A stretch of 64,000 bases of DNA from Prochloron didemni P4-Papua_New_Guinea (lineage in GTDB: Bacteria > Cyanobacteriota > Cyanobacteriia > Cyanobacteriales > Prochloraceae). Below the pieces are notes generated by a model. It saw nothing but the letters and a program-made list of their open reading frames with translations, searched no databases and was not told the origin of the DNA. This document shows, one piece after another, positions 1 through 64,000 of this stretch (positions are counted from its first letter, which is position 1; every line of letters starts with the position of its first letter). Made by a program: the position numbers and the translations under genes. The stretch is from the NCBI GenBank assembly GCA_000252485.1, contig JH610785.1, positions 164-64,163 of the forward strand. The letters are read 5' to 3'.

Positions 1-65
1 ACTATTGTATCTGTAGCAAACATTTTCCTGGTGTTACGACAAATCATTAATCAATAATTAAGAGA

Positions 66-497
66 ATGAACTTAAACAATCACCCTATTTGGAATGATTG
101 CCAGAAAATTTTAGCACAAATTGAGGCTACTACTTTGGTGCAAAAACACCTAGAAAAATGTCATTACCAAGTCAGAGGATACTCCGATGGTGAGCATTTT
201 TATCAGGAGATTACTTTTAAAACACCCCTGTATCCAGAATTGGTTAGTTCCACTCTAGGATATACCAGAGAAGACGAAGAAAACAACAAATGGATTAAAC
301 TCACCTTTTCGCTTCAAGCAGAACCAAGAGCATCTGTTAAAGAGTCAGTTATCGATCGCAAAGAAGTCGCCCAACTAACTTTGATTTTTGATGAGAATTT
401 AGAATTCATTGACGAAAATTGGTTTATCGATGTTGACTCTAACTTTGTTGTTGCTAAACGGGAAAAAGATGGCGAGCGATCGTTGAGTATTGCTTGA
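66..497 (+). CDS. hypothetical protein
   Basis: 143-aa ORF with no recognisable motif. It is the only long ORF in this interval. Confidence 0.35.
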   Translation: MNLNNHPIWNDCQKILAQIEATTLVQKHLEKCHYQVRGYSDGEHFYQEITFKTPLYPELVSSTLGYTREDEENNKWIKLTFSLQAEPRASVKESVIDRKEVAQLTLIFDENLEFIDENWFIDVDSNFVVAKREKDGERSLSIA

Positions 498-644
498 GCT
501 AAAATAGCAATTACCAGTTATACCAAATCCGGATAATCAACCATATTATAATCTAGGTTGGGAAGGGGAGAGGAACTAAACCCAACTTACTATGCTCAAG
601 ATAGTGCGGTGCGTTACGAACGCACCCTACTGATAAAAAATTGC

Positions 645-1277
645 CTATTGCCTATTCCCTCTTCCCTTAAATGTAGCTACTAACTTTTTCCACAATACTA
701 CAATATCTCGTTTTTCTATATCCCTTTCCAAAGATAAACCGGGGATGGTAATTTTTAGTTTGAGCTTATTTTTAGTTCTTTTCTTTTCATCTTCAATCAA
801 CTGCTGGCGGTTAATTTCGACCGTATCGCTGGTATCAGTTTCCAACTGCTTGGGATGAGCTGTGTCAAACTGCTGCCAACCCATTGTATCGTCAATTAAA
901 GACAAAACATTGACATTCTTATTATAAGGAGGCTTGCCACATTGGATGCTGGTTTCCCCATAAGTAATCCGTTCTCGCAACTCATCATATATATAAAAAT
1001 AAGGGTCTTCATTGTTTTTGCACCTCGGACAATTGCAGGGGATTAATTTATTATACTTCAACCGCTGATAAGAACGGTGAATTTCATCTAATTCCTCATT
1101 GACAATAATCAATAAATCTCGTTTGTGTTTCCCTGAAACTCTAATTCTAATCTCTCGCTTGCCATAATATTCAATTACCTCAGCCAAGGTTTGCTCTTTC
1201 TCCAGAATCACTCCGCTTTTCCAAACATATTCTTGCTGCTGAATATAGGCCCGATCGCCCCTCGATTTCCCCTTCAT
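645..1277 (-). CDS. orphan C-terminal fragment resembling the tail of cyanobacterial Roc-COR (ROCO) GTPase-like proteins
   Basis: 210-aa ORF. The segment WKSGVILE..REIRIRVSGKHKRDLLIIVNEELDEIH followed by LIPCNCPRCK..YFYIYDELRERITYGETSIQCGKPPY..VNVLSLIDD recalls the C-terminal module of cyanobacterial ROCO proteins. No GTPase or LRR part lies upstream; the 5' side abuts a MITE-like repeat at 1288-1340. Confidence 0.35.
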   Translation of the reverse strand: MKGKSRGDRAYIQQQEYVWKSGVILEKEQTLAEVIEYYGKREIRIRVSGKHKRDLLIIVNEELDEIHRSYQRLKYNKLIPCNCPRCKNNEDPYFYIYDELRERITYGETSIQCGKPPYNKNVNVLSLIDDTMGWQQFDTAHPKQLETDTSDTVEINRQQLIEDEKKRTKNKLKLKITIPGLSLERDIEKRDIVVLWKKLVATFKGRGNRQ

Positions 1278-1817
1278 ATCTTAGTAAAATCTCGGTATTT
1301 GTACCAAAATAAGAGTAGAAACCCGGTTTCTTGGCTAATGTCACTAAAAGTAGTTTACGAAAAAACTCAAAACTAGATCCATTCAGCAAACTCTAATTAG
1401 GACAGTCTTGGTGGCGATCGCTCTTGACTCTAGCTAGGGAAATTCGACACTTGGACTACGGTGACCTATAAGTACCTAGGCAAAATTAATTGGATATTCG
1501 CTCATTGCGGTCGCTTGGTAAGGAGTCAAAATTATATACAAATAATTTTGCACGACTACTTACTAGGAATTGGCGGTTCGAGAAATCGCTAGAACCGACA
1601 AAAAAAAACCTGATGGCGATAGCCGACAGGAATAATACCATTCGATAACCCAAGGATAGCATGAATAGTTCAAGAATGCCAGCAAGCAAATGTGCTGATT
1701 GCCCTTTCTCCAAACTCATAGACGACAAGCAAAATCGGGCGTTACATAATTGAGACATGAATAGACATCGTCAGAATTGATTCTCAAACCCTTATATATC
1801 AATCTCCAGAGTAATGA

Positions 1818-2049
1818 GACAACACAAGGGAGTGAGATCTAGAGCAGGGTTAGAAACCGGGTTTCTTAGTAAAATCTCGATATTTGTATCAAAGTAACAG
1901 CAGAAACCCGGTTTCTTGGCTAGTGGGATATAGGGCGAGGTTAGAAGACAACACAAGAGAGTGAGATCTAGAGCGGGGTTAGAAACCGGGTTTCTTAGTA
2001 AAATCTCGGTATTTGTATCAAAGTAACAGCAGAAACCCGGTTTCTTGGC
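1818..2049. repeat. two 103-bp copies (1818-1920, 1947-2049) of a MITE-like unit carrying paired AGAAACC(C/G)GGTTTCT palindromes
   Basis: Near-identical copies read directly. Related copies or partials lie at 1288-1340, 7986-8060, 24841-24862 and 25402-25470. Confidence 0.85.
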
Positions 2050-2237
2050 GAAAGTCACGAGAGTTATAAATAATTGTAGGTTGGGTTTCGCTATCGTCCA
2101 AGCCAACACCAAATCTTTTGGCTTGTTGGGCGCTGCCCAGAGGGTCGCCGAAGGGTTTCGTGACCTCAACCCAACCTACGAAAAATAAAATATTTGCTAC
2201 AAATACAATCGTATTTATAAGTTATTTGCGAATGCTT

Positions 2238-2394
2238 TAACGTTGGATCCCCCTATCCCCCTCCCCCCTTGGTCCCCCCACTGGGGAAAAGAAAGGGGGA
2301 GCAAGAAAATTTTAAAAACCTACCCTACAAGCCCCACTGGGGGGAAACAGGGGGGGTGAAAAGTCCCCCTTTGATAAGGGGGATTTAGGGGGAT
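2238..2394. repeat. C/G-homopolymer-rich dispersed repeat (TAACGTTGGATC..CCCCC tracts..AAGTCCCCCTTnATAAGGGGGATTTAGGGGGAT)
   Basis: Second copy at 25257-25357. Partial copies at 8215-8275 and 24455-24500. Confidence 0.8.
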
Positions 2395-2534
2395 ATGAGT
2401 TGGTGACTGGGAACTCGTCGCTGAAGGAGCAGGTCGCAGCTATAAATGTTCTCAGACAGCTTTAAATGTTAAATTTCTTTACAATAGCGATCGCTATGTT
2501 AGTATCTGGGTGATTCTCGGTTGCTTCCTTGTAA

Positions 2535-3668
2535 ATGACCGAATCGTCCCTGGTGGAGGAGTGTAGAAAATTGGAAACTATTATGTCGCAAGAACTGGAA
2601 AAGGGCAAAGTACAAAGAAACCAGTCCAGACCGATCCGCATTGGCGTTATCGGGGTTGGCAATATGGGACAGCATCATACCCGCGTACTCACCATGCTCA
2701 AAGATGTGGAGTTAGTTGGTGTTTCCGATATTAATATCGAACGGGGCCTAGAAATTGCCAGCAAATACCGGGTTCGCTTCTTTGAAAATTATCTGGATCT
2801 CATTCCTTACGTGGACGCAATGTGTATTGCTGTACCCACTAGAGGGCATTATCAAGTGGGACTAGACTGTCTTCAACTCGGAGTTCATGCCTTAATTGAA
2901 AAACCCATTGCCGCCAGTATCACTGAGGCTGAATATCTAGTTAATGCTGCAGCAGAATCCAATTGCATTCTCCAAGTAGGCCATATAGAACGTTTTAATC
3001 CTGCTTTTCAAGAATTGAGCAAAGTGATGAAGACGGAAAAGTTATTGGCTTTGGAGGCCCATCGCATGAGTCCCTACTCCCAACGAGCCAATGATGTATC
3101 TGTAGTTCTGGATTTGATGATCCACGATATTGACTTGTTGCTGGAGTTAGCAGGATCCTCAGTGGTAAAATTAACTGCCAGCGGTAGTCAGGGTTCCAAT
3201 TCTCACAATCTGGATTATGTTACTGCGACTTTGGGTTTTGCCAACGGTACCATCGCCACTCTCACAGCTAGCAAAATAACCCACCGCAAAATTCGCCGTA
3301 TTGCCGCTCACTGCAAAAATTCTCTTACAGAAGCTGATTTTCTCAATAATGAAATTCTCATTCACCGCCAAACTACTGCTAATTATACTACAGATTACGG
3401 TCAAATACTCTATCGCCAAGATGGATTGATTGAAAAAGTTTATACCAGCAAGATTGAGCCGCTACATGCGGAGTTAGAACATTTTGTTAATTGCGTTCGG
3501 GGAGGAGAAAAACCTTCTGTAGGGGGAGAACAAGCTTTGAAGGCATTGCGTTTAGCCAGAGAGATTGAACGAATAGCTCAAGATGCTCTAGTGTGGCAGT
3601 CAGAATGGCAACATGAGGAATTAGATTCTCCCAAGATTAATTTTCCTGGTGAGGTAGTTAGAGTTTAA
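2535..3668 (+). CDS. Gfo/Idh/MocA family NAD(P)-dependent oxidoreductase
   Basis: N-terminal Rossmann motif IRIGVIGVGNMGQHH, EKP motif (LIEKPIA) and typical C-terminal alpha/beta domain. The start may instead be the internal Met at 2583. Confidence 0.85.
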   Translation: MTESSLVEECRKLETIMSQELEKGKVQRNQSRPIRIGVIGVGNMGQHHTRVLTMLKDVELVGVSDINIERGLEIASKYRVRFFENYLDLIPYVDAMCIAVPTRGHYQVGLDCLQLGVHALIEKPIAASITEAEYLVNAAAESNCILQVGHIERFNPAFQELSKVMKTEKLLALEAHRMSPYSQRANDVSVVLDLMIHDIDLLLELAGSSVVKLTASGSQGSNSHNLDYVTATLGFANGTIATLTASKITHRKIRRIAAHCKNSLTEADFLNNEILIHRQTTANYTTDYGQILYRQDGLIEKVYTSKIEPLHAELEHFVNCVRGGEKPSVGGEQALKALRLAREIERIAQDALVWQSEWQHEELDSPKINFPGEVVRV

Positions 3669-3812
3669 CTCGACCGAATCTGAAAATTGACAACAAGCTA
3701 AAACCCAAGAGGAATAAGGCGAGTATAGTAGGGGGCATAATAGCCCAGATGTTCGTCACGAATTAAATTTTGAATTTTGAATTTTGAATTTTGAATTCGA
3801 CGGTCGGGAGCT
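3667..3812. repeat. 146-bp dispersed repeat, copy A (AACTCGACCGAATCTGAAAATTGACAACAAGC...(ATTTTGAA)n TTCGACGGTCGGGAGCT)
   Basis: Same unit at 4799-4946 and 4955-5101 (direct) and at 20216-20360 (inverted). Confidence 0.85.
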
Positions 3813-4802
3813 ACCAATAAGTTGTTGAAGGGATTGAAAGATTGTTTCGCTGACTAATTCATTGCCTAAATTATTCAGATGAATGTGGTCTCGATATAAT
3901 TTGTGTGGGTCTTCTACAATTTGAAACAAGGGGAGAAAATCCAGATAGGGAATGGATTCTGTCTCTGTAAATTGAGTTAGTTCCATCCTCGCTTTTAATT
4001 CGTAATCCCGAGGTCCGGTTTCTGCCAGTTCTCGTTTTAAAGGAGTTAGAGCGAGGATTAATTTAGCTTTTTGGCTAGTGGCGTGCTGCGAAGCAGATCC
4101 CTGCGGGATCGCCTTAATTTCTTCTATTGCTGCTAAATTAAACCCTACGGGATCTTTTTGATATCCCTTTGGCTCTGCGCTCTTTTCAGCCTTTACTTTG
4201 GCGGTTTTTGGTTTTGCTTTCCTAGTCTGGAAGTAGTACTGATAAATTTCTCCTAAAGCTGAGTTAGGTTTGCGATCTGGATAATTGCGATCGCGTCCTA
4301 CTGGTCCGGAAGTAGGAGCTTTAGCAAACAAATCATCAGTATTGAGTAGTAATACGATTACTTGGGATTGAAAAGTACCAAAACGTTGAAGGTAAGCCAA
4401 CTCATTGTGGGGCCCCCAGGAATTAGCGGAGGCGTTGAGAACCTCTACATTGGTGTTTAATTTAGATGATAATTTAGCTTGGATTAAATTAGAAATAATC
4501 TCATCTTGAGCTGTCCACCAACCCCCATTGGCAAGAGAATCGCCTAACAGTAATATTCTCAAAGTAAAATCAGGCTTTTCAGGAGCGATCGGGTTACTAC
4601 GCATGGAATATTGATTAATAGTAATCTTATTGCCAAAGCGACGAACTTCCTGATTTGGTGCTAACAAATAACCAATTTTTTCATCGGCAATATAAATTAG
4701 TGGATTGCCCAAGCCAAAAACTAATCTCAATCCCACTTCTAAGATAACTAAAAGGGTGACAAAAACCACCAAAATCGCCAGCAATATTTTCATCTGTATC
4801 AA
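3756..4802 (-). CDS. SGNH/GDSL-type hydrolase family protein with N-terminal membrane anchor
   Basis: N-terminal TM helix, block I LLLGDSLANGG and a late DHIHLN block. The last ~18 codons (..SNSKFKIQNSKFNS) are encoded by repeat copy A. Confidence 0.7.
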   Translation of the reverse strand: MIQMKILLAILVVFVTLLVILEVGLRLVFGLGNPLIYIADEKIGYLLAPNQEVRRFGNKITINQYSMRSNPIAPEKPDFTLRILLLGDSLANGGWWTAQDEIISNLIQAKLSSKLNTNVEVLNASANSWGPHNELAYLQRFGTFQSQVIVLLLNTDDLFAKAPTSGPVGRDRNYPDRKPNSALGEIYQYYFQTRKAKPKTAKVKAEKSAEPKGYQKDPVGFNLAAIEEIKAIPQGSASQHATSQKAKLILALTPLKRELAETGPRDYELKARMELTQFTETESIPYLDFLPLFQIVEDPHKLYRDHIHLNNLGNELVSETIFQSLQQLIGSSRPSNSKFKIQNSKFNS

Positions 4803-5101
4803 CTCGACCGAATCTTGAAATTGACAACAAGCTAAAACCCAAGAGGAATAAGGCTTTTCTAGTTTCTGCCATTTTTTGCGGAGACATTCGCCACGAATTA
4901 AATTTTGAATTTTGAATTTTTAATTTTGAATTCGACGGAAGGAGCTATTAACTATCAACTCGACCGAATCTGAAAATTGAGAACAAGCTAAGAACCAAGA
5001 GGAACAATGCGAGTCTAGTTTCTGCCATTTTTCGGGTCGCATTCGTCAATTGTGAATTTTTAATTTTGAATTTTTAATTTTGAATTCGACGGTCGGGAGC
5101 T
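4799..5101. repeat. 146-bp dispersed repeat, copies B and C in tandem
   Basis: 4799-4946 and 4955-5101 align with 3667-3812. Copy B starts 3 nt inside the start codon region of the SGNH gene. Confidence 0.85.
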
Positions 5102-5231
5102 GTCAACTGTCCACTGTTTTGTGCTACTCTAAAAAAGTTGTTTAAATTCGCACATCTAGGGCTTCGGGTGTTTCTCTGCATGAGGAATCCCCCTGGATGG
5201 AGGATAAACCCGATAAGGAGTAAAAGAAATT

Positions 5232-6152
5232 ATGCCAGTTGTTTCCCTCGCTGAATTGTTAGAATCGGGAGTTCACTTCGGACATCAGACTCGCCGTTGG
5301 AATCCGAGAATGTCCCCCTATATTTATACTGCCCGCAATGGTGTCCACATTATCGATCTGGTACAGACAGCGATACTGATGGACTCCGCTTACCAATACA
5401 TGCGGAAAGCTTCTGAAAAAGGCAAAAAAGTACTATTTGTGGGTACGAAGCGTCAAGCGGCGGGAATTATCGCCCAAGAAGCTTCTCGTAGCGGCGCATA
5501 CTATATTAACCAGCGCTGGCTGGGGGGCATGTTAACCAACTGGGAAACCATCAAAACCCGAGTAGAACGGCTCAAGGAATTGGAACGCCTGGAAGACAGC
5601 GGCAATATTGATAAACGACCGAAAAAAGAAGGTGCAGTTCTTCGTCGGGAACTGGGTAAACTGCAAAAGTATCTTGGCGGTATTAAAACAATGCGCAAAC
5701 TTCCCGATATCGTTGTGATTGTAGACCAGCGACGGGAATATAACGCAATTCTGGAATGCCAAAAACTGAATATTCCTATTGTTTCTCTGCTGGATACTAA
5801 CTGCGATCCGGATATTGTGGATGTTCCCATACCCGCTAACGACGATGCCATTCGCTCTATTAAGCTAATTGTGGGTAAGTTGGCAGATGCCATTTACGAG
5901 GGTCGTCACGGTCAGTTGGAAACCGACGATCAATACGAAGAGTTTGAAGAGGGAATCGAAGAGATGGATGAATATGTAGAGGATGAGGAATTCTCTGATG
6001 AGGAATTTTCCGAAGACAGCGTTGAAGAGGGCGGCTCAGAAGAGGGCGTTGAAGAGGGCGTTGAAGAGGGCGGCTCAGAAGACAGCGTTGAAGAGGGCGT
6101 TGAAGAGGGCGACTCAGAAGACAGCGTTGAATTCGCCAACTCAGAAGAGTAA
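5232..6152 (+). CDS. rpsB: 30S ribosomal protein S2 with long acidic repetitive C-terminal extension
   Basis: [25 protein letters not shown].. is the canonical S2 N-terminus. AAGGAG lies 12 nt upstream. The tail 5930-6152 is built of [13 protein letters not shown] units. Confidence 0.95.
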
Positions 6153-6193
6153 CTGAGAGTGTATCATGTTTGTAGTAAATAAATAGGAGTAAC

Positions 6194-6853
6194 ATGGCGC
6201 AAATATCGGCAAAACTCGTCAAGGAATTGCGAGAAAAAACTGGCGCGGGCATGATGGACTGCAAGAAAGCCCTCACCGAAAGTGATGGAGATCTGACGAA
6301 AGCCACAGAATGGCTGAGGAAAAAGGGTATCGCTTCGGCGGAGAAAAAAGCTGGTCGAGTGGCTGCAGAAGGTCTGATCGAAAGCTATATCCACACTGGA
6401 GGACGGATCGGCGTTTTAGTGGAAGTCAATTGCGAAACTGACTTTGTTGCTCGTCGGGAAGAGTTCCAAACCCTGGTACGCAATATTGCCATGCAAATTG
6501 CAGCTAACCCTAATGTGGAATATGTTAGGATTGAGGACGTTCCCCAAGATATAGTCCAAAAAGAAAAAGAAATTGAGATGGGTCGGGAGGATTTGGCTGG
6601 AAAACCGGACAATATTAAAGAAAAAATTGTTGAAGGTCGAATTCAAAAAAGAATTAAAGAATTGGCGTTGCTGGAGCAACCTTATATTCGGGAACCGAGT
6701 ATGAATGTGGATGAATTGGTCAAACAAAGCATCTCTCAATTAGGAGAAAATATTCAGGTGCGTCGTTTCACTCGTTTTGTTTTAGGGGAAGGAATTGAAA
6801 AAGAGGAAACCAACTTCGCGGAAGAAGTAGCAGCTCAAGCAAAACAGAAATAA
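6194..6853 (+). CDS. tsf: translation elongation factor Ts
   Basis: [27 protein letters not shown].. matches the EF-Ts UBA-like N-terminus. Conserved rpsB-tsf order. Confidence 0.95.
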
Positions 6854-6890
6854 TTTCCTCATTGTTAACAGAATTGTTAACAAAAAAAAC

Positions 6891-6936
6891 AAAGGCAAAA
6901 GCAAGAAAATTCAACTCTTTCTTTTGCCTTTTTGTC
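6891..6936 (+). terminator. rho-independent terminator after tsf
   Basis: AAAGGCAAAAG (6891-6901) pairs perfectly with CTTTTGCCTTT (6921-6931) and is followed by TTTGT. Confidence 0.6.
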
Positions 6937-6954
6937 TTAATTTTATCGAAAGTA

Positions 6955-7899
6955 ATGGCAAGAACAATTCAGCAGGTTCAACAAGATTTAGCAGAACTGA
7001 AACAGACAGTAGGCCAGATTGCTGGTGAATTTTGCCGACTTTATCTGGAATATTTAACTATTTTTAGCAAGTCTGTCAAAAAACAGCTAGGACAGGCAAC
7101 CTATCAGATTTGCACTCAAGCATATCCAGAATCTTTTCTTCGTTTATCTTTTAGCCAAAAAGAAGAACTGCAGCAAAATTTGCTCAAAATTGGTAAGCAG
7201 CTACAAGAAAAATTATTGCAGCTGGAAAATTCACCCAAGTCCGAAAAAGTTCCAGAACTGCAATATCAGTTGCAAATAATTCTTGAAGTTTTACCTCTAG
7301 TTAGAGAAATGAGAAAAGAGTTCTCTAAGCAAGAAAAAAAATTAGAAACAAAAAAAACAGATAATTTAGAAAAGCAACAAAAATTTTACGAAAATGTAGA
7401 ACAAGAGCAAAAGTTATTAGAGCAGACTCAATTTTCTGTAGTCATTGATTTGAGTAATCCAGAAACATTGTTGAATCTCCAGCAGGAATTAGAAAAAACA
7501 ATTAATGTTACTTTAGAAAAAATATCCGCTGAAGCCAACCGCTTGTTACAACAAGCAAAGATTTTGCCTAATAAATTGCCACCTAATTTTCTGGAAGTAG
7601 CGCTCCAAGCAGAACAAAGTGGTTCGGCAATTAGCGGTCCCCCCAATCTCTTAAATTTCCTTGTAGAATCGGAAAAGGACCAAAGTAGGGAAAATTCTAC
7701 CATTACTCAAATTACAGTAATTCGGATGGGTCGAGGGGAAATGGAATTTGCTGACTCTATTTTAGAGAGTAAGCGCAATGAAATTCGCGAGCTAACAGGA
7801 AAAATTAATACAATGAGAAAGAAATATCAGAAAAAGAAGCGACAACTGGCTATAGCTGAAGCTGAAGCAGCATGGCGTTCTTCTTGGTATGAAGACTAG
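6955..7899 (+). CDS. hypothetical coiled-coil protein
   Basis: Start moved to the ATG at 6955, because the upstream part of the tracked ORF runs through the tsf terminator. Q/E/K/L-rich heptad-like sequence with no catalytic motif. Confidence 0.5.
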   Translation: MARTIQQVQQDLAELKQTVGQIAGEFCRLYLEYLTIFSKSVKKQLGQATYQICTQAYPESFLRLSFSQKEELQQNLLKIGKQLQEKLLQLENSPKSEKVPELQYQLQIILEVLPLVREMRKEFSKQEKKLETKKTDNLEKQQKFYENVEQEQKLLEQTQFSVVIDLSNPETLLNLQQELEKTINVTLEKISAEANRLLQQAKILPNKLPPNFLEVALQAEQSGSAISGPPNLLNFLVESEKDQSRENSTITQITVIRMGRGEMEFADSILESKRNEIRELTGKINTMRKKYQKKKRQLAIAEAEAAWRSSWYED

Positions 7900-7985
7900 A
7901 AGAAGGGAATAAGGAATAGGCAAGTTGTAAATACATCATATTAAAATCCTGGCTTGATACAACTAAAAATGTTGAATAGACTTCA

Positions 7986-8060
7986 GCCAAGAAACCGGGT
8001 TTCTACTAATATTTTGCTATGGATATCGAGATTTGCAAAAGAAACCGGGTTTCTAACCCC
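7986..8060. repeat. MITE-like hairpin element with AGAAACCGGGTTTCT termini
   Basis: GCCAAGAAACCGGGTTTCT...AAGAAACCGGGTTTCTAACCCC; same family as 1818-2049. Confidence 0.8.
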
Positions 8061-8361
8061 AGCCTGTAGCGCCTAAATAAATGACTCGATAGAAAGATGA
8101 AAGGTTTATAAGCGATCGCAAGGAATATTGTTAGAATTGCTCTAAGAAGAAAGAAAGTAACTATGAATTATTTATAATAGATAATTGGGATTAATATCAA
8201 ATAGAAAATGTTTGCTATCCCCCACCCCCCACCCCCCTGTATCCCCCCTTAAAAAGGGGGGCTGGGGGACTTTCAGAATGAAGCTTCTTAGAGAGCAGCA
8301 AATACTATATAATAGACAAACAACAAACAACAAACAACCAACAACAAACAACCAACAACAA

Positions 8362-10836
8362 ATGAACGAACAACTGGATTGGGGACGTTTATATAAAGCT
8401 TTGACGATAGAAGCAGAAACTGGTTTTACCGACTTAATGGGTAATAAGTATCGTTTCAGCGAATTCCTCTGTTTTACTTTCGGCAAAGTACCGCCGGGTC
8501 AGGAAGCTCCTATACGCCGTCGCTGGCAAGAAATGGCGGCTAGATTTGCTCGCTATCCCCATTTAAATTTAACTGAAAGACAAAGTCTAATTGAAGATAC
8601 TCGCAGCTTTCTTCAGGAACTAGAATGTGGTGGTGGGGTAGGCGAACTGCCTGCCCCACAATCGATAACAAAAGAAAAAAAACCGCTACAAACTCAATTA
8701 CCTCCTCTTCACGGCACGAACATACACCATAGCTCTGTCACTCTCGACCAACCTTTAAGTCAACTGAAAGAAGTAGGAAGCAGTAAAAGCCCTTATTTGG
8801 AACGTCTGGGTTTGACTAAGGTGCGGGACTTGCTTTTCTATTATCCCCGGGACCACATTGACTATGCTCGTCAAATTAATATTGCGGAGTTAGTACCGGG
8901 GGAAACGGTTACTTTGGTGGGAACTGTTAAGCGTTGTAGTTGCTTTAGCAGTCCGAAAAATAAAAAGCTGACTATCTTAGATCTTATTGTTAAAGACTCT
9001 ACGGGACAAATAAAGTTGAGTCGCTTTTTTGCGGGAACTCGCTTTAGCAATCGGGGTTGGCAAGAAAAACTGAAGCGTCAGTATCCTGTAGGTTCTCTTG
9101 TGGCTGCTTCGGGACTGGTGAAAAAGAATAAATACGGTCTTACTTTGGAAAATCCAGAGATAGAACTGCTGGACAGACAGGGAAGAGTTAGTTCTCTGAA
9201 GGTGGGTCGGGTAGTGCCGGTTTATAGTTTAACTGAGGGATTGGCGGCGGATTTGGTGCGGCGAGCGGTACAGTTCGCAATGGAAGCGGTGGAGCAACTG
9301 GAAGAGGCTTTACCGAAGGAGTTGCGCGATCGCTACGATTTAATTAATTTGCAAGAGGCGATCGCCAACATTCATTTTCCCGCTGACCCAGATATTCTTG
9401 CCCGTGCCAGAAAGCGGTTGGTGTTCGATGAATTTTTCTACTTACAACTGGGATTTCTGCAACGACGACAAGAAGAACGAAAGGGCAAGAAAAGTGCTAT
9501 TTTCGTGCCTAGAGGCCAACTAATTGAAGAGTTCCATCAAATATTGCCTTTTGCTTTAACTAATGCCCAACAGCGAGTTATTAATGAGATTCTCCAAGAC
9601 TTGCGATTAGAGCAACCCATGAATCGCTTGGTGCAAGGAGATGTGGGTTCCGGTAAAACTGTGGTTGCTGTAGTGGCCATTTTGGCAGCTATTGAATCTG
9701 GGTATCAAGCAGCTCTCATGGCTCCCACGGAGGTGTTGGCGGAACAGCATTATCGTAAGTTAGTAAGCTGGTTTAACTTATTACACTTGCCAGTAGAACT
9801 GCTTACAGGTTCTACTAAAACAGCCAAGCGGCGGGAAATTCACAGCAAACTGGAAAGTGGGGAATTACCTTTATTGGTGGGAACCCATGCTTTAATTCAA
9901 GACCCAGTGAAGTTTCAGCGATTGGGTTTGGTGGCGATCGACGAACAGCATCGCTTTGGAGTGCAGCAACGAGCTAGATTGCTGGCAAAAGGTCAGGCTC
10001 CTCACATTCTCAGCTTGACTGCAACTCCTATCCCCCGTACTTTAGCTCTCACCTTGCATGGGGATTTAGATGTGAGTCAAATTGATGAATTGCCACCGGG
10101 AAGACAACCCATTGAAACTACTATTTTAAGTGGAAGACAGCGAAATAAAGCTTACGAATTAGTTCGTCGGGAAATTGTTCAAGGAGGACAAGCTTATATT
10201 ATTTTTCCCTTGATTGAAGAATCGGAGAAACTGGACCTAAAGGCAGCAGTAGAGCAACACCAACGTTTGAGTGAAACTATTTTTCCGGAATTCCAGGTAG
10301 GGTTACTCCACGGTCGCATGAGTTCCCAGGAAAAGGATGAGGCGCTCAATGCTTTTCGGGATAATCAAACTCAAATAATTGTTTCCACTACAGTAATTGA
10401 AGTCGGAGTGGATGTTCCTAACGCTACGGTGATGTTAATTGAAAATGCGGAACGTTTTGGCTTGTCCCAATTGCATCAATTGCGAGGTCGAGTGGGTCGG
10501 GGCGATCGCCAGTCTTACTGTTTGTTGATGACTGGTACTAAGAATCAAGAAGCAATGCAGCGGTTGGGAGTGTTGGAACAGTCTCGGGATGGGTTTTTTA
10601 TAGCGGAGATGGATTTGCGTTTTCGCGGTCCTGGGGAAGTGTTGGGGAAGCGCCAGTCCGGGTTGCCAGATTTTGCTTTGGCCAGTTTGGCGGAAGACCA
10701 GGAAGTATTGGTGCTGGCGCGGGAAGCGGCGGAGAAGTTGATACTGGTGGACCCAAGTTTGGATGGGGTTCCCAGTATTAAGCGGGAGTTGGCAGTGCGC
10801 TATCAGCGGATTTTGGGGGGAGAGATTTTGACTTAG
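8362..10836 (+). CDS. recG: ATP-dependent DNA helicase RecG
   Basis: Wedge/OB region, Walker A GDVGSGKT, DEQHRFG (motif II), TATPIPRT and QLHQLRGRVGRG. Start set at the ATG at 8362, because the upstream ORF part is made of C-tract and heptamer repeats. Confidence 0.9.
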   Translation: MNEQLDWGRLYKALTIEAETGFTDLMGNKYRFSEFLCFTFGKVPPGQEAPIRRRWQEMAARFARYPHLNLTERQSLIEDTRSFLQELECGGGVGELPAPQSITKEKKPLQTQLPPLHGTNIHHSSVTLDQPLSQLKEVGSSKSPYLERLGLTKVRDLLFYYPRDHIDYARQINIAELVPGETVTLVGTVKRCSCFSSPKNKKLTILDLIVKDSTGQIKLSRFFAGTRFSNRGWQEKLKRQYPVGSLVAASGLVKKNKYGLTLENPEIELLDRQGRVSSLKVGRVVPVYSLTEGLAADLVRRAVQFAMEAVEQLEEALPKELRDRYDLINLQEAIANIHFPADPDILARARKRLVFDEFFYLQLGFLQRRQEERKGKKSAIFVPRGQLIEEFHQILPFALTNAQQRVINEILQDLRLEQPMNRLVQGDVGSGKTVVAVVAILAAIESGYQAALMAPTEVLAEQHYRKLVSWFNLLHLPVELLTGSTKTAKRREIHSKLESGELPLLVGTHALIQDPVKFQRLGLVAIDEQHRFGVQQRARLLAKGQAPHILSLTATPIPRTLALTLHGDLDVSQIDELPPGRQPIETTILSGRQRNKAYELVRREIVQGGQAYIIFPLIEESEKLDLKAAVEQHQRLSETIFPEFQVGLLHGRMSSQEKDEALNAFRDNQTQIIVSTTVIEVGVDVPNATVMLIENAERFGLSQLHQLRGRVGRGDRQSYCLLMTGTKNQEAMQRLGVLEQSRDGFFIAEMDLRFRGPGEVLGKRQSGLPDFALASLAEDQEVLVLAREAAEKLILVDPSLDGVPSIKRELAVRYQRILGGEILT

Positions 10837-10884
10837 ATTTGGTTTTTGTTATCCTCTATAATTAGATAGCTAACAATAAATAGA

Positions 10885-12177
10885 TTGAGAGAAAAAAAAT
10901 TGAAAGAGTTTGATAAACCAATCCCACAAGCAAGCCTAAATATTGTTGAAAAAACCAGATCTAATCTCTTTGCTTGGCGCGGTCAATTTTCCCCACAGCT
11001 TATAGAGACAATCCTAAATTCATATTGTCTCCCTAACTCAGTCATTATGGACCCTTTTGTCGGTAGTGGAACTGTTTTGTTAGAAGCAGGCAATTTTGGC
11101 TTGGAAGCATATGGTTTTGACATCAATCCAGCAGCTTGGATTCTGAGCAGTATCTACGAACTTATCCACAACTCTCAGCGTCAAAAAATTATCAACAACC
11201 TTAGAGGGCAAATAGAGATAAATTTTCCCTTGAAAATCTTGAGTAATAATAGCACAATAGACAATATCGAAGAAATATTGTGGCAAATAAGAAGAGATTT
11301 CGATGCAGAGTATATCAAAGTATTTGATGCTCTAGTCATCCTGCTTGATGTTGCCAACAAGGAAACAACCAATGAATTGATACAGGCTAAATTTTATCAC
11401 TTGGTGAATGTTATCGAGAAATTACCTTATTCAAACAAACCAATTAAAGTGGGCTTAGGGGATGCTCGTTCCCTTCCGCTCTCAGACGCTAGAGTAGATT
11501 TTGTAGTCACTTCGCCGACCTATATCAATGTATTTAACTATCACCAAAACTATCGTAAATCTGCTGAAATTTTAGGCTGGAATTTATTAAAGATAGCCAA
11601 GTCAGAAATTGGCTCTAATCGAGCTAATCGAGGAAATCGTTTCTATACAGTAATCCAATACTGTCTGGACATGGCTGATGTTCTTAGAGAACTTGCTAGA
11701 GTCACCAAAACTGATGCTAGAATTGTCTTGGTTGTAGGCTATGAATCCAAGGTTCTGGGAGTTACTTTTTATAATGCGGATATTATTGAAAAAATTGGGG
11801 TTAGCTCAGGTCTCTTTGCTAAAGTGTTGAGACAGAAGCGAGAATTTAAAAATAAGTTTGGCAAGTGGATTAGAGAAGATATAATTAATTTTGTAAATCT
11901 CAAAAGTCCATGTAGTGAAAGTGAATTAGAAAACATTGCCAGAAAAGTGGCATTGGAAGTCTTGACAAGTAATCTAACTATTGTTGCTGCCAAAAATCTT
12001 AAATATTTAGAAAATGCTATCGATAGAGTTGAAAATATTGGTAAAACAGTGATATTAGACAAAAAGCATTGTATCTATTCACCTAGTCAACCTAAGCAAG
12101 TAGCAAGTTCCCTGACCTATTCTTATTACCCACATTCCGCCGGTAGTGCTATAGCACGAAGTAGTACACAGTGTTAA
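10885..12177 (+). CDS. orphan DNA (N6-adenine/N4-cytosine type) methyltransferase
   Basis: AdoMet motif I DPFVGSGT near residue 56 and motif IV-like VVTSPTYINVFNY near residue 208, an alpha-type order. TTG start as tracked. No adjacent endonuclease ORF. Confidence 0.65.
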   Translation: MREKKLKEFDKPIPQASLNIVEKTRSNLFAWRGQFSPQLIETILNSYCLPNSVIMDPFVGSGTVLLEAGNFGLEAYGFDINPAAWILSSIYELIHNSQRQKIINNLRGQIEINFPLKILSNNSTIDNIEEILWQIRRDFDAEYIKVFDALVILLDVANKETTNELIQAKFYHLVNVIEKLPYSNKPIKVGLGDARSLPLSDARVDFVVTSPTYINVFNYHQNYRKSAEILGWNLLKIAKSEIGSNRANRGNRFYTVIQYCLDMADVLRELARVTKTDARIVLVVGYESKVLGVTFYNADIIEKIGVSSGLFAKVLRQKREFKNKFGKWIREDIINFVNLKSPCSESELENIARKVALEVLTSNLTIVAAKNLKYLENAIDRVENIGKTVILDKKHCIYSPSQPKQVASSLTYSYYPHSAGSAIARSSTQC

Positions 12178-12231
12178 AAAGTGGAGATTAGCTATGACTA
12201 TATTGCTCCTGATGAGCGGGTTTATTATCCT

Positions 12232-12532
12232 TCACGTTCCTAGAACAGCCACTTCCTCTTTCAACCGATCGCCTACTGCATCCTCCACCGCATCCAAATC
12301 GTAATCCATTTGCAATCCCAGCCAAAATCGTGGGGACATATTAAAGTAACGAGCTAAACGAAGAGCTGTATCTGCGGTAATCCCTCGTTTGCCATGAATA
12401 ATTTCTTTAATCTGTTGCGATGGCACTCCTAAAGCCAAAGCGATTTGATTTTCCCGGCTGATTCATTGGCTTGAGAAATTCCTCTAAAAGTACTTCACCC
12501 GGATGGACTGGTATTAGTTTATTTTCTGTCAT
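12232..12532 (-). pseudogene. frameshifted copy of HigA-family (XRE HTH) antitoxin gene
   Basis: Aligns with 13108-13407, but CCCGGCTGATTCATTGGC replaces CCCTTAAATTCGTTGGC. This 1-nt length difference breaks the frame, leaving only a 68-aa C-terminal ORF. Confidence 0.6.
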
Positions 12533-12669
12533 ATTACATCAAAATTAATTCAAATTTAACAAATGGTTGAAAGCGATAGATGCTGTGGTGGGCAATGCCC
12601 ACCCTACTAAAAAACTGTTTGACGACAATTTCAGATTATAATAAAAAAAGCTCTCATCTATCCTAACCA

Positions 12670-12966
12670 ATGAAGCAAGGATATACTAAAATATTAAATA
12701 ACCCTTTAGTTTCTGCAGATGTGCTTCAAGATAATATTGCCGTAGCAATTGCTCGCGCGATCGCTTCCGCTAACAAACGTGCTAGGGAATTGAATATTGA
12801 TGTCATGGAAAGCATTATCAGTGTAACTCAGCATCTTCATAATAATAGCTGGGTCTGGCGAGTAAACTATGGAGCTAAAGATTATATTGGGCGACGGGGT
12901 GGGGATTTAATTGTTGAAGTTAATCCAAAAGATTTCACTATCCTGAGAGTGCTTTGGGGGCAATAG
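12670..12966 (+). CDS. hypothetical 98-aa protein (duplicate 1)
   Basis: Intact in both duplication units with 2 aa differences. Divergent from the higA-like gene. Confidence 0.45.
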   Translation: MKQGYTKILNNPLVSADVLQDNIAVAIARAIASANKRARELNIDVMESIISVTQHLHNNSWVWRVNYGAKDYIGRRGGDLIVEVNPKDFTILRVLWGQ

Positions 12967-13107
12967 GTATGTAGCCTAGCAAAAATAAAGTAAAGAATTG
13001 TCTTAATCTGTTATAAGCTTATACAAGCAAGTCTAACAAATCATTGGAGTTAAAAAGTGGAGATTAGCCATGACTATATTGCTCCTGATGAGCGGGTTTA
13101 TTATCCT

Positions 13108-13407
13108 TCACGTTCCTAGGACAGCCACTTCTTCTTTCAATCGATCGCCTACTGCATCCTCCACCACATCCAAATCGTAATCCATTTGCAATCCCAACCA
13201 AAATCGTGGGGACATATTAAAGTAACGAGCTAAACGAAGAGCTGTATCTGCGGTAATCCCTCGTTTGCCATGAATAATTTCGTTAATCTGTTGCGATGGC
13301 ACTCCTAAAGCTAAAGCGATTTGATTTTCCCTTAAATTCGTTGGCTTGAGAAATTCCTCTAAAAGTACTTCACCCGGATGGACTGGTATTAGTTTATTTT
13401 CTGTCAT
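13108..13407 (-). CDS. higA: HigA-family addiction-module antitoxin (XRE-type HTH)
   Basis: IPVHPGEVLLEEFLKP...QIALALGVPSQQINEIIHGKRGITADTALRLARYF..SPRFWLGLQ is the typical HigA/VapI signature. No higB-like ORF is adjacent. Confidence 0.75.
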   Translation of the reverse strand: MTENKLIPVHPGEVLLEEFLKPTNLRENQIALALGVPSQQINEIIHGKRGITADTALRLARYFNMSPRFWLGLQMDYDLDVVEDAVGDRLKEEVAVLGT

Positions 13408-13536
13408 GTTACACCAAAATTAATTCAAATTTCACAAATCGTTGAAATAGCTAATATATTAGCTGCTTATAATATGGTAAAACTGTTTGACGACAATTTC
13501 ACATTATAATAAAAAAGCTCTCATCTATCTTAACCA

Positions 13537-13833
13537 ATGAAGCAAGGATATACTAAAATATTAAATAACCCTTTAGTTTCTGCAGATGTACTTCAAGATA
13601 ATATTGCCGTAGCAATTGCTCGCGCGATCGCTTCCGCTAACAAACGTGCTAGGGAATTGAATATTGATGTCATGGAAAGCATTATCAGTCTAACTCAGCA
13701 TCCTCATAATAATAGCTGGGTCTGGCGAGTAAACTATGGAGCTAAAGATTATATTGGGCGACGGGGTGGGGATTTAATTGTTGAAGTTAATCCAAAAGAT
13801 TTCACTATCCTGAGAGTGCTTTGGGGGCAATAG
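13537..13833 (+). CDS. hypothetical 98-aa protein (duplicate 2)
   Basis: Copy of 12670-12966. Confidence 0.45.
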   Translation: MKQGYTKILNNPLVSADVLQDNIAVAIARAIASANKRARELNIDVMESIISLTQHPHNNSWVWRVNYGAKDYIGRRGGDLIVEVNPKDFTILRVLWGQ

Positions 13834-13982
13834 GTACGTAGCCTAGCAAAAATAAAGTAAAGAATTGTCTTAATCTGTTGAGTCAGTTTCTGCTAATATA
13901 AGATTAAAGTACGTCAACGTAAAAATTTGGCAGTAGTTTAGCGCCATGCAAATCGGTTATACAATCCAACTTTCAGAACCTA

Positions 13983-14402
13983 ATGTCTAGACGGGATAAT
14001 TTACATTTCTCTCTGCGTCGCACTCTCGAAAAAGACGGGTGGACGATTACGGATGATCCGTTCATCTTATTGTTAGGTGAAACTATCTTGAAAGCTGATT
14101 TAGGAGCAGAAAAGTTTTTTGCTGCTGAAAAAGAAGGACGAAAAATTGCTGTAGAAGTTAAAAGCTTCGAGTCGCCTTCAGTCATTAATGAACTGGAAAA
14201 AACTATGGGACAGCTTCAACTTTATCAATGGGCTTTGGAGGTGCAAGAACCAGAACGACAGTTGTTTTTAGCCATCAGCCAAGAAGTTTATATTAAATAC
14301 TTCCAAAAAACTATTTTTCAGCTAGCCGTCCAAAGAAATAAAATTAATTTATTAATTTACGAACCGGAGCGGGAGGTTATTGTTAAATGGAACGATCGCT
14401 AA
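13983..14402 (+). CDS. xisH: XisH family protein
   Basis: ..LEKDGWTITDDP...LGAEK.FAAEKEGRKIAVEVKSF.. is the characteristic XisH signature. Overlaps the downstream xisI. Confidence 0.8.
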   Translation: MSRRDNLHFSLRRTLEKDGWTITDDPFILLLGETILKADLGAEKFFAAEKEGRKIAVEVKSFESPSVINELEKTMGQLQLYQWALEVQEPERQLFLAISQEVYIKYFQKTIFQLAVQRNKINLLIYEPEREVIVKWNDR

Positions 14403-14740
14403 ACTATGCAGATATTCTGAAAAAAACCCTGCAGGAGGAAACCCGCGCTCAACCGAGTATACAAGCGATTCGGCTTTATCCCGTCTGCGATATGGATTCC
14501 GGTCATTTCCTGGTTCTGGCTACCGGTTGGGATCGGCAACGCTGGATGGACTCGATTCTGTTTCACGCTCACTTGGTGGATGGCCAAGTCATTATTGAAG
14601 AGGATAACTTTGAGGAAGGGTTGACCCCTGCACTTATTGCCGCCGGTATCCCAGCAGAACATATTATTGCTGGTCTCCATTATCAAGCAGATAGAGCGAT
14701 GGCGATGGCGGGTGATTCCTCTATATATACTGGACCATGA
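14387..14740 (+). CDS. xisI: XisI family protein
   Basis: ..D.DSGHFLVLATGWDRQRW....LFHAHLVDGQVIIEEDNFEEGL...L...GIPAE.I matches the XisI family. Overlaps xisH by 16 nt. Confidence 0.8.
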   Translation: MERSLNYADILKKTLQEETRAQPSIQAIRLYPVCDMDSGHFLVLATGWDRQRWMDSILFHAHLVDGQVIIEEDNFEEGLTPALIAAGIPAEHIIAGLHYQADRAMAMAGDSSIYTGP

Positions 14741-14897
14741 ACGTGTTTACTATTTCGGATGAGCAACCAAGGATGCGCAGTATAACTATCAACTATCCAC
14801 TATCAACTGTCAACTGCTATATAGTATTTGCAAATTTTAATCAATTATAATTTTTATCTTGGTGACCAACTACTTAAGGATCCCAGGCGTTGAGCCT

Positions 14898-15575
14898 ATG
14901 CCACTGCAACTTATCTTTTCTATCGGTCTGATTTTTGTCTTCCTGGTAGTTATAGTGGCGATCGCGGAAAAACTAAACCAAATAATTACTGACGACAAAG
15001 AACTAACCCGCAAAGTAGTTCACATCGGTGTAGGCAATGTTATTCTCTTGGCCTGGTGGCTCCATGTGCCTACTGCCATTGGTATTGCTGCTGCTACTAT
15101 TGCGGCAACGATGAACTTCATCGCCTATTTTATCCCCATTCTCCCTTCCATCAACAGCGTGGGTCGCCGCAGCTTCGGCACTTTCTTCTATGCTATTAGT
15201 TTTGGAGTCTTGATAGCTTGGTTCTGGCCCCAACATTTGCCTCAATATACGGCGATCGGAATTTTAATCATGGCCTGGGGGGACGGGATGGCTGCTATTA
15301 TTGGTCAGCGTTTCGGCCAACATACCTACCAGGTTCTGGGTATTACCAAAAGCTGGGAAGGCTCCCTCGCTATGGCAGGAGCCAGTTTTTTGGTCACCTG
15401 GCCAATTCTTGTTTCTCTTGAGGGCAATATCTGGCACAGTGGTCTTGTAGCTGCGATTGTAGCTGTAGTTGCTGCTAGTTTGGAGGCTTTCTCCAAGCTG
15501 GGTATAGATAATCTCACTGTACCTATTGGCAGTGCTGCGATCGCTTTCTATTTAACCCAGTCGTCTTTCTTTTAA
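14898..15575 (+). CDS. phytol/polyprenol kinase-like membrane protein (CTP-dependent dolichol kinase / cytidylyltransferase superfamily)
   Basis: Polytopic membrane protein with RKVVHIGVGNVILLAWW and GDGMAAIIGQRFG motifs. First ATG used; the tracked ORF begins at the TTG at 14859. Confidence 0.6.
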   Translation: MPLQLIFSIGLIFVFLVVIVAIAEKLNQIITDDKELTRKVVHIGVGNVILLAWWLHVPTAIGIAAATIAATMNFIAYFIPILPSINSVGRRSFGTFFYAISFGVLIAWFWPQHLPQYTAIGILIMAWGDGMAAIIGQRFGQHTYQVLGITKSWEGSLAMAGASFLVTWPILVSLEGNIWHSGLVAAIVAVVAASLEAFSKLGIDNLTVPIGSAAIAFYLTQSSFF

Positions 15576-15600
15576 TTATAGCTGTTGCTATATTACGAGG

Positions 15601-15668
15601 GACTGTCAACTGTCCACTATCAACTATCAACTATCCACTATCCACTGTCAACTATCCACTATCAACTG
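15601..15668. repeat. STRR-like heptamer array (CAACTAT/CCACTAT/CAACTGT)
   Basis: About 9 tandem heptamers. Similar arrays at 14775-14818, 22567-22589, 32107-32156 and 56325-56365. Confidence 0.9.
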
Positions 15669-15675
15669 ATATAAC

Positions 15676-16546
15676 GTGTTTACAGTTACCGAAGAGCAAA
15701 AGCAATATTTAACCTACATTCTCCAGGATACCAACTCCGACTCCAAGGTAGAAGTAGTTCCCGAGAGAGGGGGAATCGTCACTATGTGGCAACTTCAAGG
15801 TCAGGATATCCTCGCTATGGACTGGGAACGGTTTACCCATCCCGAGTTGAGCTAAGAGTGGGATTCCCATCTTATTCCCTATTTGCGGCAATTTGCCAGA
15901 TGACTCTTATACTGTCAAGGGGCAGGAATATAAGCTCAAACAACATGGTTTTGCTCGCAATAGTGCTTGGGAAGTAACAGAGCAATCCCATGGCTCTTGC
16001 GCTAGTTTAACTGTATTGCTAAACAGTAGTGAAGATATTCGTGCTGTTTATCCTTTTGATTTCAAAGTTGCCTTTACTTACGAAGTCCTAGACAATAGTT
16101 TGACCATCAAACAGAGTTACACCAACCTTTCGGAGGAGACCATGGCTTTCGCTACTGGCTTTCATCCTTATTTTAAAGTGGAAGATAAGAGTCAGCTAGC
16201 TGTGGATATTCCCGCTACGGAATATGTAGCTAAGGATACTCAAGAGATTGTTCCTTTTGATGGTTCTTTCGACTATGACAGGGAGGAAATAGATGCTGCT
16301 TTTCCTGGTGTGAGCAAGGATTCTACCTCTTTTACCGACAATCAGCGGGGCTTGAAGGTAGAAATTAGCTACCCAGAACTGTTCTCTACCGTGGTGTTTT
16401 GGACGGTGAAGGGGAAGGATTTTATCTGTTTGGAACCCTGGAGCGCTCCCCGCAATGCTCTCAATACGGGGGATAAGCTGACTCGGTTGGAACCTGGAAG
16501 TAGCTTGGAGACTTGGATTAAGCTGACGGCCAACTTTATTGAGTAG
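15676..16546 (+). pseudogene. aldose 1-epimerase (galactose mutarotase-like) gene with +1 frame break at 15851-15855
   Basis: The GTG-started 59-codon N-terminal part (..VEVVPERGGIVTMWQLQGQDIL..ERF.HPELS*) stops at the TAA at 15853. The next frame continues ..SGIPILFPICGNLPDDSY..QHGFARN.. to 16546. Removing T15853 restores one ORF. Confidence 0.6.
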
Positions 16547-16574
16547 ACTTTTTCTAATTTTTTTGCTTTTTCCC

Positions 16575-16603
16575 TTGACAAGTCAAAAAATCAGTGTTAC
16601 ATT
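16575..16603 (+). promoter_or_regulatory. candidate sigma70-type promoter for tRNA-Lys
   Basis: TTGACA (16575-16580), a 17-nt spacer, then TACATT (16598-16603), about 30 nt upstream of the tRNA. Confidence 0.3.
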
Positions 16604-16635
16604 GGTAAAATGTGTGCAGGAAAGATAAGCTTTCC

Positions 16636-16707
16636 GGGTCGCTAACTCAACGGTAGAGTATCCGGCTTTTAACCGGCAAGTTCTGGGTTCGAATCCCAGG
16701 CGACCCA
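16636..16707 (+). tRNA. tRNA-Lys (anticodon UUU)
   Basis: Full cloverleaf checked by hand. Acceptor GGGTCGC/GCGACCC, D arm ACTC..GAGT, anticodon loop CTTTTAA, T arm CTGGG-TTCGAAT-CCCAG and discriminator A. CCA is not encoded. Confidence 0.9.
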
Positions 16708-16774
16708 CTTTTTGGTTATTTGTTATTTGTTTTTGGTTGTTTGAACTACAGGGCAGCTGATGAACTGCGCCGAG

Positions 16775-17236
16775 TTTTTCAACGTAAAGAAATATTACAA
16801 ACTCTTGAGGTAGATAGCAGTTTCTACTATAGAATTAAGAAGTGGGCTGCCGGAGTAAGACCCCAGCTTTTCCCAGTATAACCAATCCCAGTATAATCAT
16901 GAATACAGCAAAAGCGCACTGTCGCACGGACCGCAAGTTTTCGGCTTTCCACGAATCTTTGATATCCAAGAATCCAAATCGGGATTTTGCACTCAAGCCT
17001 ACAACCAGGCAATTTTTTCAATGTAAAGAAATATTACAAACTCTTGAGGTAGATAGGAGTTTCTACTATATAATAGTAAGTGAGCTGCCGGGGAAAAACC
17101 CCAGCTGTTCAAAAACAGAATAACCCCAGTATAACCATGAATACCGCAAAAGCGCACTGTCGCACGGACCGCAAGTTTTCGGCTTTCCACGAATCTTTGA
17201 TATCCAAGAATCCAAATCGGGATTTTGCACTCAAGC
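16775..17236. repeat. two ~223-bp direct repeats (16775-16998, 17014-17236) separated by a 15-nt spacer
   Basis: The 5' ~55 nt and 3' ~110 nt are almost identical and the central ~60 nt are diverged. Both strands show repeat-generated ORFs. Confidence 0.9.
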
Positions 17237-17246
17237 ATTTGTTCTT

Positions 17247-17533
17247 AAAAGATAAGAAGATTAATTGTACTTGTCGCGCATATGGGGAAGTCAGCACCCC
17301 GCTCTGAAGAGGCGGGGCTTCGTGCCTCCCTCCTAGGATAGCTGACCAGTCTAAGTTCTCTTTATGGGGACTACGTTTTTTGAGTCACGACACCCACGAA
17401 TGCGTCGCTAGTTTATGGCCCTGTCGCTTGTTGTTAAACAGCTTTACGAGGGGTAAGGCAGTGCAGCAAGCTTAACAAGCTCTTAAAACATTGACGAAGC
17501 GAACCTAACCCTAGCAATAGGAGTATTCAAATT
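17247..17533 (+). ncRNA. candidate IscB omega-RNA (guide plus scaffold); boundaries not determined
   Basis: ORF-free gap directly upstream of iscB and co-oriented with it. Nested stems are readable by eye: GTCAGC 17290-17295 / GCTGAC 17341-17346 enclosing CCCCGC 17297-17302 / GCGGGG 17312-17317, and AGCTT/AAGCT at 17469-17481. The position matches where IscB omega-RNAs are encoded. Confidence 0.45.
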
Positions 17534-18817
17534 ATGCGTGTATTTGTCTTAGATAAAAACCGAAAACCACTAGACCCATGTCATCCTGCTAAAGCAAGAA
17601 AATTGTTGAAGTTAGGAAGGGCAAGGGTGCTTAGAAGGTACCCATTTACCATCATCATCAAAGACTTGGAGGTAGAGAATTGCGTCACTCATGACCATCA
17701 ACTAAAAATAGACCCAGGGGCTAAAACAACAGGGCTTGCAATTGTTCAAGGTGATAGAGTTATTTGGGGGGCTGAACTAACTCATAGAGGCGAACATATC
17801 AGAGAAGCTTTAACCTCTAGGAGACAGCTTAGACGTTCTCGTCGTAACCGTAAAACTCGGTATCGTAAGCCTAGATTTCTTAACAGGACTCGCCCCAAAG
17901 GTTGGTTGCCTCCTAGTCTAATGTCGCGGGTTCATAATATTTTGACTTGGGTCAAGAAACTGATTAAACTTTGTCCAGTAACTGGTATTTCCCAAGAGCT
18001 AGTGAGGTTTGATACCCAGAAGATGCTAAATCCTGAAATCTCTGGGATTGAATACCAACAAGGGACTTTGTATGGCTATGAGTTGCGAGAATATCTTTTA
18101 GAAAAATGGAAGAGAACTTGTGCTTATTGCGGTGCAAAAAATACTAGGCTAGAGATTGAGCATATCAAGCCAAGGTCTAAGGGTGGAAGCAATAGGGTCT
18201 CTAACTTGACCATTGCTTGCCATGATTGTAATCAAGCTAAAGGAAATCTTGAAATAGAAGAATTTCTATCAAGTAAACCCAATATTCTCAAGCGTATTCT
18301 ATCGCAAGCAAAAAAACCATTAGCAGATGCAGCAGCAGTTAATGTAACTCGGTGGAAGTTGCAAGACGAACTAAAGTTAATCGGACTACCAGTTGAAGTA
18401 GGTTCAGGTGGTTTAACTAAATACAATCGTTGCCGCCAAAATTTACCAAAAACTCATTGGCTGGATGCTGCAAATGTCGGGAAGGTTGAGACGTTATACA
18501 TTGAAGATTATCAGCCCTTATTGATAACAGCTAAGGGGCATGGAACCAGACAAATTTGTAGAACAGACAAATTTGGGTTCCCAAGGCTTCATTGTTCTCC
18601 AAAAAAGATTCACAAAGGTTTCCAGACAGGAGATATTGTAAGAGCTGTCGTGACTAAAGGCAAAAAAATCGGAACTTACATGGGTAGAATAGCAACGAGA
18701 AAAACTGGTTCTTTTGATATTACTACTGCAAAAGGCAGGGTTTCAGGAATTAGCTATAAATATTGCCAAGCTATCCATCGCAAAGATGGATATAATTATC
18801 AATTTTACGGCGGATAA
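17534..18817 (+). CDS. iscB: IscB-type RNA-guided endonuclease (split RuvC with inserted HNH; IS200/IS605 OMEGA effector, Cas9 ancestor class)
   Basis: 427 aa. Motifs in order: PLMP-type N-domain (NRKPLDPCHPAKARKLLKLGRA); RuvC-I LKIDPGAKTTGLAIV (D60); Arg-rich bridge helix RRQLRRSRRNRKTRYRKPRF; RuvC-II ISQELVRFD (E155). Then HNH CAYCG..EIEHIKPRSKGGSNRVSNLTIACHDCNQAKG (two CxxC pairs, H210); RuvC-III THWLDAANVG (H308/D311); ~110-aa C-terminal domain. AGGAG lies 10 nt before the ATG. Confidence 0.85.
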   Translation: MRVFVLDKNRKPLDPCHPAKARKLLKLGRARVLRRYPFTIIIKDLEVENCVTHDHQLKIDPGAKTTGLAIVQGDRVIWGAELTHRGEHIREALTSRRQLRRSRRNRKTRYRKPRFLNRTRPKGWLPPSLMSRVHNILTWVKKLIKLCPVTGISQELVRFDTQKMLNPEISGIEYQQGTLYGYELREYLLEKWKRTCAYCGAKNTRLEIEHIKPRSKGGSNRVSNLTIACHDCNQAKGNLEIEEFLSSKPNILKRILSQAKKPLADAAAVNVTRWKLQDELKLIGLPVEVGSGGLTKYNRCRQNLPKTHWLDAANVGKVETLYIEDYQPLLITAKGHGTRQICRTDKFGFPRLHCSPKKIHKGFQTGDIVRAVVTKGKKIGTYMGRIATRKTGSFDITTAKGRVSGISYKYCQAIHRKDGYNYQFYGG

Positions 18818-18830
18818 ATCCGTGGTCACT

Positions 18831-18894
18831 GCACTTCGACTACCCTTCGACTTCGCTCAGGGCGAGCGCTCAGGGACCGCGAAGTCGAAGTGCC
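18831..18894. repeat. hairpin repeat of the CTTCGACTTCGC...GCGAAGTCGAAG family, immediately 3' of iscB
   Basis: 12-bp perfect stem (18845-18856 / 18879-18890). Family members at 23430-23500, 56375-56455 and 56770-56933. Confidence 0.8.
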
Positions 18895-19039
18895 GAGTCA
18901 ACTTCAAGATAGGTTATTGCGAGGTATGGAAAGAAAGAAAAGAGGCTGCGATCGCTTATAGTCACAAAGATTGGGATCGAGTCTCTGATGAAGAAGTGTT
19001 TGCAGCAGCAGAACAAGCTAAAAATTTGGGATTCGCAGT

Positions 19040-19942
19040 TTAATTAAAAGTGTTGGTTGATTCAGAAACAGCAATTTGATAGATATAACGGCGGGAATGA
19101 GAGGTTATTTGGGCTAGCTGTCGGCTGGCTTGAGATTTGCTTACTCCTTGATTATATAATTCCTGCAATTGCTCTTTAATTTCTGCTTCTGAGAGGGTGG
19201 GAAGGGATAAATTAGCCGCTCCATCAACCACGAGGGTAAATTCCCCTTTCGGTTGTTTTTTCCCTTCATACAAGGCTATAGCTTGGCTAATTTGACCCCG
19301 CCAAAATTCTTCGTGCAGTTTAGTTAATTCCCGCGCCAACACAATAAATCTATTTTGCCCCAAAACTGTCCCTAAATCCTTCAAGGTTTGTAACAAGCGG
19401 TGGGGTGCTTCGTAGAAGATTAAAGTGCGAGTTTCTTCTTGTATTGCTTCCAAACGCAATTTTCTCTCTCGATTCTTGGTGGGGAGAAAACCTTCAAAGA
19501 TAAAGCGATCGCACGGCCTACCGGATCCCACCAAAGCAGTTATAGCAGCAGTTACACCGGGTATAGGTACTACTGTAATTTCCGCTGCGATACAAGCCTT
19601 AACGAGATGATAGCCAGGGTCAGAAATAGAAGGCATTCCCGCATCTGTTACGAGGGCGATCGCCTTTCCGAATTGCAACAAAGCTAACAACTCTTCTTCC
19701 CTTTCACAACGATTGTGTTGGTGATAGCTTATTTGTGGGGTGGTAATTTGAAAATGCTGCAATAACTTTCCCGTATGACGGGTATCTTCTGCAGCAATTA
19801 AATCTACTTGCTGCAAAGTATTTACTGCTCTAAAAGTGATATCCTCTAAGTTGCCAATAGGAGTTCCTACTATATATAACTTTCCTTGTTGTTGGTTATT
19901 TGTTGTTTGTTGTTTGTTGTTTGTTGTTGGTTGTTTGTCCAT
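19040..19942 (-). CDS. rsmI: 16S rRNA (cytidine1402-2'-O)-methyltransferase RsmI
   Basis: LYIVGTPIGNLEDITFRAVNTLQQVDLIAAEDTRHTGKLL is the canonical RsmI N-terminus. The only in-frame start lies inside a heptamer array and adds MDKQPTTNNKQQTTNNQQQGK. Confidence 0.85.
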   Translation of the reverse strand: MDKQPTTNNKQQTTNNQQQGKLYIVGTPIGNLEDITFRAVNTLQQVDLIAAEDTRHTGKLLQHFQITTPQISYHQHNRCEREEELLALLQFGKAIALVTDAGMPSISDPGYHLVKACIAAEITVVPIPGVTAAITALVGSGRPCDRFIFEGFLPTKNRERKLRLEAIQEETRTLIFYEAPHRLLQTLKDLGTVLGQNRFIVLARELTKLHEEFWRGQISQAIALYEGKKQPKGEFTLVVDGAANLSLPTLSEAEIKEQLQELYNQGVSKSQASRQLAQITSHSRRYIYQIAVSESTNTFN

Positions 19943-19950
19943 TTACTAAT

Positions 19951-20046
19951 TGTTTATTGTTCATTGTTCATTGTTCATTGTTCATTGTTCATTGTTCATT
20001 GTTCATTGTTCATTGTTCATTGTTCATTGTTCATTGTTCATTGTTC
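19951..20046. repeat. tandem heptamer array (TTGTTCA)n, ~13 copies
   Basis: Read directly. Contiguous with the (TTGTTTG)-type array at 19876-19935 that enters the rsmI 5' end. Confidence 0.95.
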
Positions 20047-20215
20047 TAAGAGTTTAACCGATGTCATAATAGAGATAATTGCTGTTATTAACGCTAAAAA
20101 ATAGTTGCTTGTACTGTTGATTAAACGTATAATAGTGTATAATTTAAACTGGTTTGCCCACATTAGTCTTAGCCTCTCATCTTGAAAATAAAATTTATAG
20201 CAGTTGACAGTTGAT

Positions 20216-20360
20216 AGCTCCTTCGGTCGAATTCAAAATTCAAAATTAAAAATTCAAACATGTTGAATTGACGAATGTCTCCGCAAAAAATGGCAGAAAC
20301 TATACTCGCCTTATCCCTCTTGCTTTTTAGCTTGTTGTCAATTTTCAGATTCGGTCGAGT
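20216..20360. repeat. 146-bp dispersed repeat, copy D (inverted relative to 3667-3812)
   Basis: The reverse complement aligns with copies A-C. Confidence 0.85.
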
Positions 20361-20478
20361 GGATAGTTGATAGTTATACTGCAACCTGCGGTTGCTCTGA
20401 TATCATAGTAAACACTTTCATGGGCCAGTATATATACGAAATAGTTATGTCAATGAAATACCAAGATCGCTCTCTCTG

Positions 20479-21366
20479 ATGGAAAAACAAGGATTATTCG
20501 TGGGCTTGGCAACTTTAGATTTTCTTTATCTAACCCCTAAGATGCCTCAAAAGAATGAGAAAATTGTGGCAATAGATGACACAATGGGGGCTGGGGGGCC
20601 TGCTGCTAATGCAGCCGTCACCTACGCTCATTTTGGCAATAGGGTAAAACTAGTGACAGTTTTGGGCCATAGCACCATTAGCAATTTAATTAAAGGAGAT
20701 TTAGAAGATCAGGTCGTAAAAATTATCGATTTAGACCTAGATAGGCAGGAATCCCCACCAGTATCCTCTATCATAATTACCCAATCTACAGGCGATCGCG
20801 CAGTCATTTCCCTCAATGCTACCAAGTGTCAAGGATCTGTGGCTGCACTGCCATCAGATCCTTTACAGAATATTGACGTTGTGCTAATTGACGGACATCA
20901 AATGGCAGCCAGTAGGATGATCACACGGGAAGCCCGAACCAATGGCATTCCGGTGGTGCTGGACGGAGGGAGTTGGAAGGAAGGATTGAATGAGGTTTTG
21001 CCTTTTGTGGATTATGCTATTTGTTCGAGCAATTTCTCTCCTCCCGGTTGCGAGAACCAGGAAGATGTTGTTGCCTATCTCTCCAAGTTTGGGATTGCTC
21101 ATATTGCCATTACGGTGGGGGAAAAGCCGATTCAATATCTGAGTAACGGTCAAAGGGGAGAGTTGCCAGTGCCTCAAATTAAACCTGTGGATACTCTGGG
21201 GGCTGGAGATATTTTCCACGGTGCCTTTTGTCATTACATCCTTGAGAATAGGGAAGAGGGAACAGGAAATGAAGAAGAGTTTCCAGATGCTTTAATGAAA
21301 GCAGCTAAAATAGCCTCTCATTCTTGTGAGTTTTTCGGTCCTCGCAAGTGGATGGCAAATGGATAA
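20479..21366 (+). CDS. PfkB-family carbohydrate/nucleoside kinase
   Basis: Ribokinase-like fold signature: GGPAANAA near the N-terminus and DTLGAGDIFHGAF near the C-terminus. Confidence 0.8.
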   Translation: MEKQGLFVGLATLDFLYLTPKMPQKNEKIVAIDDTMGAGGPAANAAVTYAHFGNRVKLVTVLGHSTISNLIKGDLEDQVVKIIDLDLDRQESPPVSSIIITQSTGDRAVISLNATKCQGSVAALPSDPLQNIDVVLIDGHQMAASRMITREARTNGIPVVLDGGSWKEGLNEVLPFVDYAICSSNFSPPGCENQEDVVAYLSKFGIAHIAITVGEKPIQYLSNGQRGELPVPQIKPVDTLGAGDIFHGAFCHYILENREEGTGNEEEFPDALMKAAKIASHSCEFFGPRKWMANG

Positions 21367-21413
21367 ACAGTTACTCTCTCCCCTCTTTCCTCTGTGACTT
21401 CCTCTGCGGTTTA

Positions 21414-22073
21414 TTATTCCTCTTCCCTCTTCTCTCCAATAACAGCATAGAAAGGATCCGTTCCCACCATACCCAGCATTTGTAAGAAAGGAGGAAGTTG
21501 AGATTGACGAGCAATTACCTCTGGTTTATTATAGCCAGGAATTGAGTTAAAATAACTCTTGACTAAGTTTAGCCGACTAGAATCGGTTCCGTCTCGCCAA
21601 GCGGAGATGGCCTTCTGATAAAACATCCGATTGGAAAAACTAATAATAGCAATTCCCTTTGGTTTCAGAACCCGATGAATTTCTGTAAATACAGCTTCTG
21701 GGTATTGCAAATATTGTACCGAAACCGCAATTAAAACCCCATCAAAATCTGTATCGGGAAAAGGTAACTTAGGGTTAGCATTTAAATCTTGAAGAAAATA
21801 ATTATCCAAGCGAGGATTTTTGGCTAGTTCTTCTTCATTCATGCCATGTCCTTCCACTCTAGCAAATGCTATATCTTCTGGCAAATGAGAAACCCAACTG
21901 CTCATTAAATCCAGAATGGAGCTATGAGGTTTTAGCTTTTCCCTGTATAAATTAGTTAACTGAGCGATAAAATTATTATCTACGTGGGTGACGAGCCTAG
22001 GTACGTCATAAAAAAACCTATCTTCCGTCTCATCTAATTTGCTGCGTTGTTCCGCTCGCAGTAACAGGTTCAT
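21414..22073 (-). CDS. class I SAM-dependent methyltransferase
   Basis: ILDLMSSW.. (motif I-like), FDGVLIAVSVQYL and RVLKPKGIAIISF are typical of the Methyltransf_11 type. Confidence 0.7.
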   Translation of the reverse strand: MNLLLRAEQRSKLDETEDRFFYDVPRLVTHVDNNFIAQLTNLYREKLKPHSSILDLMSSWVSHLPEDIAFARVEGHGMNEEELAKNPRLDNYFLQDLNANPKLPFPDTDFDGVLIAVSVQYLQYPEAVFTEIHRVLKPKGIAIISFSNRMFYQKAISAWRDGTDSSRLNLVKSYFNSIPGYNKPEVIARQSQLPPFLQMLGMVGTDPFYAVIGEKREEE

Positions 22074-22155
22074 AATCCTTTCAACTTAGCTTGTTTATTT
22101 GATACCATCATGATATCTTAAAAGTATAACTAATTCAAGGGAATAATCTTGCAAT

Positions 22156-22506
22156 ATGCCTTTAATTAAAGTTCAATCATCTGTCCCCGCTCCCCATAGG
22201 TCTCAAGTTCAAGACTTGCTCAAAAATCTTTCCAGCAAACTGGCCGGTCATTTAGGCAAACCAGAATCCTATGTAATGACAGCTTTTGAACCGGAAGTAG
22301 CCATGACTTTTGCTGGAACTGACGACCCAGCTTGTTATATTGAAATTAAAAGTATTGGCCATATGAGTCCAGCTCAAACTAAGGCTATGAGTCAAGATTT
22401 TTGTCAAGAAGTAAGCGATAAATTAGGAGTATCTAAGAACCGAACTTATATCGAATTTGCCGATGCAGAGAGAACTATGTGGGGTTGGAATGGCTCTACT
22501 TTCTAA
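22156..22506 (+). CDS. MIF/tautomerase-superfamily protein (phenylpyruvate tautomerase-like)
   Basis: 116 aa. The N-terminal MPLIKV.. gives a catalytic Pro1 after Met removal. Length and beta-alpha-beta pattern match MIF-type proteins. Confidence 0.7.
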   Translation: MPLIKVQSSVPAPHRSQVQDLLKNLSSKLAGHLGKPESYVMTAFEPEVAMTFAGTDDPACYIEIKSIGHMSPAQTKAMSQDFCQEVSDKLGVSKNRTYIEFADAERTMWGWNGSTF

Positions 22507-22589
22507 GTAGGAGTGGTTTTTCCCTCTCCCTCCCAGCCTCCCTCTCCCAAAGGGCGAGGGAGGAGTATAACTATCAACTATCAACTGTT

Positions 22590-23390
22590 ATGGCTAATCC
22601 ATTTCCGGGGATGAATCCCTACTTAGAACAATCGGAATATTGGTCGGATTTTCACAACCAATTAATAGGGGCGATCGCCAGAGCTTTAATTCCTCAATTA
22701 TTACCTAAATATCGAGTAGTGACGGACAAATGGGTTTATAAAATTGCTGGCTCTACTCTAATAGCAATTGGGAGACCGGATGTAACCGTACAACTTGCAG
22801 TGAGCGGAGTCGAACTGCAGCGTCGAGATTCTGCTTCTATTTCCACAAGAACAGCAACTGCAGTTGCTGTATCTCAACCCTCAGTTCTACCTATTTCCGT
22901 ATCCGTTCCTATGAGAGAAGAAGTGCGACAATCTTACATCGAAGTTAAAGATACTGCTACTAAGAAAGTAGTAACAGCTATCGAACTTCTTTCTCCCGCT
23001 AACAAACAAGGAGAAGGTCGTCAGAAATATGAAGCAAAACGACAGCAAATTTTGGAAAGTTTGACTCATTTAGTAGAAATTGACTTGTTGAGGGCTGGTA
23101 ATCCTTTACCTGTTGCTAATAATAGCAAGAAGAGTAACTATAGAATCTTAGTTAGTCCTGCCAATAGTCGTCCCGCTGCAGATTTGTATCTTTTTAATTT
23201 GGGCGATCGCATTCCCTGTTTTCCTCTTCCCCTTCTGGCTGAAGACAAGGAAGTAATAGTAGACTTGCAGCAATTAGTTAACGAACTATACCAGCAGTTA
23301 GGCTACGATTATTTTATTGATTATAAGAGCAGTCCCCCATCACCTTGGTCTGAAAAAGATGTAAAACCTTTTGTGGGCCGTCTCTCTTAG
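22590..23390 (+). CDS. DUF4058-family protein
   Basis: MANPFPGMNPYLE....W.DFHNQLI is the hallmark N-terminus of this cyanobacteria-rich family. Start set at the ATG at 22590, because the upstream part of the tracked ORF is repeat sequence. Confidence 0.65.
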   Translation: MANPFPGMNPYLEQSEYWSDFHNQLIGAIARALIPQLLPKYRVVTDKWVYKIAGSTLIAIGRPDVTVQLAVSGVELQRRDSASISTRTATAVAVSQPSVLPISVSVPMREEVRQSYIEVKDTATKKVVTAIELLSPANKQGEGRQKYEAKRQQILESLTHLVEIDLLRAGNPLPVANNSKKSNYRILVSPANSRPAADLYLFNLGDRIPCFPLPLLAEDKEVIVDLQQLVNELYQQLGYDYFIDYKSSPPSPWSEKDVKPFVGRLS

Positions 23391-23648
23391 TAAGTAGAGT
23401 TAAAAGTGCTAAATACACCGTGGGATAGCCCCCCTTCGGCTACCCTTCGACTTCGCGGTCCCTGAGCGAAGTCGAAGGGCAGGGCAAGCGCTCAGGGCAA
23501 GTCTGGGCTGTCCGTTTTATATGACCCAGATTAATTTTCCCAAGATGTTGCATTTTTTTTCACTAGATGATAATATGTAATCGTGGGAAAAGGTGCGGAC
23601 ATATATATATATTATTTTCTTGGAACTACTAGATTATTTTGAAACAAC

Positions 23649-24065
23649 ATGCCAGCAAAAGATATATATCACCAATTAGTACGTCGCGGTCTTGAAAAAG
23701 ATGGCTGGACTATTACCCACGACCCCCTTCATATCGATTTAGTAGATATTGAAGTTTATATCGATCTGGGTGCAGAGCGTTTAATTGCTGCGGAACGAGA
23801 TAATGAAAAAATTGCTGTGGAAATTAAAAGTTTTATTGGTGGTTCTGCTATTTCACAATTCCATCTTGCTTTAGGGCAGTTTCTTAACTATCGATTCACA
23901 TTAAAGAAATCAGAACCTGAACGGATACTTTATTTAGCAGTTACCTCTAAAATTTATTCAACCTTTTTTCAGAAAGCAGCTATCCAGGAAATCTGTAAAG
24001 AGTATAGTCTCAAGTTACTTGTCTATCATATTAACTCGGAGGAAATTATTGAATGGATAAACTAG
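23649..24065 (+). CDS. xisH: XisH family protein (second copy)
   Basis: ..LEKDGWTITHDP...LGAERLIAAERDNEKIAVEIKSF.. Confidence 0.8.
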   Translation: MPAKDIYHQLVRRGLEKDGWTITHDPLHIDLVDIEVYIDLGAERLIAAERDNEKIAVEIKSFIGGSAISQFHLALGQFLNYRFTLKKSEPERILYLAVTSKIYSTFFQKAAIQEICKEYSLKLLVYHINSEEIIEWIN

Positions 24066-24388
24066 AACTTTATCGTGACATTATTCAAACTTTGCTAGCT
24101 GAATACGCAGGATATAAGTCTTTAAATCCAGAAATGGAAAGAGAGTTGGTTTGCGATCGAGAACGCGATCGCTATCTCATTGTTAATTTTGGTTGGCAAG
24201 GTTCTCGCTACGTTCATAGCTGTAGCGTTCACCTGGAAATTAGAAAAGAAAAAATCTGGCTGCAAAACAACATGACTGATATTGATTTTGCCGAAGAGTT
24301 AGTAGCAATGGGAGTGGCGAAAACTGATATTGTGCTGGGTTTTCATTCTGCTTTCGATCGCCAATTTAGTGAATATGCTGTGGAATAG
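24053..24388 (+). CDS. xisI: XisI family protein (second copy)
   Basis: ..DRERDRYLIVNFGWQG.RYVH.CSVHLEI...KIWLQNNMTD.DFAEELV..GV.K.DIVLGFH; overlaps xisH. Confidence 0.8.
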   Translation: MDKLELYRDIIQTLLAEYAGYKSLNPEMERELVCDRERDRYLIVNFGWQGSRYVHSCSVHLEIRKEKIWLQNNMTDIDFAEELVAMGVAKTDIVLGFHSAFDRQFSEYAVE

Positions 24389-24930
24389 TTGGGAGAATAT
24401 AATTAGATGATAACAACCAACAACAAACAACTAATATCAAATCGGAAAATGTTTGCGACTATCCCCCTAAATCCCCCTTATCAAAGGGGGACTTTGAGAA
24501 TATAGCAATTGTAGTAATAGTAGGGTGCGTTGCGAACGCACCGGCCAAAATTTACAAAAGAAAACTAAGCAATTGTAGGTTGGGTTGAGGTAACGAAACC
24601 CAACACAATTTAGTGGGTCAAATTCCAAATGTTTCACAAACTTTTTCCAATGAAATTCCAGTTTTACGCTTTCTTGCTTCTAGTATACGCTCTAGCATGA
24701 TTTTACTATTCGTTAGATACTTTGTTTCCCGTTCCGAGGCAATTTCACGCCATAGTTCAATAGGAACTACTACGGCTACAGTTTCTCCCTCTGGATTAGA
24801 GATATATTGAATATTTTAAGGATTAATGCTGAAACTTTGGGAAGAAACCCGGTTTCTCAACCAACGGGATAACCTCAATCTATACTACGATTCAATCAAC
24901 TATTTGTAGCAAATGTTTTCCTATTTTATA

Positions 24931-25161
24931 TTAGCTAGATTTTGAATAAAGAATTTGGTCGTGGTCTTGACCTGAAAATTCACTCCCGTTTTCTAATGGC
25001 ATGGCAGCAATCTCTGCTAAAATATCCACTGGGTTAGTTTTAGGAGATTTTTCTGTTTCGGCAAGAACAACAATTTCTACTTTAGTCCCTTCTACTAAAG
25101 GAATAGGTTCTAGCGGTTTTAATACACCTTGCTCGTAAGTCGCTTCAATAGTAATTGTCAT
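24931..25161 (-). CDS. DUF104/AF2212-like antitoxin-family small protein
   Basis: MTITIEATYEQGVLKPLEPIPLVEGTKVEIVV is the typical N-terminal signature. No PIN/VapC partner ORF is adjacent. Confidence 0.55.
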   Translation of the reverse strand: MTITIEATYEQGVLKPLEPIPLVEGTKVEIVVLAETEKSPKTNPVDILAEIAAMPLENGSEFSGQDHDQILYSKSS

Positions 25162-25895
25162 TGTTGTTTCTGTCCAACCTAGTTTTCTAACTTTTCTCTA
25201 TTATAATCGATAGATATAATAATTTGACATTATTAATAAATAATTGGTACAAGTTCTAACGTTGGATCTCCCCCAGCCCCCTCCCCCCCTTTCCCCCAGG
25301 GGAAAAGAAAGGGGGGAGAAGAAAAAGTCCCCCTTATTAAGGGGGATTTAGGGGGATAAACTCCAAATACTCGCAGATAAAACAACTAGTATCAGCCCAT
25401 TCGCCGGGTTTCTACTATTATTTTGGCTCTCGTTACCTAGATTTGGAAAAGAAACCCGGTTTCTAACCCCAGCCTTAAGTAATCTAGAAATTGTTCGTTT
25501 GTTTATTGTTGGTTGATTTGAGCAAATATTTCTTTCAATTCTTCTACCTTTATGCCTAAAATGGAGGCAAGTTGAGCTAGTAAGCTGGAATCTTGGGTGG
25601 TTTGATATAAGCGAGCAAGTGCGGGAATTGAAAAAGTTTCTACGTTATACATATCATTAAACTCAGCCCAGTTTTGTAAAGCTTGCAGATAGTTTGTGTT
25701 TGCTTTTGAATACTCTTCTAACTCTTCAGCAACCATTCCTAAAGCGTGGTAGGTTCTAGCTTGAGAATAGCGATCGCCGTATTCAATAAAGATAGCTAAA
25801 GCTTGCTGGTAGTTATTTCTCGCTTCATCCCATTCTCTTAATTCTAGGGCAACGTTTCCTAAATTTAGGTAGGTATTCGCTTGAGAATAGCGATC

Positions 25896-25918
25896 CCGAA
25901 GGGATCCGCAAAGAGTGC
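25896..25918. repeat. 23-nt micro-insertion CCGAAGGGATCCGCAAAGAGTGC inside a HIP1 site (copy 3)
   Basis: GAGAATAGCGATC[23 nt]GCCGTATTCAAT, versus uninterrupted GAGAATAGCGATCGCCGTATTCAAT in neighbouring TPR units. Confidence 0.85.
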
Positions 25919-26278
25919 GCCGTATTCAATTTTGATAGCGAGAGCTTGCTGGTAGTTATTTCTTGCTTCTTCCCATTCTCTTAATTCCCCGGCAAGATTT
26001 CCTAAATTGTGGTAGGTTTTAGCTTGAGAATAGCGATCGCCGTATTCAAGATAGATAGCTAAAGCTTGCTGGTAGTTATTTCTAGCTTCTTCCCATTCTC
26101 TTAATGCCTGAGTAACCATTCCCAAGTTGTGGTAGGTACTAGCTTGAGAATAGCGATCGCTGTATTCAATATCGATTGAGAGAGCTTGCTGGTAGTTGTT
26201 TCTCGCTTCATCCCATTCTCTTAATTCAAAGGCAAGACTTCCTAATTGTTGGTATGTAGAGGCTTGAGAGTGGCGATC

Positions 26279-26301
26279 CCGAAGGGATCCGCAAAGAGTG
26301 C
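26279..26301. repeat. 23-nt micro-insertion (copy 2)
   Basis: Identical 23-mer at the same position of another TPR unit. Confidence 0.85.
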
Positions 26302-26321
26302 GCCGTATTCAATAAAGATAG

Positions 26322-29300
26322 CTAATGCTTGCTGGTAGTTATTTCTAGCTTCATCCCATTCTCTTGATTCCTGGGCAAGATTTCCCAATTGGTGGTAGGT
26401 TCCAGCTTGAGGATAGCGATCCCGAAGGGATCCGCAAAGAGTGCGCCGTATTCAATTAAGATTGCAAGAGCTTGCTGGTAATTATTTCTAGCTTCATCCC
26501 ATTCTCTTAATCGAGAGGCAACATTTCCTAATTCGTAGTAGATTGTAGCTTGAGAATAGCGATCACCGTATTCAATAAAGATAGCTAAAGCTTGCTGGTA
26601 GTTGTTTCTAGCTTCATCCCATTCTCTTAATTCAAAGGCAACTATTCCTAATTCGTGGTAGCTTCCAGCTTGAGAATAGTGCTCGCTGTATTCGATATAG
26701 ATAGCTAAAGCTTGATGGTAATTATTTCTAGCTTCATCCCATTCTTTTAATTCAAAGGCAACTCTTCCTAACTGGTGGTAGGCAGTAGCAAGTGTTGACT
26801 GTTTCTGCCTTTCTTCTATACCCGTTAGTTGCTGAGTTAGTTCGATCGCTTGCTTATAAGATTCTCTTGCTTGTAAGTAATTGTTTGTTTCTAAATAACC
26901 AGTACCTAGCCTCTGTAGAGTTAATACAATGTGAAGTCCTATTCTAGCAATTCTAATTTCCTCTGGATAAGCTTGCTGTGCTTCCCAGACAAACTCAGCT
27001 AGTTTCAAGCTAGTAGCAAAATCCTTAATTAACTCTAAGTATTTAAACAAACAGAAGAAGATATCAACAGTCTCGTGCTTCTTCAGACAAAGGAGCAGAG
27101 CATTATAGAGATTTTCATATTCCAGACGACAGACGAAAATGCCCCATTGACGTTTTTGAGCTTCTTTAGAGTTCATCAAATCATTATAATAAAAATTTCC
27201 CAACTCTACATAATAGTTCTTAAATCCCTCTTCTAAAGCTTCTCTAGTCTCCTCATCTAATTTATTTAACTTAGCTTTCAAGAAATAGGGAAATATCGGT
27301 TGAATGCTTAACAGTTGAGCAGAGTCTGGATTAGGAGAGAGCAAACCCCAGTTAATAGCTTCTTCTATAGCAAAGTCAAACTTATCAAAAGGGTAATCCT
27401 TGAATGGTTCTAGTTTTTGTAGTTTCTCTGCATAATAAGAAATGCCAGGATTGAAAATAAACCCACTAAAAGGAGCCAAACACAACAACAACTTTTGCGC
27501 ATCAGGAGACAAATTACTATGAGAATACTCCACGCATTTCAGAATGCTTCTAGTCTTATCCTCGCTCCCGGAATCCACAGTAACATCAGCAGCGTGCAAC
27601 CCTTCCAAAACCTCCCCCGGAGATTTATTTTTCAGATTAGCCAGCACCACTTCCATGGCCAAAGGATACCCAGCCAAAACTTTCATCAACCGCTGGAACT
27701 TCTCATCTTCCTTTATTGTTTCAATCCGATTTCCGACCACATTCCGTTCCAAAATCCTCTGAGCCAACAAAGTCCGAGCTTCCCAATCCAAACCTTTCAG
27801 CTCGTAAACATTATGCTCAAAAGTTCTTGCTTTCAACCAATCTTCCCTACTACGAGAACCCAAAATTACTTTTGTCTTCCCTCCTACCAACCTTTCCAAG
27901 AAATCCTTCAGCTTCTGTCTCTCCTCCTGGGGTAAAGTATTCTGAATTGCCAATTGCTCTCCCGTCACCGATTCCAAATTATCCAGCATCAAGATATAAT
28001 CATTAGCTCGGAAAATATCAATTATCTCTTCCACTTGGACTTCTACTGGCATAGTTTGAAAGATTGCTCTTTCTGTTTCATCTTCATAGAGCCAAGAACC
28101 GAGATTAAATACAATTTGCTGTATATTCCAGGCTTTCTCATCGTAACCAAAATAAAACACCTGACGAGCAAAATTAGTAGTTTGCCACCATTGACGGAGA
28201 TAATTGAGTAAAGTAGTTTTTCCCGTTCCTCCCATTCCTTGTAACAGCAAAACATTGTTGGTTTCGACGACACTATCGTGGGTTGAGGGTCGTCGAAACC
28301 CACGACCCAGTAATCTTTTTTCTATTTTCAATATCTCCAAATCTCTCCCCACAAACCCATAGGTAGGAGTAGGAAACCGATAGCTTTTACTTCGCTGCAG
28401 CAAATATTCTCTTTTCTCTGGTAGAGTAAATTCTCGCAAATTCAAATTAACCTGTTGATGGCAGTAAACCACAGGTAAAAGCCAATCTTCCAAATTAATC
28501 TTTTGATTATAACGAGCTGCTCTTTCTTTATTGTTAAATAATTCCCGTCTACTCAAGCGCAAAGCTTCATTAATATTTTTTTCCTTAAACAGCTCCGTAT
28601 ACAGCTTAGTAATAGTCAATTTCGCCGCAGAAACAGTGATGGAATAGGCCATAGCTACAACCATTTGCATTCCTGCAGTCATCAGTCTGCTACCCAAACT
28701 TGTTTCCCCACTTGTTTCCCGCTCATCTGTTGCTTGAGTTTCTGCTTTTGTTTCTTCATCCGGCGAGATTTGTTTTGCCGACTGACAAGCATTGAGAATG
28801 CAAATCGGAATGCTTTTCCCAGTTAATAAATCTGCTAACTGTTCCGCTTCTACCGGGTCAGCTTTACCTTTCGTTTCCGTTTCTAAGAAAAGAAAAGCTT
28901 TCACTCCCGAGTAGGGAGCTAAAAAGGATGGTCTTCCGTAGGGAGAGTCATATAAATGAGGATTTAGCTGAGTTTGTTGCCGAATCTGTTCGTATTCTTC
29001 GTACTTCAACAACCCTCCATGAACGTCAAAGTGAATGATGTGATAAAATCCGCTTCCCTTCTCTTCCAAATGTCTTTCCAAAGCTTCGTAAGTCCCCGGA
29101 CGAAGTAATTCAACCTTTACTCTCAGCTTCGAGTTTTGAATCGCTTCTATCAGAGGTCGAGAAATAGTTCGATAACCTACATCATCTTCTTCATTTGGTC
29201 TTGCTGTTACTACTAATAAGTTGATAACGGGAGATTCTGCTACTTTCCCTTGAGTGGAAACCGGTTTGACGTATTTCCGCAACATGATACAATCTACAGC

Positions 29301-29684
29301 AAAAGGTCGCGGTAAATCCGGGTCTCGTAAAGCTTCCCAATGTATTGCTTGAAATTCTGGGGTGCGACTGACAATTTCAATTGTTACTTGAGCTAAGTTA
29401 TTTCTTTCTTGTCTGTAATTGCTGTAAGCATCTCGATTAATAAAAACTTGTTCAAACAGGTTTTCTCCATAGGTTTTGATACTGGTAACGGCGTTGTTTG
29501 CTCTCACTTTATCCAGCATGGGCCATTGCAGCCAATGTTCAAAATACCACTCTAGTTGTCGTTCTTGTTTGGAGTTGAAAGGGTTGGTAATGGTAATGGG
29601 ATATTCGTCGGTCTGGTCGAAGCTTAGGGTAGCTTCAAATCCTGTTTCTAGTTTTCTTTCTTCTTTAATGGTTATTGTTTTCAT
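26322..29684 (-). CDS. CHAT (caspase-like) protease - P-loop NTPase (NB-ARC/STAND-like) - TPR protein, C-terminally truncated
   Basis: Numbered from the Met at 29684. Caspase-like dyad: HIIHFDVHGG (H~222) and ICILNACQSAK (C~300). FVGRD..LLLQGMGGTGKTTLL is a Walker A (~483-490) and ILMLDNLE a Walker B. More than 7 TPR units follow. Confidence 0.8.
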   Translation of the reverse strand: MKTITIKEERKLETGFEATLSFDQTDEYPITITNPFNSKQERQLEWYFEHWLQWPMLDKVRANNAVTSIKTYGENLFEQVFINRDAYSNYRQERNNLAQVTIEIVSRTPEFQAIHWEALRDPDLPRPFAVDCIMLRKYVKPVSTQGKVAESPVINLLVVTARPNEEDDVGYRTISRPLIEAIQNSKLRVKVELLRPGTYEALERHLEEKGSGFYHIIHFDVHGGLLKYEEYEQIRQQTQLNPHLYDSPYGRPSFLAPYSGVKAFLFLETETKGKADPVEAEQLADLLTGKSIPICILNACQSAKQISPDEETKAETQATDERETSGETSLGSRLMTAGMQMVVAMAYSITVSAAKLTITKLYTELFKEKNINEALRLSRRELFNNKERAARYNQKINLEDWLLPVVYCHQQVNLNLREFTLPEKREYLLQRSKSYRFPTPTYGFVGRDLEILKIEKRLLGRGFRRPSTHDSVVETNNVLLLQGMGGTGKTTLLNYLRQWWQTTNFARQVFYFGYDEKAWNIQQIVFNLGSWLYEDETERAIFQTMPVEVQVEEIIDIFRANDYILMLDNLESVTGEQLAIQNTLPQEERQKLKDFLERLVGGKTKVILGSRSREDWLKARTFEHNVYELKGLDWEARTLLAQRILERNVVGNRIETIKEDEKFQRLMKVLAGYPLAMEVVLANLKNKSPGEVLEGLHAADVTVDSGSEDKTRSILKCVEYSHSNLSPDAQKLLLCLAPFSGFIFNPGISYYAEKLQKLEPFKDYPFDKFDFAIEEAINWGLLSPNPDSAQLLSIQPIFPYFLKAKLNKLDEETREALEEGFKNYYVELGNFYYNDLMNSKEAQKRQWGIFVCRLEYENLYNALLLCLKKHETVDIFFCLFKYLELIKDFATSLKLAEFVWEAQQAYPEEIRIARIGLHIVLTLQRLGTGYLETNNYLQARESYKQAIELTQQLTGIEERQKQSTLATAYHQLGRVAFELKEWDEARNNYHQALAIYIEYSEHYSQAGSYHELGIVAFELREWDEARNNYQQALAIFIEYGDRYSQATIYYELGNVASRLREWDEARNNYQQALAILIEYGALFADPFGIAILKLEPTTNWEILPRNQENGMKLEITTSKH
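26422..26444. repeat. 23-nt micro-insertion (copy 1; causes the premature stop at 26322)
   Basis: Identical 23-mer. The translation changes from EYGDRYSQA to EYGALFADPFGIAIL. Confidence 0.85.
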
Positions 29685-29859
29685 GAACCGCAGATGAACA
29701 CAGATGAACGCAGATGATTTAGGATGGATTGGGGAGATGATTTGATTGTTTTTGTTGTTGGTAAAATTTATGAGTAGGGTGCGTTCGTAACGCACCGGCC
29801 AAAATTTAGAAGAAACTTTCCTAATTTGCTAACATTTTTCTATATTATTAGATTAAATC

Positions 29860-30060
29860 TCAAAATTTCGGGCGCAATCCCGCTTGCTTACAAATTTGAT
29901 TTGCTGTAATCCGAGCGAATGTTTTATGTCGTTTAACTGGTATTGTTTTCCTCTCGTTAGTATAAATTGAATGATTCCCACCTTCTCTGAGAAGATAGAA
30001 GCCATTTTTTTTGAGATAAGATAATAGGTCACGCCGTTTGACTGACATAATTAACCTCAA
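29860..30060 (-). CDS. hicA: type II toxin HicA (mRNA interferase)
   Basis: 66 aa; RDLLSYLKKNGFYLLREGGNHSIYTN...IPVKRH matches the HicA signature. Confidence 0.8.
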   Translation of the reverse strand: MRLIMSVKRRDLLSYLKKNGFYLLREGGNHSIYTNERKTIPVKRHKTFARITANQICKQAGLRPKF

Positions 30061-30268
30061 TTGGCATTTGCTCTATTAAACTATTTCCCAAGGGTATTTC
30101 TTGGTTTTGCTCTCTATAAGCTAATACCATTTCTTTTGCTGCATCTCGCAACATGAGGCGACATTCTTCCAAGTCTTTTCCTTCCGTAACCACTTCGGGC
30201 CATTCCACCAATTGTCCCATATAACCTGCATCAATTTTAGTGTATTTCGCGGTGTAAGTTTGAATCAT
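30029..30268 (-). CDS. hicB: type II antitoxin HicB
   Basis: 79 aa; Y.A.....D.GYMGQLVEWPEVVTEGKDLEECRLMLRDA. Overlaps hicA by 32 nt. Confidence 0.75.
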   Translation of the reverse strand: MIQTYTAKYTKIDAGYMGQLVEWPEVVTEGKDLEECRLMLRDAAKEMVLAYREQNQEIPLGNSLIEQMPIEVNYVSQTA

Positions 30269-30289
30269 GACTTTTAACTCGATCTAATC

Positions 30290-30508
30290 TTAGGTAATAC
30301 CATCAATGGGAGGTATAGGATCTCCATGAATCAAGCTAACGAGAAGCCAATCTTCCAAAACAGACTGTAGTTCAGAACGACAAGCTTCTAGGGTTTCAGC
30401 ATTGGATATTACACCTTGTAATCCCCATATTGTTCCTACAAATGTATTATCTTCAATCAGCTCGTAGTGAGCTTTCTTCATGGCGGCTCGAACATAATCT
30501 GTAATCAT
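30290..30508 (-). CDS. HicB-like (DUF1902-type) small protein
   Basis: 72 aa; ..FVGTIWGLQGVISNAETLEACRSELQSVLEDWL resembles the HicB N-terminal fold signature. Confidence 0.5.
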   Translation of the reverse strand: MITDYVRAAMKKAHYELIEDNTFVGTIWGLQGVISNAETLEACRSELQSVLEDWLLVSLIHGDPIPPIDGIT

Positions 30509-30611
30509 TTAACAACTTATTCCATCTAAAAGCTCAATCTCTAAAAAAATTCAAGCCAAAAACAAACAACCAACAACCAACAACCAACAACAAATAACCA
30601 ACAACAAATAA

Positions 30612-31016
30612 TTAACATAATGGTAAAAGCGGTTTTTCTGGAGAACGGGGATTTGGGATCAGTTTTTTCTCTAAAGGAGATATGTGCCAGTCCATCTCTT
30701 CCAGAGGAACTGCTCCTAGTAAAGGCTCTGCACCATGAGGAAGTTCTATTGTACGAACATGACAAATGCGCTCGCCAACTTCCACCTCTACCATTCCAAA
30801 TAATCGGTATTCATGCTCTCCCCCATCAGCAGTATAAACCCTCACCGCCCCTAATTGTTCTAATTTGAGTCGGCTGATTATTTCTACCGGAAGAGCTAGT
30901 TCTGCAGCTCCAGAATCTACCAAAGCATCGCATGTAATATCTTCTCCTCTTTTGTCTTCTGGCAGAAATCGGTTTTGCCAATTTTTGAGTTTGATTGGTA
31001 CGGTAAATACTCCCAT
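30612..31016 (-). CDS. retropepsin-like (clan AA) aspartic protease
   Basis: 134 aa with ALVDSGAAELALP (a D-S-G-A active-site motif). The size fits a single-lobe dimerising protease. Confidence 0.6.
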   Translation of the reverse strand: MGVFTVPIKLKNWQNRFLPEDKRGEDITCDALVDSGAAELALPVEIISRLKLEQLGAVRVYTADGGEHEYRLFGMVEVEVGERICHVRTIELPHGAEPLLGAVPLEEMDWHISPLEKKLIPNPRSPEKPLLPLC

Positions 31017-31117
31017 TTTTGTTTTGCCTCCACTCCATTATAATTATATTTTAACAAACAACCAACAACCAACAACCAACAACAAACAACAAATAACCAA
31101 CAACAAATAACCAACAA

Positions 31118-31558
31118 CTAATTCACATAATCAAGAAACTGTTCTGGAACAACTCTCAACTCCCCTGACTTACACTTTTCCCAATCCACCCAAAGAGCAG
31201 TTTTTTCCTTATCCTTTTCCTTAAAAGTCAAGCTTTCCAACTCATAAAACTTCTTATCCACAAAATCGCACTCATAAAGTTGAATAATCTCGTGACCTTG
31301 TTTACCGTTAAAAGTAAAAATACTTTCCAAACAACCTAAATAGTGAATATTGGTTAGTTCCGCACTAATTTCTTCTTGAAACTCTCTTACTAAAGCTTCG
31401 CGGCTAGTTTCCCCAAACTCTACTCCACCTCCCATGGCCCGATAAAAAGTCTCGTTTTTGACAGAATCGAAACCTTGAGAAAGAAACAGATAATTTTCCT
31501 TCCTCACTATGCCCAAAGCTAAAAAGCGAATTTTCGTCTTAAAACCCATCAATAACAA
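31118..31558 (-). CDS. NUDIX hydrolase
   Basis: Nudix box GGGVEFGETSREALVREFQEEI. Confidence 0.8.
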   Translation of the reverse strand: MLLMGFKTKIRFLALGIVRKENYLFLSQGFDSVKNETFYRAMGGGVEFGETSREALVREFQEEISAELTNIHYLGCLESIFTFNGKQGHEIIQLYECDFVDKKFYELESLTFKEKDKEKTALWVDWEKCKSGELRVVPEQFLDYVN

Positions 31559-31661
31559 TCCTTAAGCTAAGATTCAACAACCAAAATCAATATTAATCCG
31601 CTTTCATCGTGGCACAGGCATCTTGCCTGTGACTTCATCTGCGTTCATCTGCGGTTCAAAC

Positions 31662-32102
31662 TCAACCTATCATAGAATCCGGTTGCTTTACTGTGGCCCA
31701 ATCTTCATTTTCCCCTCCTACAATCAACCGCTTCAAACTAACATATTCTCGATTCAATTGGATTAAACCATTAATCAAAACATCCAAAGCAAAAGCATCA
31801 CTAGTACCTAAATCGATCCAACATCTTCCCCAAACACCTCTATACTCAAAATCAGCCATATTGTGCATGGAAGCCATCATTACTTCTCCAGCAGCAGTTA
31901 CATCATAATCCATATAACTTATCTCAACTCCCTCTTCCTGCACTTGCAGGTTTTCCGCATTAAAACCGCCCAACCTTCCTAAATAATACCAAGAATTAAA
32001 TAGCTCTTCGATATACTGAGTTTCCATTGGTGCGGGAACGGTCTCAAACTCCAGCCAGATCCAAAGGTCAAAAGGATTAAATTCGCGAAACTCTACTTCC
32101 AT
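31662..32102 (-). CDS. conserved hypothetical protein (possibly DUF3531-type)
   Basis: 146-aa acidic protein (..SWYYLGRLGGFN.., ..WIDLGTSD..). The family assignment is from memory only. Confidence 0.5.
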   Translation of the reverse strand: MEVEFREFNPFDLWIWLEFETVPAPMETQYIEELFNSWYYLGRLGGFNAENLQVQEEGVEISYMDYDVTAAGEVMMASMHNMADFEYRGVWGRCWIDLGTSDAFALDVLINGLIQLNREYVSLKRLIVGGENEDWATVKQPDSMIG

Positions 32103-32343
32103 ATTTTTGATAGTTGATAGTTGATAGTTGATAGTTGATAGTTGATAGTTGACAGTTAATACAGCAACCGGTTGGTTGCCCTCTCTTATAGCAATCCCCA
32201 GGACAATTGCTATAACTATTCTCTTTAAACTCTAAGTATATGTTAGAGTGTTAGTGTATCTATGAGAATAATCAATTTCTACAATACTAATGAGCTTTTA
32301 GCTAACGACCATATATCTAATCCCTCGTTCACTACTATAAGCC

Positions 32344-33522
32344 ATGTTGACCATTTTATCACTCATTCCCAGCTACCTCATCTTCTTCGCCCTCCTCTTC
32401 GTGATTCTGCCCACCATCGTGGCTATTTTCCTCCGCTACTCCCTTTACCAGCACCTACTGCGGTTGAGCAAAAGACTCAAGCGACTGCTGAGGGGCGATA
32501 GAACTGGAGAACAGCCTCCCATAGTGCAACAACTAGAGCAAAGGTTGCAAGACACCCAGGGGAACTTAGAACAAATTAACACTCCAGCCATTATCGAAGC
32601 AATTTACAGCCAAGAGAAATTTCCCTTCTTGTCCCTTTCTTTGCGCTGCGAACAAATTGACTATTTCAACCGCATTCTCCCCAACTTACTCCTCTCCTTC
32701 GGACTCCTGGGTACGTTTTTGGGCATCACTATTAATCTAGCTGGTCTCAGTCAAACTATCTCCCAAGTGGAAATAGCCGATATTCAAAGTTTGGTAGAAC
32801 AATTGAATCAACCCCTCCAAGGCATGGGCATTGCTTTTGTCACCAGTTTAGTAGCTGTAGCTTGCAGTTCCCTGCTCATCGTTATCAATTTCTTCTGGAA
32901 TACTACTCTGGCCAAATCTACTTTAATCAATAACATTGAAGACTATCTGGACAATATCTATTTGCCTCAATTACCCATTCAATCTCCCATGGAAAAGGCA
33001 GTGGAGCGCCTTGTAGGTGAATTTGGCGGTTTTTTAACCCAATTTGGGGAAACGGTAGAGCAAGCGGTAGTTCACTCCATTGGGGAACCAGTACAGCAAA
33101 TTGTCAAGGAGAATAGGAAAACCAGCGAATTAGCGGGACAAGTTTACAGCGGCATGCTGGATTCCTCCTCTACTATAGCCCAAGGAGCCACCAGTTTCCG
33201 CCAAGCAGCCAGTACTATTGACCAAAGCAATTTTGCGGAAAAATTAGCTAACGCTACTGCAGATTTAGCCATCGCTCAAGGAGAGTTTGCTCAATCTTCT
33301 AAGGTCTTAAAACGTTCAACTCAGTCTTTAGACCAAACCTTAGAAACCTTGAAAAAATCCGTGCAGCAAATGGTGGAAATTACCACGGAAATTACCACCA
33401 TTAATCAACAATACGCTCAAACCTTTGCTTCCGCTCAAAAGCGCATGGCAACGGAAGAAGCGGACTTAAAGCAAATTAAATCCCAAATTACCGATTTAGT
33501 AGATAGCTTGAAAAAGGTATAA
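32344..33522 (+). CDS. MotA/TolQ/ExbB-type proton-channel protein with ~200-aa coiled-coil C-terminal extension
   Basis: N-terminal TM, then LLLSFGLLGTFLGI and PLQGMGIAFVTSLVAVACS (MotA/ExbB channel signatures), then an A/Q/S/T-rich helical tail. Confidence 0.65.
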   Translation: MLTILSLIPSYLIFFALLFVILPTIVAIFLRYSLYQHLLRLSKRLKRLLRGDRTGEQPPIVQQLEQRLQDTQGNLEQINTPAIIEAIYSQEKFPFLSLSLRCEQIDYFNRILPNLLLSFGLLGTFLGITINLAGLSQTISQVEIADIQSLVEQLNQPLQGMGIAFVTSLVAVACSSLLIVINFFWNTTLAKSTLINNIEDYLDNIYLPQLPIQSPMEKAVERLVGEFGGFLTQFGETVEQAVVHSIGEPVQQIVKENRKTSELAGQVYSGMLDSSSTIAQGATSFRQAASTIDQSNFAEKLANATADLAIAQGEFAQSSKVLKRSTQSLDQTLETLKKSVQQMVEITTEITTINQQYAQTFASAQKRMATEEADLKQIKSQITDLVDSLKKV

Positions 33523-33558
33523 CAAACTATAATTTAGATCTAATAAGGTGCGATCGCT

Positions 33559-34371
33559 ATGGGCAAACGCAAGAGACAGGTTTACTCAGAAGAGCTGAAT
33601 ATTTGGCCATCTTTCACCGACTTAATGGCCAATGCTTTTATGATTCTCAGCTTATTTTTACTTCTGGCGTTATTTAAATCCTTATTCTTAAAATACACTG
33701 CGGATGAAACGGAAGAGGATTTAATCGCATTGCAGCAAGAAGTAACCGGACTGCAAAATCAGTTGCAACAAAGAACTAACCGAGTGACTCAGTTGGAAAG
33801 GGAACGAGGAAGTTTACGCGATCAATTACAGCAAAATCGCAATCAAGTCAATCAATTACAATCGGAAGTACAGAGATTAAAATCAGCTCCCCCAGTAGTG
33901 GTAATTGAAAATTCCGGGGAATATCAATTTGAATCCGGTAGTGCAGAATTACCCAACCAACTTAAGAGTTATATTGCCACGGACTTAGTGGGAAGAATTG
34001 AAGCCATTACTCGATCCAGAAATATCTATGTAGTAGAAATAATCGGTCATACTGACGGTCAAATTAATAACACTAGGAGTAACTTAGATTCTGCCTTAGA
34101 AGAAGTAGCCAGCGGCAGAAAACCAGTTAATATTCTTAGAGCTGGTTCTAATGCGGACTTGGGTTTAATGCGGGCTTTAGAAGTAGCAAAAGAGTTGCAG
34201 GAAATCCAGAAAACTGGAAGGTTGGCGGGATTGGAATTTCGCGCCTATTCTGCAGCTCAATTACTGTTACCTAACGGTAATTTTGCCCCTGTGGATCGCA
34301 ATCCAGATAAGAATAGAAGAAGAATTGAAATCAGGTTCTCGCCTTTGGGAGAAGCAGAAACTATTAGGTAG
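33559..34371 (+). CDS. MotB/OmpA-type protein (TM with conserved Asp, coiled coil, OmpA-like peptidoglycan-binding domain)
   Basis: WPSFTDLMANAFMIL (MotB-type TM with Asp), an LQ-rich coiled coil, and FESGSAEL...IIGHTDG....N..LGLMRALEV...L....RRRIEIRF. Confidence 0.7.
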   Translation: MGKRKRQVYSEELNIWPSFTDLMANAFMILSLFLLLALFKSLFLKYTADETEEDLIALQQEVTGLQNQLQQRTNRVTQLERERGSLRDQLQQNRNQVNQLQSEVQRLKSAPPVVVIENSGEYQFESGSAELPNQLKSYIATDLVGRIEAITRSRNIYVVEIIGHTDGQINNTRSNLDSALEEVASGRKPVNILRAGSNADLGLMRALEVAKELQEIQKTGRLAGLEFRAYSAAQLLLPNGNFAPVDRNPDKNRRRIEIRFSPLGEAETIR

Positions 34372-34431
34372 TTGTTGGTTGTTGGTTGTTGGTTATTTGT
34401 TATTTGTTATTTGTTATTTTTTGTTTGTTCG
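34371..34431. repeat. heptamer array (TTGTTGG/TTATTTG)n
   Basis: Read directly; begins at the stop codon of the MotB-like gene. Confidence 0.9.
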
Positions 34432-34476
34432 TTAATTTAATATTATACATTCAATCATCCGGTAGTTTGTTTTTGA

Positions 34477-34629
34477 TGGACTAAAAGAAAGTTGGTTGGA
34501 AGGAGACACTTCCAAAGGAACGCTACCTAGCGGAGGGGCGGAAGTACATTTGTTTAGCGGAGTCGATCTCGAAACATGGCCTGCTCCAACCGATTCTCAT
34601 TCGCCCCAGTCAGAATAGAGAGGGTTAAG
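34477..34629 (+). pseudogene. ParB/Srx-like N-terminal domain fragment
   Basis: Open frame without an ATG: ..LAESISKHGLLQPILIRP.. resembles the ParB-N box (LaeSIk.hGllqPi.vR). Only ~50 codons. Confidence 0.3.
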
Positions 34630-35226
34630 TACCTCTAGTTCTTCTCCAGTTTTTGTTCATGGCAAATACTCCCTCAAGTTGGTAGAGTTGTCTCTGCTAC
34701 ATTTTATCGTGGGGAATGTAGCAGAGACAACAAAATGGTTGCAAAATTGTTTGCTTTTCGGTCATCAAATAATGCAAAGAAATGTATATTTTTGTAACTT
34801 TTTTCGCTAAAACAACTTTTTTGTTTTGAAAAGTTTGTTATTTCATAACCCTTTTATATCAAGAGATTTGGGGGGTTTGGATTTTCGGGAAAGAAAATCG
34901 TGATCGCGCTTCGGTGAAACAAAATGATAATTGTCTTTAATCTTTCGTAACAGACTTGGCAGTTTTTGATAATTTCTCAGCTTGACTCTCTGGGATTGGC
35001 GAGGTAATATAAAAGCATAGAACGTAAATCAATCGTTTTGTTATCGAACTTAATTTTGTCTCAGGAGCCGACGGGATTTATCGTTCTTTTATCAGCCTAA
35101 GTCTAAAAATATTACCGTTTTGACTTAGATTATAACTCAATCATCTCTCGTTTGGCCGAGCATTCGATGCACAAATCTAACGTGTCAACGAGCGATCACT
35201 CTTCGTGGAAGGAGGCTTACCCGATT

Positions 35227-37497
35227 ATGATTGCTACTGTTTCCAAATCTCCCAATGCCGAACAACTCCAAGCCAAGGAATGGCAAGGGTTTGTCGGGGG
35301 AACTTGGCTCGAGGAAATTGACGTTCGCGACTTCATTCAACACAACTATACCCCTTATAGCGGTGATCACGACTTCCTGGCCCCCGCAACCGAAGCCACG
35401 CAACACCTTTGGCAGCAGGTGTCCGACCTGATGCTGCTCGAACGGGAAAAAGGGATCTTGGATGTCGATACAAAAGTTCCCACCAGCATCACCGCCCACG
35501 CCCCGGGGTATATTGATCGCGAATTGGAGGCGATCGTCGGGCTGCAAACCGATAAGCCCCTCAAACGCGCGATAATGCCCTTTGGCGGCATTCGCGTGGT
35601 GAAAAAGTCCCTCGCCGCCTACGGTTACGAACTCGACCCGGAAACGGAGGCTATCTTCACAAAATACCGCAAAACTCACAACGATGGGGTTTTCGACGGT
35701 TATACCCGAGAAATGCGCCTCGCCCGTCATTCCGGCATTGTCACCGGATTGCCCGATGCCTACGGACGGGGGCGTATCATTGGAGACTATCGCCGGATCG
35801 CCCTCTATGGCATCGATCGCCTCACAATTGACAAACAGCAGCAGTTGCAGTCGTTAGAATTGGATGTTATTGATGAAGAGGTCATTCGTGATCGCGAGGA
35901 AATCTCGGAACAACTTCGCGCCCTACAAGAATTGAAGGCCATGGGGGCACGTTACGGCTTCGATCTCTCCCGTCCGGCTGCCACGGCAAAAGAAGCGGTA
36001 CAGTGGCTTTATTTTGGCTATTTGGGGGCTGTGAAGGAACAAAATGGGGCGGCCATGTCCTTGGGTCGGACTTCCACTTTCCTCGATATCTATTGCGAAC
36101 GCGATTTGCAAGCAAGCCAGGCTACAGAATCAGAAATCCAAGAACTGATGGATCATTTCGTGATGAAACTGCGCATGGTGCGGTTTCTGCGGACTCCGGA
36201 ATACAATCAACTGTTTTCCGGGGATCCGACTTGGGTGACGGAATGTATCGGGGGAATGGGGGAAGACGGTCGTACCCTCGTCACCAAGAACAGTTTCCGG
36301 ATGTTACAAACCCTGTACAATTTGGGTGCTGCCCCGGAACCCAATTTAACAGTACTCTGGTCGGAACGCTTGCCTTTGCCTTTCCGTCAATTCTGCGCCC
36401 GCGTCTCCATTGACACCAGTTCCATTCAATACGAAAATGACGACCTGATGCGTCCTTATTGGGGGGATGACTACGGGATTGCTTGTTGCGTTTCGGCGAT
36501 GCGGATCGGCAAGCAAATGCAGTTCTTTGGGGCGCGGGTGAATCTGGCCAAAGCGTTACTCTACGCCATAAACGGAGGTAAGGACGAAAAAAGCGGAGAC
36601 CAAATTGCGCCTCAGTTTGCCCCGATCGCCGGTACGGTCTTAGATTACGATGAAGTGATGGCCAAGTTCGACCAAATGTTGGACTGGTTGGCCCGGGTGT
36701 ATGTCAATGCCCTCAATGTCATTCACTACATGCACGATAAATACTGTTACGAACGCTTGGAAATGGCGTTGCATGATCGCGATATTTATCGGACGATGGC
36801 TTGCGGGGTGGCGGGTTTATCGGTGGTGGCCGACTCCCTTGCGGCGATTAAATATGCCACGGTGACAGTGAAGCGGGACGATCGCGGTCTGGCGGTAGAT
36901 TACGAGATTGACGGGGATTTTCCCAAGTTTGGCAATAACGATCCTCGGGTTGATCGCATCACCTCGGATCTGGTGGAACGGTTTATGAACAAAGTGCGCC
37001 AGCATAAGACCTATCGTAACGCCACGCCGACCCAATCGATCTTGACCATTACCTCCAATGTCGTCTATGGCAAGAAAACCGGCAGTACCCCCGACGGACG
37101 CAAAGCCGGAGAACCCTTTGCCCCCGGTGCTAACCCCATGCACGGACGGGATACCAAAGGTGCGATCGCGGCGTTAGAATCGGTGGCACAATTGCCCTAC
37201 GACCACGCCCGAGATGGCATTTCCTACACCTTCTCCATCGTGCCTCAAGCATTAGGGAAAAACGAAGGCGATCGCGCGAGCAATTTGGTCGGTTTGTTGG
37301 ATGGATATTTCCACAACACCGGGCATCACATCAATGTCAACGTTCTCAACCGGGAAACGTTGGTGGATGCGATGGAACACCCAGAAAAATATCCCCAGCT
37401 TACAATCCGAGTGTCCGGTTATGCGGTGAATTTTGTCAAGCTCACCCGCGAACAGCAACTCGATGTCATTAACCGTACCTTCCACAAGCAGTTTTAA
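35227..37497 (+). CDS. pflB: pyruvate formate-lyase (formate C-acetyltransferase)
   Basis: [26 protein letters not shown]-terminus, active-site GIACCVSAM and glycyl-radical motif [11 protein letters not shown]. Start set at the ATG at 35227, preceded by GGAAGGAGG. The tracked ORF starts at the TTG at 35152. Confidence 0.9.
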
Positions 37498-37705
37498 GGC
37501 TGTGGGGCAGAAGCGTTGGCTTTTGCCCTTTTCTTTGACTGTCCCTCTCATTCGAGATCCGCCAGGGATTGAAAATCCCACCTCTCATACAAAAAATCCA
37601 TTGAAATGGATTGGGGCAATACGGTTTTACCTCGTTTATGCGAATTCACTGGTCTTTCAACAACATCTCGATCGCCCCTCTTTTATCCTTAATCAGTGCA
37701 AAACC

Positions 37706-38434
37706 ATGTCTCTAACTGGACGCATTCACTCCATCGAAACTTGCGGTACCGTTGACGGTCCGGGCTTGCGCTTTGTGGTCTTTACCCAAGGATGTCCCCT
37801 GCGGTGTCTCTACTGTCATAACCCCGATTGTCGCGAGGTGACGGGGGGTCGAGAAGTGACGGTGGAGGAATTGATGGAGGAGATCGATCGCTATGCTTCC
37901 TATATCAAAAATGGGGGCGTAACGGTGACTGGGGGAGAACCGATGATGCAGCCGGAATTCGTCACGGAATTGTTGCATCAGTGTCAGCTTAAAGGCATTC
38001 ACACGGCGATCGATACCTCCGGTTACGTTACCCTTGAAGCCGCCAAACCCATCCTCGATCGCGCCGATCTGGTGCTATTGGATATCAAGTCCTTCGACCC
38101 CACGATCTATCGTCGCGTCACCAGTGTCAGCTTGCAACCGACCCTGAATTTTGCCAAACATTTGCAGGCGATCGGCAAACCCACTTGGATTCGTTTTGTA
38201 CTGGTGCCGGATCTGACCGATCCGAGGGACAATGTGGCGGGTTTAGCTGAGTTTATCGGTACGTTGGACAATGTGGAACGAGTAGAAGTTCTACCGTTTC
38301 ACAAAATGGGGGAATACAAATGGGAAGCCTTGGGGTATCCCTACCAGCTTCAGAATACTCCACCCCCCACCCCCGAAGCGATCGCCAATACCGTCCAACA
38401 GTTCGAGAAACGCGGTTTGACTGTCGTTGTATAG
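37706..38434 (+). CDS. pflA: pyruvate formate-lyase activating enzyme (radical SAM)
   Basis: GRIHSIETCGTVDGPGLRFVVFTQGCPLRCLYCHNPD (CX3CX2C) and GGVTVTGGEP. The start ATG at 37706 lies inside the tracked ORF. Confidence 0.9.
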   Translation: MSLTGRIHSIETCGTVDGPGLRFVVFTQGCPLRCLYCHNPDCREVTGGREVTVEELMEEIDRYASYIKNGGVTVTGGEPMMQPEFVTELLHQCQLKGIHTAIDTSGYVTLEAAKPILDRADLVLLDIKSFDPTIYRRVTSVSLQPTLNFAKHLQAIGKPTWIRFVLVPDLTDPRDNVAGLAEFIGTLDNVERVEVLPFHKMGEYKWEALGYPYQLQNTPPPTPEAIANTVQQFEKRGLTVVV

Positions 38435-38665
38435 CGATCCATCCGCCAGTCGATCCACTAGGACTTAAAAATCCCCATCTCATTAAAAAAATCCATTGAA
38501 ATGGACAATCATTCTGTTAAATGTCTCAACATTGAATACTGTAGTCCTCTAAAGAAGGTTTCTCCAATGAGATGGGGAATTTGATTCCCCGGCGGAAAGG
38601 AGGATTGATCGCAAAATCAACCTTATATTGCACTTTGCACTCATTTTTTCCACGGAGACTCGACA

Positions 38666-41323
38666 ATGACAGAAAATCTAACAGTAACGACATCTGAAGA
38701 ACTTGATGCCCTCATCGCCCGCGTCAAGATTGCCCAACAACGCTACGCCACCTATACTCAAGCACAGGTAGACGAGATCTTTCAACAGGCCGCCCTTGCC
38801 GCCAATGCGGCCCGCATTCCCTTAGCCAAACAAGCCGTCGCCGAAACCCGTATGGGAATCGTGGAAGACAAGGTGATTAAAAATCACTTTGCTTCGGAGA
38901 TGATCTACAACAAATACAAACACGAGAAAACCTGCGGCATTATTGAATCCGACAATACTTACGGCTACCAAAAAATTGCCGAACCCGTGGGCATTTTAGC
39001 GGGAATCGTCCCCACGACCAACCCCACCTCCACGGCAGTTTTTAAGGCACTCTTAGCCTTAAAAACCCGTAACGGTATTATTTTCTCCCCCCACCCCCGC
39101 GCCAAAGACTGTACCATCGCCTCCGCTAAAATCGTCCTCGAAGCCGCGATCACCGCCGGTGCCCCTCCCGATATCATTGGATGGATCGATGCCCCTTCCG
39201 TCCCTCTTTCCCAACAATTAATGAGTCACGAGGATGTTAAACTCATCCTTGCAACCGGGGGACCGGGGATGGTGAAAGCCGCCTATTCTTCCGGACATCC
39301 TTCCATCGGAGTCGGGGCGGGAAATGTGCCGGCAGTCATTGATGCTACCGCCGATATTCAAACCGCCGTCAGTTCGATTCTACTCAGCAAAACCTTTGAC
39401 AATGGTACCATCTGCGCCAGCGAACAGTCGGCGATCGTAGAAGAATCCATTTACGATCGCACCCGACAGGAATTCAGCGATCGCGGTGCCTATTTCCTCG
39501 AAGGGGAAGACTTGGAGAAGATGCGGCGGTGTATCATCGTCAACGAACGGATCAATGCAGATATTGTCGGTCAATCAGTACAAACCATCGCGCAACTGGC
39601 TGGCATTTCCGTTCCCGTCGGCTGTAAAGTGCTCATTGGGGAAGTCTCGGAAATCGGTCCGAATGAACCTTTGGCCTATGAAAAACTCTCTCCCATTCTG
39701 GCCATGTACAAAGCGGTCAACTTTGACGAGGCGGTAGAGAAAGCCAAAGCACTGACAGAATTTGGCGGTCGGGGTCACACTTCGGTCCTCTACACCAACC
39801 CTGCCAACCAAGGGCATATCATTAAATTTGAGGATACGCTACAAACCGCCCGGGTGCTGATCAATACCCCCTCTTCTCAAGGGGCGATCGGCGACCTCTA
39901 CAACTTCCACCTCGATCCCTCCCTCACCCTCGGATGCGGGAGTTGGGGGGGAAATTCCACCTCGGACAATATTACCCCCCATCACCTCCTCAATATCAAA
40001 ACCGTCTCTCAACGACGGGAAAATATGCTCTGGTTCCGGGTACCGCCGAAGATATACTTCAAATATGGCTGTTTGCCCGTGGCTTTGCACGATCTAGAAG
40101 GAAAACACCGCGCCTTTATTGTCACCGACAAGCCCCTCTTTGACTTGGGAATGAGCGATCACATCACCCATGTCTTGGATGAGATGGGCATCACCCACTA
40201 TATCTTCGACGATGTGGAACCAGATCCGAAACTGAGTACCGTCGAAGAAGGATTGGCCGCCATGAAACGCTTCCAACCGGATGTTATTATCGCGATCGGC
40301 GGCGGGTCTCCCATGGATGCAGCCAAGGTCATGTGGTTGATGTACGAACATCCAGAGACGGAGTTTGACGGCTTTGCGACCCGGTTTATGGATATTCGCA
40401 AGCGGGTCTACGAATTGCCCCCCTTAGGTCAAAAGGCGATTTTAGTGGCCATTCCCACCACCTCCGGGACAGGTTCGGAAGTCACGCCGTTTGCAGTCGT
40501 CACCGACCAACGGACGGGAATTAAATACCCCCTTGCCGATTATGCCCTAACCCCGACGATGGCGATCGTCGATCCGGAATTTGTGCTGCACATGCCCAAG
40601 AAATTGACCGCCTATGGTGGGGTTGATGCTTTGACTCATGCGATCGAAGCCTATGTTTCGGTGATGGCGACGGAGTATACTAACGGCCTCGCCCTCGAAG
40701 CCATTCGCCTCTTGATGCAATACCTTCCGCGTGCCTATCATGAAGGAGCAAAAGATCCGGAAGCCCGAGAAAAAGTGCATTATGCAGCGACGATCGCCGG
40801 GATGGCCTTTGCCAATGCCTTCTTGGGAATCTGTCACTCCCTAGCCCACAAACTCGGTTCGACGTTCCACGTGGCCCACGGTCTGGCCAATGCGCTGATG
40901 ATTTGCCATACCATCCGCTACAATGCCACGGATGTCCCCTTCAAACAAGCCATTTTCCCCCAATATAAATACCCTAACGCCAAGCATCGCTATGGGGAGA
41001 TTGCCGATGCCCTCAATTTGGGGGGAATGACGGAGGATGAGAAGGTCGAACGGTTGATCGCTGCCATTGAAGATCTCAAGCGTCAAGTGGATATTCCCGC
41101 GACTATTCGGGAAGTGCTGTCCGGAGGAGAAGGTGAGTTTCGTGATCGCGTTGATACAATGGCCGAACAAGCCTTTGACGACCAATGCACGGGATCGAAT
41201 CCTCGCTATCCCTTGATTGCCGATCTCAAACAATTGTATCTCGCGGCTTACTACGGCGATACCTTTGATGGGGAAGCATCTGTACCGTCAACGGAGTCGT
41301 TAAACCATCCCGTTAATGTTTGA
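38666..41323 (+). CDS. adhE: bifunctional acetaldehyde-CoA/alcohol dehydrogenase
   Basis: 885 aa. N-terminal ALDH domain (catalytic ..NGTICASEQS..) and C-terminal Fe-ADH domain (GGGSPMDAAK, the His cluster ..CHSLAHKLG..). Confidence 0.9.
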   Translation: MTENLTVTTSEELDALIARVKIAQQRYATYTQAQVDEIFQQAALAANAARIPLAKQAVAETRMGIVEDKVIKNHFASEMIYNKYKHEKTCGIIESDNTYGYQKIAEPVGILAGIVPTTNPTSTAVFKALLALKTRNGIIFSPHPRAKDCTIASAKIVLEAAITAGAPPDIIGWIDAPSVPLSQQLMSHEDVKLILATGGPGMVKAAYSSGHPSIGVGAGNVPAVIDATADIQTAVSSILLSKTFDNGTICASEQSAIVEESIYDRTRQEFSDRGAYFLEGEDLEKMRRCIIVNERINADIVGQSVQTIAQLAGISVPVGCKVLIGEVSEIGPNEPLAYEKLSPILAMYKAVNFDEAVEKAKALTEFGGRGHTSVLYTNPANQGHIIKFEDTLQTARVLINTPSSQGAIGDLYNFHLDPSLTLGCGSWGGNSTSDNITPHHLLNIKTVSQRRENMLWFRVPPKIYFKYGCLPVALHDLEGKHRAFIVTDKPLFDLGMSDHITHVLDEMGITHYIFDDVEPDPKLSTVEEGLAAMKRFQPDVIIAIGGGSPMDAAKVMWLMYEHPETEFDGFATRFMDIRKRVYELPPLGQKAILVAIPTTSGTGSEVTPFAVVTDQRTGIKYPLADYALTPTMAIVDPEFVLHMPKKLTAYGGVDALTHAIEAYVSVMATEYTNGLALEAIRLLMQYLPRAYHEGAKDPEAREKVHYAATIAGMAFANAFLGICHSLAHKLGSTFHVAHGLANALMICHTIRYNATDVPFKQAIFPQYKYPNAKHRYGEIADALNLGGMTEDEKVERLIAAIEDLKRQVDIPATIREVLSGGEGEFRDRVDTMAEQAFDDQCTGSNPRYPLIADLKQLYLAAYYGDTFDGEASVPSTESLNHPVNV

Positions 41324-41398
41324 TTTTTTCGTCTCTCAACATTTTTTGAATTGATAATTTTGAATTGATAATTTTGAATTTTGAATTGATTTGCTGAT

Positions 41399-44143
41399 AT
41401 GCTATTAACCCCAACGCTACCCTCTACAATTACCCCCGATCCCGCTTACGATATCCTGCGGACGGAACATCAAGCCCTTGATGCCATATTCAACCCCGAG
41501 ACCGTCGCCATCATTGGTGCTAGCGAAAAAAAGGGATCCGTCGGTCGTACCCTGTTATGGAATATGGTGCAAAATCCCTTTGGCGGGACGGTATTTCCCG
41601 TGAATCCCAAACGCAAAAGCATTTTGGGGATTAAGGCTTATCCCAGTATCGCAGACGTTCCCGACGCGGTAGATCTTGCCATCATCGCTACCCCGGCTCC
41701 CACAGTCCCCGCCATCGTGCGAGAATGTGCAACAGTGGGAGTCAAAGGGGCGATCGTCATTTCGGCAGGTTTTAAGGAAGTCGGAGAAAAGGGTCAACTC
41801 CTCGAACGAGAAGTGTTACAAGCCGCCCGAGAAGGCGGTTTGCGTTTGATTGGTCCCAACTGCTTGGGCGTGATGAACCCCCATCGCGGTCTCAATGCCA
41901 CTTTTGCCGCAGCGATGGCCAATCCCGGTAATGTGGGCTTTATCAGTCAAAGTGGTGCCCTGTGTACCTCGATTTTAGATTGGAGTTTTCGCGAGAATGT
42001 CGGGTTTAGTGCCTTCGTCTCCATCGGTTCCATGTTAGATGTAGACTGGGGCGATCTAATCGACTATTTTGGCGACGATCCCCATACCCAGAGTATTGCG
42101 ATTTATATGGAGTCGATCGGGAATGCGCGATCGTTCCTCTCTGCGGCGCGGGAGGTGGCACTCTCCAAACCGATTATCTTGATAAAATCGGGACGCACGG
42201 CTTTGGCGGCAAAAGCTGCAACGTCTCACACGGGGGCATTGACAGGTAGCGATGAGGTCTTAGATGCGGCATTTCAACGGTGTGGTGTCCTGCGAGTGGA
42301 GACTATTGACGAACTCTTTAACATGACGGAGGTTTTGGCCAAAGAACCCCGTCCCAAGGGTCGCAAGCTGACGATCATCACCAATGCGGGAGGCCCCGGC
42401 GTACTGGCGACGGATGCACTGATTCGCGGCGGTGGAGAATTAGCCCCTTTGTCAGATGAGGTGAAAGCCAAGCTGGATGACTGTTTGCCCTCGGCTTGGA
42501 GTGGCAGCAATCCCATCGATATTTTAGGGGATGCCGACCCGCAACGCTATCGGGAGGCGGTGGCGATCACGGCGGAAAATCCCGACAGCGACGGACTTTT
42601 GGTGGTGCTGACCCCTCAAGCCATGACGCAACCCAGCGCGATTGCCGAGGAACTCATCCCCTATCGTCAGTTGAAAAAGCCCCTACTGGCCAGTTGGATG
42701 GGGGGACAAGCGGTGGCTGATGGGGAAATTCAACTCAATCAAGCGGGGATTTTTACGTTTCCCTATCCGGATAGGGCGGCGCAGGTGTTTAATTTAATGG
42801 GGCAGTATAGTTATAACCTCGCCAGTCTCTACGAAACCCCTTCTCCCTTGCCTTCGGGACAAGTCAATCGCGATCGCGTTGCCGATCTGATTGCTGGGGT
42901 GCGGCGATCAGGGCGAAAACTCCTAACGGAATGGGAGGCGAAGGAAGTTCTGGCGGCCTATGGCATTCCCACGGTTCCTACCCGTATTGCCGAAACGGAA
43001 GAAGCAGTGATCGCTCGAGCCAATGAGTTGGGCTATCCGGTGGTGCTCAAACTCCATTCTCCCACGATTACCCACAAAACCGATGTGGGGGGTGTAAAGT
43101 TGAATCTCTGCCATGCTGAGGCGGTTAAAACGGCATATCGTGCCATTCAAGCTGCTGTCTCTCCCACGGATTTTGCCGGGGTGACGGTGCAGCCGATGCT
43201 AGATTTGAACGAGGGTTACGAATTGATTGCTGGAAGTAGCATCGATCCCCAATTCGGTCCGGTACTGGTGTTTGGTTTGGGGGGACAGTTGGTGGAGGTG
43301 TTCCGTGATCGCGCCATCGCCCTTCCGCCCCTCAATACGACCCTCGCCAAACGCATGATGGAGCAAACCCGCATCTACCAAGCCTTACAGGGGGTACGCG
43401 GTCGAGAGGCGGTGGACTTGCCCGCCTTAGAAAAGCTATTGGTGCGTTTCAGTCAGTTGGTGGTGGAACAGTCGGCGATCGCGGAGATTGACATCAATCC
43501 GCTGCTCGCGAAGGCAGATGGGATACTGGCACTCGATGCTCGTATTGTACTGCACGAGGAAACGGAAACCTTCCCCCAACCTGCCATCCGTCCCTATCCC
43601 AGCCAATATATCACCTCATGGCAACTGCGAGACGGTCGCCCCGTAACCATTCGTCCGATTTCCCCGGAAGATGAGCCTGTGATCGTACGGTTTCATCGCA
43701 CTCTCTCAGAAGAAAGCGTGTATTTGCGCTATTTTCACATGATGAAGTTAAGCAGTCGCATTCGTCACGATCGCTTGACGCGGATCTGTTTCATCGACTA
43801 CGATCGCGAGATGGCTTTGGTGGCGGAATGTGAAAATGCAGAAACGGGGGAGGGAGAAATTTTAGGGGTGGCTCGTTTGAGCAAGCTGCACGGTTGCAAC
43901 GATGCCGAATTTGCCATGTTAGTGAGTGATCGCTATCAAGGGCAAGGTTTGGGTACGGAACTTCTCAAACAGCTTATCTTGGTGGGTAAAGCCGAAGGTT
44001 TGGAGAATATTCAAGCGGAAATTCTCTGGGAAAACTCCGCCATGCAGCGTGTCAGTCGCAAGCTGGGTTTTGAAATTGGCAAACCGATGGATGGTTTGGT
44101 AACGGCAAATCTGGCAATCTTGACTCTCCCCGCTCTTGCATAG
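41399..44143 (+). CDS. ADP-forming acetyl-CoA synthetase-like protein fused to a C-terminal GNAT acetyltransferase (Pat/PatZ-type architecture)
   Basis: CoA-binding [21 protein letters not shown] and SQSGAL, an ATP-grasp part ([12 protein letters not shown]..) and a C-terminal GNAT motif [12 protein letters not shown]. Confidence 0.8.
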
Positions 44144-44341
44144 ACGGGGATTCGCAAGCAGTCCATTTCTGGACTCTTGCAGGCTTGGTCAAAGCGCCGC
44201 TACTGACTCCTTTAAGAGATAATCCTAAAGTCGCCGCTATTTTTCTTAAAATGTTGGCTGCACCATTAGACATCTCCAAAAAAGAAATTAATTTTCTTTT
44301 TTGTGCTATAATTTAGTTAAATCACTCTAATAAACAAAAAA

Positions 44342-45286
44342 ATGGTTGAAATTGTTACCCACATCAAACAGAATCCAAACTCAACAAAAAGAGTCTTAGG
44401 ATTAAGCAATGAACAACTAAATATGCTAATAGATAAGGCTAAAAAATCTGAGAAAAAAAGGAAGGAAGAAATCGCTAAAACAGAAATTAGATTAATCAAA
44501 CCTGGTGGAGGCAGAAAATAAATTCAAAATAAAGAAGAACAAATTATTTTAACATTATTTTATTTGCATAATCACCCAACATTTGAAATTCCTAGAATCT
44601 ATTTTAAAGTGAGTGAATCGACAGCGAAATAAGGACTGTTTCCCGGTTTCTTCAAGAAACCGGGAAACAATCGATTTTTTTTTCATTATTGGCTAAATAT
44701 TTTGAGTGAAATTTTACCTAGCAGTTTGCTAGAACAAGTAAAAAAAAATCCAAGTGATGAGAAATGGGTAAAGGAAATTTTAGCTGCGGCAATAATTACT
44801 TGTAGATAGCTGTGAACAAGATAGAGAAAGACCTTCTAATTATGAAAAGCAGAAACAATATTATTCTGGTAAAAAGAAAAGACACAATGAAAAAAAAATC
44901 AAATAATCACTACTCCTAATGGTCAAGAAATAGTTGATATAATAGTAGGAGAACCAGGGCCTAAAAGCGATATTGTTTTATGGCGAGAACAATCAAAAAA
45001 ATTAGAAGAAACTCAAAAATACAATGGAGACAAAGCTTAGATAGGAGAATAACGAATAAAAACAGCAAAAAAGAAACCAAAAAACAAGGAAATACCAGGG
45101 TCAATCAAAGAAGATAATAAGAAAAAATCTCAGGAAAGAATCTTTGTGGAACATTTGATCAGAATTCTCAAAATATTTAGAGTTGCCTCGGAAAGATTCC
45201 GCCTAAATAGCAAAAATTATTCACAAGTGATTTTGACAGTTGGTGGCTTAGTAAGACTCAGAATAGGAGCCTTGATTTTAAGTTAG
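44342..45286 (+). pseudogene. DDE_Tnp_4-type transposase, multiple stops and frameshifts
   Basis: Recognisable pieces: ..KPGGGRK*..EEQIILTLFYLHNHPTFE....F.VSESTA.. (HTH_Tnp_4-like) and ..RIFVEHLIRILKIFRVASERFRL...Y..VILTVGGLVRLR (C-terminal DDE block). They are separated by several stops. Confidence 0.55.
44645..44677. repeat. 33-nt perfect palindrome TGTTTCCCGGTTTCTT-CA-AGAAACCGGGAAACA nested in the transposase pseudogene
   Basis: Splits ..VSESTAK from FHYWLNIL.. Shares the AGAAACCGGG core with the MITE family at 1818-2049. Confidence 0.7.
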
Positions 45287-45579
45287 TTTTTAGCTGGATA
45301 GTAATGAAAAAATAAATATTCATTGCTCAATTTTTCACTAAATTAGTATTAGCAAATAGTGCAAAGCCTTATAATTTCGTTACCATGCGCACTCTTCGCA
45401 GATCGCTACGCGAGCGCCAAGATCGCATAGGTGACATCCGAAAGCTACTCTACTGTTTGGCGAAGCCATTCCTGGAGATGTCTATTGCAGTCAGCGTTAA
45501 TCAGAGTAATACCAAATCCGCTTATGATAGTAGAGTAACAATTGGATAAATATATAGGGTTTGCTGATAAAGGCGCACT

Positions 45580-47243
45580 CCTGGGGGGGCGACAAGTCGC
45601 CCAAAACCCCACCAATACAAAGGTTTAAAGCATTAAGCTGCGGTCAAAATGTTGAATCTTATTGAGAATACAGTAGAATGATTATCATTCTTGTTAAGTT
45701 AGAAAATTTGACACAAGCTCTTTTTGGAAGGTCGATATTCTGAATCCAATGCTGGTACCATTGAGTGTGGATTAACTCAATTTTCATTCGGAAAATATTA
45801 GTAAATTTTGGCGAAAAAATTAACCCAAAGGAGGTAATAAAGTGTTATGATTTAGTTTTAATAAACTTCTCTTATTAACTCAAAAGCTCTTTCTCCTTGA
45901 CGATAAAAAGAAAGTTTATGAGGATTAAGCTTTTTGAATTGATTGACTAAATCTTCACAAAATTCATAGGCTAAAGTCCAAAGAAAACCATAAAGGCCTA
46001 CCCAAAAATTGCTATGACGTTGTTGATTTCTTTCTATCTCTTTGAGACGATTAATATATCTTTGCTGTCCCATCTGTCTAACTTTTTGACCGTGAAAAAC
46101 TGACATAGTATAGGCAAGCGCTATTAACATAACTAAACGAGTTAAACGTTCTGTTGAAGCTTGAGAACTCTCTAAATTATAACCTCCACTTTTACAATCT
46201 TTAAACATTGCTTCTATCCCACTTCTTTGAGAAAAAGCAGCTAAAGCAGATTCTAGAGAGTCCAAATTAGTTAAAATATACCAAGCTTGTTTATGAGATT
46301 TTACTCTATACTTTCTTTGACCGTATGCGGCCAAATTAAATTGACCAAATCCCTTTTCTTTCGTGATTGTAATTTTCTGGAGAAATAATTTTTTTCCTGG
46401 AGACAAACCCATTGATTTCAAAGGTTTTAGTTTACTTTTTCCTCTTTTTATATAGATATCTTCTTTGACACGAATAGCAAAATATATTTGCTGTTTTTTA
46501 AACCAGTAAGCTAATTCTACACTCCGAAATTCTCTATCTCCTACAATTATAATTTTCCAATTTTTTAGCAATTTAATAACTGGATCATTACAGCAATTTG
46601 TTCTTTTAGATCGCTGCTACCTTTCTTGGATAAAAATTGCCAATATATTGGCAATGCTCTTTTTTTCCATATTACTGAAACCATAAAAAGATTTCGATTT
46701 TTCCATTGAGTTCTATCTAGAGCAACAATTAAATTTTGTTTTTCTGGAATTTGAGTTAATAAAATTTCTTTAATCAGCGGCAACCAAATTAAAGAAACGC
46801 TTAATAAATCTGAAATTAGTAACCTTTGTAAGTTACGACGACGACTTTCATATTTTATCGGCAAAGGAACACAAGCAGCCAGTCTTTCTATTTTTACAGT
46901 TTTTTGTACTTGAAGCAACCAAACTAATAGTGTAACTGTAATTAGTTGAGATTTTTTTAAGTAGCGCTCCAGATGTTTATGATAGACTTCAGGTAATATC
47001 ATTTTTAAAAGCGGTCTTCTTTATTTTTCAAGACTGCTTCTTTTTACCACAAATTGCACTCAAAATTACCCAAAAAAGTTTTTTCCGTCTTCAATTGATT
47101 TTCTACTCCAGAACTGGGATGAGATAATCACGATTATCATTATCACCAGCTTCATTCTCAATAAGCAAATGATTTTTTCCGACAGCTCAATGTCTGAAAC
47201 CATTTGAATGTATGAGTTTGGGGTGACTTGTCACCCCATGAGG
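45580..47243 (-). mobile_element. IS4-family insertion sequence (~1.66 kb) with long imperfect terminal inverted repeats
   Basis: The left end CCTGGGGGGGCGACAAGTCGCCCAAAAC.. aligns with the reverse complement of the right end ..CCTCATGGGGTGACAAGTCACCCCAAAC.. over roughly 95 bp. This includes CTTATTGAGAAT on both sides. Confidence 0.7.
45858..47002 (-). pseudogene. IS4-family DDE transposase split into two ORFs by a -1 frame break near 46565-46571
   Basis: D (ALDRTQW), D (IVGDREF) and the YREK-type block RSGIEAMFKDCK. ORFs 46565-47002 and 45858-46571 overlap at CTAAAAAATTGG. Confidence 0.7.
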
Positions 47244-47343
47244 TATTTCATATGAGATATTATTCAATTGCTCTTGAGTAGACGAAATGAATAAGGTTGT
47301 GGTGGGCGATGCCCACCCTACAATTCTGTTTTAGTGTTAATTA

Positions 47344-48870
47344 TCAAGACTCCAAAGGAGATAAATCTAAAGCTTCAAAACTCCGGAAAAACTCCAACAA
47401 TCCCTTGGCAATTTTCCCCACTCCCCCAGCAACATTAGACTCAATATTTAAAGGAATCACTGGGTCGTGAAGGGACAACCGCAACAAAAACCAACCATCT
47501 TCTTCTGGAGATTGACAAGCAACTCGGACCCCTTCATAATTATTAGGAACCAAATCCCAACCTGTCTCAGCTGCAGCAAATTCTTTTAACTTCTCAATTA
47601 CCGTATTCCCGTAAGCTTTGAAATCCTCAACCCCAATTTTCAAGCGAAATTCCTGGCTTTCTTCCGGTTCTTTCAATTTAGCAATTAACTCAGATATCTC
47701 TTTCCCTGCCAACTTGGATTTAGCCAACTCTACTAACAGTTTAGTCACTAAATAAGCACCGTCATCGAGAAAATAATTCTCCTTCATGGCTCCGTGACCC
47801 GATGTTTCAATGGCCAACCAAGATTCTTCTCCCGCTTGATTTAACCGCACCGACTCGTTAATGACGTTTTTATAACCCCGTTTGAAGCGATGATGCTTTC
47901 CTCCTAAATCTTCCTGGATAAATTGAGTCAAACCATCGGATGTAATAGAATCAGTAACGATAGTAGAACCGGGATGTTCTTGCAAGACAATAGCAGCAAT
48001 CAGGGCAATTAAACGATTGCGATTCAGTTCTTTCCCGGAACTATCCACTGCCGCACCTCGGTCTACATCCGTATCAAAAATAATCCCAAAATCTGCTTGA
48101 TTATCCACAACTGCTTGACAAATAGAAGCCATTGCTTCTTTATTTTCCGGGTTGGGAATGTGGTTGGGAAAGGTACCATCTGGTTCCAGAAACTGACTCC
48201 CGGTAATATCCGCACCCAAGGGTTTGAGAACGCGATCGCCGTAAAATCCCCCCGCTCCATTTCCCGCATCTAGAATTATTTTCAACCCTTGTAAAGGTTG
48301 CTGGAAATTATCGGGGTGATTTACACTTTCTCGTACTTTTTTCACCAAGCCTTCGGCATAAATAGAGATAAAATCCCGCTTTTCAATTTTGCCAATTTCA
48401 GCAACCTTATCAAAATCATTCTGTTCTGCTAAAGTTAGAATATCCGTAATATCTTGTTTATTCAAACCACCTTGAGGAGTAAAAAATTTCAAGCCATTGC
48501 GATTGAAAGGTAAATGACTGGCAGTGAGCATGATGGCTCCATCGCAATCAAATCCAGGAGTAACCGTACTCACAAACATGGCAGGAGTGGAAGCCATGTC
48601 AAAATCGTAAACTAAACAACCTAATGCACTCATTCCTTCCATCACAGCCTCCATTAAAGCAGGACCGGATAAACGACTATCTCTACCTACAGAAATGGTT
48701 AATTCAGAAGTTGGTTTGGCCGCTTTTTCCCTCAACCACATAGCAAAAGCTTTTCCCAGTTTACTAACTACTTCAGAAGTTAAATTAACCTCTTCATTGG
48801 CAATACCTTCTAAGGCTACTCCACGGATATCCGAACCATTTTGTAATTTTTTCCAGTTAAAATCGCTCAT
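47344..48870 (-). CDS. phosphomannomutase/phosphoglucomutase (alpha-D-phosphohexomutase family)
   Basis: Active-site loop MLTASHLPFNRNG, metal loop FDTDVDR and sugar-binding ETSGH. Confidence 0.85.
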   Translation of the reverse strand: MSDFNWKKLQNGSDIRGVALEGIANEEVNLTSEVVSKLGKAFAMWLREKAAKPTSELTISVGRDSRLSGPALMEAVMEGMSALGCLVYDFDMASTPAMFVSTVTPGFDCDGAIMLTASHLPFNRNGLKFFTPQGGLNKQDITDILTLAEQNDFDKVAEIGKIEKRDFISIYAEGLVKKVRESVNHPDNFQQPLQGLKIILDAGNGAGGFYGDRVLKPLGADITGSQFLEPDGTFPNHIPNPENKEAMASICQAVVDNQADFGIIFDTDVDRGAAVDSSGKELNRNRLIALIAAIVLQEHPGSTIVTDSITSDGLTQFIQEDLGGKHHRFKRGYKNVINESVRLNQAGEESWLAIETSGHGAMKENYFLDDGAYLVTKLLVELAKSKLAGKEISELIAKLKEPEESQEFRLKIGVEDFKAYGNTVIEKLKEFAAAETGWDLVPNNYEGVRVACQSPEEDGWFLLRLSLHDPVIPLNIESNVAGGVGKIAKGLLEFFRSFEALDLSPLES

Positions 48871-49000
48871 TGTAGTGAGTTTAATAATTCAAGGTTTGGT
48901 TGATGTCTGGAGCTATTATAACAATGAATAACTCTATAAGAGATCAAGAAAATTTTCTAACGCAGTATCTGCCTCTTGGTGGGCAGTGCCGCACCCTACG

Positions 49001-49105
49001 TATAGCGCTACGCGCAATTCAAAATTCAAAATTCAAAATTCAAAAATAGGCTATGACTAGGTTTTAGGCTTTATTAATGTCCTAACCTAAATGCGTAGTG
49101 CTATA
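49001..49105. repeat. 105-bp MITE-like element with terminal inverted repeats TATAGCGCTACGCG / TGCGTAGTGCTATA and an internal (CAAAATT)n tract
   Basis: Second copy at 51042-51146 in the same orientation. Confidence 0.8.
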
Positions 49106-49234
49106 TCAGCTTTTCCTACTCCATGGGAATATATAGATAAATTGTAACTAATTATACAAATTACTGAAAAATGTTACAATATTATTTGTTAAGATCCTAA
49201 ATGCTCTATCGCCTTTTTTTAAAGTAAGCGAAAG

Positions 49235-50008
49235 TTGAAAACTTTGATTAATTCTCTTCCCGGTATCGTCTTTTATTGCACTTACGATGCCAATTTAACG
49301 ATAAAACATATCAGTGAAGGTTGTTGCCAGATAACTGGTTATTCACCTCAAGAACTGCTAGAAATTAATTATAACCAGATTATTCATGGAGAAGATTTCC
49401 CCAGATTGTTAGAGAAAATTAAAAGGGCGATCGCCCTGGAACAAAGCTACGCAGTAGAATATCGCATCCAGACTAAAAGCGGAGAGGAAAAATGGGTCTG
49501 GGAAAAGGGAAGTGCTGTCTATCAAGAAAATGGGGAAATAGATGGTATTGAAGGTTTTATTACTGACATTACCAAACTGAAGCAAGCAGAAAATTTGCTT
49601 GCTGCTCAAAACCAAATTCTGGAAAAAATTGCTAGCAATGCTCCTCTAAAAGAGATCTTAACAGCAATTATCGGCAAAATTGAACAGGAATCTTCCCGCA
49701 TGTTGGCTGCAATTTGGTTGCTAGATCAAGATAGGAAGAAATTGTATAATGGTGCTGCTCCCAGCCTTCCTGACAGCTACGTAACGAAAATAAATGGTCT
49801 TGGCAGCGATCCAACTTTAAGCCCTTGTGGTCTGGCCATTAATAGCTTGGCGAAAGTTATAGTTAAGGATATTGCTAAAGACCCAGAAGCCATTGCTTAT
49901 CGAGATTTTGCTTTGAGTCACGGTATTGAGAGCTGCTGGTCTACGCCAATTTTTTCGTCATCACCTTTGTACAAAGCGAAAGGGGCATTTTTATTATTGA
50001 CCTCTTAA
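49235..50008 (+). CDS. truncated PAS-GAF sensor fragment (probable gene remnant)
   Basis: PAS block LPGIVFYC......I.HISEGC.QITGY.PQEL...Y..IIH.ED, then a GAF-like part that stops abruptly. The last 15 codons (SPLYKAKGAFLLLTS) are encoded by a dispersed repeat also seen at 56715-56770 and 62447-62528. TTG start. Confidence 0.5.
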   Translation: MKTLINSLPGIVFYCTYDANLTIKHISEGCCQITGYSPQELLEINYNQIIHGEDFPRLLEKIKRAIALEQSYAVEYRIQTKSGEEKWVWEKGSAVYQENGEIDGIEGFITDITKLKQAENLLAAQNQILEKIASNAPLKEILTAIIGKIEQESSRMLAAIWLLDQDRKKLYNGAAPSLPDSYVTKINGLGSDPTLSPCGLAINSLAKVIVKDIAKDPEAIAYRDFALSHGIESCWSTPIFSSSPLYKAKGAFLLLTS

Positions 50009-50053
50009 TTGTTCATTGTTAATTGTTAATTGCTCATTGCTATAGATTTGATA

Positions 50054-50941
50054 TTAACTAATGGCCCACAAAACTAGAGGTAAAGTCAAAAAAGACAATA
50101 AAGTAGAACCTACCACAACCCTAACAGTCCGAGGAGGATCCCCTCCATATTCATTAGCAATTAAAAAAGTAACAATAGCAGCAGGCATGGCACTTTGTAA
50201 CACCAATACTTGTAAATCTAAAGTTGCCAAATTAAGAACTTTTCCTACTATATAAGCTATTGCAGCTCCCCCTAACAAACGGAGCAAACTAGCAGCAGCT
50301 TCATATAAATTAATACTCCAAGCACTGCGGGAAATTTCTATTCCTAAAATTAACATAGCAACAGGAATGGCAGCTTGGGCAAGAATGTGTAGACCAGCAT
50401 CTAATTTCAAGGGCAAGGACTCCCCAAACAAGCGCAAACTGAAACCTATTGGTATGGCCCAAAGTAAAGGCATTTTCACCGTTGAACTAACTCCAGTGCG
50501 AAAATCTCCTCCTTTGAGAAAAGCAGGCATGGTGGAAAATAATAAGATGTTAGTAATTAACAAATAAACTATCCCTCTGTCTAATCCTGTTTCTCCAAAA
50601 GCAAACAAGACGATAGAAAGACCCATATTGCCGCAGTTAGGCATGGTAGTAGTTAACACCAGGCTTTTTTGCACTTCCACGGGTAAACCCAGTTGCCGTC
50701 CCAAGACCAAAGCGATGATAAACATGAGAAAACAGGTAACGATACATCCGGCAATAATCCCGGCAGCATGATCTAAACTGAGGGGAGTACGATACATGCT
50801 TTCCGTAATTAATGCTGGGAATAAAACGTAGATGGAAAGGCGAGAGATAGTAGGTAAGTCCAGCGGCAGGATTTTTCCCGCTCCGAAACCGATCGCCACT
50901 ATGGCAAAAACGGGAATAACAGAAGAAATAATTGCAATCAT
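50054..50941 (-). CDS. AEC (auxin efflux carrier) family transporter
   Basis: 295-aa polytopic membrane protein with the typical two-half AEC pattern (..MPNCGNMG.., ..SAMPAAI..). Confidence 0.75.
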   Translation of the reverse strand: MIAIISSVIPVFAIVAIGFGAGKILPLDLPTISRLSIYVLFPALITESMYRTPLSLDHAAGIIAGCIVTCFLMFIIALVLGRQLGLPVEVQKSLVLTTTMPNCGNMGLSIVLFAFGETGLDRGIVYLLITNILLFSTMPAFLKGGDFRTGVSSTVKMPLLWAIPIGFSLRLFGESLPLKLDAGLHILAQAAIPVAMLILGIEISRSAWSINLYEAAASLLRLLGGAAIAYIVGKVLNLATLDLQVLVLQSAMPAAIVTFLIANEYGGDPPRTVRVVVGSTLLSFLTLPLVLWAIS

Positions 50942-51041
50942 ATATTCAGTGACTGGTGACCAGTGACCAGTTATTAATTATCAAGATTTGGTCCTCAGCG
51001 CCTTGGGTAATGCTATATTTCCATATTAATCCCCGAAGTAA

Positions 51042-51146
51042 TATAGCGCTACGCGCAATTCAAAATTCAAAATTCAAAATTCATTCAGAGGCTATGACTA
51101 GGTTTCTGGCTTTATTAATGTCCTAACCTAAATGCGTAGTGCTATA
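51042..51146. repeat. 105-bp MITE-like element, copy 2
   Basis: Aligns with 49001-49105. Confidence 0.8.
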
Positions 51147-51188
51147 CAACCGTCCAAAAATAAAGGCTGCTTCTAGGGTTTTCGGAAA

Positions 51189-51315
51189 GTTGTTCATGGT
51201 TGGCTATCTACACTATCGATATAGTTTTAGGGCAAAGAAAAAAAGGTTATATCATCTGCTGCGCCGTAACGCACCAGCCGAGATTTAGCTGGAGTTATAT
51301 TTTAGTTTCTGAACT
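51189..51315. repeat. solo copy of the terminal unit of the 111-bp satellite (direct repeat of 55681-55809)
   Basis: GTTGT(T/C)(C/T)ATGGTTGGCTATCTAC(A/T)CTATCGATATAGTTTTAGGGCA...GCCGAGATTTAGCTGGAGTTATATTTTAGTTTCTGAACT occurs at both places. Confidence 0.85.
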
Positions 51316-51369
51316 GTTATTGCTAAAATTGTTGTTTTCATTGTTCATTGTTGATTATCAATTACTTAA

Positions 51370-52394
51370 TCAAAAGCGAGCTAATAAATCTTCTCGGGAC
51401 GATTGGAGTAATAAAGGAGTAAATTCTTCCGGAGATAATGCTGTTAATGGCTCAATAATCCTGGAAATTTCCTCATCAATAGAACCAAAGCGAATTCTCA
51501 GTAGGCTTTCGATAGTAACACGACGTTCTCCTTGCTTTCCTCGTTCAATCCCCTGTTCCATACCTTGTTCCATACCTAGTTCCATCCCCTGTTCCATACC
51601 TCGTTCAATTCCTTGTTCTAGACCTTGTTTAATACCTTGTTCTAGACCTTGCTTAGTAGCATTTTCCAATTTTTCTAGATAAATAGTAGATAACTGCATA
51701 ACCAACTCCTTATCTTCTTGGTCTAATTGTTGTTTTTGTCTTGCGAACAATGAGATAGCATCTCATAAACTAATTCTAGTGCATTATTTCGCAGGGTACT
51801 TTCCAAAGGTAAAGATTTTAGTTCTTTAATTGCCTTTTCTTGAACCTTTCCCCTGCCCAAGATTCTCAACCAGAGAGTTTCTGGGGTATCAGGTAGTTGA
51901 TGAACTGCAATAACTCTCGCTTGCAGCATATCTGGCAGCAAGTAAACCCCTTTGGAATAGTTTTCTTCATCAGTAACTGCACAGGAGCGTTTGATTAATT
52001 CCTCGGAAAATGTGGGCGAGATAATCCAGAGAAATGGTAATTCTGTTTCTGAGATTGTTTTCTTTTTTCGCTTTGCTTCCCTTTCCATTTTATCACGAAA
52101 GTTACTTAATTTGCAGCAACAATTGACAATTTCTTTGGGACTGACTGCATTGCGAAATGGTTCAAACAAAGCAGAGCTGGCGGCTAGTTTTGCAGCCATT
52201 GTCATGGTGGGATTATTTGCTGGAGTTTTTCCCTTAGCCCTTCGACGACCCTCTGGGCTAGCAATGAATAAGACATCAGCCTGTTTTACTTCTGCTGCAA
52301 TGTCAACGCTGGTTTTAACTTCTCCTTCTCCGAAGAAGGCTAACAGTTCTGCCAGGTATTTTTTGGCGAATTGGTCATGTATGAAACGGGTCAT
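51370..52394 (-). pseudogene. Rpn-like / DUF4351-type protein gene, apparently split by a frameshift near 51723-51750
   Basis: N-terminal MTRFIHDQFAKKYLAELL...GEV..S......V.QADVLF is typical of a cyanobacterial putative-nuclease family. The second ORF carries (EQG.xxG)n repeats and a ..SLLRIRFG.IDEE......L..LSPEEF..LLL C-terminus. The two ORFs overlap by 28 nt. Confidence 0.45.
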
Positions 52395-52521
52395 TTTTCT
52401 TGGTTATTTGTTGTTTGTTGTTTGTTGTTTGTTGTTTGTTGTTTGTTGTTTGTTGTTTGTTGTTTGTTGTTTGTTGTTTGTTGTTTGTTATTTGTTGTTT
52501 GTTGTTTGTTGTTTGTTCACT
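52395..52521. repeat. tandem heptamer array (TTGTTTG)n, ~17 copies
   Basis: Read directly. Lies between the Rpn-like start codon and the intron 3' end. Confidence 0.95.
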
Positions 52522-52582
52522 GTAAAGAGGATTTCTCCGCTATCGGGTAAGTCAGCGGAGTTTCCCCCGCTTCGTCCCCTTA

Positions 52583-52616
52583 GAACCGTACAAGCAAGTC
52601 TCCCTGCATACGGCTC
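52583..52616 (-). ncRNA. group II intron domain V
   Basis: GAGCCGTATGCAGGGAGACTTGCTTGTACGGTTC: AGC triad, lower stem GAGCCGUAU/GUACGGUUC, a 2-nt bulge region and a GAGA (GNRA) tetraloop. Confidence 0.8.
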
Positions 52617-52627
52617 AACCAATTCCT

Positions 52628-54481
52628 TTAAGACTCAGTTATGTTCGCTACTTCTTTCCCATTCTTGCGGGTTTGTACCTTTTGGCTTTTGTTCCGCTTT
52701 CTGGAGGGTTTTGTTTTCCCGGCTCTCAATAATGACTGTATGTCAGGATTAGTAGCACCCAAGGCGTGTATGGACTGGTGGCAATCCTCGTGGAGGTATA
52801 TGAGATTATCAAATGTGTCTTTTCCACCAAGGTGTCTAGGTTGTATGTGATGAACGTGTAATCCATCTTTCTTACCCAGATTTTGTTTGCACCATGGGCA
52901 TTTATAATTTTGCCATGCTGCTAATTTATCCTTCCCTTTTGAGTATCTACCCATCGCTGTTGCTTCTTCATTTTTAGCAATGCGCTTTTCCCAGTATTCC
53001 TTTAATTGAGGGTCATCGGGACTGTTCTTGTATGCAACCAGCGTGTGACGTTGAATAGGTATCCAGGAAAGTTTTTCTACGTAAAGATGCTCTTTGTCTT
53101 TATCTCCAAACACCCATTTGTCTTTCCGGACTGGGCATAAACACCCGAAATATTTCTCCACGACCCACTCTTTTGACTTCTTAGGGTGTGTTCTCTTACC
53201 CCATTTCATCAGTTTCCACCAGATGTAACTATCTAGTTCGGAGAAGGTTTCTTTCGCAGCTACCCCCCGGTGATAGTTCCCCCACCCTCTAATCTTCGGG
53301 TTTAAGTCCCTTATCACCCTGGCGGCTGATGACCCTTTGAAACTTTTGAACAATTCCTTCAAACTTTCTTTGAATTTCCTTATGTTTTTCTCAGAGGGTT
53401 TGATAAGGGTGACCATGCCTGTTTTACGACTGGTAGTTTTGTATTTCCGAAAGTTCCATCCAAGAAAGTCAAAACCCTCTTTGAGGTGTCTGATTCTTGT
53501 TTTTTCTTCAGACAGTGCTAGTCCTTTCTCAGATAACCATTCCTCAATGATTGTCTTAGCTATCTCCGCATCTTCCTTGCTCTCCGTTAGGATCACAAAG
53601 TCATCAGCATAGCGAACCAGCGAGCGGCTACTGAGATTAGCCCAGAAGCCCCCGTCCTTATTTCGGGAATCTTTGTTCCATTTGTATTGAATCCCTAGGG
53701 CTTCTTCCATACCATGTAAGGCAATGTTAGCCAGTAGTGGGCTAATTATACCTCCCTGTCCTCGGCCAGCTTCAGTATCGTAGAATACATCCTTATGAAC
53801 GTATCCCGCTTTCAGCCATTGTTCCACTAGTTTCTTAGCGGGGAATTTTCCTATACTTTCCATTAGTGGTTTATGTGCTATATTGTCGAAACATCCTGAG
53901 ATGTCCGCGTCAAGCACCCACCATTTACGGTTGTTTTCTCCCCTAATGTTCAGGAATATCCTTTGTCTCGCGTCATGGGTACTTCTGCCGGGCCTGAAAC
54001 CGTATGAGGTGGCTTCAAATTGGGCTTCCCATTGAGGCTCTAATGCATTTTTGACCATGCCTTGTATGCATCGGTCAATCATGCTAGGTATTCCCAGGGG
54101 TCTTTTTTTCCCGTTGGTTTTTGGGATGTATACTCGTCGTGTTGGTATGGGTTTCCAGCATTTGTATTCTGTTAGGGCATCGACGACCCTGCCCCTGGCT
54201 TGTGGACCTAGTCTAGCCACTTTGTCAGTACCGGGGGTATTTTTACCTTTATTTAGCTGTGCTGCCTGCCTTACGGATATGAGTCTATTGGAGTAACTCT
54301 TGAGCATCAATTTTTGTAGGTTTTTCACCTTTTTCCATTCGGCGAACTGAGTCGCTCGGAAAATCCTTAATCTCAATTTCTCTACTTGCCGATAGGCTTT
54401 TGGCCAGTTGACTTTATGCCAATCGGTAGTTTGTTTTGTTACGATATCGTTCCTTTTTGGGTTCGATTCTATCTTTTCCAT
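52628..54481 (-). CDS. group II intron reverse transcriptase/maturase with C-terminal HNH endonuclease
   Basis: RT blocks (..RRVYIPKTNGKKRPLGIPS.., ..YADDFVIL..), a maturase X region (..RGWGNYH..) and HNH (CPWC...HVHHIQPRHLGGKDTFDNLIYLHEDCHQSIH). Confidence 0.9.
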   Translation of the reverse strand: MEKIESNPKRNDIVTKQTTDWHKVNWPKAYRQVEKLRLRIFRATQFAEWKKVKNLQKLMLKSYSNRLISVRQAAQLNKGKNTPGTDKVARLGPQARGRVVDALTEYKCWKPIPTRRVYIPKTNGKKRPLGIPSMIDRCIQGMVKNALEPQWEAQFEATSYGFRPGRSTHDARQRIFLNIRGENNRKWWVLDADISGCFDNIAHKPLMESIGKFPAKKLVEQWLKAGYVHKDVFYDTEAGRGQGGIISPLLANIALHGMEEALGIQYKWNKDSRNKDGGFWANLSSRSLVRYADDFVILTESKEDAEIAKTIIEEWLSEKGLALSEEKTRIRHLKEGFDFLGWNFRKYKTTSRKTGMVTLIKPSEKNIRKFKESLKELFKSFKGSSAARVIRDLNPKIRGWGNYHRGVAAKETFSELDSYIWWKLMKWGKRTHPKKSKEWVVEKYFGCLCPVRKDKWVFGDKDKEHLYVEKLSWIPIQRHTLVAYKNSPDDPQLKEYWEKRIAKNEEATAMGRYSKGKDKLAAWQNYKCPWCKQNLGKKDGLHVHHIQPRHLGGKDTFDNLIYLHEDCHQSIHALGATNPDIQSLLRAGKTKPSRKRNKSQKVQTRKNGKEVANITES

Positions 54482-55212
54482 TACAATTAAAGGATTGGAT
54501 TTTGGATTCCTGGCTCGGAATCAGCTACCGAAAGTTGGCACTCTTTCGAGTCGGGGAATTTCCCTATCCAGCCACTTATAACAGGTTGTCTTTCGTGTTG
54601 CTTCTCAGCGTGCTGGCCTTCGCTTTTTTCGGTTATCTTCTACCGGACTAAGAGTTATACCTGGCCTTGCGGTTTGGCTACCTGCTCCTATCGACCTAGG
54701 GAGTGGACTCAATCCGGTTTACCCGGTTACACATGAAGAAGATACGAATCTAAGGCCACCGTCTATACGCCAAGTTCTTGGGGTTCTACTGATTTGTCAG
54801 GTCAGTAATCGACTATCCGTCCAAGACCGAATTAGTCCTTGAACTCTTACATCCATTACCGCTTTATCGGATGTATCTATAGTTGTGACGCTTACAACGA
54901 TTCCTTTCGTTGACCTTTAGATTCTACCCCTAACGATGCCTTCCTTCACGGCATTCAGGTTGGCTTACGCATCCCCTCTAGCTATGATACAACCTGGTTC
55001 GGGAATCACGACAGTCTTTGTTCGGTTATCCGTACAAGTCATTCCTAGAATTTCTTGTTTAGGAGCCCGTTTTGGACCATTTTGTCCATCCCAAGATGCA
55101 CCTTCGGGTGGGGTCAGGCTTTGAACCCTAAGCCTTTGCTGGAGTCGGTTCCAGACTTCCTCAAGCGCCTCTCGGTCGCCCCTCAGACACTATAATACCA
55201 TATTTGTCGCTC

Positions 55213-55815
55213 TGTGCGTTGGGGTCAAATTGTCCATGGTTGGCTATGTACTCTATCGATATAGTTTGAGGGCAAAGGAAAAAAGCTGTTGTCAACTGAT
55301 GTGGTCAATTGATAACAACTGGATATTTCTGGAGTTGGGGTCAAGTTGTCTATGGTTGGCTATCTACTCTATCGATATAGTTTGAGGGCAAAGGAAAAAA
55401 GCTGTTGTCAACTGATGTGGTCAATTGATAACAACTGGATATTTCTGGGGGCCAAGTTGTCCATGGTTGGCCATTTACTCTATCGATATAGTTTGAGGGC
55501 AAAGGAAAAAAGCTGTTGTCAACTGGTGTGGTTAGTTGGTCACAACTGGATATTTCTGGGGGTCAAGTTGTCTATGGTTAGCTATCTACTCTATCGATAT
55601 AGTTTGAGAGCAAAGGGAAAAAGCTGTTGTCAACTGGTGTGGTCAATTGATAACAACTGGATATTTCTGGGGTTGGGGCCAAGTTGTCTATGGTTGGCTA
55701 TCTACTCTATCGATATAGTTTTAGGGCAGAGAAAAAAAGGTTATATCATCTGCTGCGCCGTAACGCACTAGCCGAGATTTAGCTGGAGTTATATTTTAGT
55801 TTCTGAACTATTTAT
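55213..55815. repeat. satellite of ~111-116-bp units, 4 full copies plus a divergent terminal unit
   Basis: Units start near 55226, 55341, 55451, 55562 and 55678. Each contains TATCGATA and an imperfect palindrome GTTGTCAACTGATGTGGTCAATTGATAACAAC. Confidence 0.9.
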
Positions 55816-55825
55816 CGATTTTTCT

Positions 55826-56293
55826 TTATTCATTTGATAAGCAGTTGGGATTGAGAGTTTCTTCTGAAGTAAAAGGAGATTCTATGGGAAAAGTTGCAAG
55901 AGGTAAATCAGTTTCATCAGCAGCTTGTTCTCTAGCATCAAGATAGCATTCTTTAAAGACAGTCGCAAAATATGCTTTTAAACTGGGGCTATCTTGAAAA
56001 GCTTTTCTTAATCTCCGACGATGTTCTCTAATAGTTGACTTCCAACTATTGCTGGGTTTTTCTGGTTGATATTTCCATTTTAGTAAGTGCATGAGAAGAA
56101 CAACTAAATTGCTTTCAATCGCTCTTTTTTCACTTCTTCCCATGTCTTGAATTTCTTCAACTAAGTTGATTGTATCTATTTGTTCTAACTTTCTCTCATT
56201 TAAGAGTTTCGCTGTTTCTTCCAACCAAAGATAATAGTCTTGGTTATAAAGGTTTTTAAGTTGATTGTTGGTATTAGATAAGGTCTTTGTCAT
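55826..56293 (-). CDS. DUF29-family protein
   Basis: LY.QDYYLWLEETAKLL......QIDT.NLVEEIQDMGRSEKRA..S.L.VLL.HLLKW.YQPE is the hallmark DUF29 sequence. Start at the Met at 56293. Confidence 0.7.
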   Translation of the reverse strand: MTKTLSNTNNQLKNLYNQDYYLWLEETAKLLNERKLEQIDTINLVEEIQDMGRSEKRAIESNLVVLLMHLLKWKYQPEKPSNSWKSTIREHRRRLRKAFQDSPSLKAYFATVFKECYLDAREQAADETDLPLATFPIESPFTSEETLNPNCLSNE

Positions 56294-56769
56294 AGTGATC
56301 GCGATCGCTCTCATTCGATCTATAGCAGTTGACAGTTGATAGTGGACAGTTGATAGTTATACAGCTTGCGGTGCAGTTCGACTACCCTTCGACTACGCGG
56401 TCCCTGAGCGTAGCCGAAGGGCAGGGCGAGCGCTCACTGACCGCGGAGCCGAACTGCTCTCCAAGGTTGCTCTGAGGAAATAGTAAACACTAAAAGGGCC
56501 AGTATATATAGCATTTCTCATACTTGTGAGGTACAGAAAAATAGGTTTGGAAGCAGTCCGCAGGTTTATAGGTGTACCTCATGACCAAGGAACCCTATAA
56601 TTTAAACTAAATCTGAATCAAAAAAATCTGAAAAAATGAATCACCCATCAATTTTATAGCGCTTCGCTCCTAAAGTGTCGTTACATGCTACATTTTGTAA
56701 ACAAGAAATGCTGCATCGGCTGCATCACCTTTGTACAAAGCGAAAGGGGCATTTTTCCTGCACGAACTC

Positions 56770-56933
56770 TTAATTGCCTGCACTGCCCTTCGACTTCGCG
56801 GTCACAGAGGGTCGCCGAAGTGCAGGGACCGCTACGCGAGAGTGTTCATTGTTAATTGCCTGCACTGCCCTTCGACTTCGCGGTCACAGAGGGTCGCCGA
56901 AGTGCAGGGACCGCTACGCGAGAGTGTTCATTG
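56770..56933. repeat. 2 x 82-bp tandem repeat containing CTTCGACTTCGCGGTC-type hairpin arms
   Basis: 56770-56851 and 56852-56933 are nearly identical. Located just 3' of the str operon. Confidence 0.9.
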
Positions 56934-56975
56934 GGAATTGCTATAGTGGTGCGTTACGAACGCACCCTACAAGCG

Positions 56976-57293
56976 TTAAAGTTTTACTTCAATATCAACT
57001 CCCGCAGGTAAATCTAATTTCATCAACGCATCAATTGTCTTCGAGGAAGGTTGATAAATATCGATAATTCTACGATGGGTACGAGTTTCAAAATGCTCTC
57101 GGGAATCTTTATCTACGTGGGGAGAACGCAAAAGACAATAAATTTTTCGCTTGGTAGGTAAAGGGATAGGACCGATGGCTGTAGCGTTAGTTCTGTTGGC
57201 CGTATCCACAATTTTAGTACAAGATGTGTCTAGTAAGCGGCGGTCAAAAGCTTTGAGACGAATGCGAATTTTATTTTGCTGAATTGTTGCCAT
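56976..57293 (-). CDS. rpsJ: 30S ribosomal protein S10
   Basis: [12 protein letters not shown]......V..A.......[30 protein letters not shown]. Confidence 0.95.
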
Positions 57294-57384
57294 TTTTAGT
57301 TGTCAAGGTTCAGTAATTAATTGGATGGACAAAAATCAAAAGAGCAGATAATTTCAATTTATCTGCTCCCTTTATTGTTCAGTT

Positions 57385-58614
57385 CTACTTTAAGATTTTC
57401 GAGACTACACCAGAACCGATAGTGCGTCCTCCTTCCCGAATCGCAAAGCGCATACCTTGCTCGATCGCGATAGGATTAATCAACTCTACAGTCATTTTAA
57501 TCCGATCTCCGGGCATCACCATTTCCGCCGAAGAACCATCATCTGCAGTGAAGGAGGTAATGATTCCGGTAACATCTGTGGTACGGACGTAGAACTGAGG
57601 GCGGTAGTTGGGGAAGAAGGGGGTGTGCCGACCACCTTCATCTTTAGTCAAGACATAAACTTCCCCCTCGAAGTTTGTATGAGGACTGATAGCTCCAGGC
57701 TTGGAAAGTACCATTCCTCGCTCAATTTCCTCTTTGCCAACTCCACGGAGCAGAACCCCTACGTTGTCCCCTGCCATACCTTCTTCCAGACTCTTCTGGA
57801 ACATTTCTACCCCAGTCACGGTAGTGGTTTTTGTGTCTTTAATGCCGACGATTTCAATGGTATCGCCAATTTTTACTTTACCCCGCTCGATTCGGCCAGT
57901 AGCTACAGTTCCTCGACCAGTGATGGAGAAAACATCTTCTACTGCCATCAAGAAAGGCTTGTCCAGTTCCCGTTCTGGAGTGGGAATGAAAGAATCTACA
58001 TTCTCCATCAGTTGGTAAATTTTATCGATCCACTCATTTTCTCCCCGCTTAATGTTCGGGTTCTCAGCCAAGGCTTCTACGGCCATGAGAGCAGAACCTG
58101 AAACGATAGGAATGTCATCGCCAGGGAAGTTATATTCACTGAGCAACTCGCGAACTTCCAGTTCCACCAACTCTAGCAGTTCCTCATCATCTACTTGGTC
58201 TTGCTTGTTTAAGAAGACTACCAGACTTGGTACTCCTACCTGCCTTGCTAGCAGGATATGTTCCCGAGTTTGAGGCATGGGTCCGTCAGCAGCGGAAACT
58301 ACCAGAATACCACCATCCATCTGGGCCGCTCCGGTAATCATGTTCTTGACGTAGTCAGCATGTCCGGGGCAGTCCACGTGAGCGTAGTGGCGATTATCCG
58401 TTTCATACTCCACGTGAGCGGTGTTGATGGTGATACCCCGCGCTTTTTCTTCTGGAGCAGCATCAATTTCTTCATAGTTCCGGGCTTTTGCCTTTCCTAG
58501 AGCTGCTAGGGTCAAGGTAATAGCTGCGGTTAAAGTAGTTTTGCCGTGGTCTACGTGACCGATGGTGCCGATGTTAGCGTGGTCTTTCGTCCTTTCAAAT
58601 TTTGCGCGTGCCAT
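57385..58614 (-). CDS. tuf: translation elongation factor Tu
   Basis: [41 protein letters not shown] and NKQD. Confidence 0.98.
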
Positions 58615-58815
58615 GAATTAATTGTTCCTTTCAATTATCAATTATCAATTATCAATGAATCCAAGGGATTCCAAAAGAGGATTTGAATAGGAAATATTTT
58701 GGTTTTTGCCCCTTGTTAATTGGGGCCCTCGATCTACAAATATTTCCCCCACATTGACAATTATTGATTAAGTTGTTTATTGCACAGACTTCCACTACGT
58801 GGCACAGGCATCTTG

Positions 58816-58875
58816 CCTGTGATATCAGCCTGTGATATAAGCCTGTGATATCAGCCTGTGATCTAAGCCTGTGGT
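58816..58875. repeat. 13-nt tandem repeat (CCTGTGATATCAG-like, ~4.6 copies) in the fusA-tuf spacer
   Basis: Read directly. Preceded by the GTGGCACAGGCATCTTGCCTGTGA hairpin motif, which is also seen at 31612-31635 and 61215-61262. Confidence 0.9.
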
Positions 58876-58970
58876 GGTAATTTGGTCAGGGGTGGAGATG
58901 GAGAACCTACAATAGCTCTCCATTTCTCCGTGCCAACCAAACATTAGGATATAACGCAATCCACTAGATT

Positions 58971-61046
<2,076 letters not shown>

Positions 61047-61262
61047 TGCTACCTCCTTCGGGAAAGCGCTCCCTTCTATTAGTTATTATTTCTTGACACT
61101 CTGAAACAATTCTACACTTTTTATTGCGCAAATTGCCACTAAGCTTTTAGGTTTTGACTAAATGCTTATCTAAAGTTATGCAGCGACGCTGGAGGTTTTT
61201 CCGTGCCTAAGCTTTTCCTTGTGGCACAGGCGAATTGCCTGTGAGGCGAATTACCTGTGGGT

Positions 61263-61733
61263 TTAATATCTGTAGTGAGCGAAAGCTTTGTTTGCTTCTG
61301 CCATTTTGTGGGTTTCTTCCCGTTTGCGAATTGCTCCTCCAGTTTCGTTGGCTGCATCCATAATTTCGTTGGCCAACTTACTGGCCATGTTCTTCCCGTT
61401 TCTCGCTCTGGAGAATCTTACTAACCAGCGTAGGGCTAAGGTTGTTCCCCTACCTTGACGTACTTCCATGGGTACTTGATAGGTTGCACCACCCACCCTG
61501 CGGGCTTTTACTTCTACTAAAGGAGTGAGATTTTTAATCGCTTTTTCAAATACGTCCAGGGGTTCGCTACCTGTCCGTTCCCCGATGGTGGTGAAGGCAT
61601 CGTAGAGTATTCGAGACGCGAGGGATTTTTTGCCACTTTTCATTAAGCGCCTAATGGTCATACTGACTAGGCGACTGTTGTACATGGGGTCGGGAGGAAT
61701 GGTGCGTTTTTTTCTCAGGGAACGACGGGACAT
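61263..61733 (-). CDS. rpsG: 30S ribosomal protein S7
   Basis: MSRR......R....DP.YNS.LV......LM..GKKS.A..I.Y.AF. Confidence 0.95.
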
Positions 61734-61803
61734 GGTTATTCTTTCTCTCTAAAATTCTTAGGGCAACAATTTGACTATTCAAGAGGGTGCTGTTCTGTTT
61801 TCT

Positions 61804-62178
61804 TTATTCTTTAGGGCGCTTGGCTCCATATTTAGAACGACCCTGACGGCGGTCTTTTACCCCAGTTGCATCGAGGGTTCCGCGAATAATGTGATACCTT
61901 ACTCCAGGCAAATCTTTTACTCTCCCGCCGCGAATCAATACTACGGAGTGTTCCTGAAGGTTATGGCCAATGCCGGGGATATAGGCGGTCACTTCAAACC
62001 CGGAAGTCAGTCTGACCCGCGCTACTTTCCGCAGTGCCGAGTTAGGCTTTTTCGGTGTGGTGGTGTATACTCGTGTGCAAACTCCTCGGCGCTGGGGACA
62101 TTCTTTGAGCGCCGGAGATTTGGTTTTCTTTAGGGTTTTGGCGCGTTCTGCGCGGATCAGTTGCTGAATTGTGGGCAT
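61804..62178 (-). CDS. rpsL: 30S ribosomal protein S12
   Basis: [10 protein letters not shown]........[35 protein letters not shown]. Confidence 0.97.
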
Positions 62179-62354
62179 GAGTATTTGATTGCAGGTAACA
62201 ACCTGTTTTTTTCTGCAGTTATAATCGCTGACAAATTACCATCTTACCTCTAAGATTGAAAGTTTGTCAAGATATTGTGGCGGAAAAACTTGGAGTCTAG
62301 ATTCCGCTGTTCAATTAGTATATCCCAATTATACAAATATAATACAAAATCTGT

Positions 62355-62623
62355 CAATTTGGTAGGGTGCGGCACTGCCCACCACAAGTCTTGACGCTGT
62401 TTCCTAGATATTGCGGGGGTTTTGGCTGGTGGGTTAGGGCGATCGCTATAGCAATGAGCAATTAACAATTAACAATTAAGAGGTTGATAAGAAAAATACG
62501 CATGCTCTCTTTATATAAAGGTGATCCAGTCAATTTGGTAGGGTGGGCACTGCCCACCACAAGTCTTGGCGCTGTTTCCTAGATATTGCGGGGGTTTTGG
62601 CTGGTGGGTTAGGGCGATCGCTA
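62355..62623. repeat. two ~94-bp direct repeats (62355-62448, 62531-62623) flanking an ~82-bp copy of another dispersed repeat, upstream of rpsL
   Basis: CAATTTGGTAGGGTG(C)GGCACTGCCCACCACAAGTCTTG(A/G)CGCTGTTTCCTAGATATTGCGGGGGTTTTGGCTGGTGGGTTAGGGCGATCGCTA occurs twice. The middle piece matches the reverse complement of 49962-50047. Confidence 0.85.
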
Positions 62624-62739
62624 AAATCTAACCGTCAACAATTCCAGGGCAACACAATATACTACAAGCTTAATGCTTATTTTAAAAGGCTTCGTGGTAG
62701 AGCTATAATCAAACTCCCCACTTGTTTATTGTTAATTGT

Positions 62740-63072
62740 TCATTGTTCATGGTTAAAAGATTGACCACAGCTACAGGTGGAGGTAGCATTGGGATTGCGA
62801 AAGCGAAAGCCACCTCCCATTAAATCTTCCGAATAATCTAATTGCAGATTTTGCAGTTTAGAGTAGCTTTGAGAGTCAATAATAATCTTGATGTGGTTGT
62901 GGTCCAAGAGGTTGTCTCCTTCCTCTTGTTTTGTTTCCAGTTGCAGGGTATATAATAAGCCAGAGCAACCACCTGGTTTGATTCCTAGACGGAGGTAGCT
63001 GTCAGGTTGATTTCCACTGGACTGCAAGCGTTTGATTTCGCTGGCAGCAGCTTCACTTATTTGGATGGTCAT
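62740..63072 (-). CDS. HesB/IscA-family iron-sulfur cluster insertion protein
   Basis: I.ISEAAA.EIKRL......YLRLGIKPGGCSGL.Y.L......D........I.I..D......L....LDY.EDLMGGGF.F.NPNA...CSCG.SF. Confidence 0.9.
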   Translation of the reverse strand: MTIQISEAAASEIKRLQSSGNQPDSYLRLGIKPGGCSGLLYTLQLETKQEEGDNLLDHNHIKIIIDSQSYSKLQNLQLDYSEDLMGGGFRFRNPNATSTCSCGQSFNHEQ

Positions 63073-63473
63073 TGGCGAGAGTAATCATCGAGTTCGCGTA
63101 CTATATCATCTTCTCCTAAATATTCCCCATTTTGCACTTCGATTAAGATTAATTCAATTGCTCCTGGATTTTCTAGTCGATGGGGGGTACATGGGGGTAC
63201 GTAGGTGGATTTGTTCACCCCTAGAATTTCTTCTTTGTCGCCGCAAACTATTTTGGCAGTTCCAGAAACTACGATCCAGTGTTCGCTGCGATGATAGTGC
63301 ATTTGCAGGCTAAGGCGGTGACCCGGTTTGACTTGAATTCTCTTGATTTTATATCCGTTTCCTTCTTCTAAAACGGTAAATGCTCCCCAAGGACGTATTT
63401 CTGTGGCTGCTGTTAGTTTGGCTTGGGGAAAAGCAATGGTTGGGGTTTCGGTGGCTTGGGCAGACTGAATCAT
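63069..63473 (-). CDS. cupin-domain protein (type II phosphomannose isomerase C-terminal domain-like)
   Basis: RPWGAF.VLEEG.GYKIKRI.VKPG.RLSLQMH.HRSEHWIVVSGTA.I....E. Start placed at the Met at 63473. Overlaps the stop of the downstream gene by 4 nt. Confidence 0.75.
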   Translation of the reverse strand: MIQSAQATETPTIAFPQAKLTAATEIRPWGAFTVLEEGNGYKIKRIQVKPGHRLSLQMHYHRSEHWIVVSGTAKIVCGDKEEILGVNKSTYVPPCTPHRLENPGAIELILIEVQNGEYLGEDDIVRELDDYSRQ

Positions 63474-64000
63474 GTGTTTCCAGTATCTACTTTTACAGTT
63501 GGGGTCTAGCTTTTTAGCCCTGCTCAAAGATAACAAATGATTTTCTCAATTGGCCATTTATTGATAGCTACTGAGGTACGTTCCACGCTTTGCAGAGAGG
63601 TTCGTCGAACTGCCCCCAAATAAAAATGAGAAACTTCACGTGGGGGCCTTATCGCAGTGAAAGATTATGTCATATTATAGCGCAAGGGAGTGTTGGCCAA
63701 CCTTCCGATTTACGCTAAAATAAACGAAGAAATGTTTCTAGGTCGCGTATTGTTTAGTTTTTGATAGTGGGATTTGATTGAGTTTTCTTAAAGTCGGGGA
63801 GTATCAAAATGGTATAAATTAAAATAGTTTAAACCGTCGATTAATACGATCGCAGGTGAGTTTAAGAAGTTAAAGGCTCTTGAAGATGAGATGATGACCG
63901 CTCTGAAAGAGTTAGAGAATATCTTGGCTAATTAATGGATAAACAATTTGTTTTTCTAAAAATCAAAAAAATTGTTGCTAACTATCCTCTGATGGAATGC

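Follow-up and report, generated by a model that had tools for sequence, protein, structure and literature searches.

An iscB/omega-RNA element with a lost distal end in a degraded host gene of Prochloron didemni

A stand-alone iscB gene with a candidate omega-RNA in front of it raises the question of whether the locus is a transposon that can still move, a nuclease adopted by its host, or a silent relic. We analysed such a locus in Prochloron didemni P4-Papua_New_Guinea, in a stretch of 64,000 nucleotides of contig JH610785.1 (GenBank assembly GCA_000252485.1, positions 164 to 64,163 of the forward strand), which we call the window and in whose numbering all coordinates are given. An earlier annotation made from the letters alone, the sequence-only reading, had described an IscB nuclease system here, either non-autonomous or domesticated. 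Our analysis indicates that the locus is very probably a non-autonomous, selfish element of the IS200/IS605 family that consists of an omega-RNA (HEARO) gene and iscB, has lost its distal end and was recently immobilised.

Identity of the IscB protein

The iscB open reading frame occupies 17534..18817 (+), exactly as the sequence-only reading had it, and encodes 427 aa with no stop or frameshift. The product matches the NCBIfam equivalog guided_IscB (NF040563, "RNA-guided endonuclease IscB") over residues 3-316 with 485 bits, where the cutoff is 175, and the Pfam domains RRXRR (residues 3-177, 1e-75) and HNH (residues 196-238, 1e-12). It begins with a PLMP-type N-domain, whose motif is PLDP rather than PLMP, with L13 invariant among 47 homologues and P12 and P15 conserved in at least 90% of them. 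The N-domain is followed by RuvC-I, the arginine-rich bridge helix (RRXRR), RuvC-II, the HNH domain and RuvC-III, giving a split RuvC with an inserted HNH.

In a sequence alignment, residues D60, E155, H210, H308, and D311 correspond to D61, E193, H247, H340, and D343 of OgeuIscB, the catalytic roles of which have been described (PMC9640706). These catalytic columns and the four Zn-binding cysteines C196, C199, C229, and C232 are invariant across the 47 homologues; the residues that the sequence-only reading had named as catalytic or Zn-binding were all correct, and all are intact.

The PDB sequence search also returned IscB chains, among them TbaIscB (6e-46) and OgeuIscB (2e-26). The best Foldseek matches of the AlphaFold2 model (pLDDT 77) are cryo-EM structures of IscB-omegaRNA complexes (PDB ID 8csz with 7e-24 and 7xht with 4e-18), with alignments to the IscB chains of about 507 columns, gaps counted. 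At the end of the coding sequence, the model contains eight beta-strands in residues 329-415, with a pLDDT of 82-88 for most of residues 360-410. This beta-rich C-terminal region is a putative WED/TI region, in which a sequence-level match to the TI domain was not found. Profile HMMs and predicted structure both bear out the proposed family, and the 427-aa protein is, judged by sequence and predicted fold, a genuine, full-length IscB. IsrB is ruled out by the HNH domain at residues 196-238, and a Type II CRISPR-Cas9 by the lack of an array in the 64 kb and by the protein length of 427 aa; the scores are 21 bits for the Cas9 model (cutoff 100) and 52 bits for the Cas9d model (cutoff 375).

The omega-RNA and the iscB leader

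The RNA family upstream of iscB, HEARO, is said to have been originally described by Weinberg et al. in 2009. The Rfam covariance model (RF02033) matches 17290-17509 (+) over its full length (model 1-211 of 211) with 156.8 bits (gathering score 83), which is about the score of the intact paralogue L086 (157.2 bits). A full-length HEARO RNA is found 5' of iscB in all 15 of the 15 related loci, and compensatory changes occur in 35 of the 50 base pairs predicted by RNAalifold. Since the single-sequence fold of 17274-17533 is not more stable than those of shuffled sequences (z = -0.71), the support for the structure comes from the covariance model and the covariation. The G+C content of 0.50 against 0.41-0.44 nearby is a modest enrichment, which the sequence-only reading had already noticed.

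The iscB gene is, in short, preceded by a cognate, co-oriented and structurally conserved omega-RNA. The sequence-only reading had let this RNA fill 17247-17533. That holds for the scaffold at 17290..17509 (+), the first base of which is the transposon boundary (RE in TnpA terms); 17247-17289 is no part of the scaffold but belongs to the flanking host gene, and its last ~16 nt provide the guide. The segment 17510..17533 (+) is either a 3' extension of the omega-RNA or the iscB leader. It contains a small conserved hairpin at ~17511-17520 with a CUA/UAG stem (RNAalifold columns 358-367, one to four compensatory changes per pair), whose position overlaps that of the Shine-Dalgarno sequence GGAG (17520-17523). 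Meers et al. likewise note structure beyond the 3' limit of the RF02033 model (bioRxiv 10.1101/2023.03.14.532601).

The interrupted host gene

The element sits in sense orientation within a gene for a 241-aa hypothetical protein, located between tRNA-Lys and rsmI; with the threshold relaxed to E <= 1, the host protein still matches nothing in Pfam. Uninterrupted alleles are found on the sister-strain contigs L082, L083, and L098, whose flanks share 98%, ~83%, and 97% identity with the window, respectively. The insertion is missing in four related strains and is therefore young, so that its intactness needs no selection.

The 5' fragment of the host gene (17137..17289, +) matches L082 with an internal in-frame deletion of 309 nt: window 17048-17242 corresponds to L082 6736-6541, and window 17240-17289 to L082 6231-6182, with 98% identity to both L082 and L098. 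The 3' fragment (18907..19043, +) resumes ~123 nt past the original insertion point, with window 18906-21354 corresponding to L082 6058-3603 at 98% identity, and likewise to L098. Besides the 309-nt and 123-nt deletions, the heavily degraded gene carries a tandem duplication of its 5' part, which is single copy in the sister strains. The two 238-bp repeats upstream are this tandem duplication, and the idea that they might be additional RNA genes or ends of a transposon was rejected.

The tRNA-Lys gene that the sequence-only reading had placed next to iscB is present at 16636-16708, ~580 nt from the element. A role as an integration site, in the manner of an integrase, was discarded: the uninterrupted L083 locus has the tRNA too, and what the insertion splits is a protein-coding gene. 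Judged by this synteny, the adjacency is ancestral. The same host gene has a TnpB element directly beside it in the sister strains L082 and L098.

Guide and TAM

The homology common to all iscB loci, of which at least 80 were compared, starts exactly at 17290. As the element boundary thus falls exactly on the first scaffold base, the guide is the host DNA immediately 5' of it, TCGCGCATATGGGGAA at 17274..17289 (+), where the guide length of 16 nt and the 5' end of the RNA are assumed by analogy with OgeuIscB. The omega-RNA has its guide 5' of the scaffold, taken from the DNA that flanks the element, and L083 matches this guide in 16 of 16 positions.

The empty sites read ...GGGGAA|ATGAGA in L082 and ...GGAGAA|ATGAGA in L098, and the ancestral TAM at the insertion site is, as read from these alleles, ATGAGA. 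The intact ends of L086, L088, L093, and L094-L096 are followed by ATGAA or ATGAG, and an ATGA motif is found 3' of most other iscB loci. The agreement between the empty-site ATGAGA and the motifs after the intact paralogues suggests ATGAR as the TAM. For GstIscB, the TAM is described as TTCAT (reverse complement ATGAA), with the omega-RNA abutting RE and the TAM abutting LE (bioRxiv 10.1101/2023.03.14.532601). The element ends, the guide and the TAM, which the sequence-only reading had listed as unknown, can therefore be read from the uninterrupted alleles and the intact paralogues.

Relative to guide plus TAM, each of the three empty alleles has one or two mismatches, and whether these particular alleles would be cut efficiently is uncertain. 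Within the 22-nt site, ~0.4, 0.7, and 3.7 differences are expected from overall divergence, and 1, 1, and 2 are observed. A search of the metagenome contigs with the guide and its flank (TTGTCGCGSATATGGGGAA) gave four matches, all by chance and in unrelated contexts, and no further occupied or empty alleles.

Loss of the distal end

Directly after iscB, the distal (LE-side) non-coding part begins with positions 18818..18822 (+). They are conserved in the paralogues L086, L088, L093, and L094, and form a small hairpin together with the stop codon region (CGGATAAATCCG). They are followed at 18823..18892 (+) by a small dispersed palindromic repeat, an inverted repeat that the paralogue comparison places as nested in the distal non-coding region. 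L093 lacks it; L086, L088, L094, L095, and L096 carry variable versions of it at the corresponding position. Related copies lie at window positions 23434-23479 and 56372-56445 and at L082 328-389, and short 16-nt core matches at window positions 56788-56885. The sequence-only reading had seen in this 3' hairpin a member of a dispersed repeat family flanking the element; the repeat is indeed dispersed, and its place is within the element. Nor does the element stop at 18894, the limit set in that reading, as the alignment with the intact paralogues L086, L088, L093, and L094 extends over a remnant of the distal end, ccgagtcaacttca at 18893..18906 (+), to ~18906.

In the intact paralogues, the nested repeat is followed by a terminal block of ~45 nt (TCCGC...GCGGTTTCC...CCCGAGA...) and then by ATGAR; a conserved terminal hairpin (TCCGC...GCGGTTTCCGTTTTCCCGAGAAATAGC) directly precedes the ATGAA or ATGAG. 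In the window copy, the alignment with these paralogues ends at 18906 and the host gene picks up at L082 6058. Deletion has removed the distal terminal hairpin (LE in TnpA terms) together with the TAM and ~123 nt of the host gene, leaving an element with an intact RE-side boundary and no LE hairpin. The sequence TTCAAGATA recurs 16 nt into the L082 host sequence, and the junction could stem from a single event or from two. Searching the window with the distal ends of at least 70 loci and with a regular expression for the hairpin yielded no distal end elsewhere, only chance matches of 13-18 nt. To judge from this comparison, the window copy is probably no longer excisable or transposable by TnpA acting in trans.

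Mobility partners and other copies

No Y1 transposase is found among the 34 small open reading frames (90-260 aa) of the window, with no Y1_Tnp match stronger than ~8e-6. The window contains no TnpB and its 64 kb no CRISPR-like array, in agreement with the sequence-only reading, which had reported TnpA and an array as missing. Only ~1.5% of iscB genes are described to lie near tnpA (bioRxiv 10.1101/2023.03.14.532601), and an iscB gene without tnpA is normal. At least three copies of the element are present in the same sample (window, L086, and L094). Their flanks are unrelated to one another, and each of the three runs in the direction of the gene that it interrupts or follows, the same orientation bias as that in Meers et al. 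(bioRxiv 10.1101/2023.03.14.532601).

What the probably immobilised element may still do

By the published mechanism of the family, read-through from the host gene would produce the omega-RNA, which would then bind IscB; transcription from the side of the host-gene 5' fragment would supply the guide. The complex would cut a guide match followed by a TAM, either at an empty site or at the donor joint after excision by TnpA, and repair of the break from the occupied copy would retain the element or copy it in. The occupied site would be spared owing to the GTCAG, instead of ATGAR, that follows the guide match. The nuclease and the RNA are intact, and the dN/dS of iscB is 0.06-0.10 against four paralogues, a value that reflects the history of the family and not that of the locus since immobilisation; the window copy could still cut uninterrupted alleles entering the cell. 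Our preferred reading is a recently immobilised selfish element, not a host-adopted system.

The copy might instead be a silent relic that is intact only through lack of time, its RNA and protein not made or inactive. The heavy degradation of the surrounding host gene and the weakness of the promoter-like matches upstream would fit. We nevertheless consider a silent relic unlikely: the reading frame is free of stops and frameshifts with all catalytic and Zn-binding residues kept, the HEARO score is as high as that of intact copies, and the duplicated host-gene 5' regions with their upstream DNA still lie 5' of the element in the same orientation.

Domestication is a good deal less probable still. 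In this case, the host would keep IscB as a nuclease or DNA binder with a fixed guide, either excluding DNA with an intact 241-aa gene or serving as a regulator. The persistence of an intact reading frame and RNA despite immobilisation is in keeping with such a function, and the mismatches of at least one base to guide plus TAM in all three uninterrupted alleles could represent escape from cleavage. Against this, the guide is merely the insertion flank, as for any IscB element, the same IscB subfamily occurs in multiple ordinary copies in the same sample, and the 22-nt site differs as overall divergence predicts. Of the two options left by the sequence-only reading, non-autonomous stands, and for domesticated we find nothing in support. 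A related and similarly improbable idea is that the immobilised IscB and omega-RNA may persist as a fixed-guide "allele killer" that would cut copies of the uninterrupted 241-aa gene (TCGCGCATATGGGGAA then ATGAR) whether they come in from outside or arise by recombination. If true, the disrupted allele would be driven or locked in within Prochloron populations, and the base differences in the three empty alleles would be resistance alleles.

Y1 transposases of the IS200/IS605 type recognise small hairpins, and the strong inverted repeat right 3' of the stop codon, shared with the paralogues L086 and L088, could on that account be the functional TnpA-recognised end (18823-18892) of a variant insertion sequence that is still mobilisable, a reading we regard as extremely improbable given that the intact paralogues carry the ~45-nt terminal block and ATGAR beyond the nested repeat and the window neither, that L093 keeps the block without the repeat, that ~123 nt of the host gene, with the TAM among them, are gone beside the element, and that the repeat is also found away from any iscB.

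The locus offers a clean natural illustration, in which the comparison of occupied and empty alleles reveals the guide, the TAM and the boundary straight from the sequence. One route by which such elements die is seen here too, namely loss of the end that TnpA recognises, with the nuclease and the RNA left intact. The scientific yield is small, as the family, the RNA and the mechanism have already been described; with NCBI homologues of 79% identity already named "RNA-guided endonuclease IscB", the novelty claimed for the locus was overrated. The protein, a compact IscB of 427 aa whose ATGAR-type TAM is simple, might merit inclusion in genome-editing screens, as one of thousands of such proteins.

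Comparison with known systems

OgeuIscB (PDB ID 7XHT, 7UTN, and 8CSZ) shares the domain order, the five catalytic residues and the fold with the window protein, as well as the omega-RNA directly upstream with its 5' guide. Its TAM, NWRRNA (PMC12660989), fits the ATGAGA of the window locus. The two proteins are only ~22% identical and differ in length (427 aa in the window, 496 aa in OgeuIscB) and in the N-terminal motif (PLDP and PLMP, respectively), and the window copy has lost its distal transposon end.

The GstIscB element of Geobacillus stearothermophilus (bioRxiv 10.1101/2023.03.14.532601) is likewise non-autonomous, with an omega-RNA bounded by RE and a TAM at LE, and is co-oriented with its upstream gene, as is the window copy. 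Its TAM TTCAT reads ATGAA in iscB orientation, as found after the intact paralogues of the Prochloron locus. GstIscB comes from another phylum, and its donor-joint targeting cycle cannot run at the window locus, where the end and the TAM are deleted.

Compared with HEARO RNAs and their associated reading frames (RF02033), the window copy is typical and without essential difference, being a full-length match of 157 bits followed by an HNH reading frame. HEARO has been equated with IscB (PMC9755519 and bioRxiv 10.1101/2023.03.14.532601), and the reference HEARO effector Ama-1-1 is placed in the IscB/HEARO phylogeny (PMC9755519).

Type II-D Cas9d and other compact Cas9 proteins have the RuvC/HNH core in common with the window IscB; the Cas9d model NF049971 matches the HNH region with 5e-14, and the fold matches are weaker than those to IscB (1e-10 to 4e-11). 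The window protein differs from them in having neither a CRISPR array nor a REC lobe and in scoring far below the cutoff. TnpB/omega-RNA elements share the transposon superfamily and the homing logic with IscB, whereas TnpB possesses RuvC only and has its RNA at the 3' end of the gene, and IscB carries HNH as well and has its RNA upstream.

Identity of the nuclease and its guide RNA

The iscB gene (17534-18817, + strand) encodes a protein of 427 aa, in which the Pfam domains RRXRR and HNH cover residues 3-177 (1e-75) and 196-238 (1e-12), respectively. The protein scores 485 bits with the NCBIfam equivalog model for "RNA-guided endonuclease IscB" (cutoff, 175 bits), and all chains matched in a PDB sequence search are of the IscB, IsrB, or Cas9 type, with TbaIscB at 6e-46 and OgeuIscB at 2e-26. 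A residue-by-residue alignment places D60, E155, H210, H308, and D311 on OgeuIscB D61, E193, H247, H340, and D343, which PMC9640706 identifies as that protein's RuvC and HNH catalytic residues. Across 47 aligned homologues, neither these residues nor the HNH cysteines C196, C199, C229, and C232 vary. The AlphaFold2 model (mean pLDDT 77, pTM 0.65) predicts a beta-rich C-terminal region at residues 329-415, and Foldseek ranks IscB-omegaRNA-DNA complexes as its closest PDB structures (8csz, 7e-24; 9liq, 5e-23; 7xht, 4e-18). The sequence-only reading, which had called an IscB with intact catalytic residues, was correct and careful, profile and structure comparisons agreeing with it, and the nuclease gene is intact at this locus. 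The dN/dS of 0.06-0.10 against four paralogues indicates purifying selection on the iscB family and is uninformative about the window copy since its truncation.

The 244 nt upstream of iscB hold no long ORF. The covariance model of Rfam HEARO (RF02033; gathering score, 83 bits), the RNA now named IscB omega-RNA (PMC9755519; Meers et al.), matches 17290-17509 (+ strand) from its first to its last position with 156.8 bits, bearing out the omega-RNA that had been proposed upstream of the gene. A full-length HEARO lies at the equivalent position in 15 of the 15 related iscB loci examined, and the RNAalifold consensus of 17 HEARO sequences has 50 pairs, 35 of them with compensatory double changes. 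The single-sequence fold of the region is indistinguishable from shuffled sequence, so the structure claim stands on the covariance model and the covariation; the guide-RNA gene is intact and conserved at this locus. The Shine-Dalgarno sequence overlaps a further small hairpin, also conserved, that lies between the end of the HEARO match and the iscB start codon. At a Prochloron MAG locus (L001), two tandem full-length HEARO genes (3293-3508 and 3759-3976; 151 and 153 bits) are found upstream of one iscB, the first being a stand-alone omega-RNA whose flank and guide differ from those of the second.

Insertion site, guide, and TAM

When the window is aligned at the nucleotide level with 80 iscB loci of other genomes, the closest being from Prochloron MAGs and Moorena, similarity sets in abruptly at 17290, at GTCAGCACCCCGC. 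The window's own sample (JGI 3300003093; window sequence, contig Ga0052241_100018) holds two further iscB copies (L086 and L094; protein identity, ~90-91%), whose flanks are unrelated to those of the window and diverge at the same base. Sister-strain contigs with the same neighbourhood lack iscB (flank identity, 98% for L082, 97% for L098, and ~83% for L083), and there an uninterrupted ORF of 241-242 aa, the hypothetical host gene, spans the insertion site. The empty site reads ...TGTCGCG(G/C)ATATGG(G/A)GAA to the left of the insertion point and ATGAGAAATG... to its right in L082 and L098, and ...TGTCGCGCATATGGGGAA followed by ATCAGGAATG... in L083. In the window, the left half continues to 17289 and the scaffold follows, so the insertion flank defines the guide, predicted to be TCGCGCATATGGGGAA (17274-17289), with a length of 16 nt assumed by analogy.

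Meers et al. report that the transposon RE borders the omega-RNA and the LE borders the TAM, an arrangement that the loci compared here match. The intact paralogues share a conserved block at their ends, ...CCGAGTCAACTTCATCCGC-loop-GCGGTTTCCGTTTTCCCGAGAAATAGC, after which comes ATGAA in L086, L088, and L093 and ATGAG in L094 to L096; most of the more distant iscB loci also finish with a CCTCCCCG...CGGGGTTTCC hairpin and then ATGA. The GstIscB TAM, TTCAT (Meers et al.), is ATGAA in iscB orientation and matches the motif after the paralogue ends. The original TAM of the window copy was probably ATGAGA. All three empty alleles deviate from the window guide and inferred TAM: L082 and L098 each mismatch the guide at one base, which in L098 is four bases from the TAM, and L083 matches the guide perfectly but carries ATCAGG in place of ATGAGA. 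These mismatch counts are near those predicted from overall divergence.

Truncation of the distal end and decay of the host gene

Downstream of the iscB stop codon, the window retains ATCCG, a 70-nt palindromic repeat (18823-18892), and CCGAGTCAACTTCA, ending at 18906. The repeat is a nested insertion: it is missing from the paralogue L093, occurs in variable versions at the same point in other paralogues, and has relatives remote from any iscB, both at other window positions and in L082. The 3' hairpin of the sequence-only reading does belong to a dispersed repeat family, but it is nested in the distal part of the element and is not its flank. Past 18906, the window directly continues as host sequence 123 nt downstream of the L082 insertion point, so ~123 nt of host DNA has been deleted from the window copy together with its terminal hairpin and TAM. 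A search of the entire 64-kb window found no sequence resembling the distal end.

Nested small palindromic insertions recur in the distal non-coding ends of cyanobacterial iscB elements, within the terminal hairpin or beside it (3' of the stop codon in L009, L011, L012, L017, L047, L048, L052, and L094 to L096), and their sequence varies between genomes. The GC-rich palindromic family of the iscB-nested repeat is also found at window positions 23434-23479, 56372-56445, and 56770-56933, the last being a perfect 82-nt tandem duplicate.

The host gene is degraded in other ways too. At window ~17240-17242, a 309-nt in-frame deletion (103 codons; L082 6540-6232 absent) has TGT microhomology at its junction. 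The upstream region and first ~35 codons are tandemly duplicated (16775-16998 and 17014-17236; ~238 bp, copies 90-97% identical) and are single-copy in L082, L083, and L098.

Genomic neighbourhood

The 34 window ORFs of 90-260 aa yielded no Y1 transposase, and neither TnpB nor a CRISPR array was found in the 64-kb window, in line with the absence of tnpA and CRISPR reported before. A missing tnpA is the rule for iscB, with ~1.5% of iscB genes lying near tnpA (Meers et al.). L083 has the tRNA-Lys(UUU) gene (window 16636-16708) at its uninterrupted locus too, which rules this gene out as an attachment site. In L082 (6769-8007, - strand) and L098 (6772-8322, - strand), the same host gene is directly preceded by a TnpB (OrfB_IS605) element, and similarity with the window picks up again at window 17048. 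The interval from tRNA-Lys to rsmI is thus a polymorphic hotspot for IS605-family insertions. In L097, the host gene is missing and a partial TnpB points the other way.

The L094 iscB copy splits an apparent single AlbA_2/HATPase_c_4 gene (1897-2277 and 3926-4981) in sense orientation, as the window copy does its host gene. A group II intron catalytic domain (Rfam RF00029, 56.8 bits) at window 52542-52618 (- strand) adjoins a 617-aa ORF (52628-54481, - strand), which overlaps a weak tblastn resemblance to the IscB HNH domain (52706-52900, minus strand); a comparable intron match is found in L082 at 8025-8103. Heptanucleotide tandem repeats (TTGTTCA, TTGTTGT, and TTGATAG types) lie within or edge intergenic regions at window 19865-20059, 32107-32161, 34355-34443, and 52380-52538. 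The 34 small ORFs include two XisH/XisI gene pairs and a DDE_Tnp_1 transposase fragment (1e-10).

Proposed mechanism and classification

Following the published family mechanism (Meers et al.), the IscB ribonucleoprotein would cut a guide match with a TAM, that is, an empty site or excision joint, and break repair from an occupied copy would restore the element. The occupied site would be spared because GTCAG, not ATGAR, follows the guide match. With the TnpA-recognised distal end gone, the window copy could be neither excised nor transposed, and uninterrupted alleles could remain targets of its nuclease. A domesticated role, an option raised by the earlier reading, or an allele-excluding one is unlikely, with nothing to support it.

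At the sequence level, the window locus belongs to IscB/OMEGA and is not a Cas9, an IsrB, or an intact mobilisable IS. IscB homologues number in the thousands, and those with 79% identity already carry the NCBI annotation "RNA-guided endonuclease IscB". The locus is thus a member of a known family, mildly unusual only in having lost one transposon end with its cargo intact.
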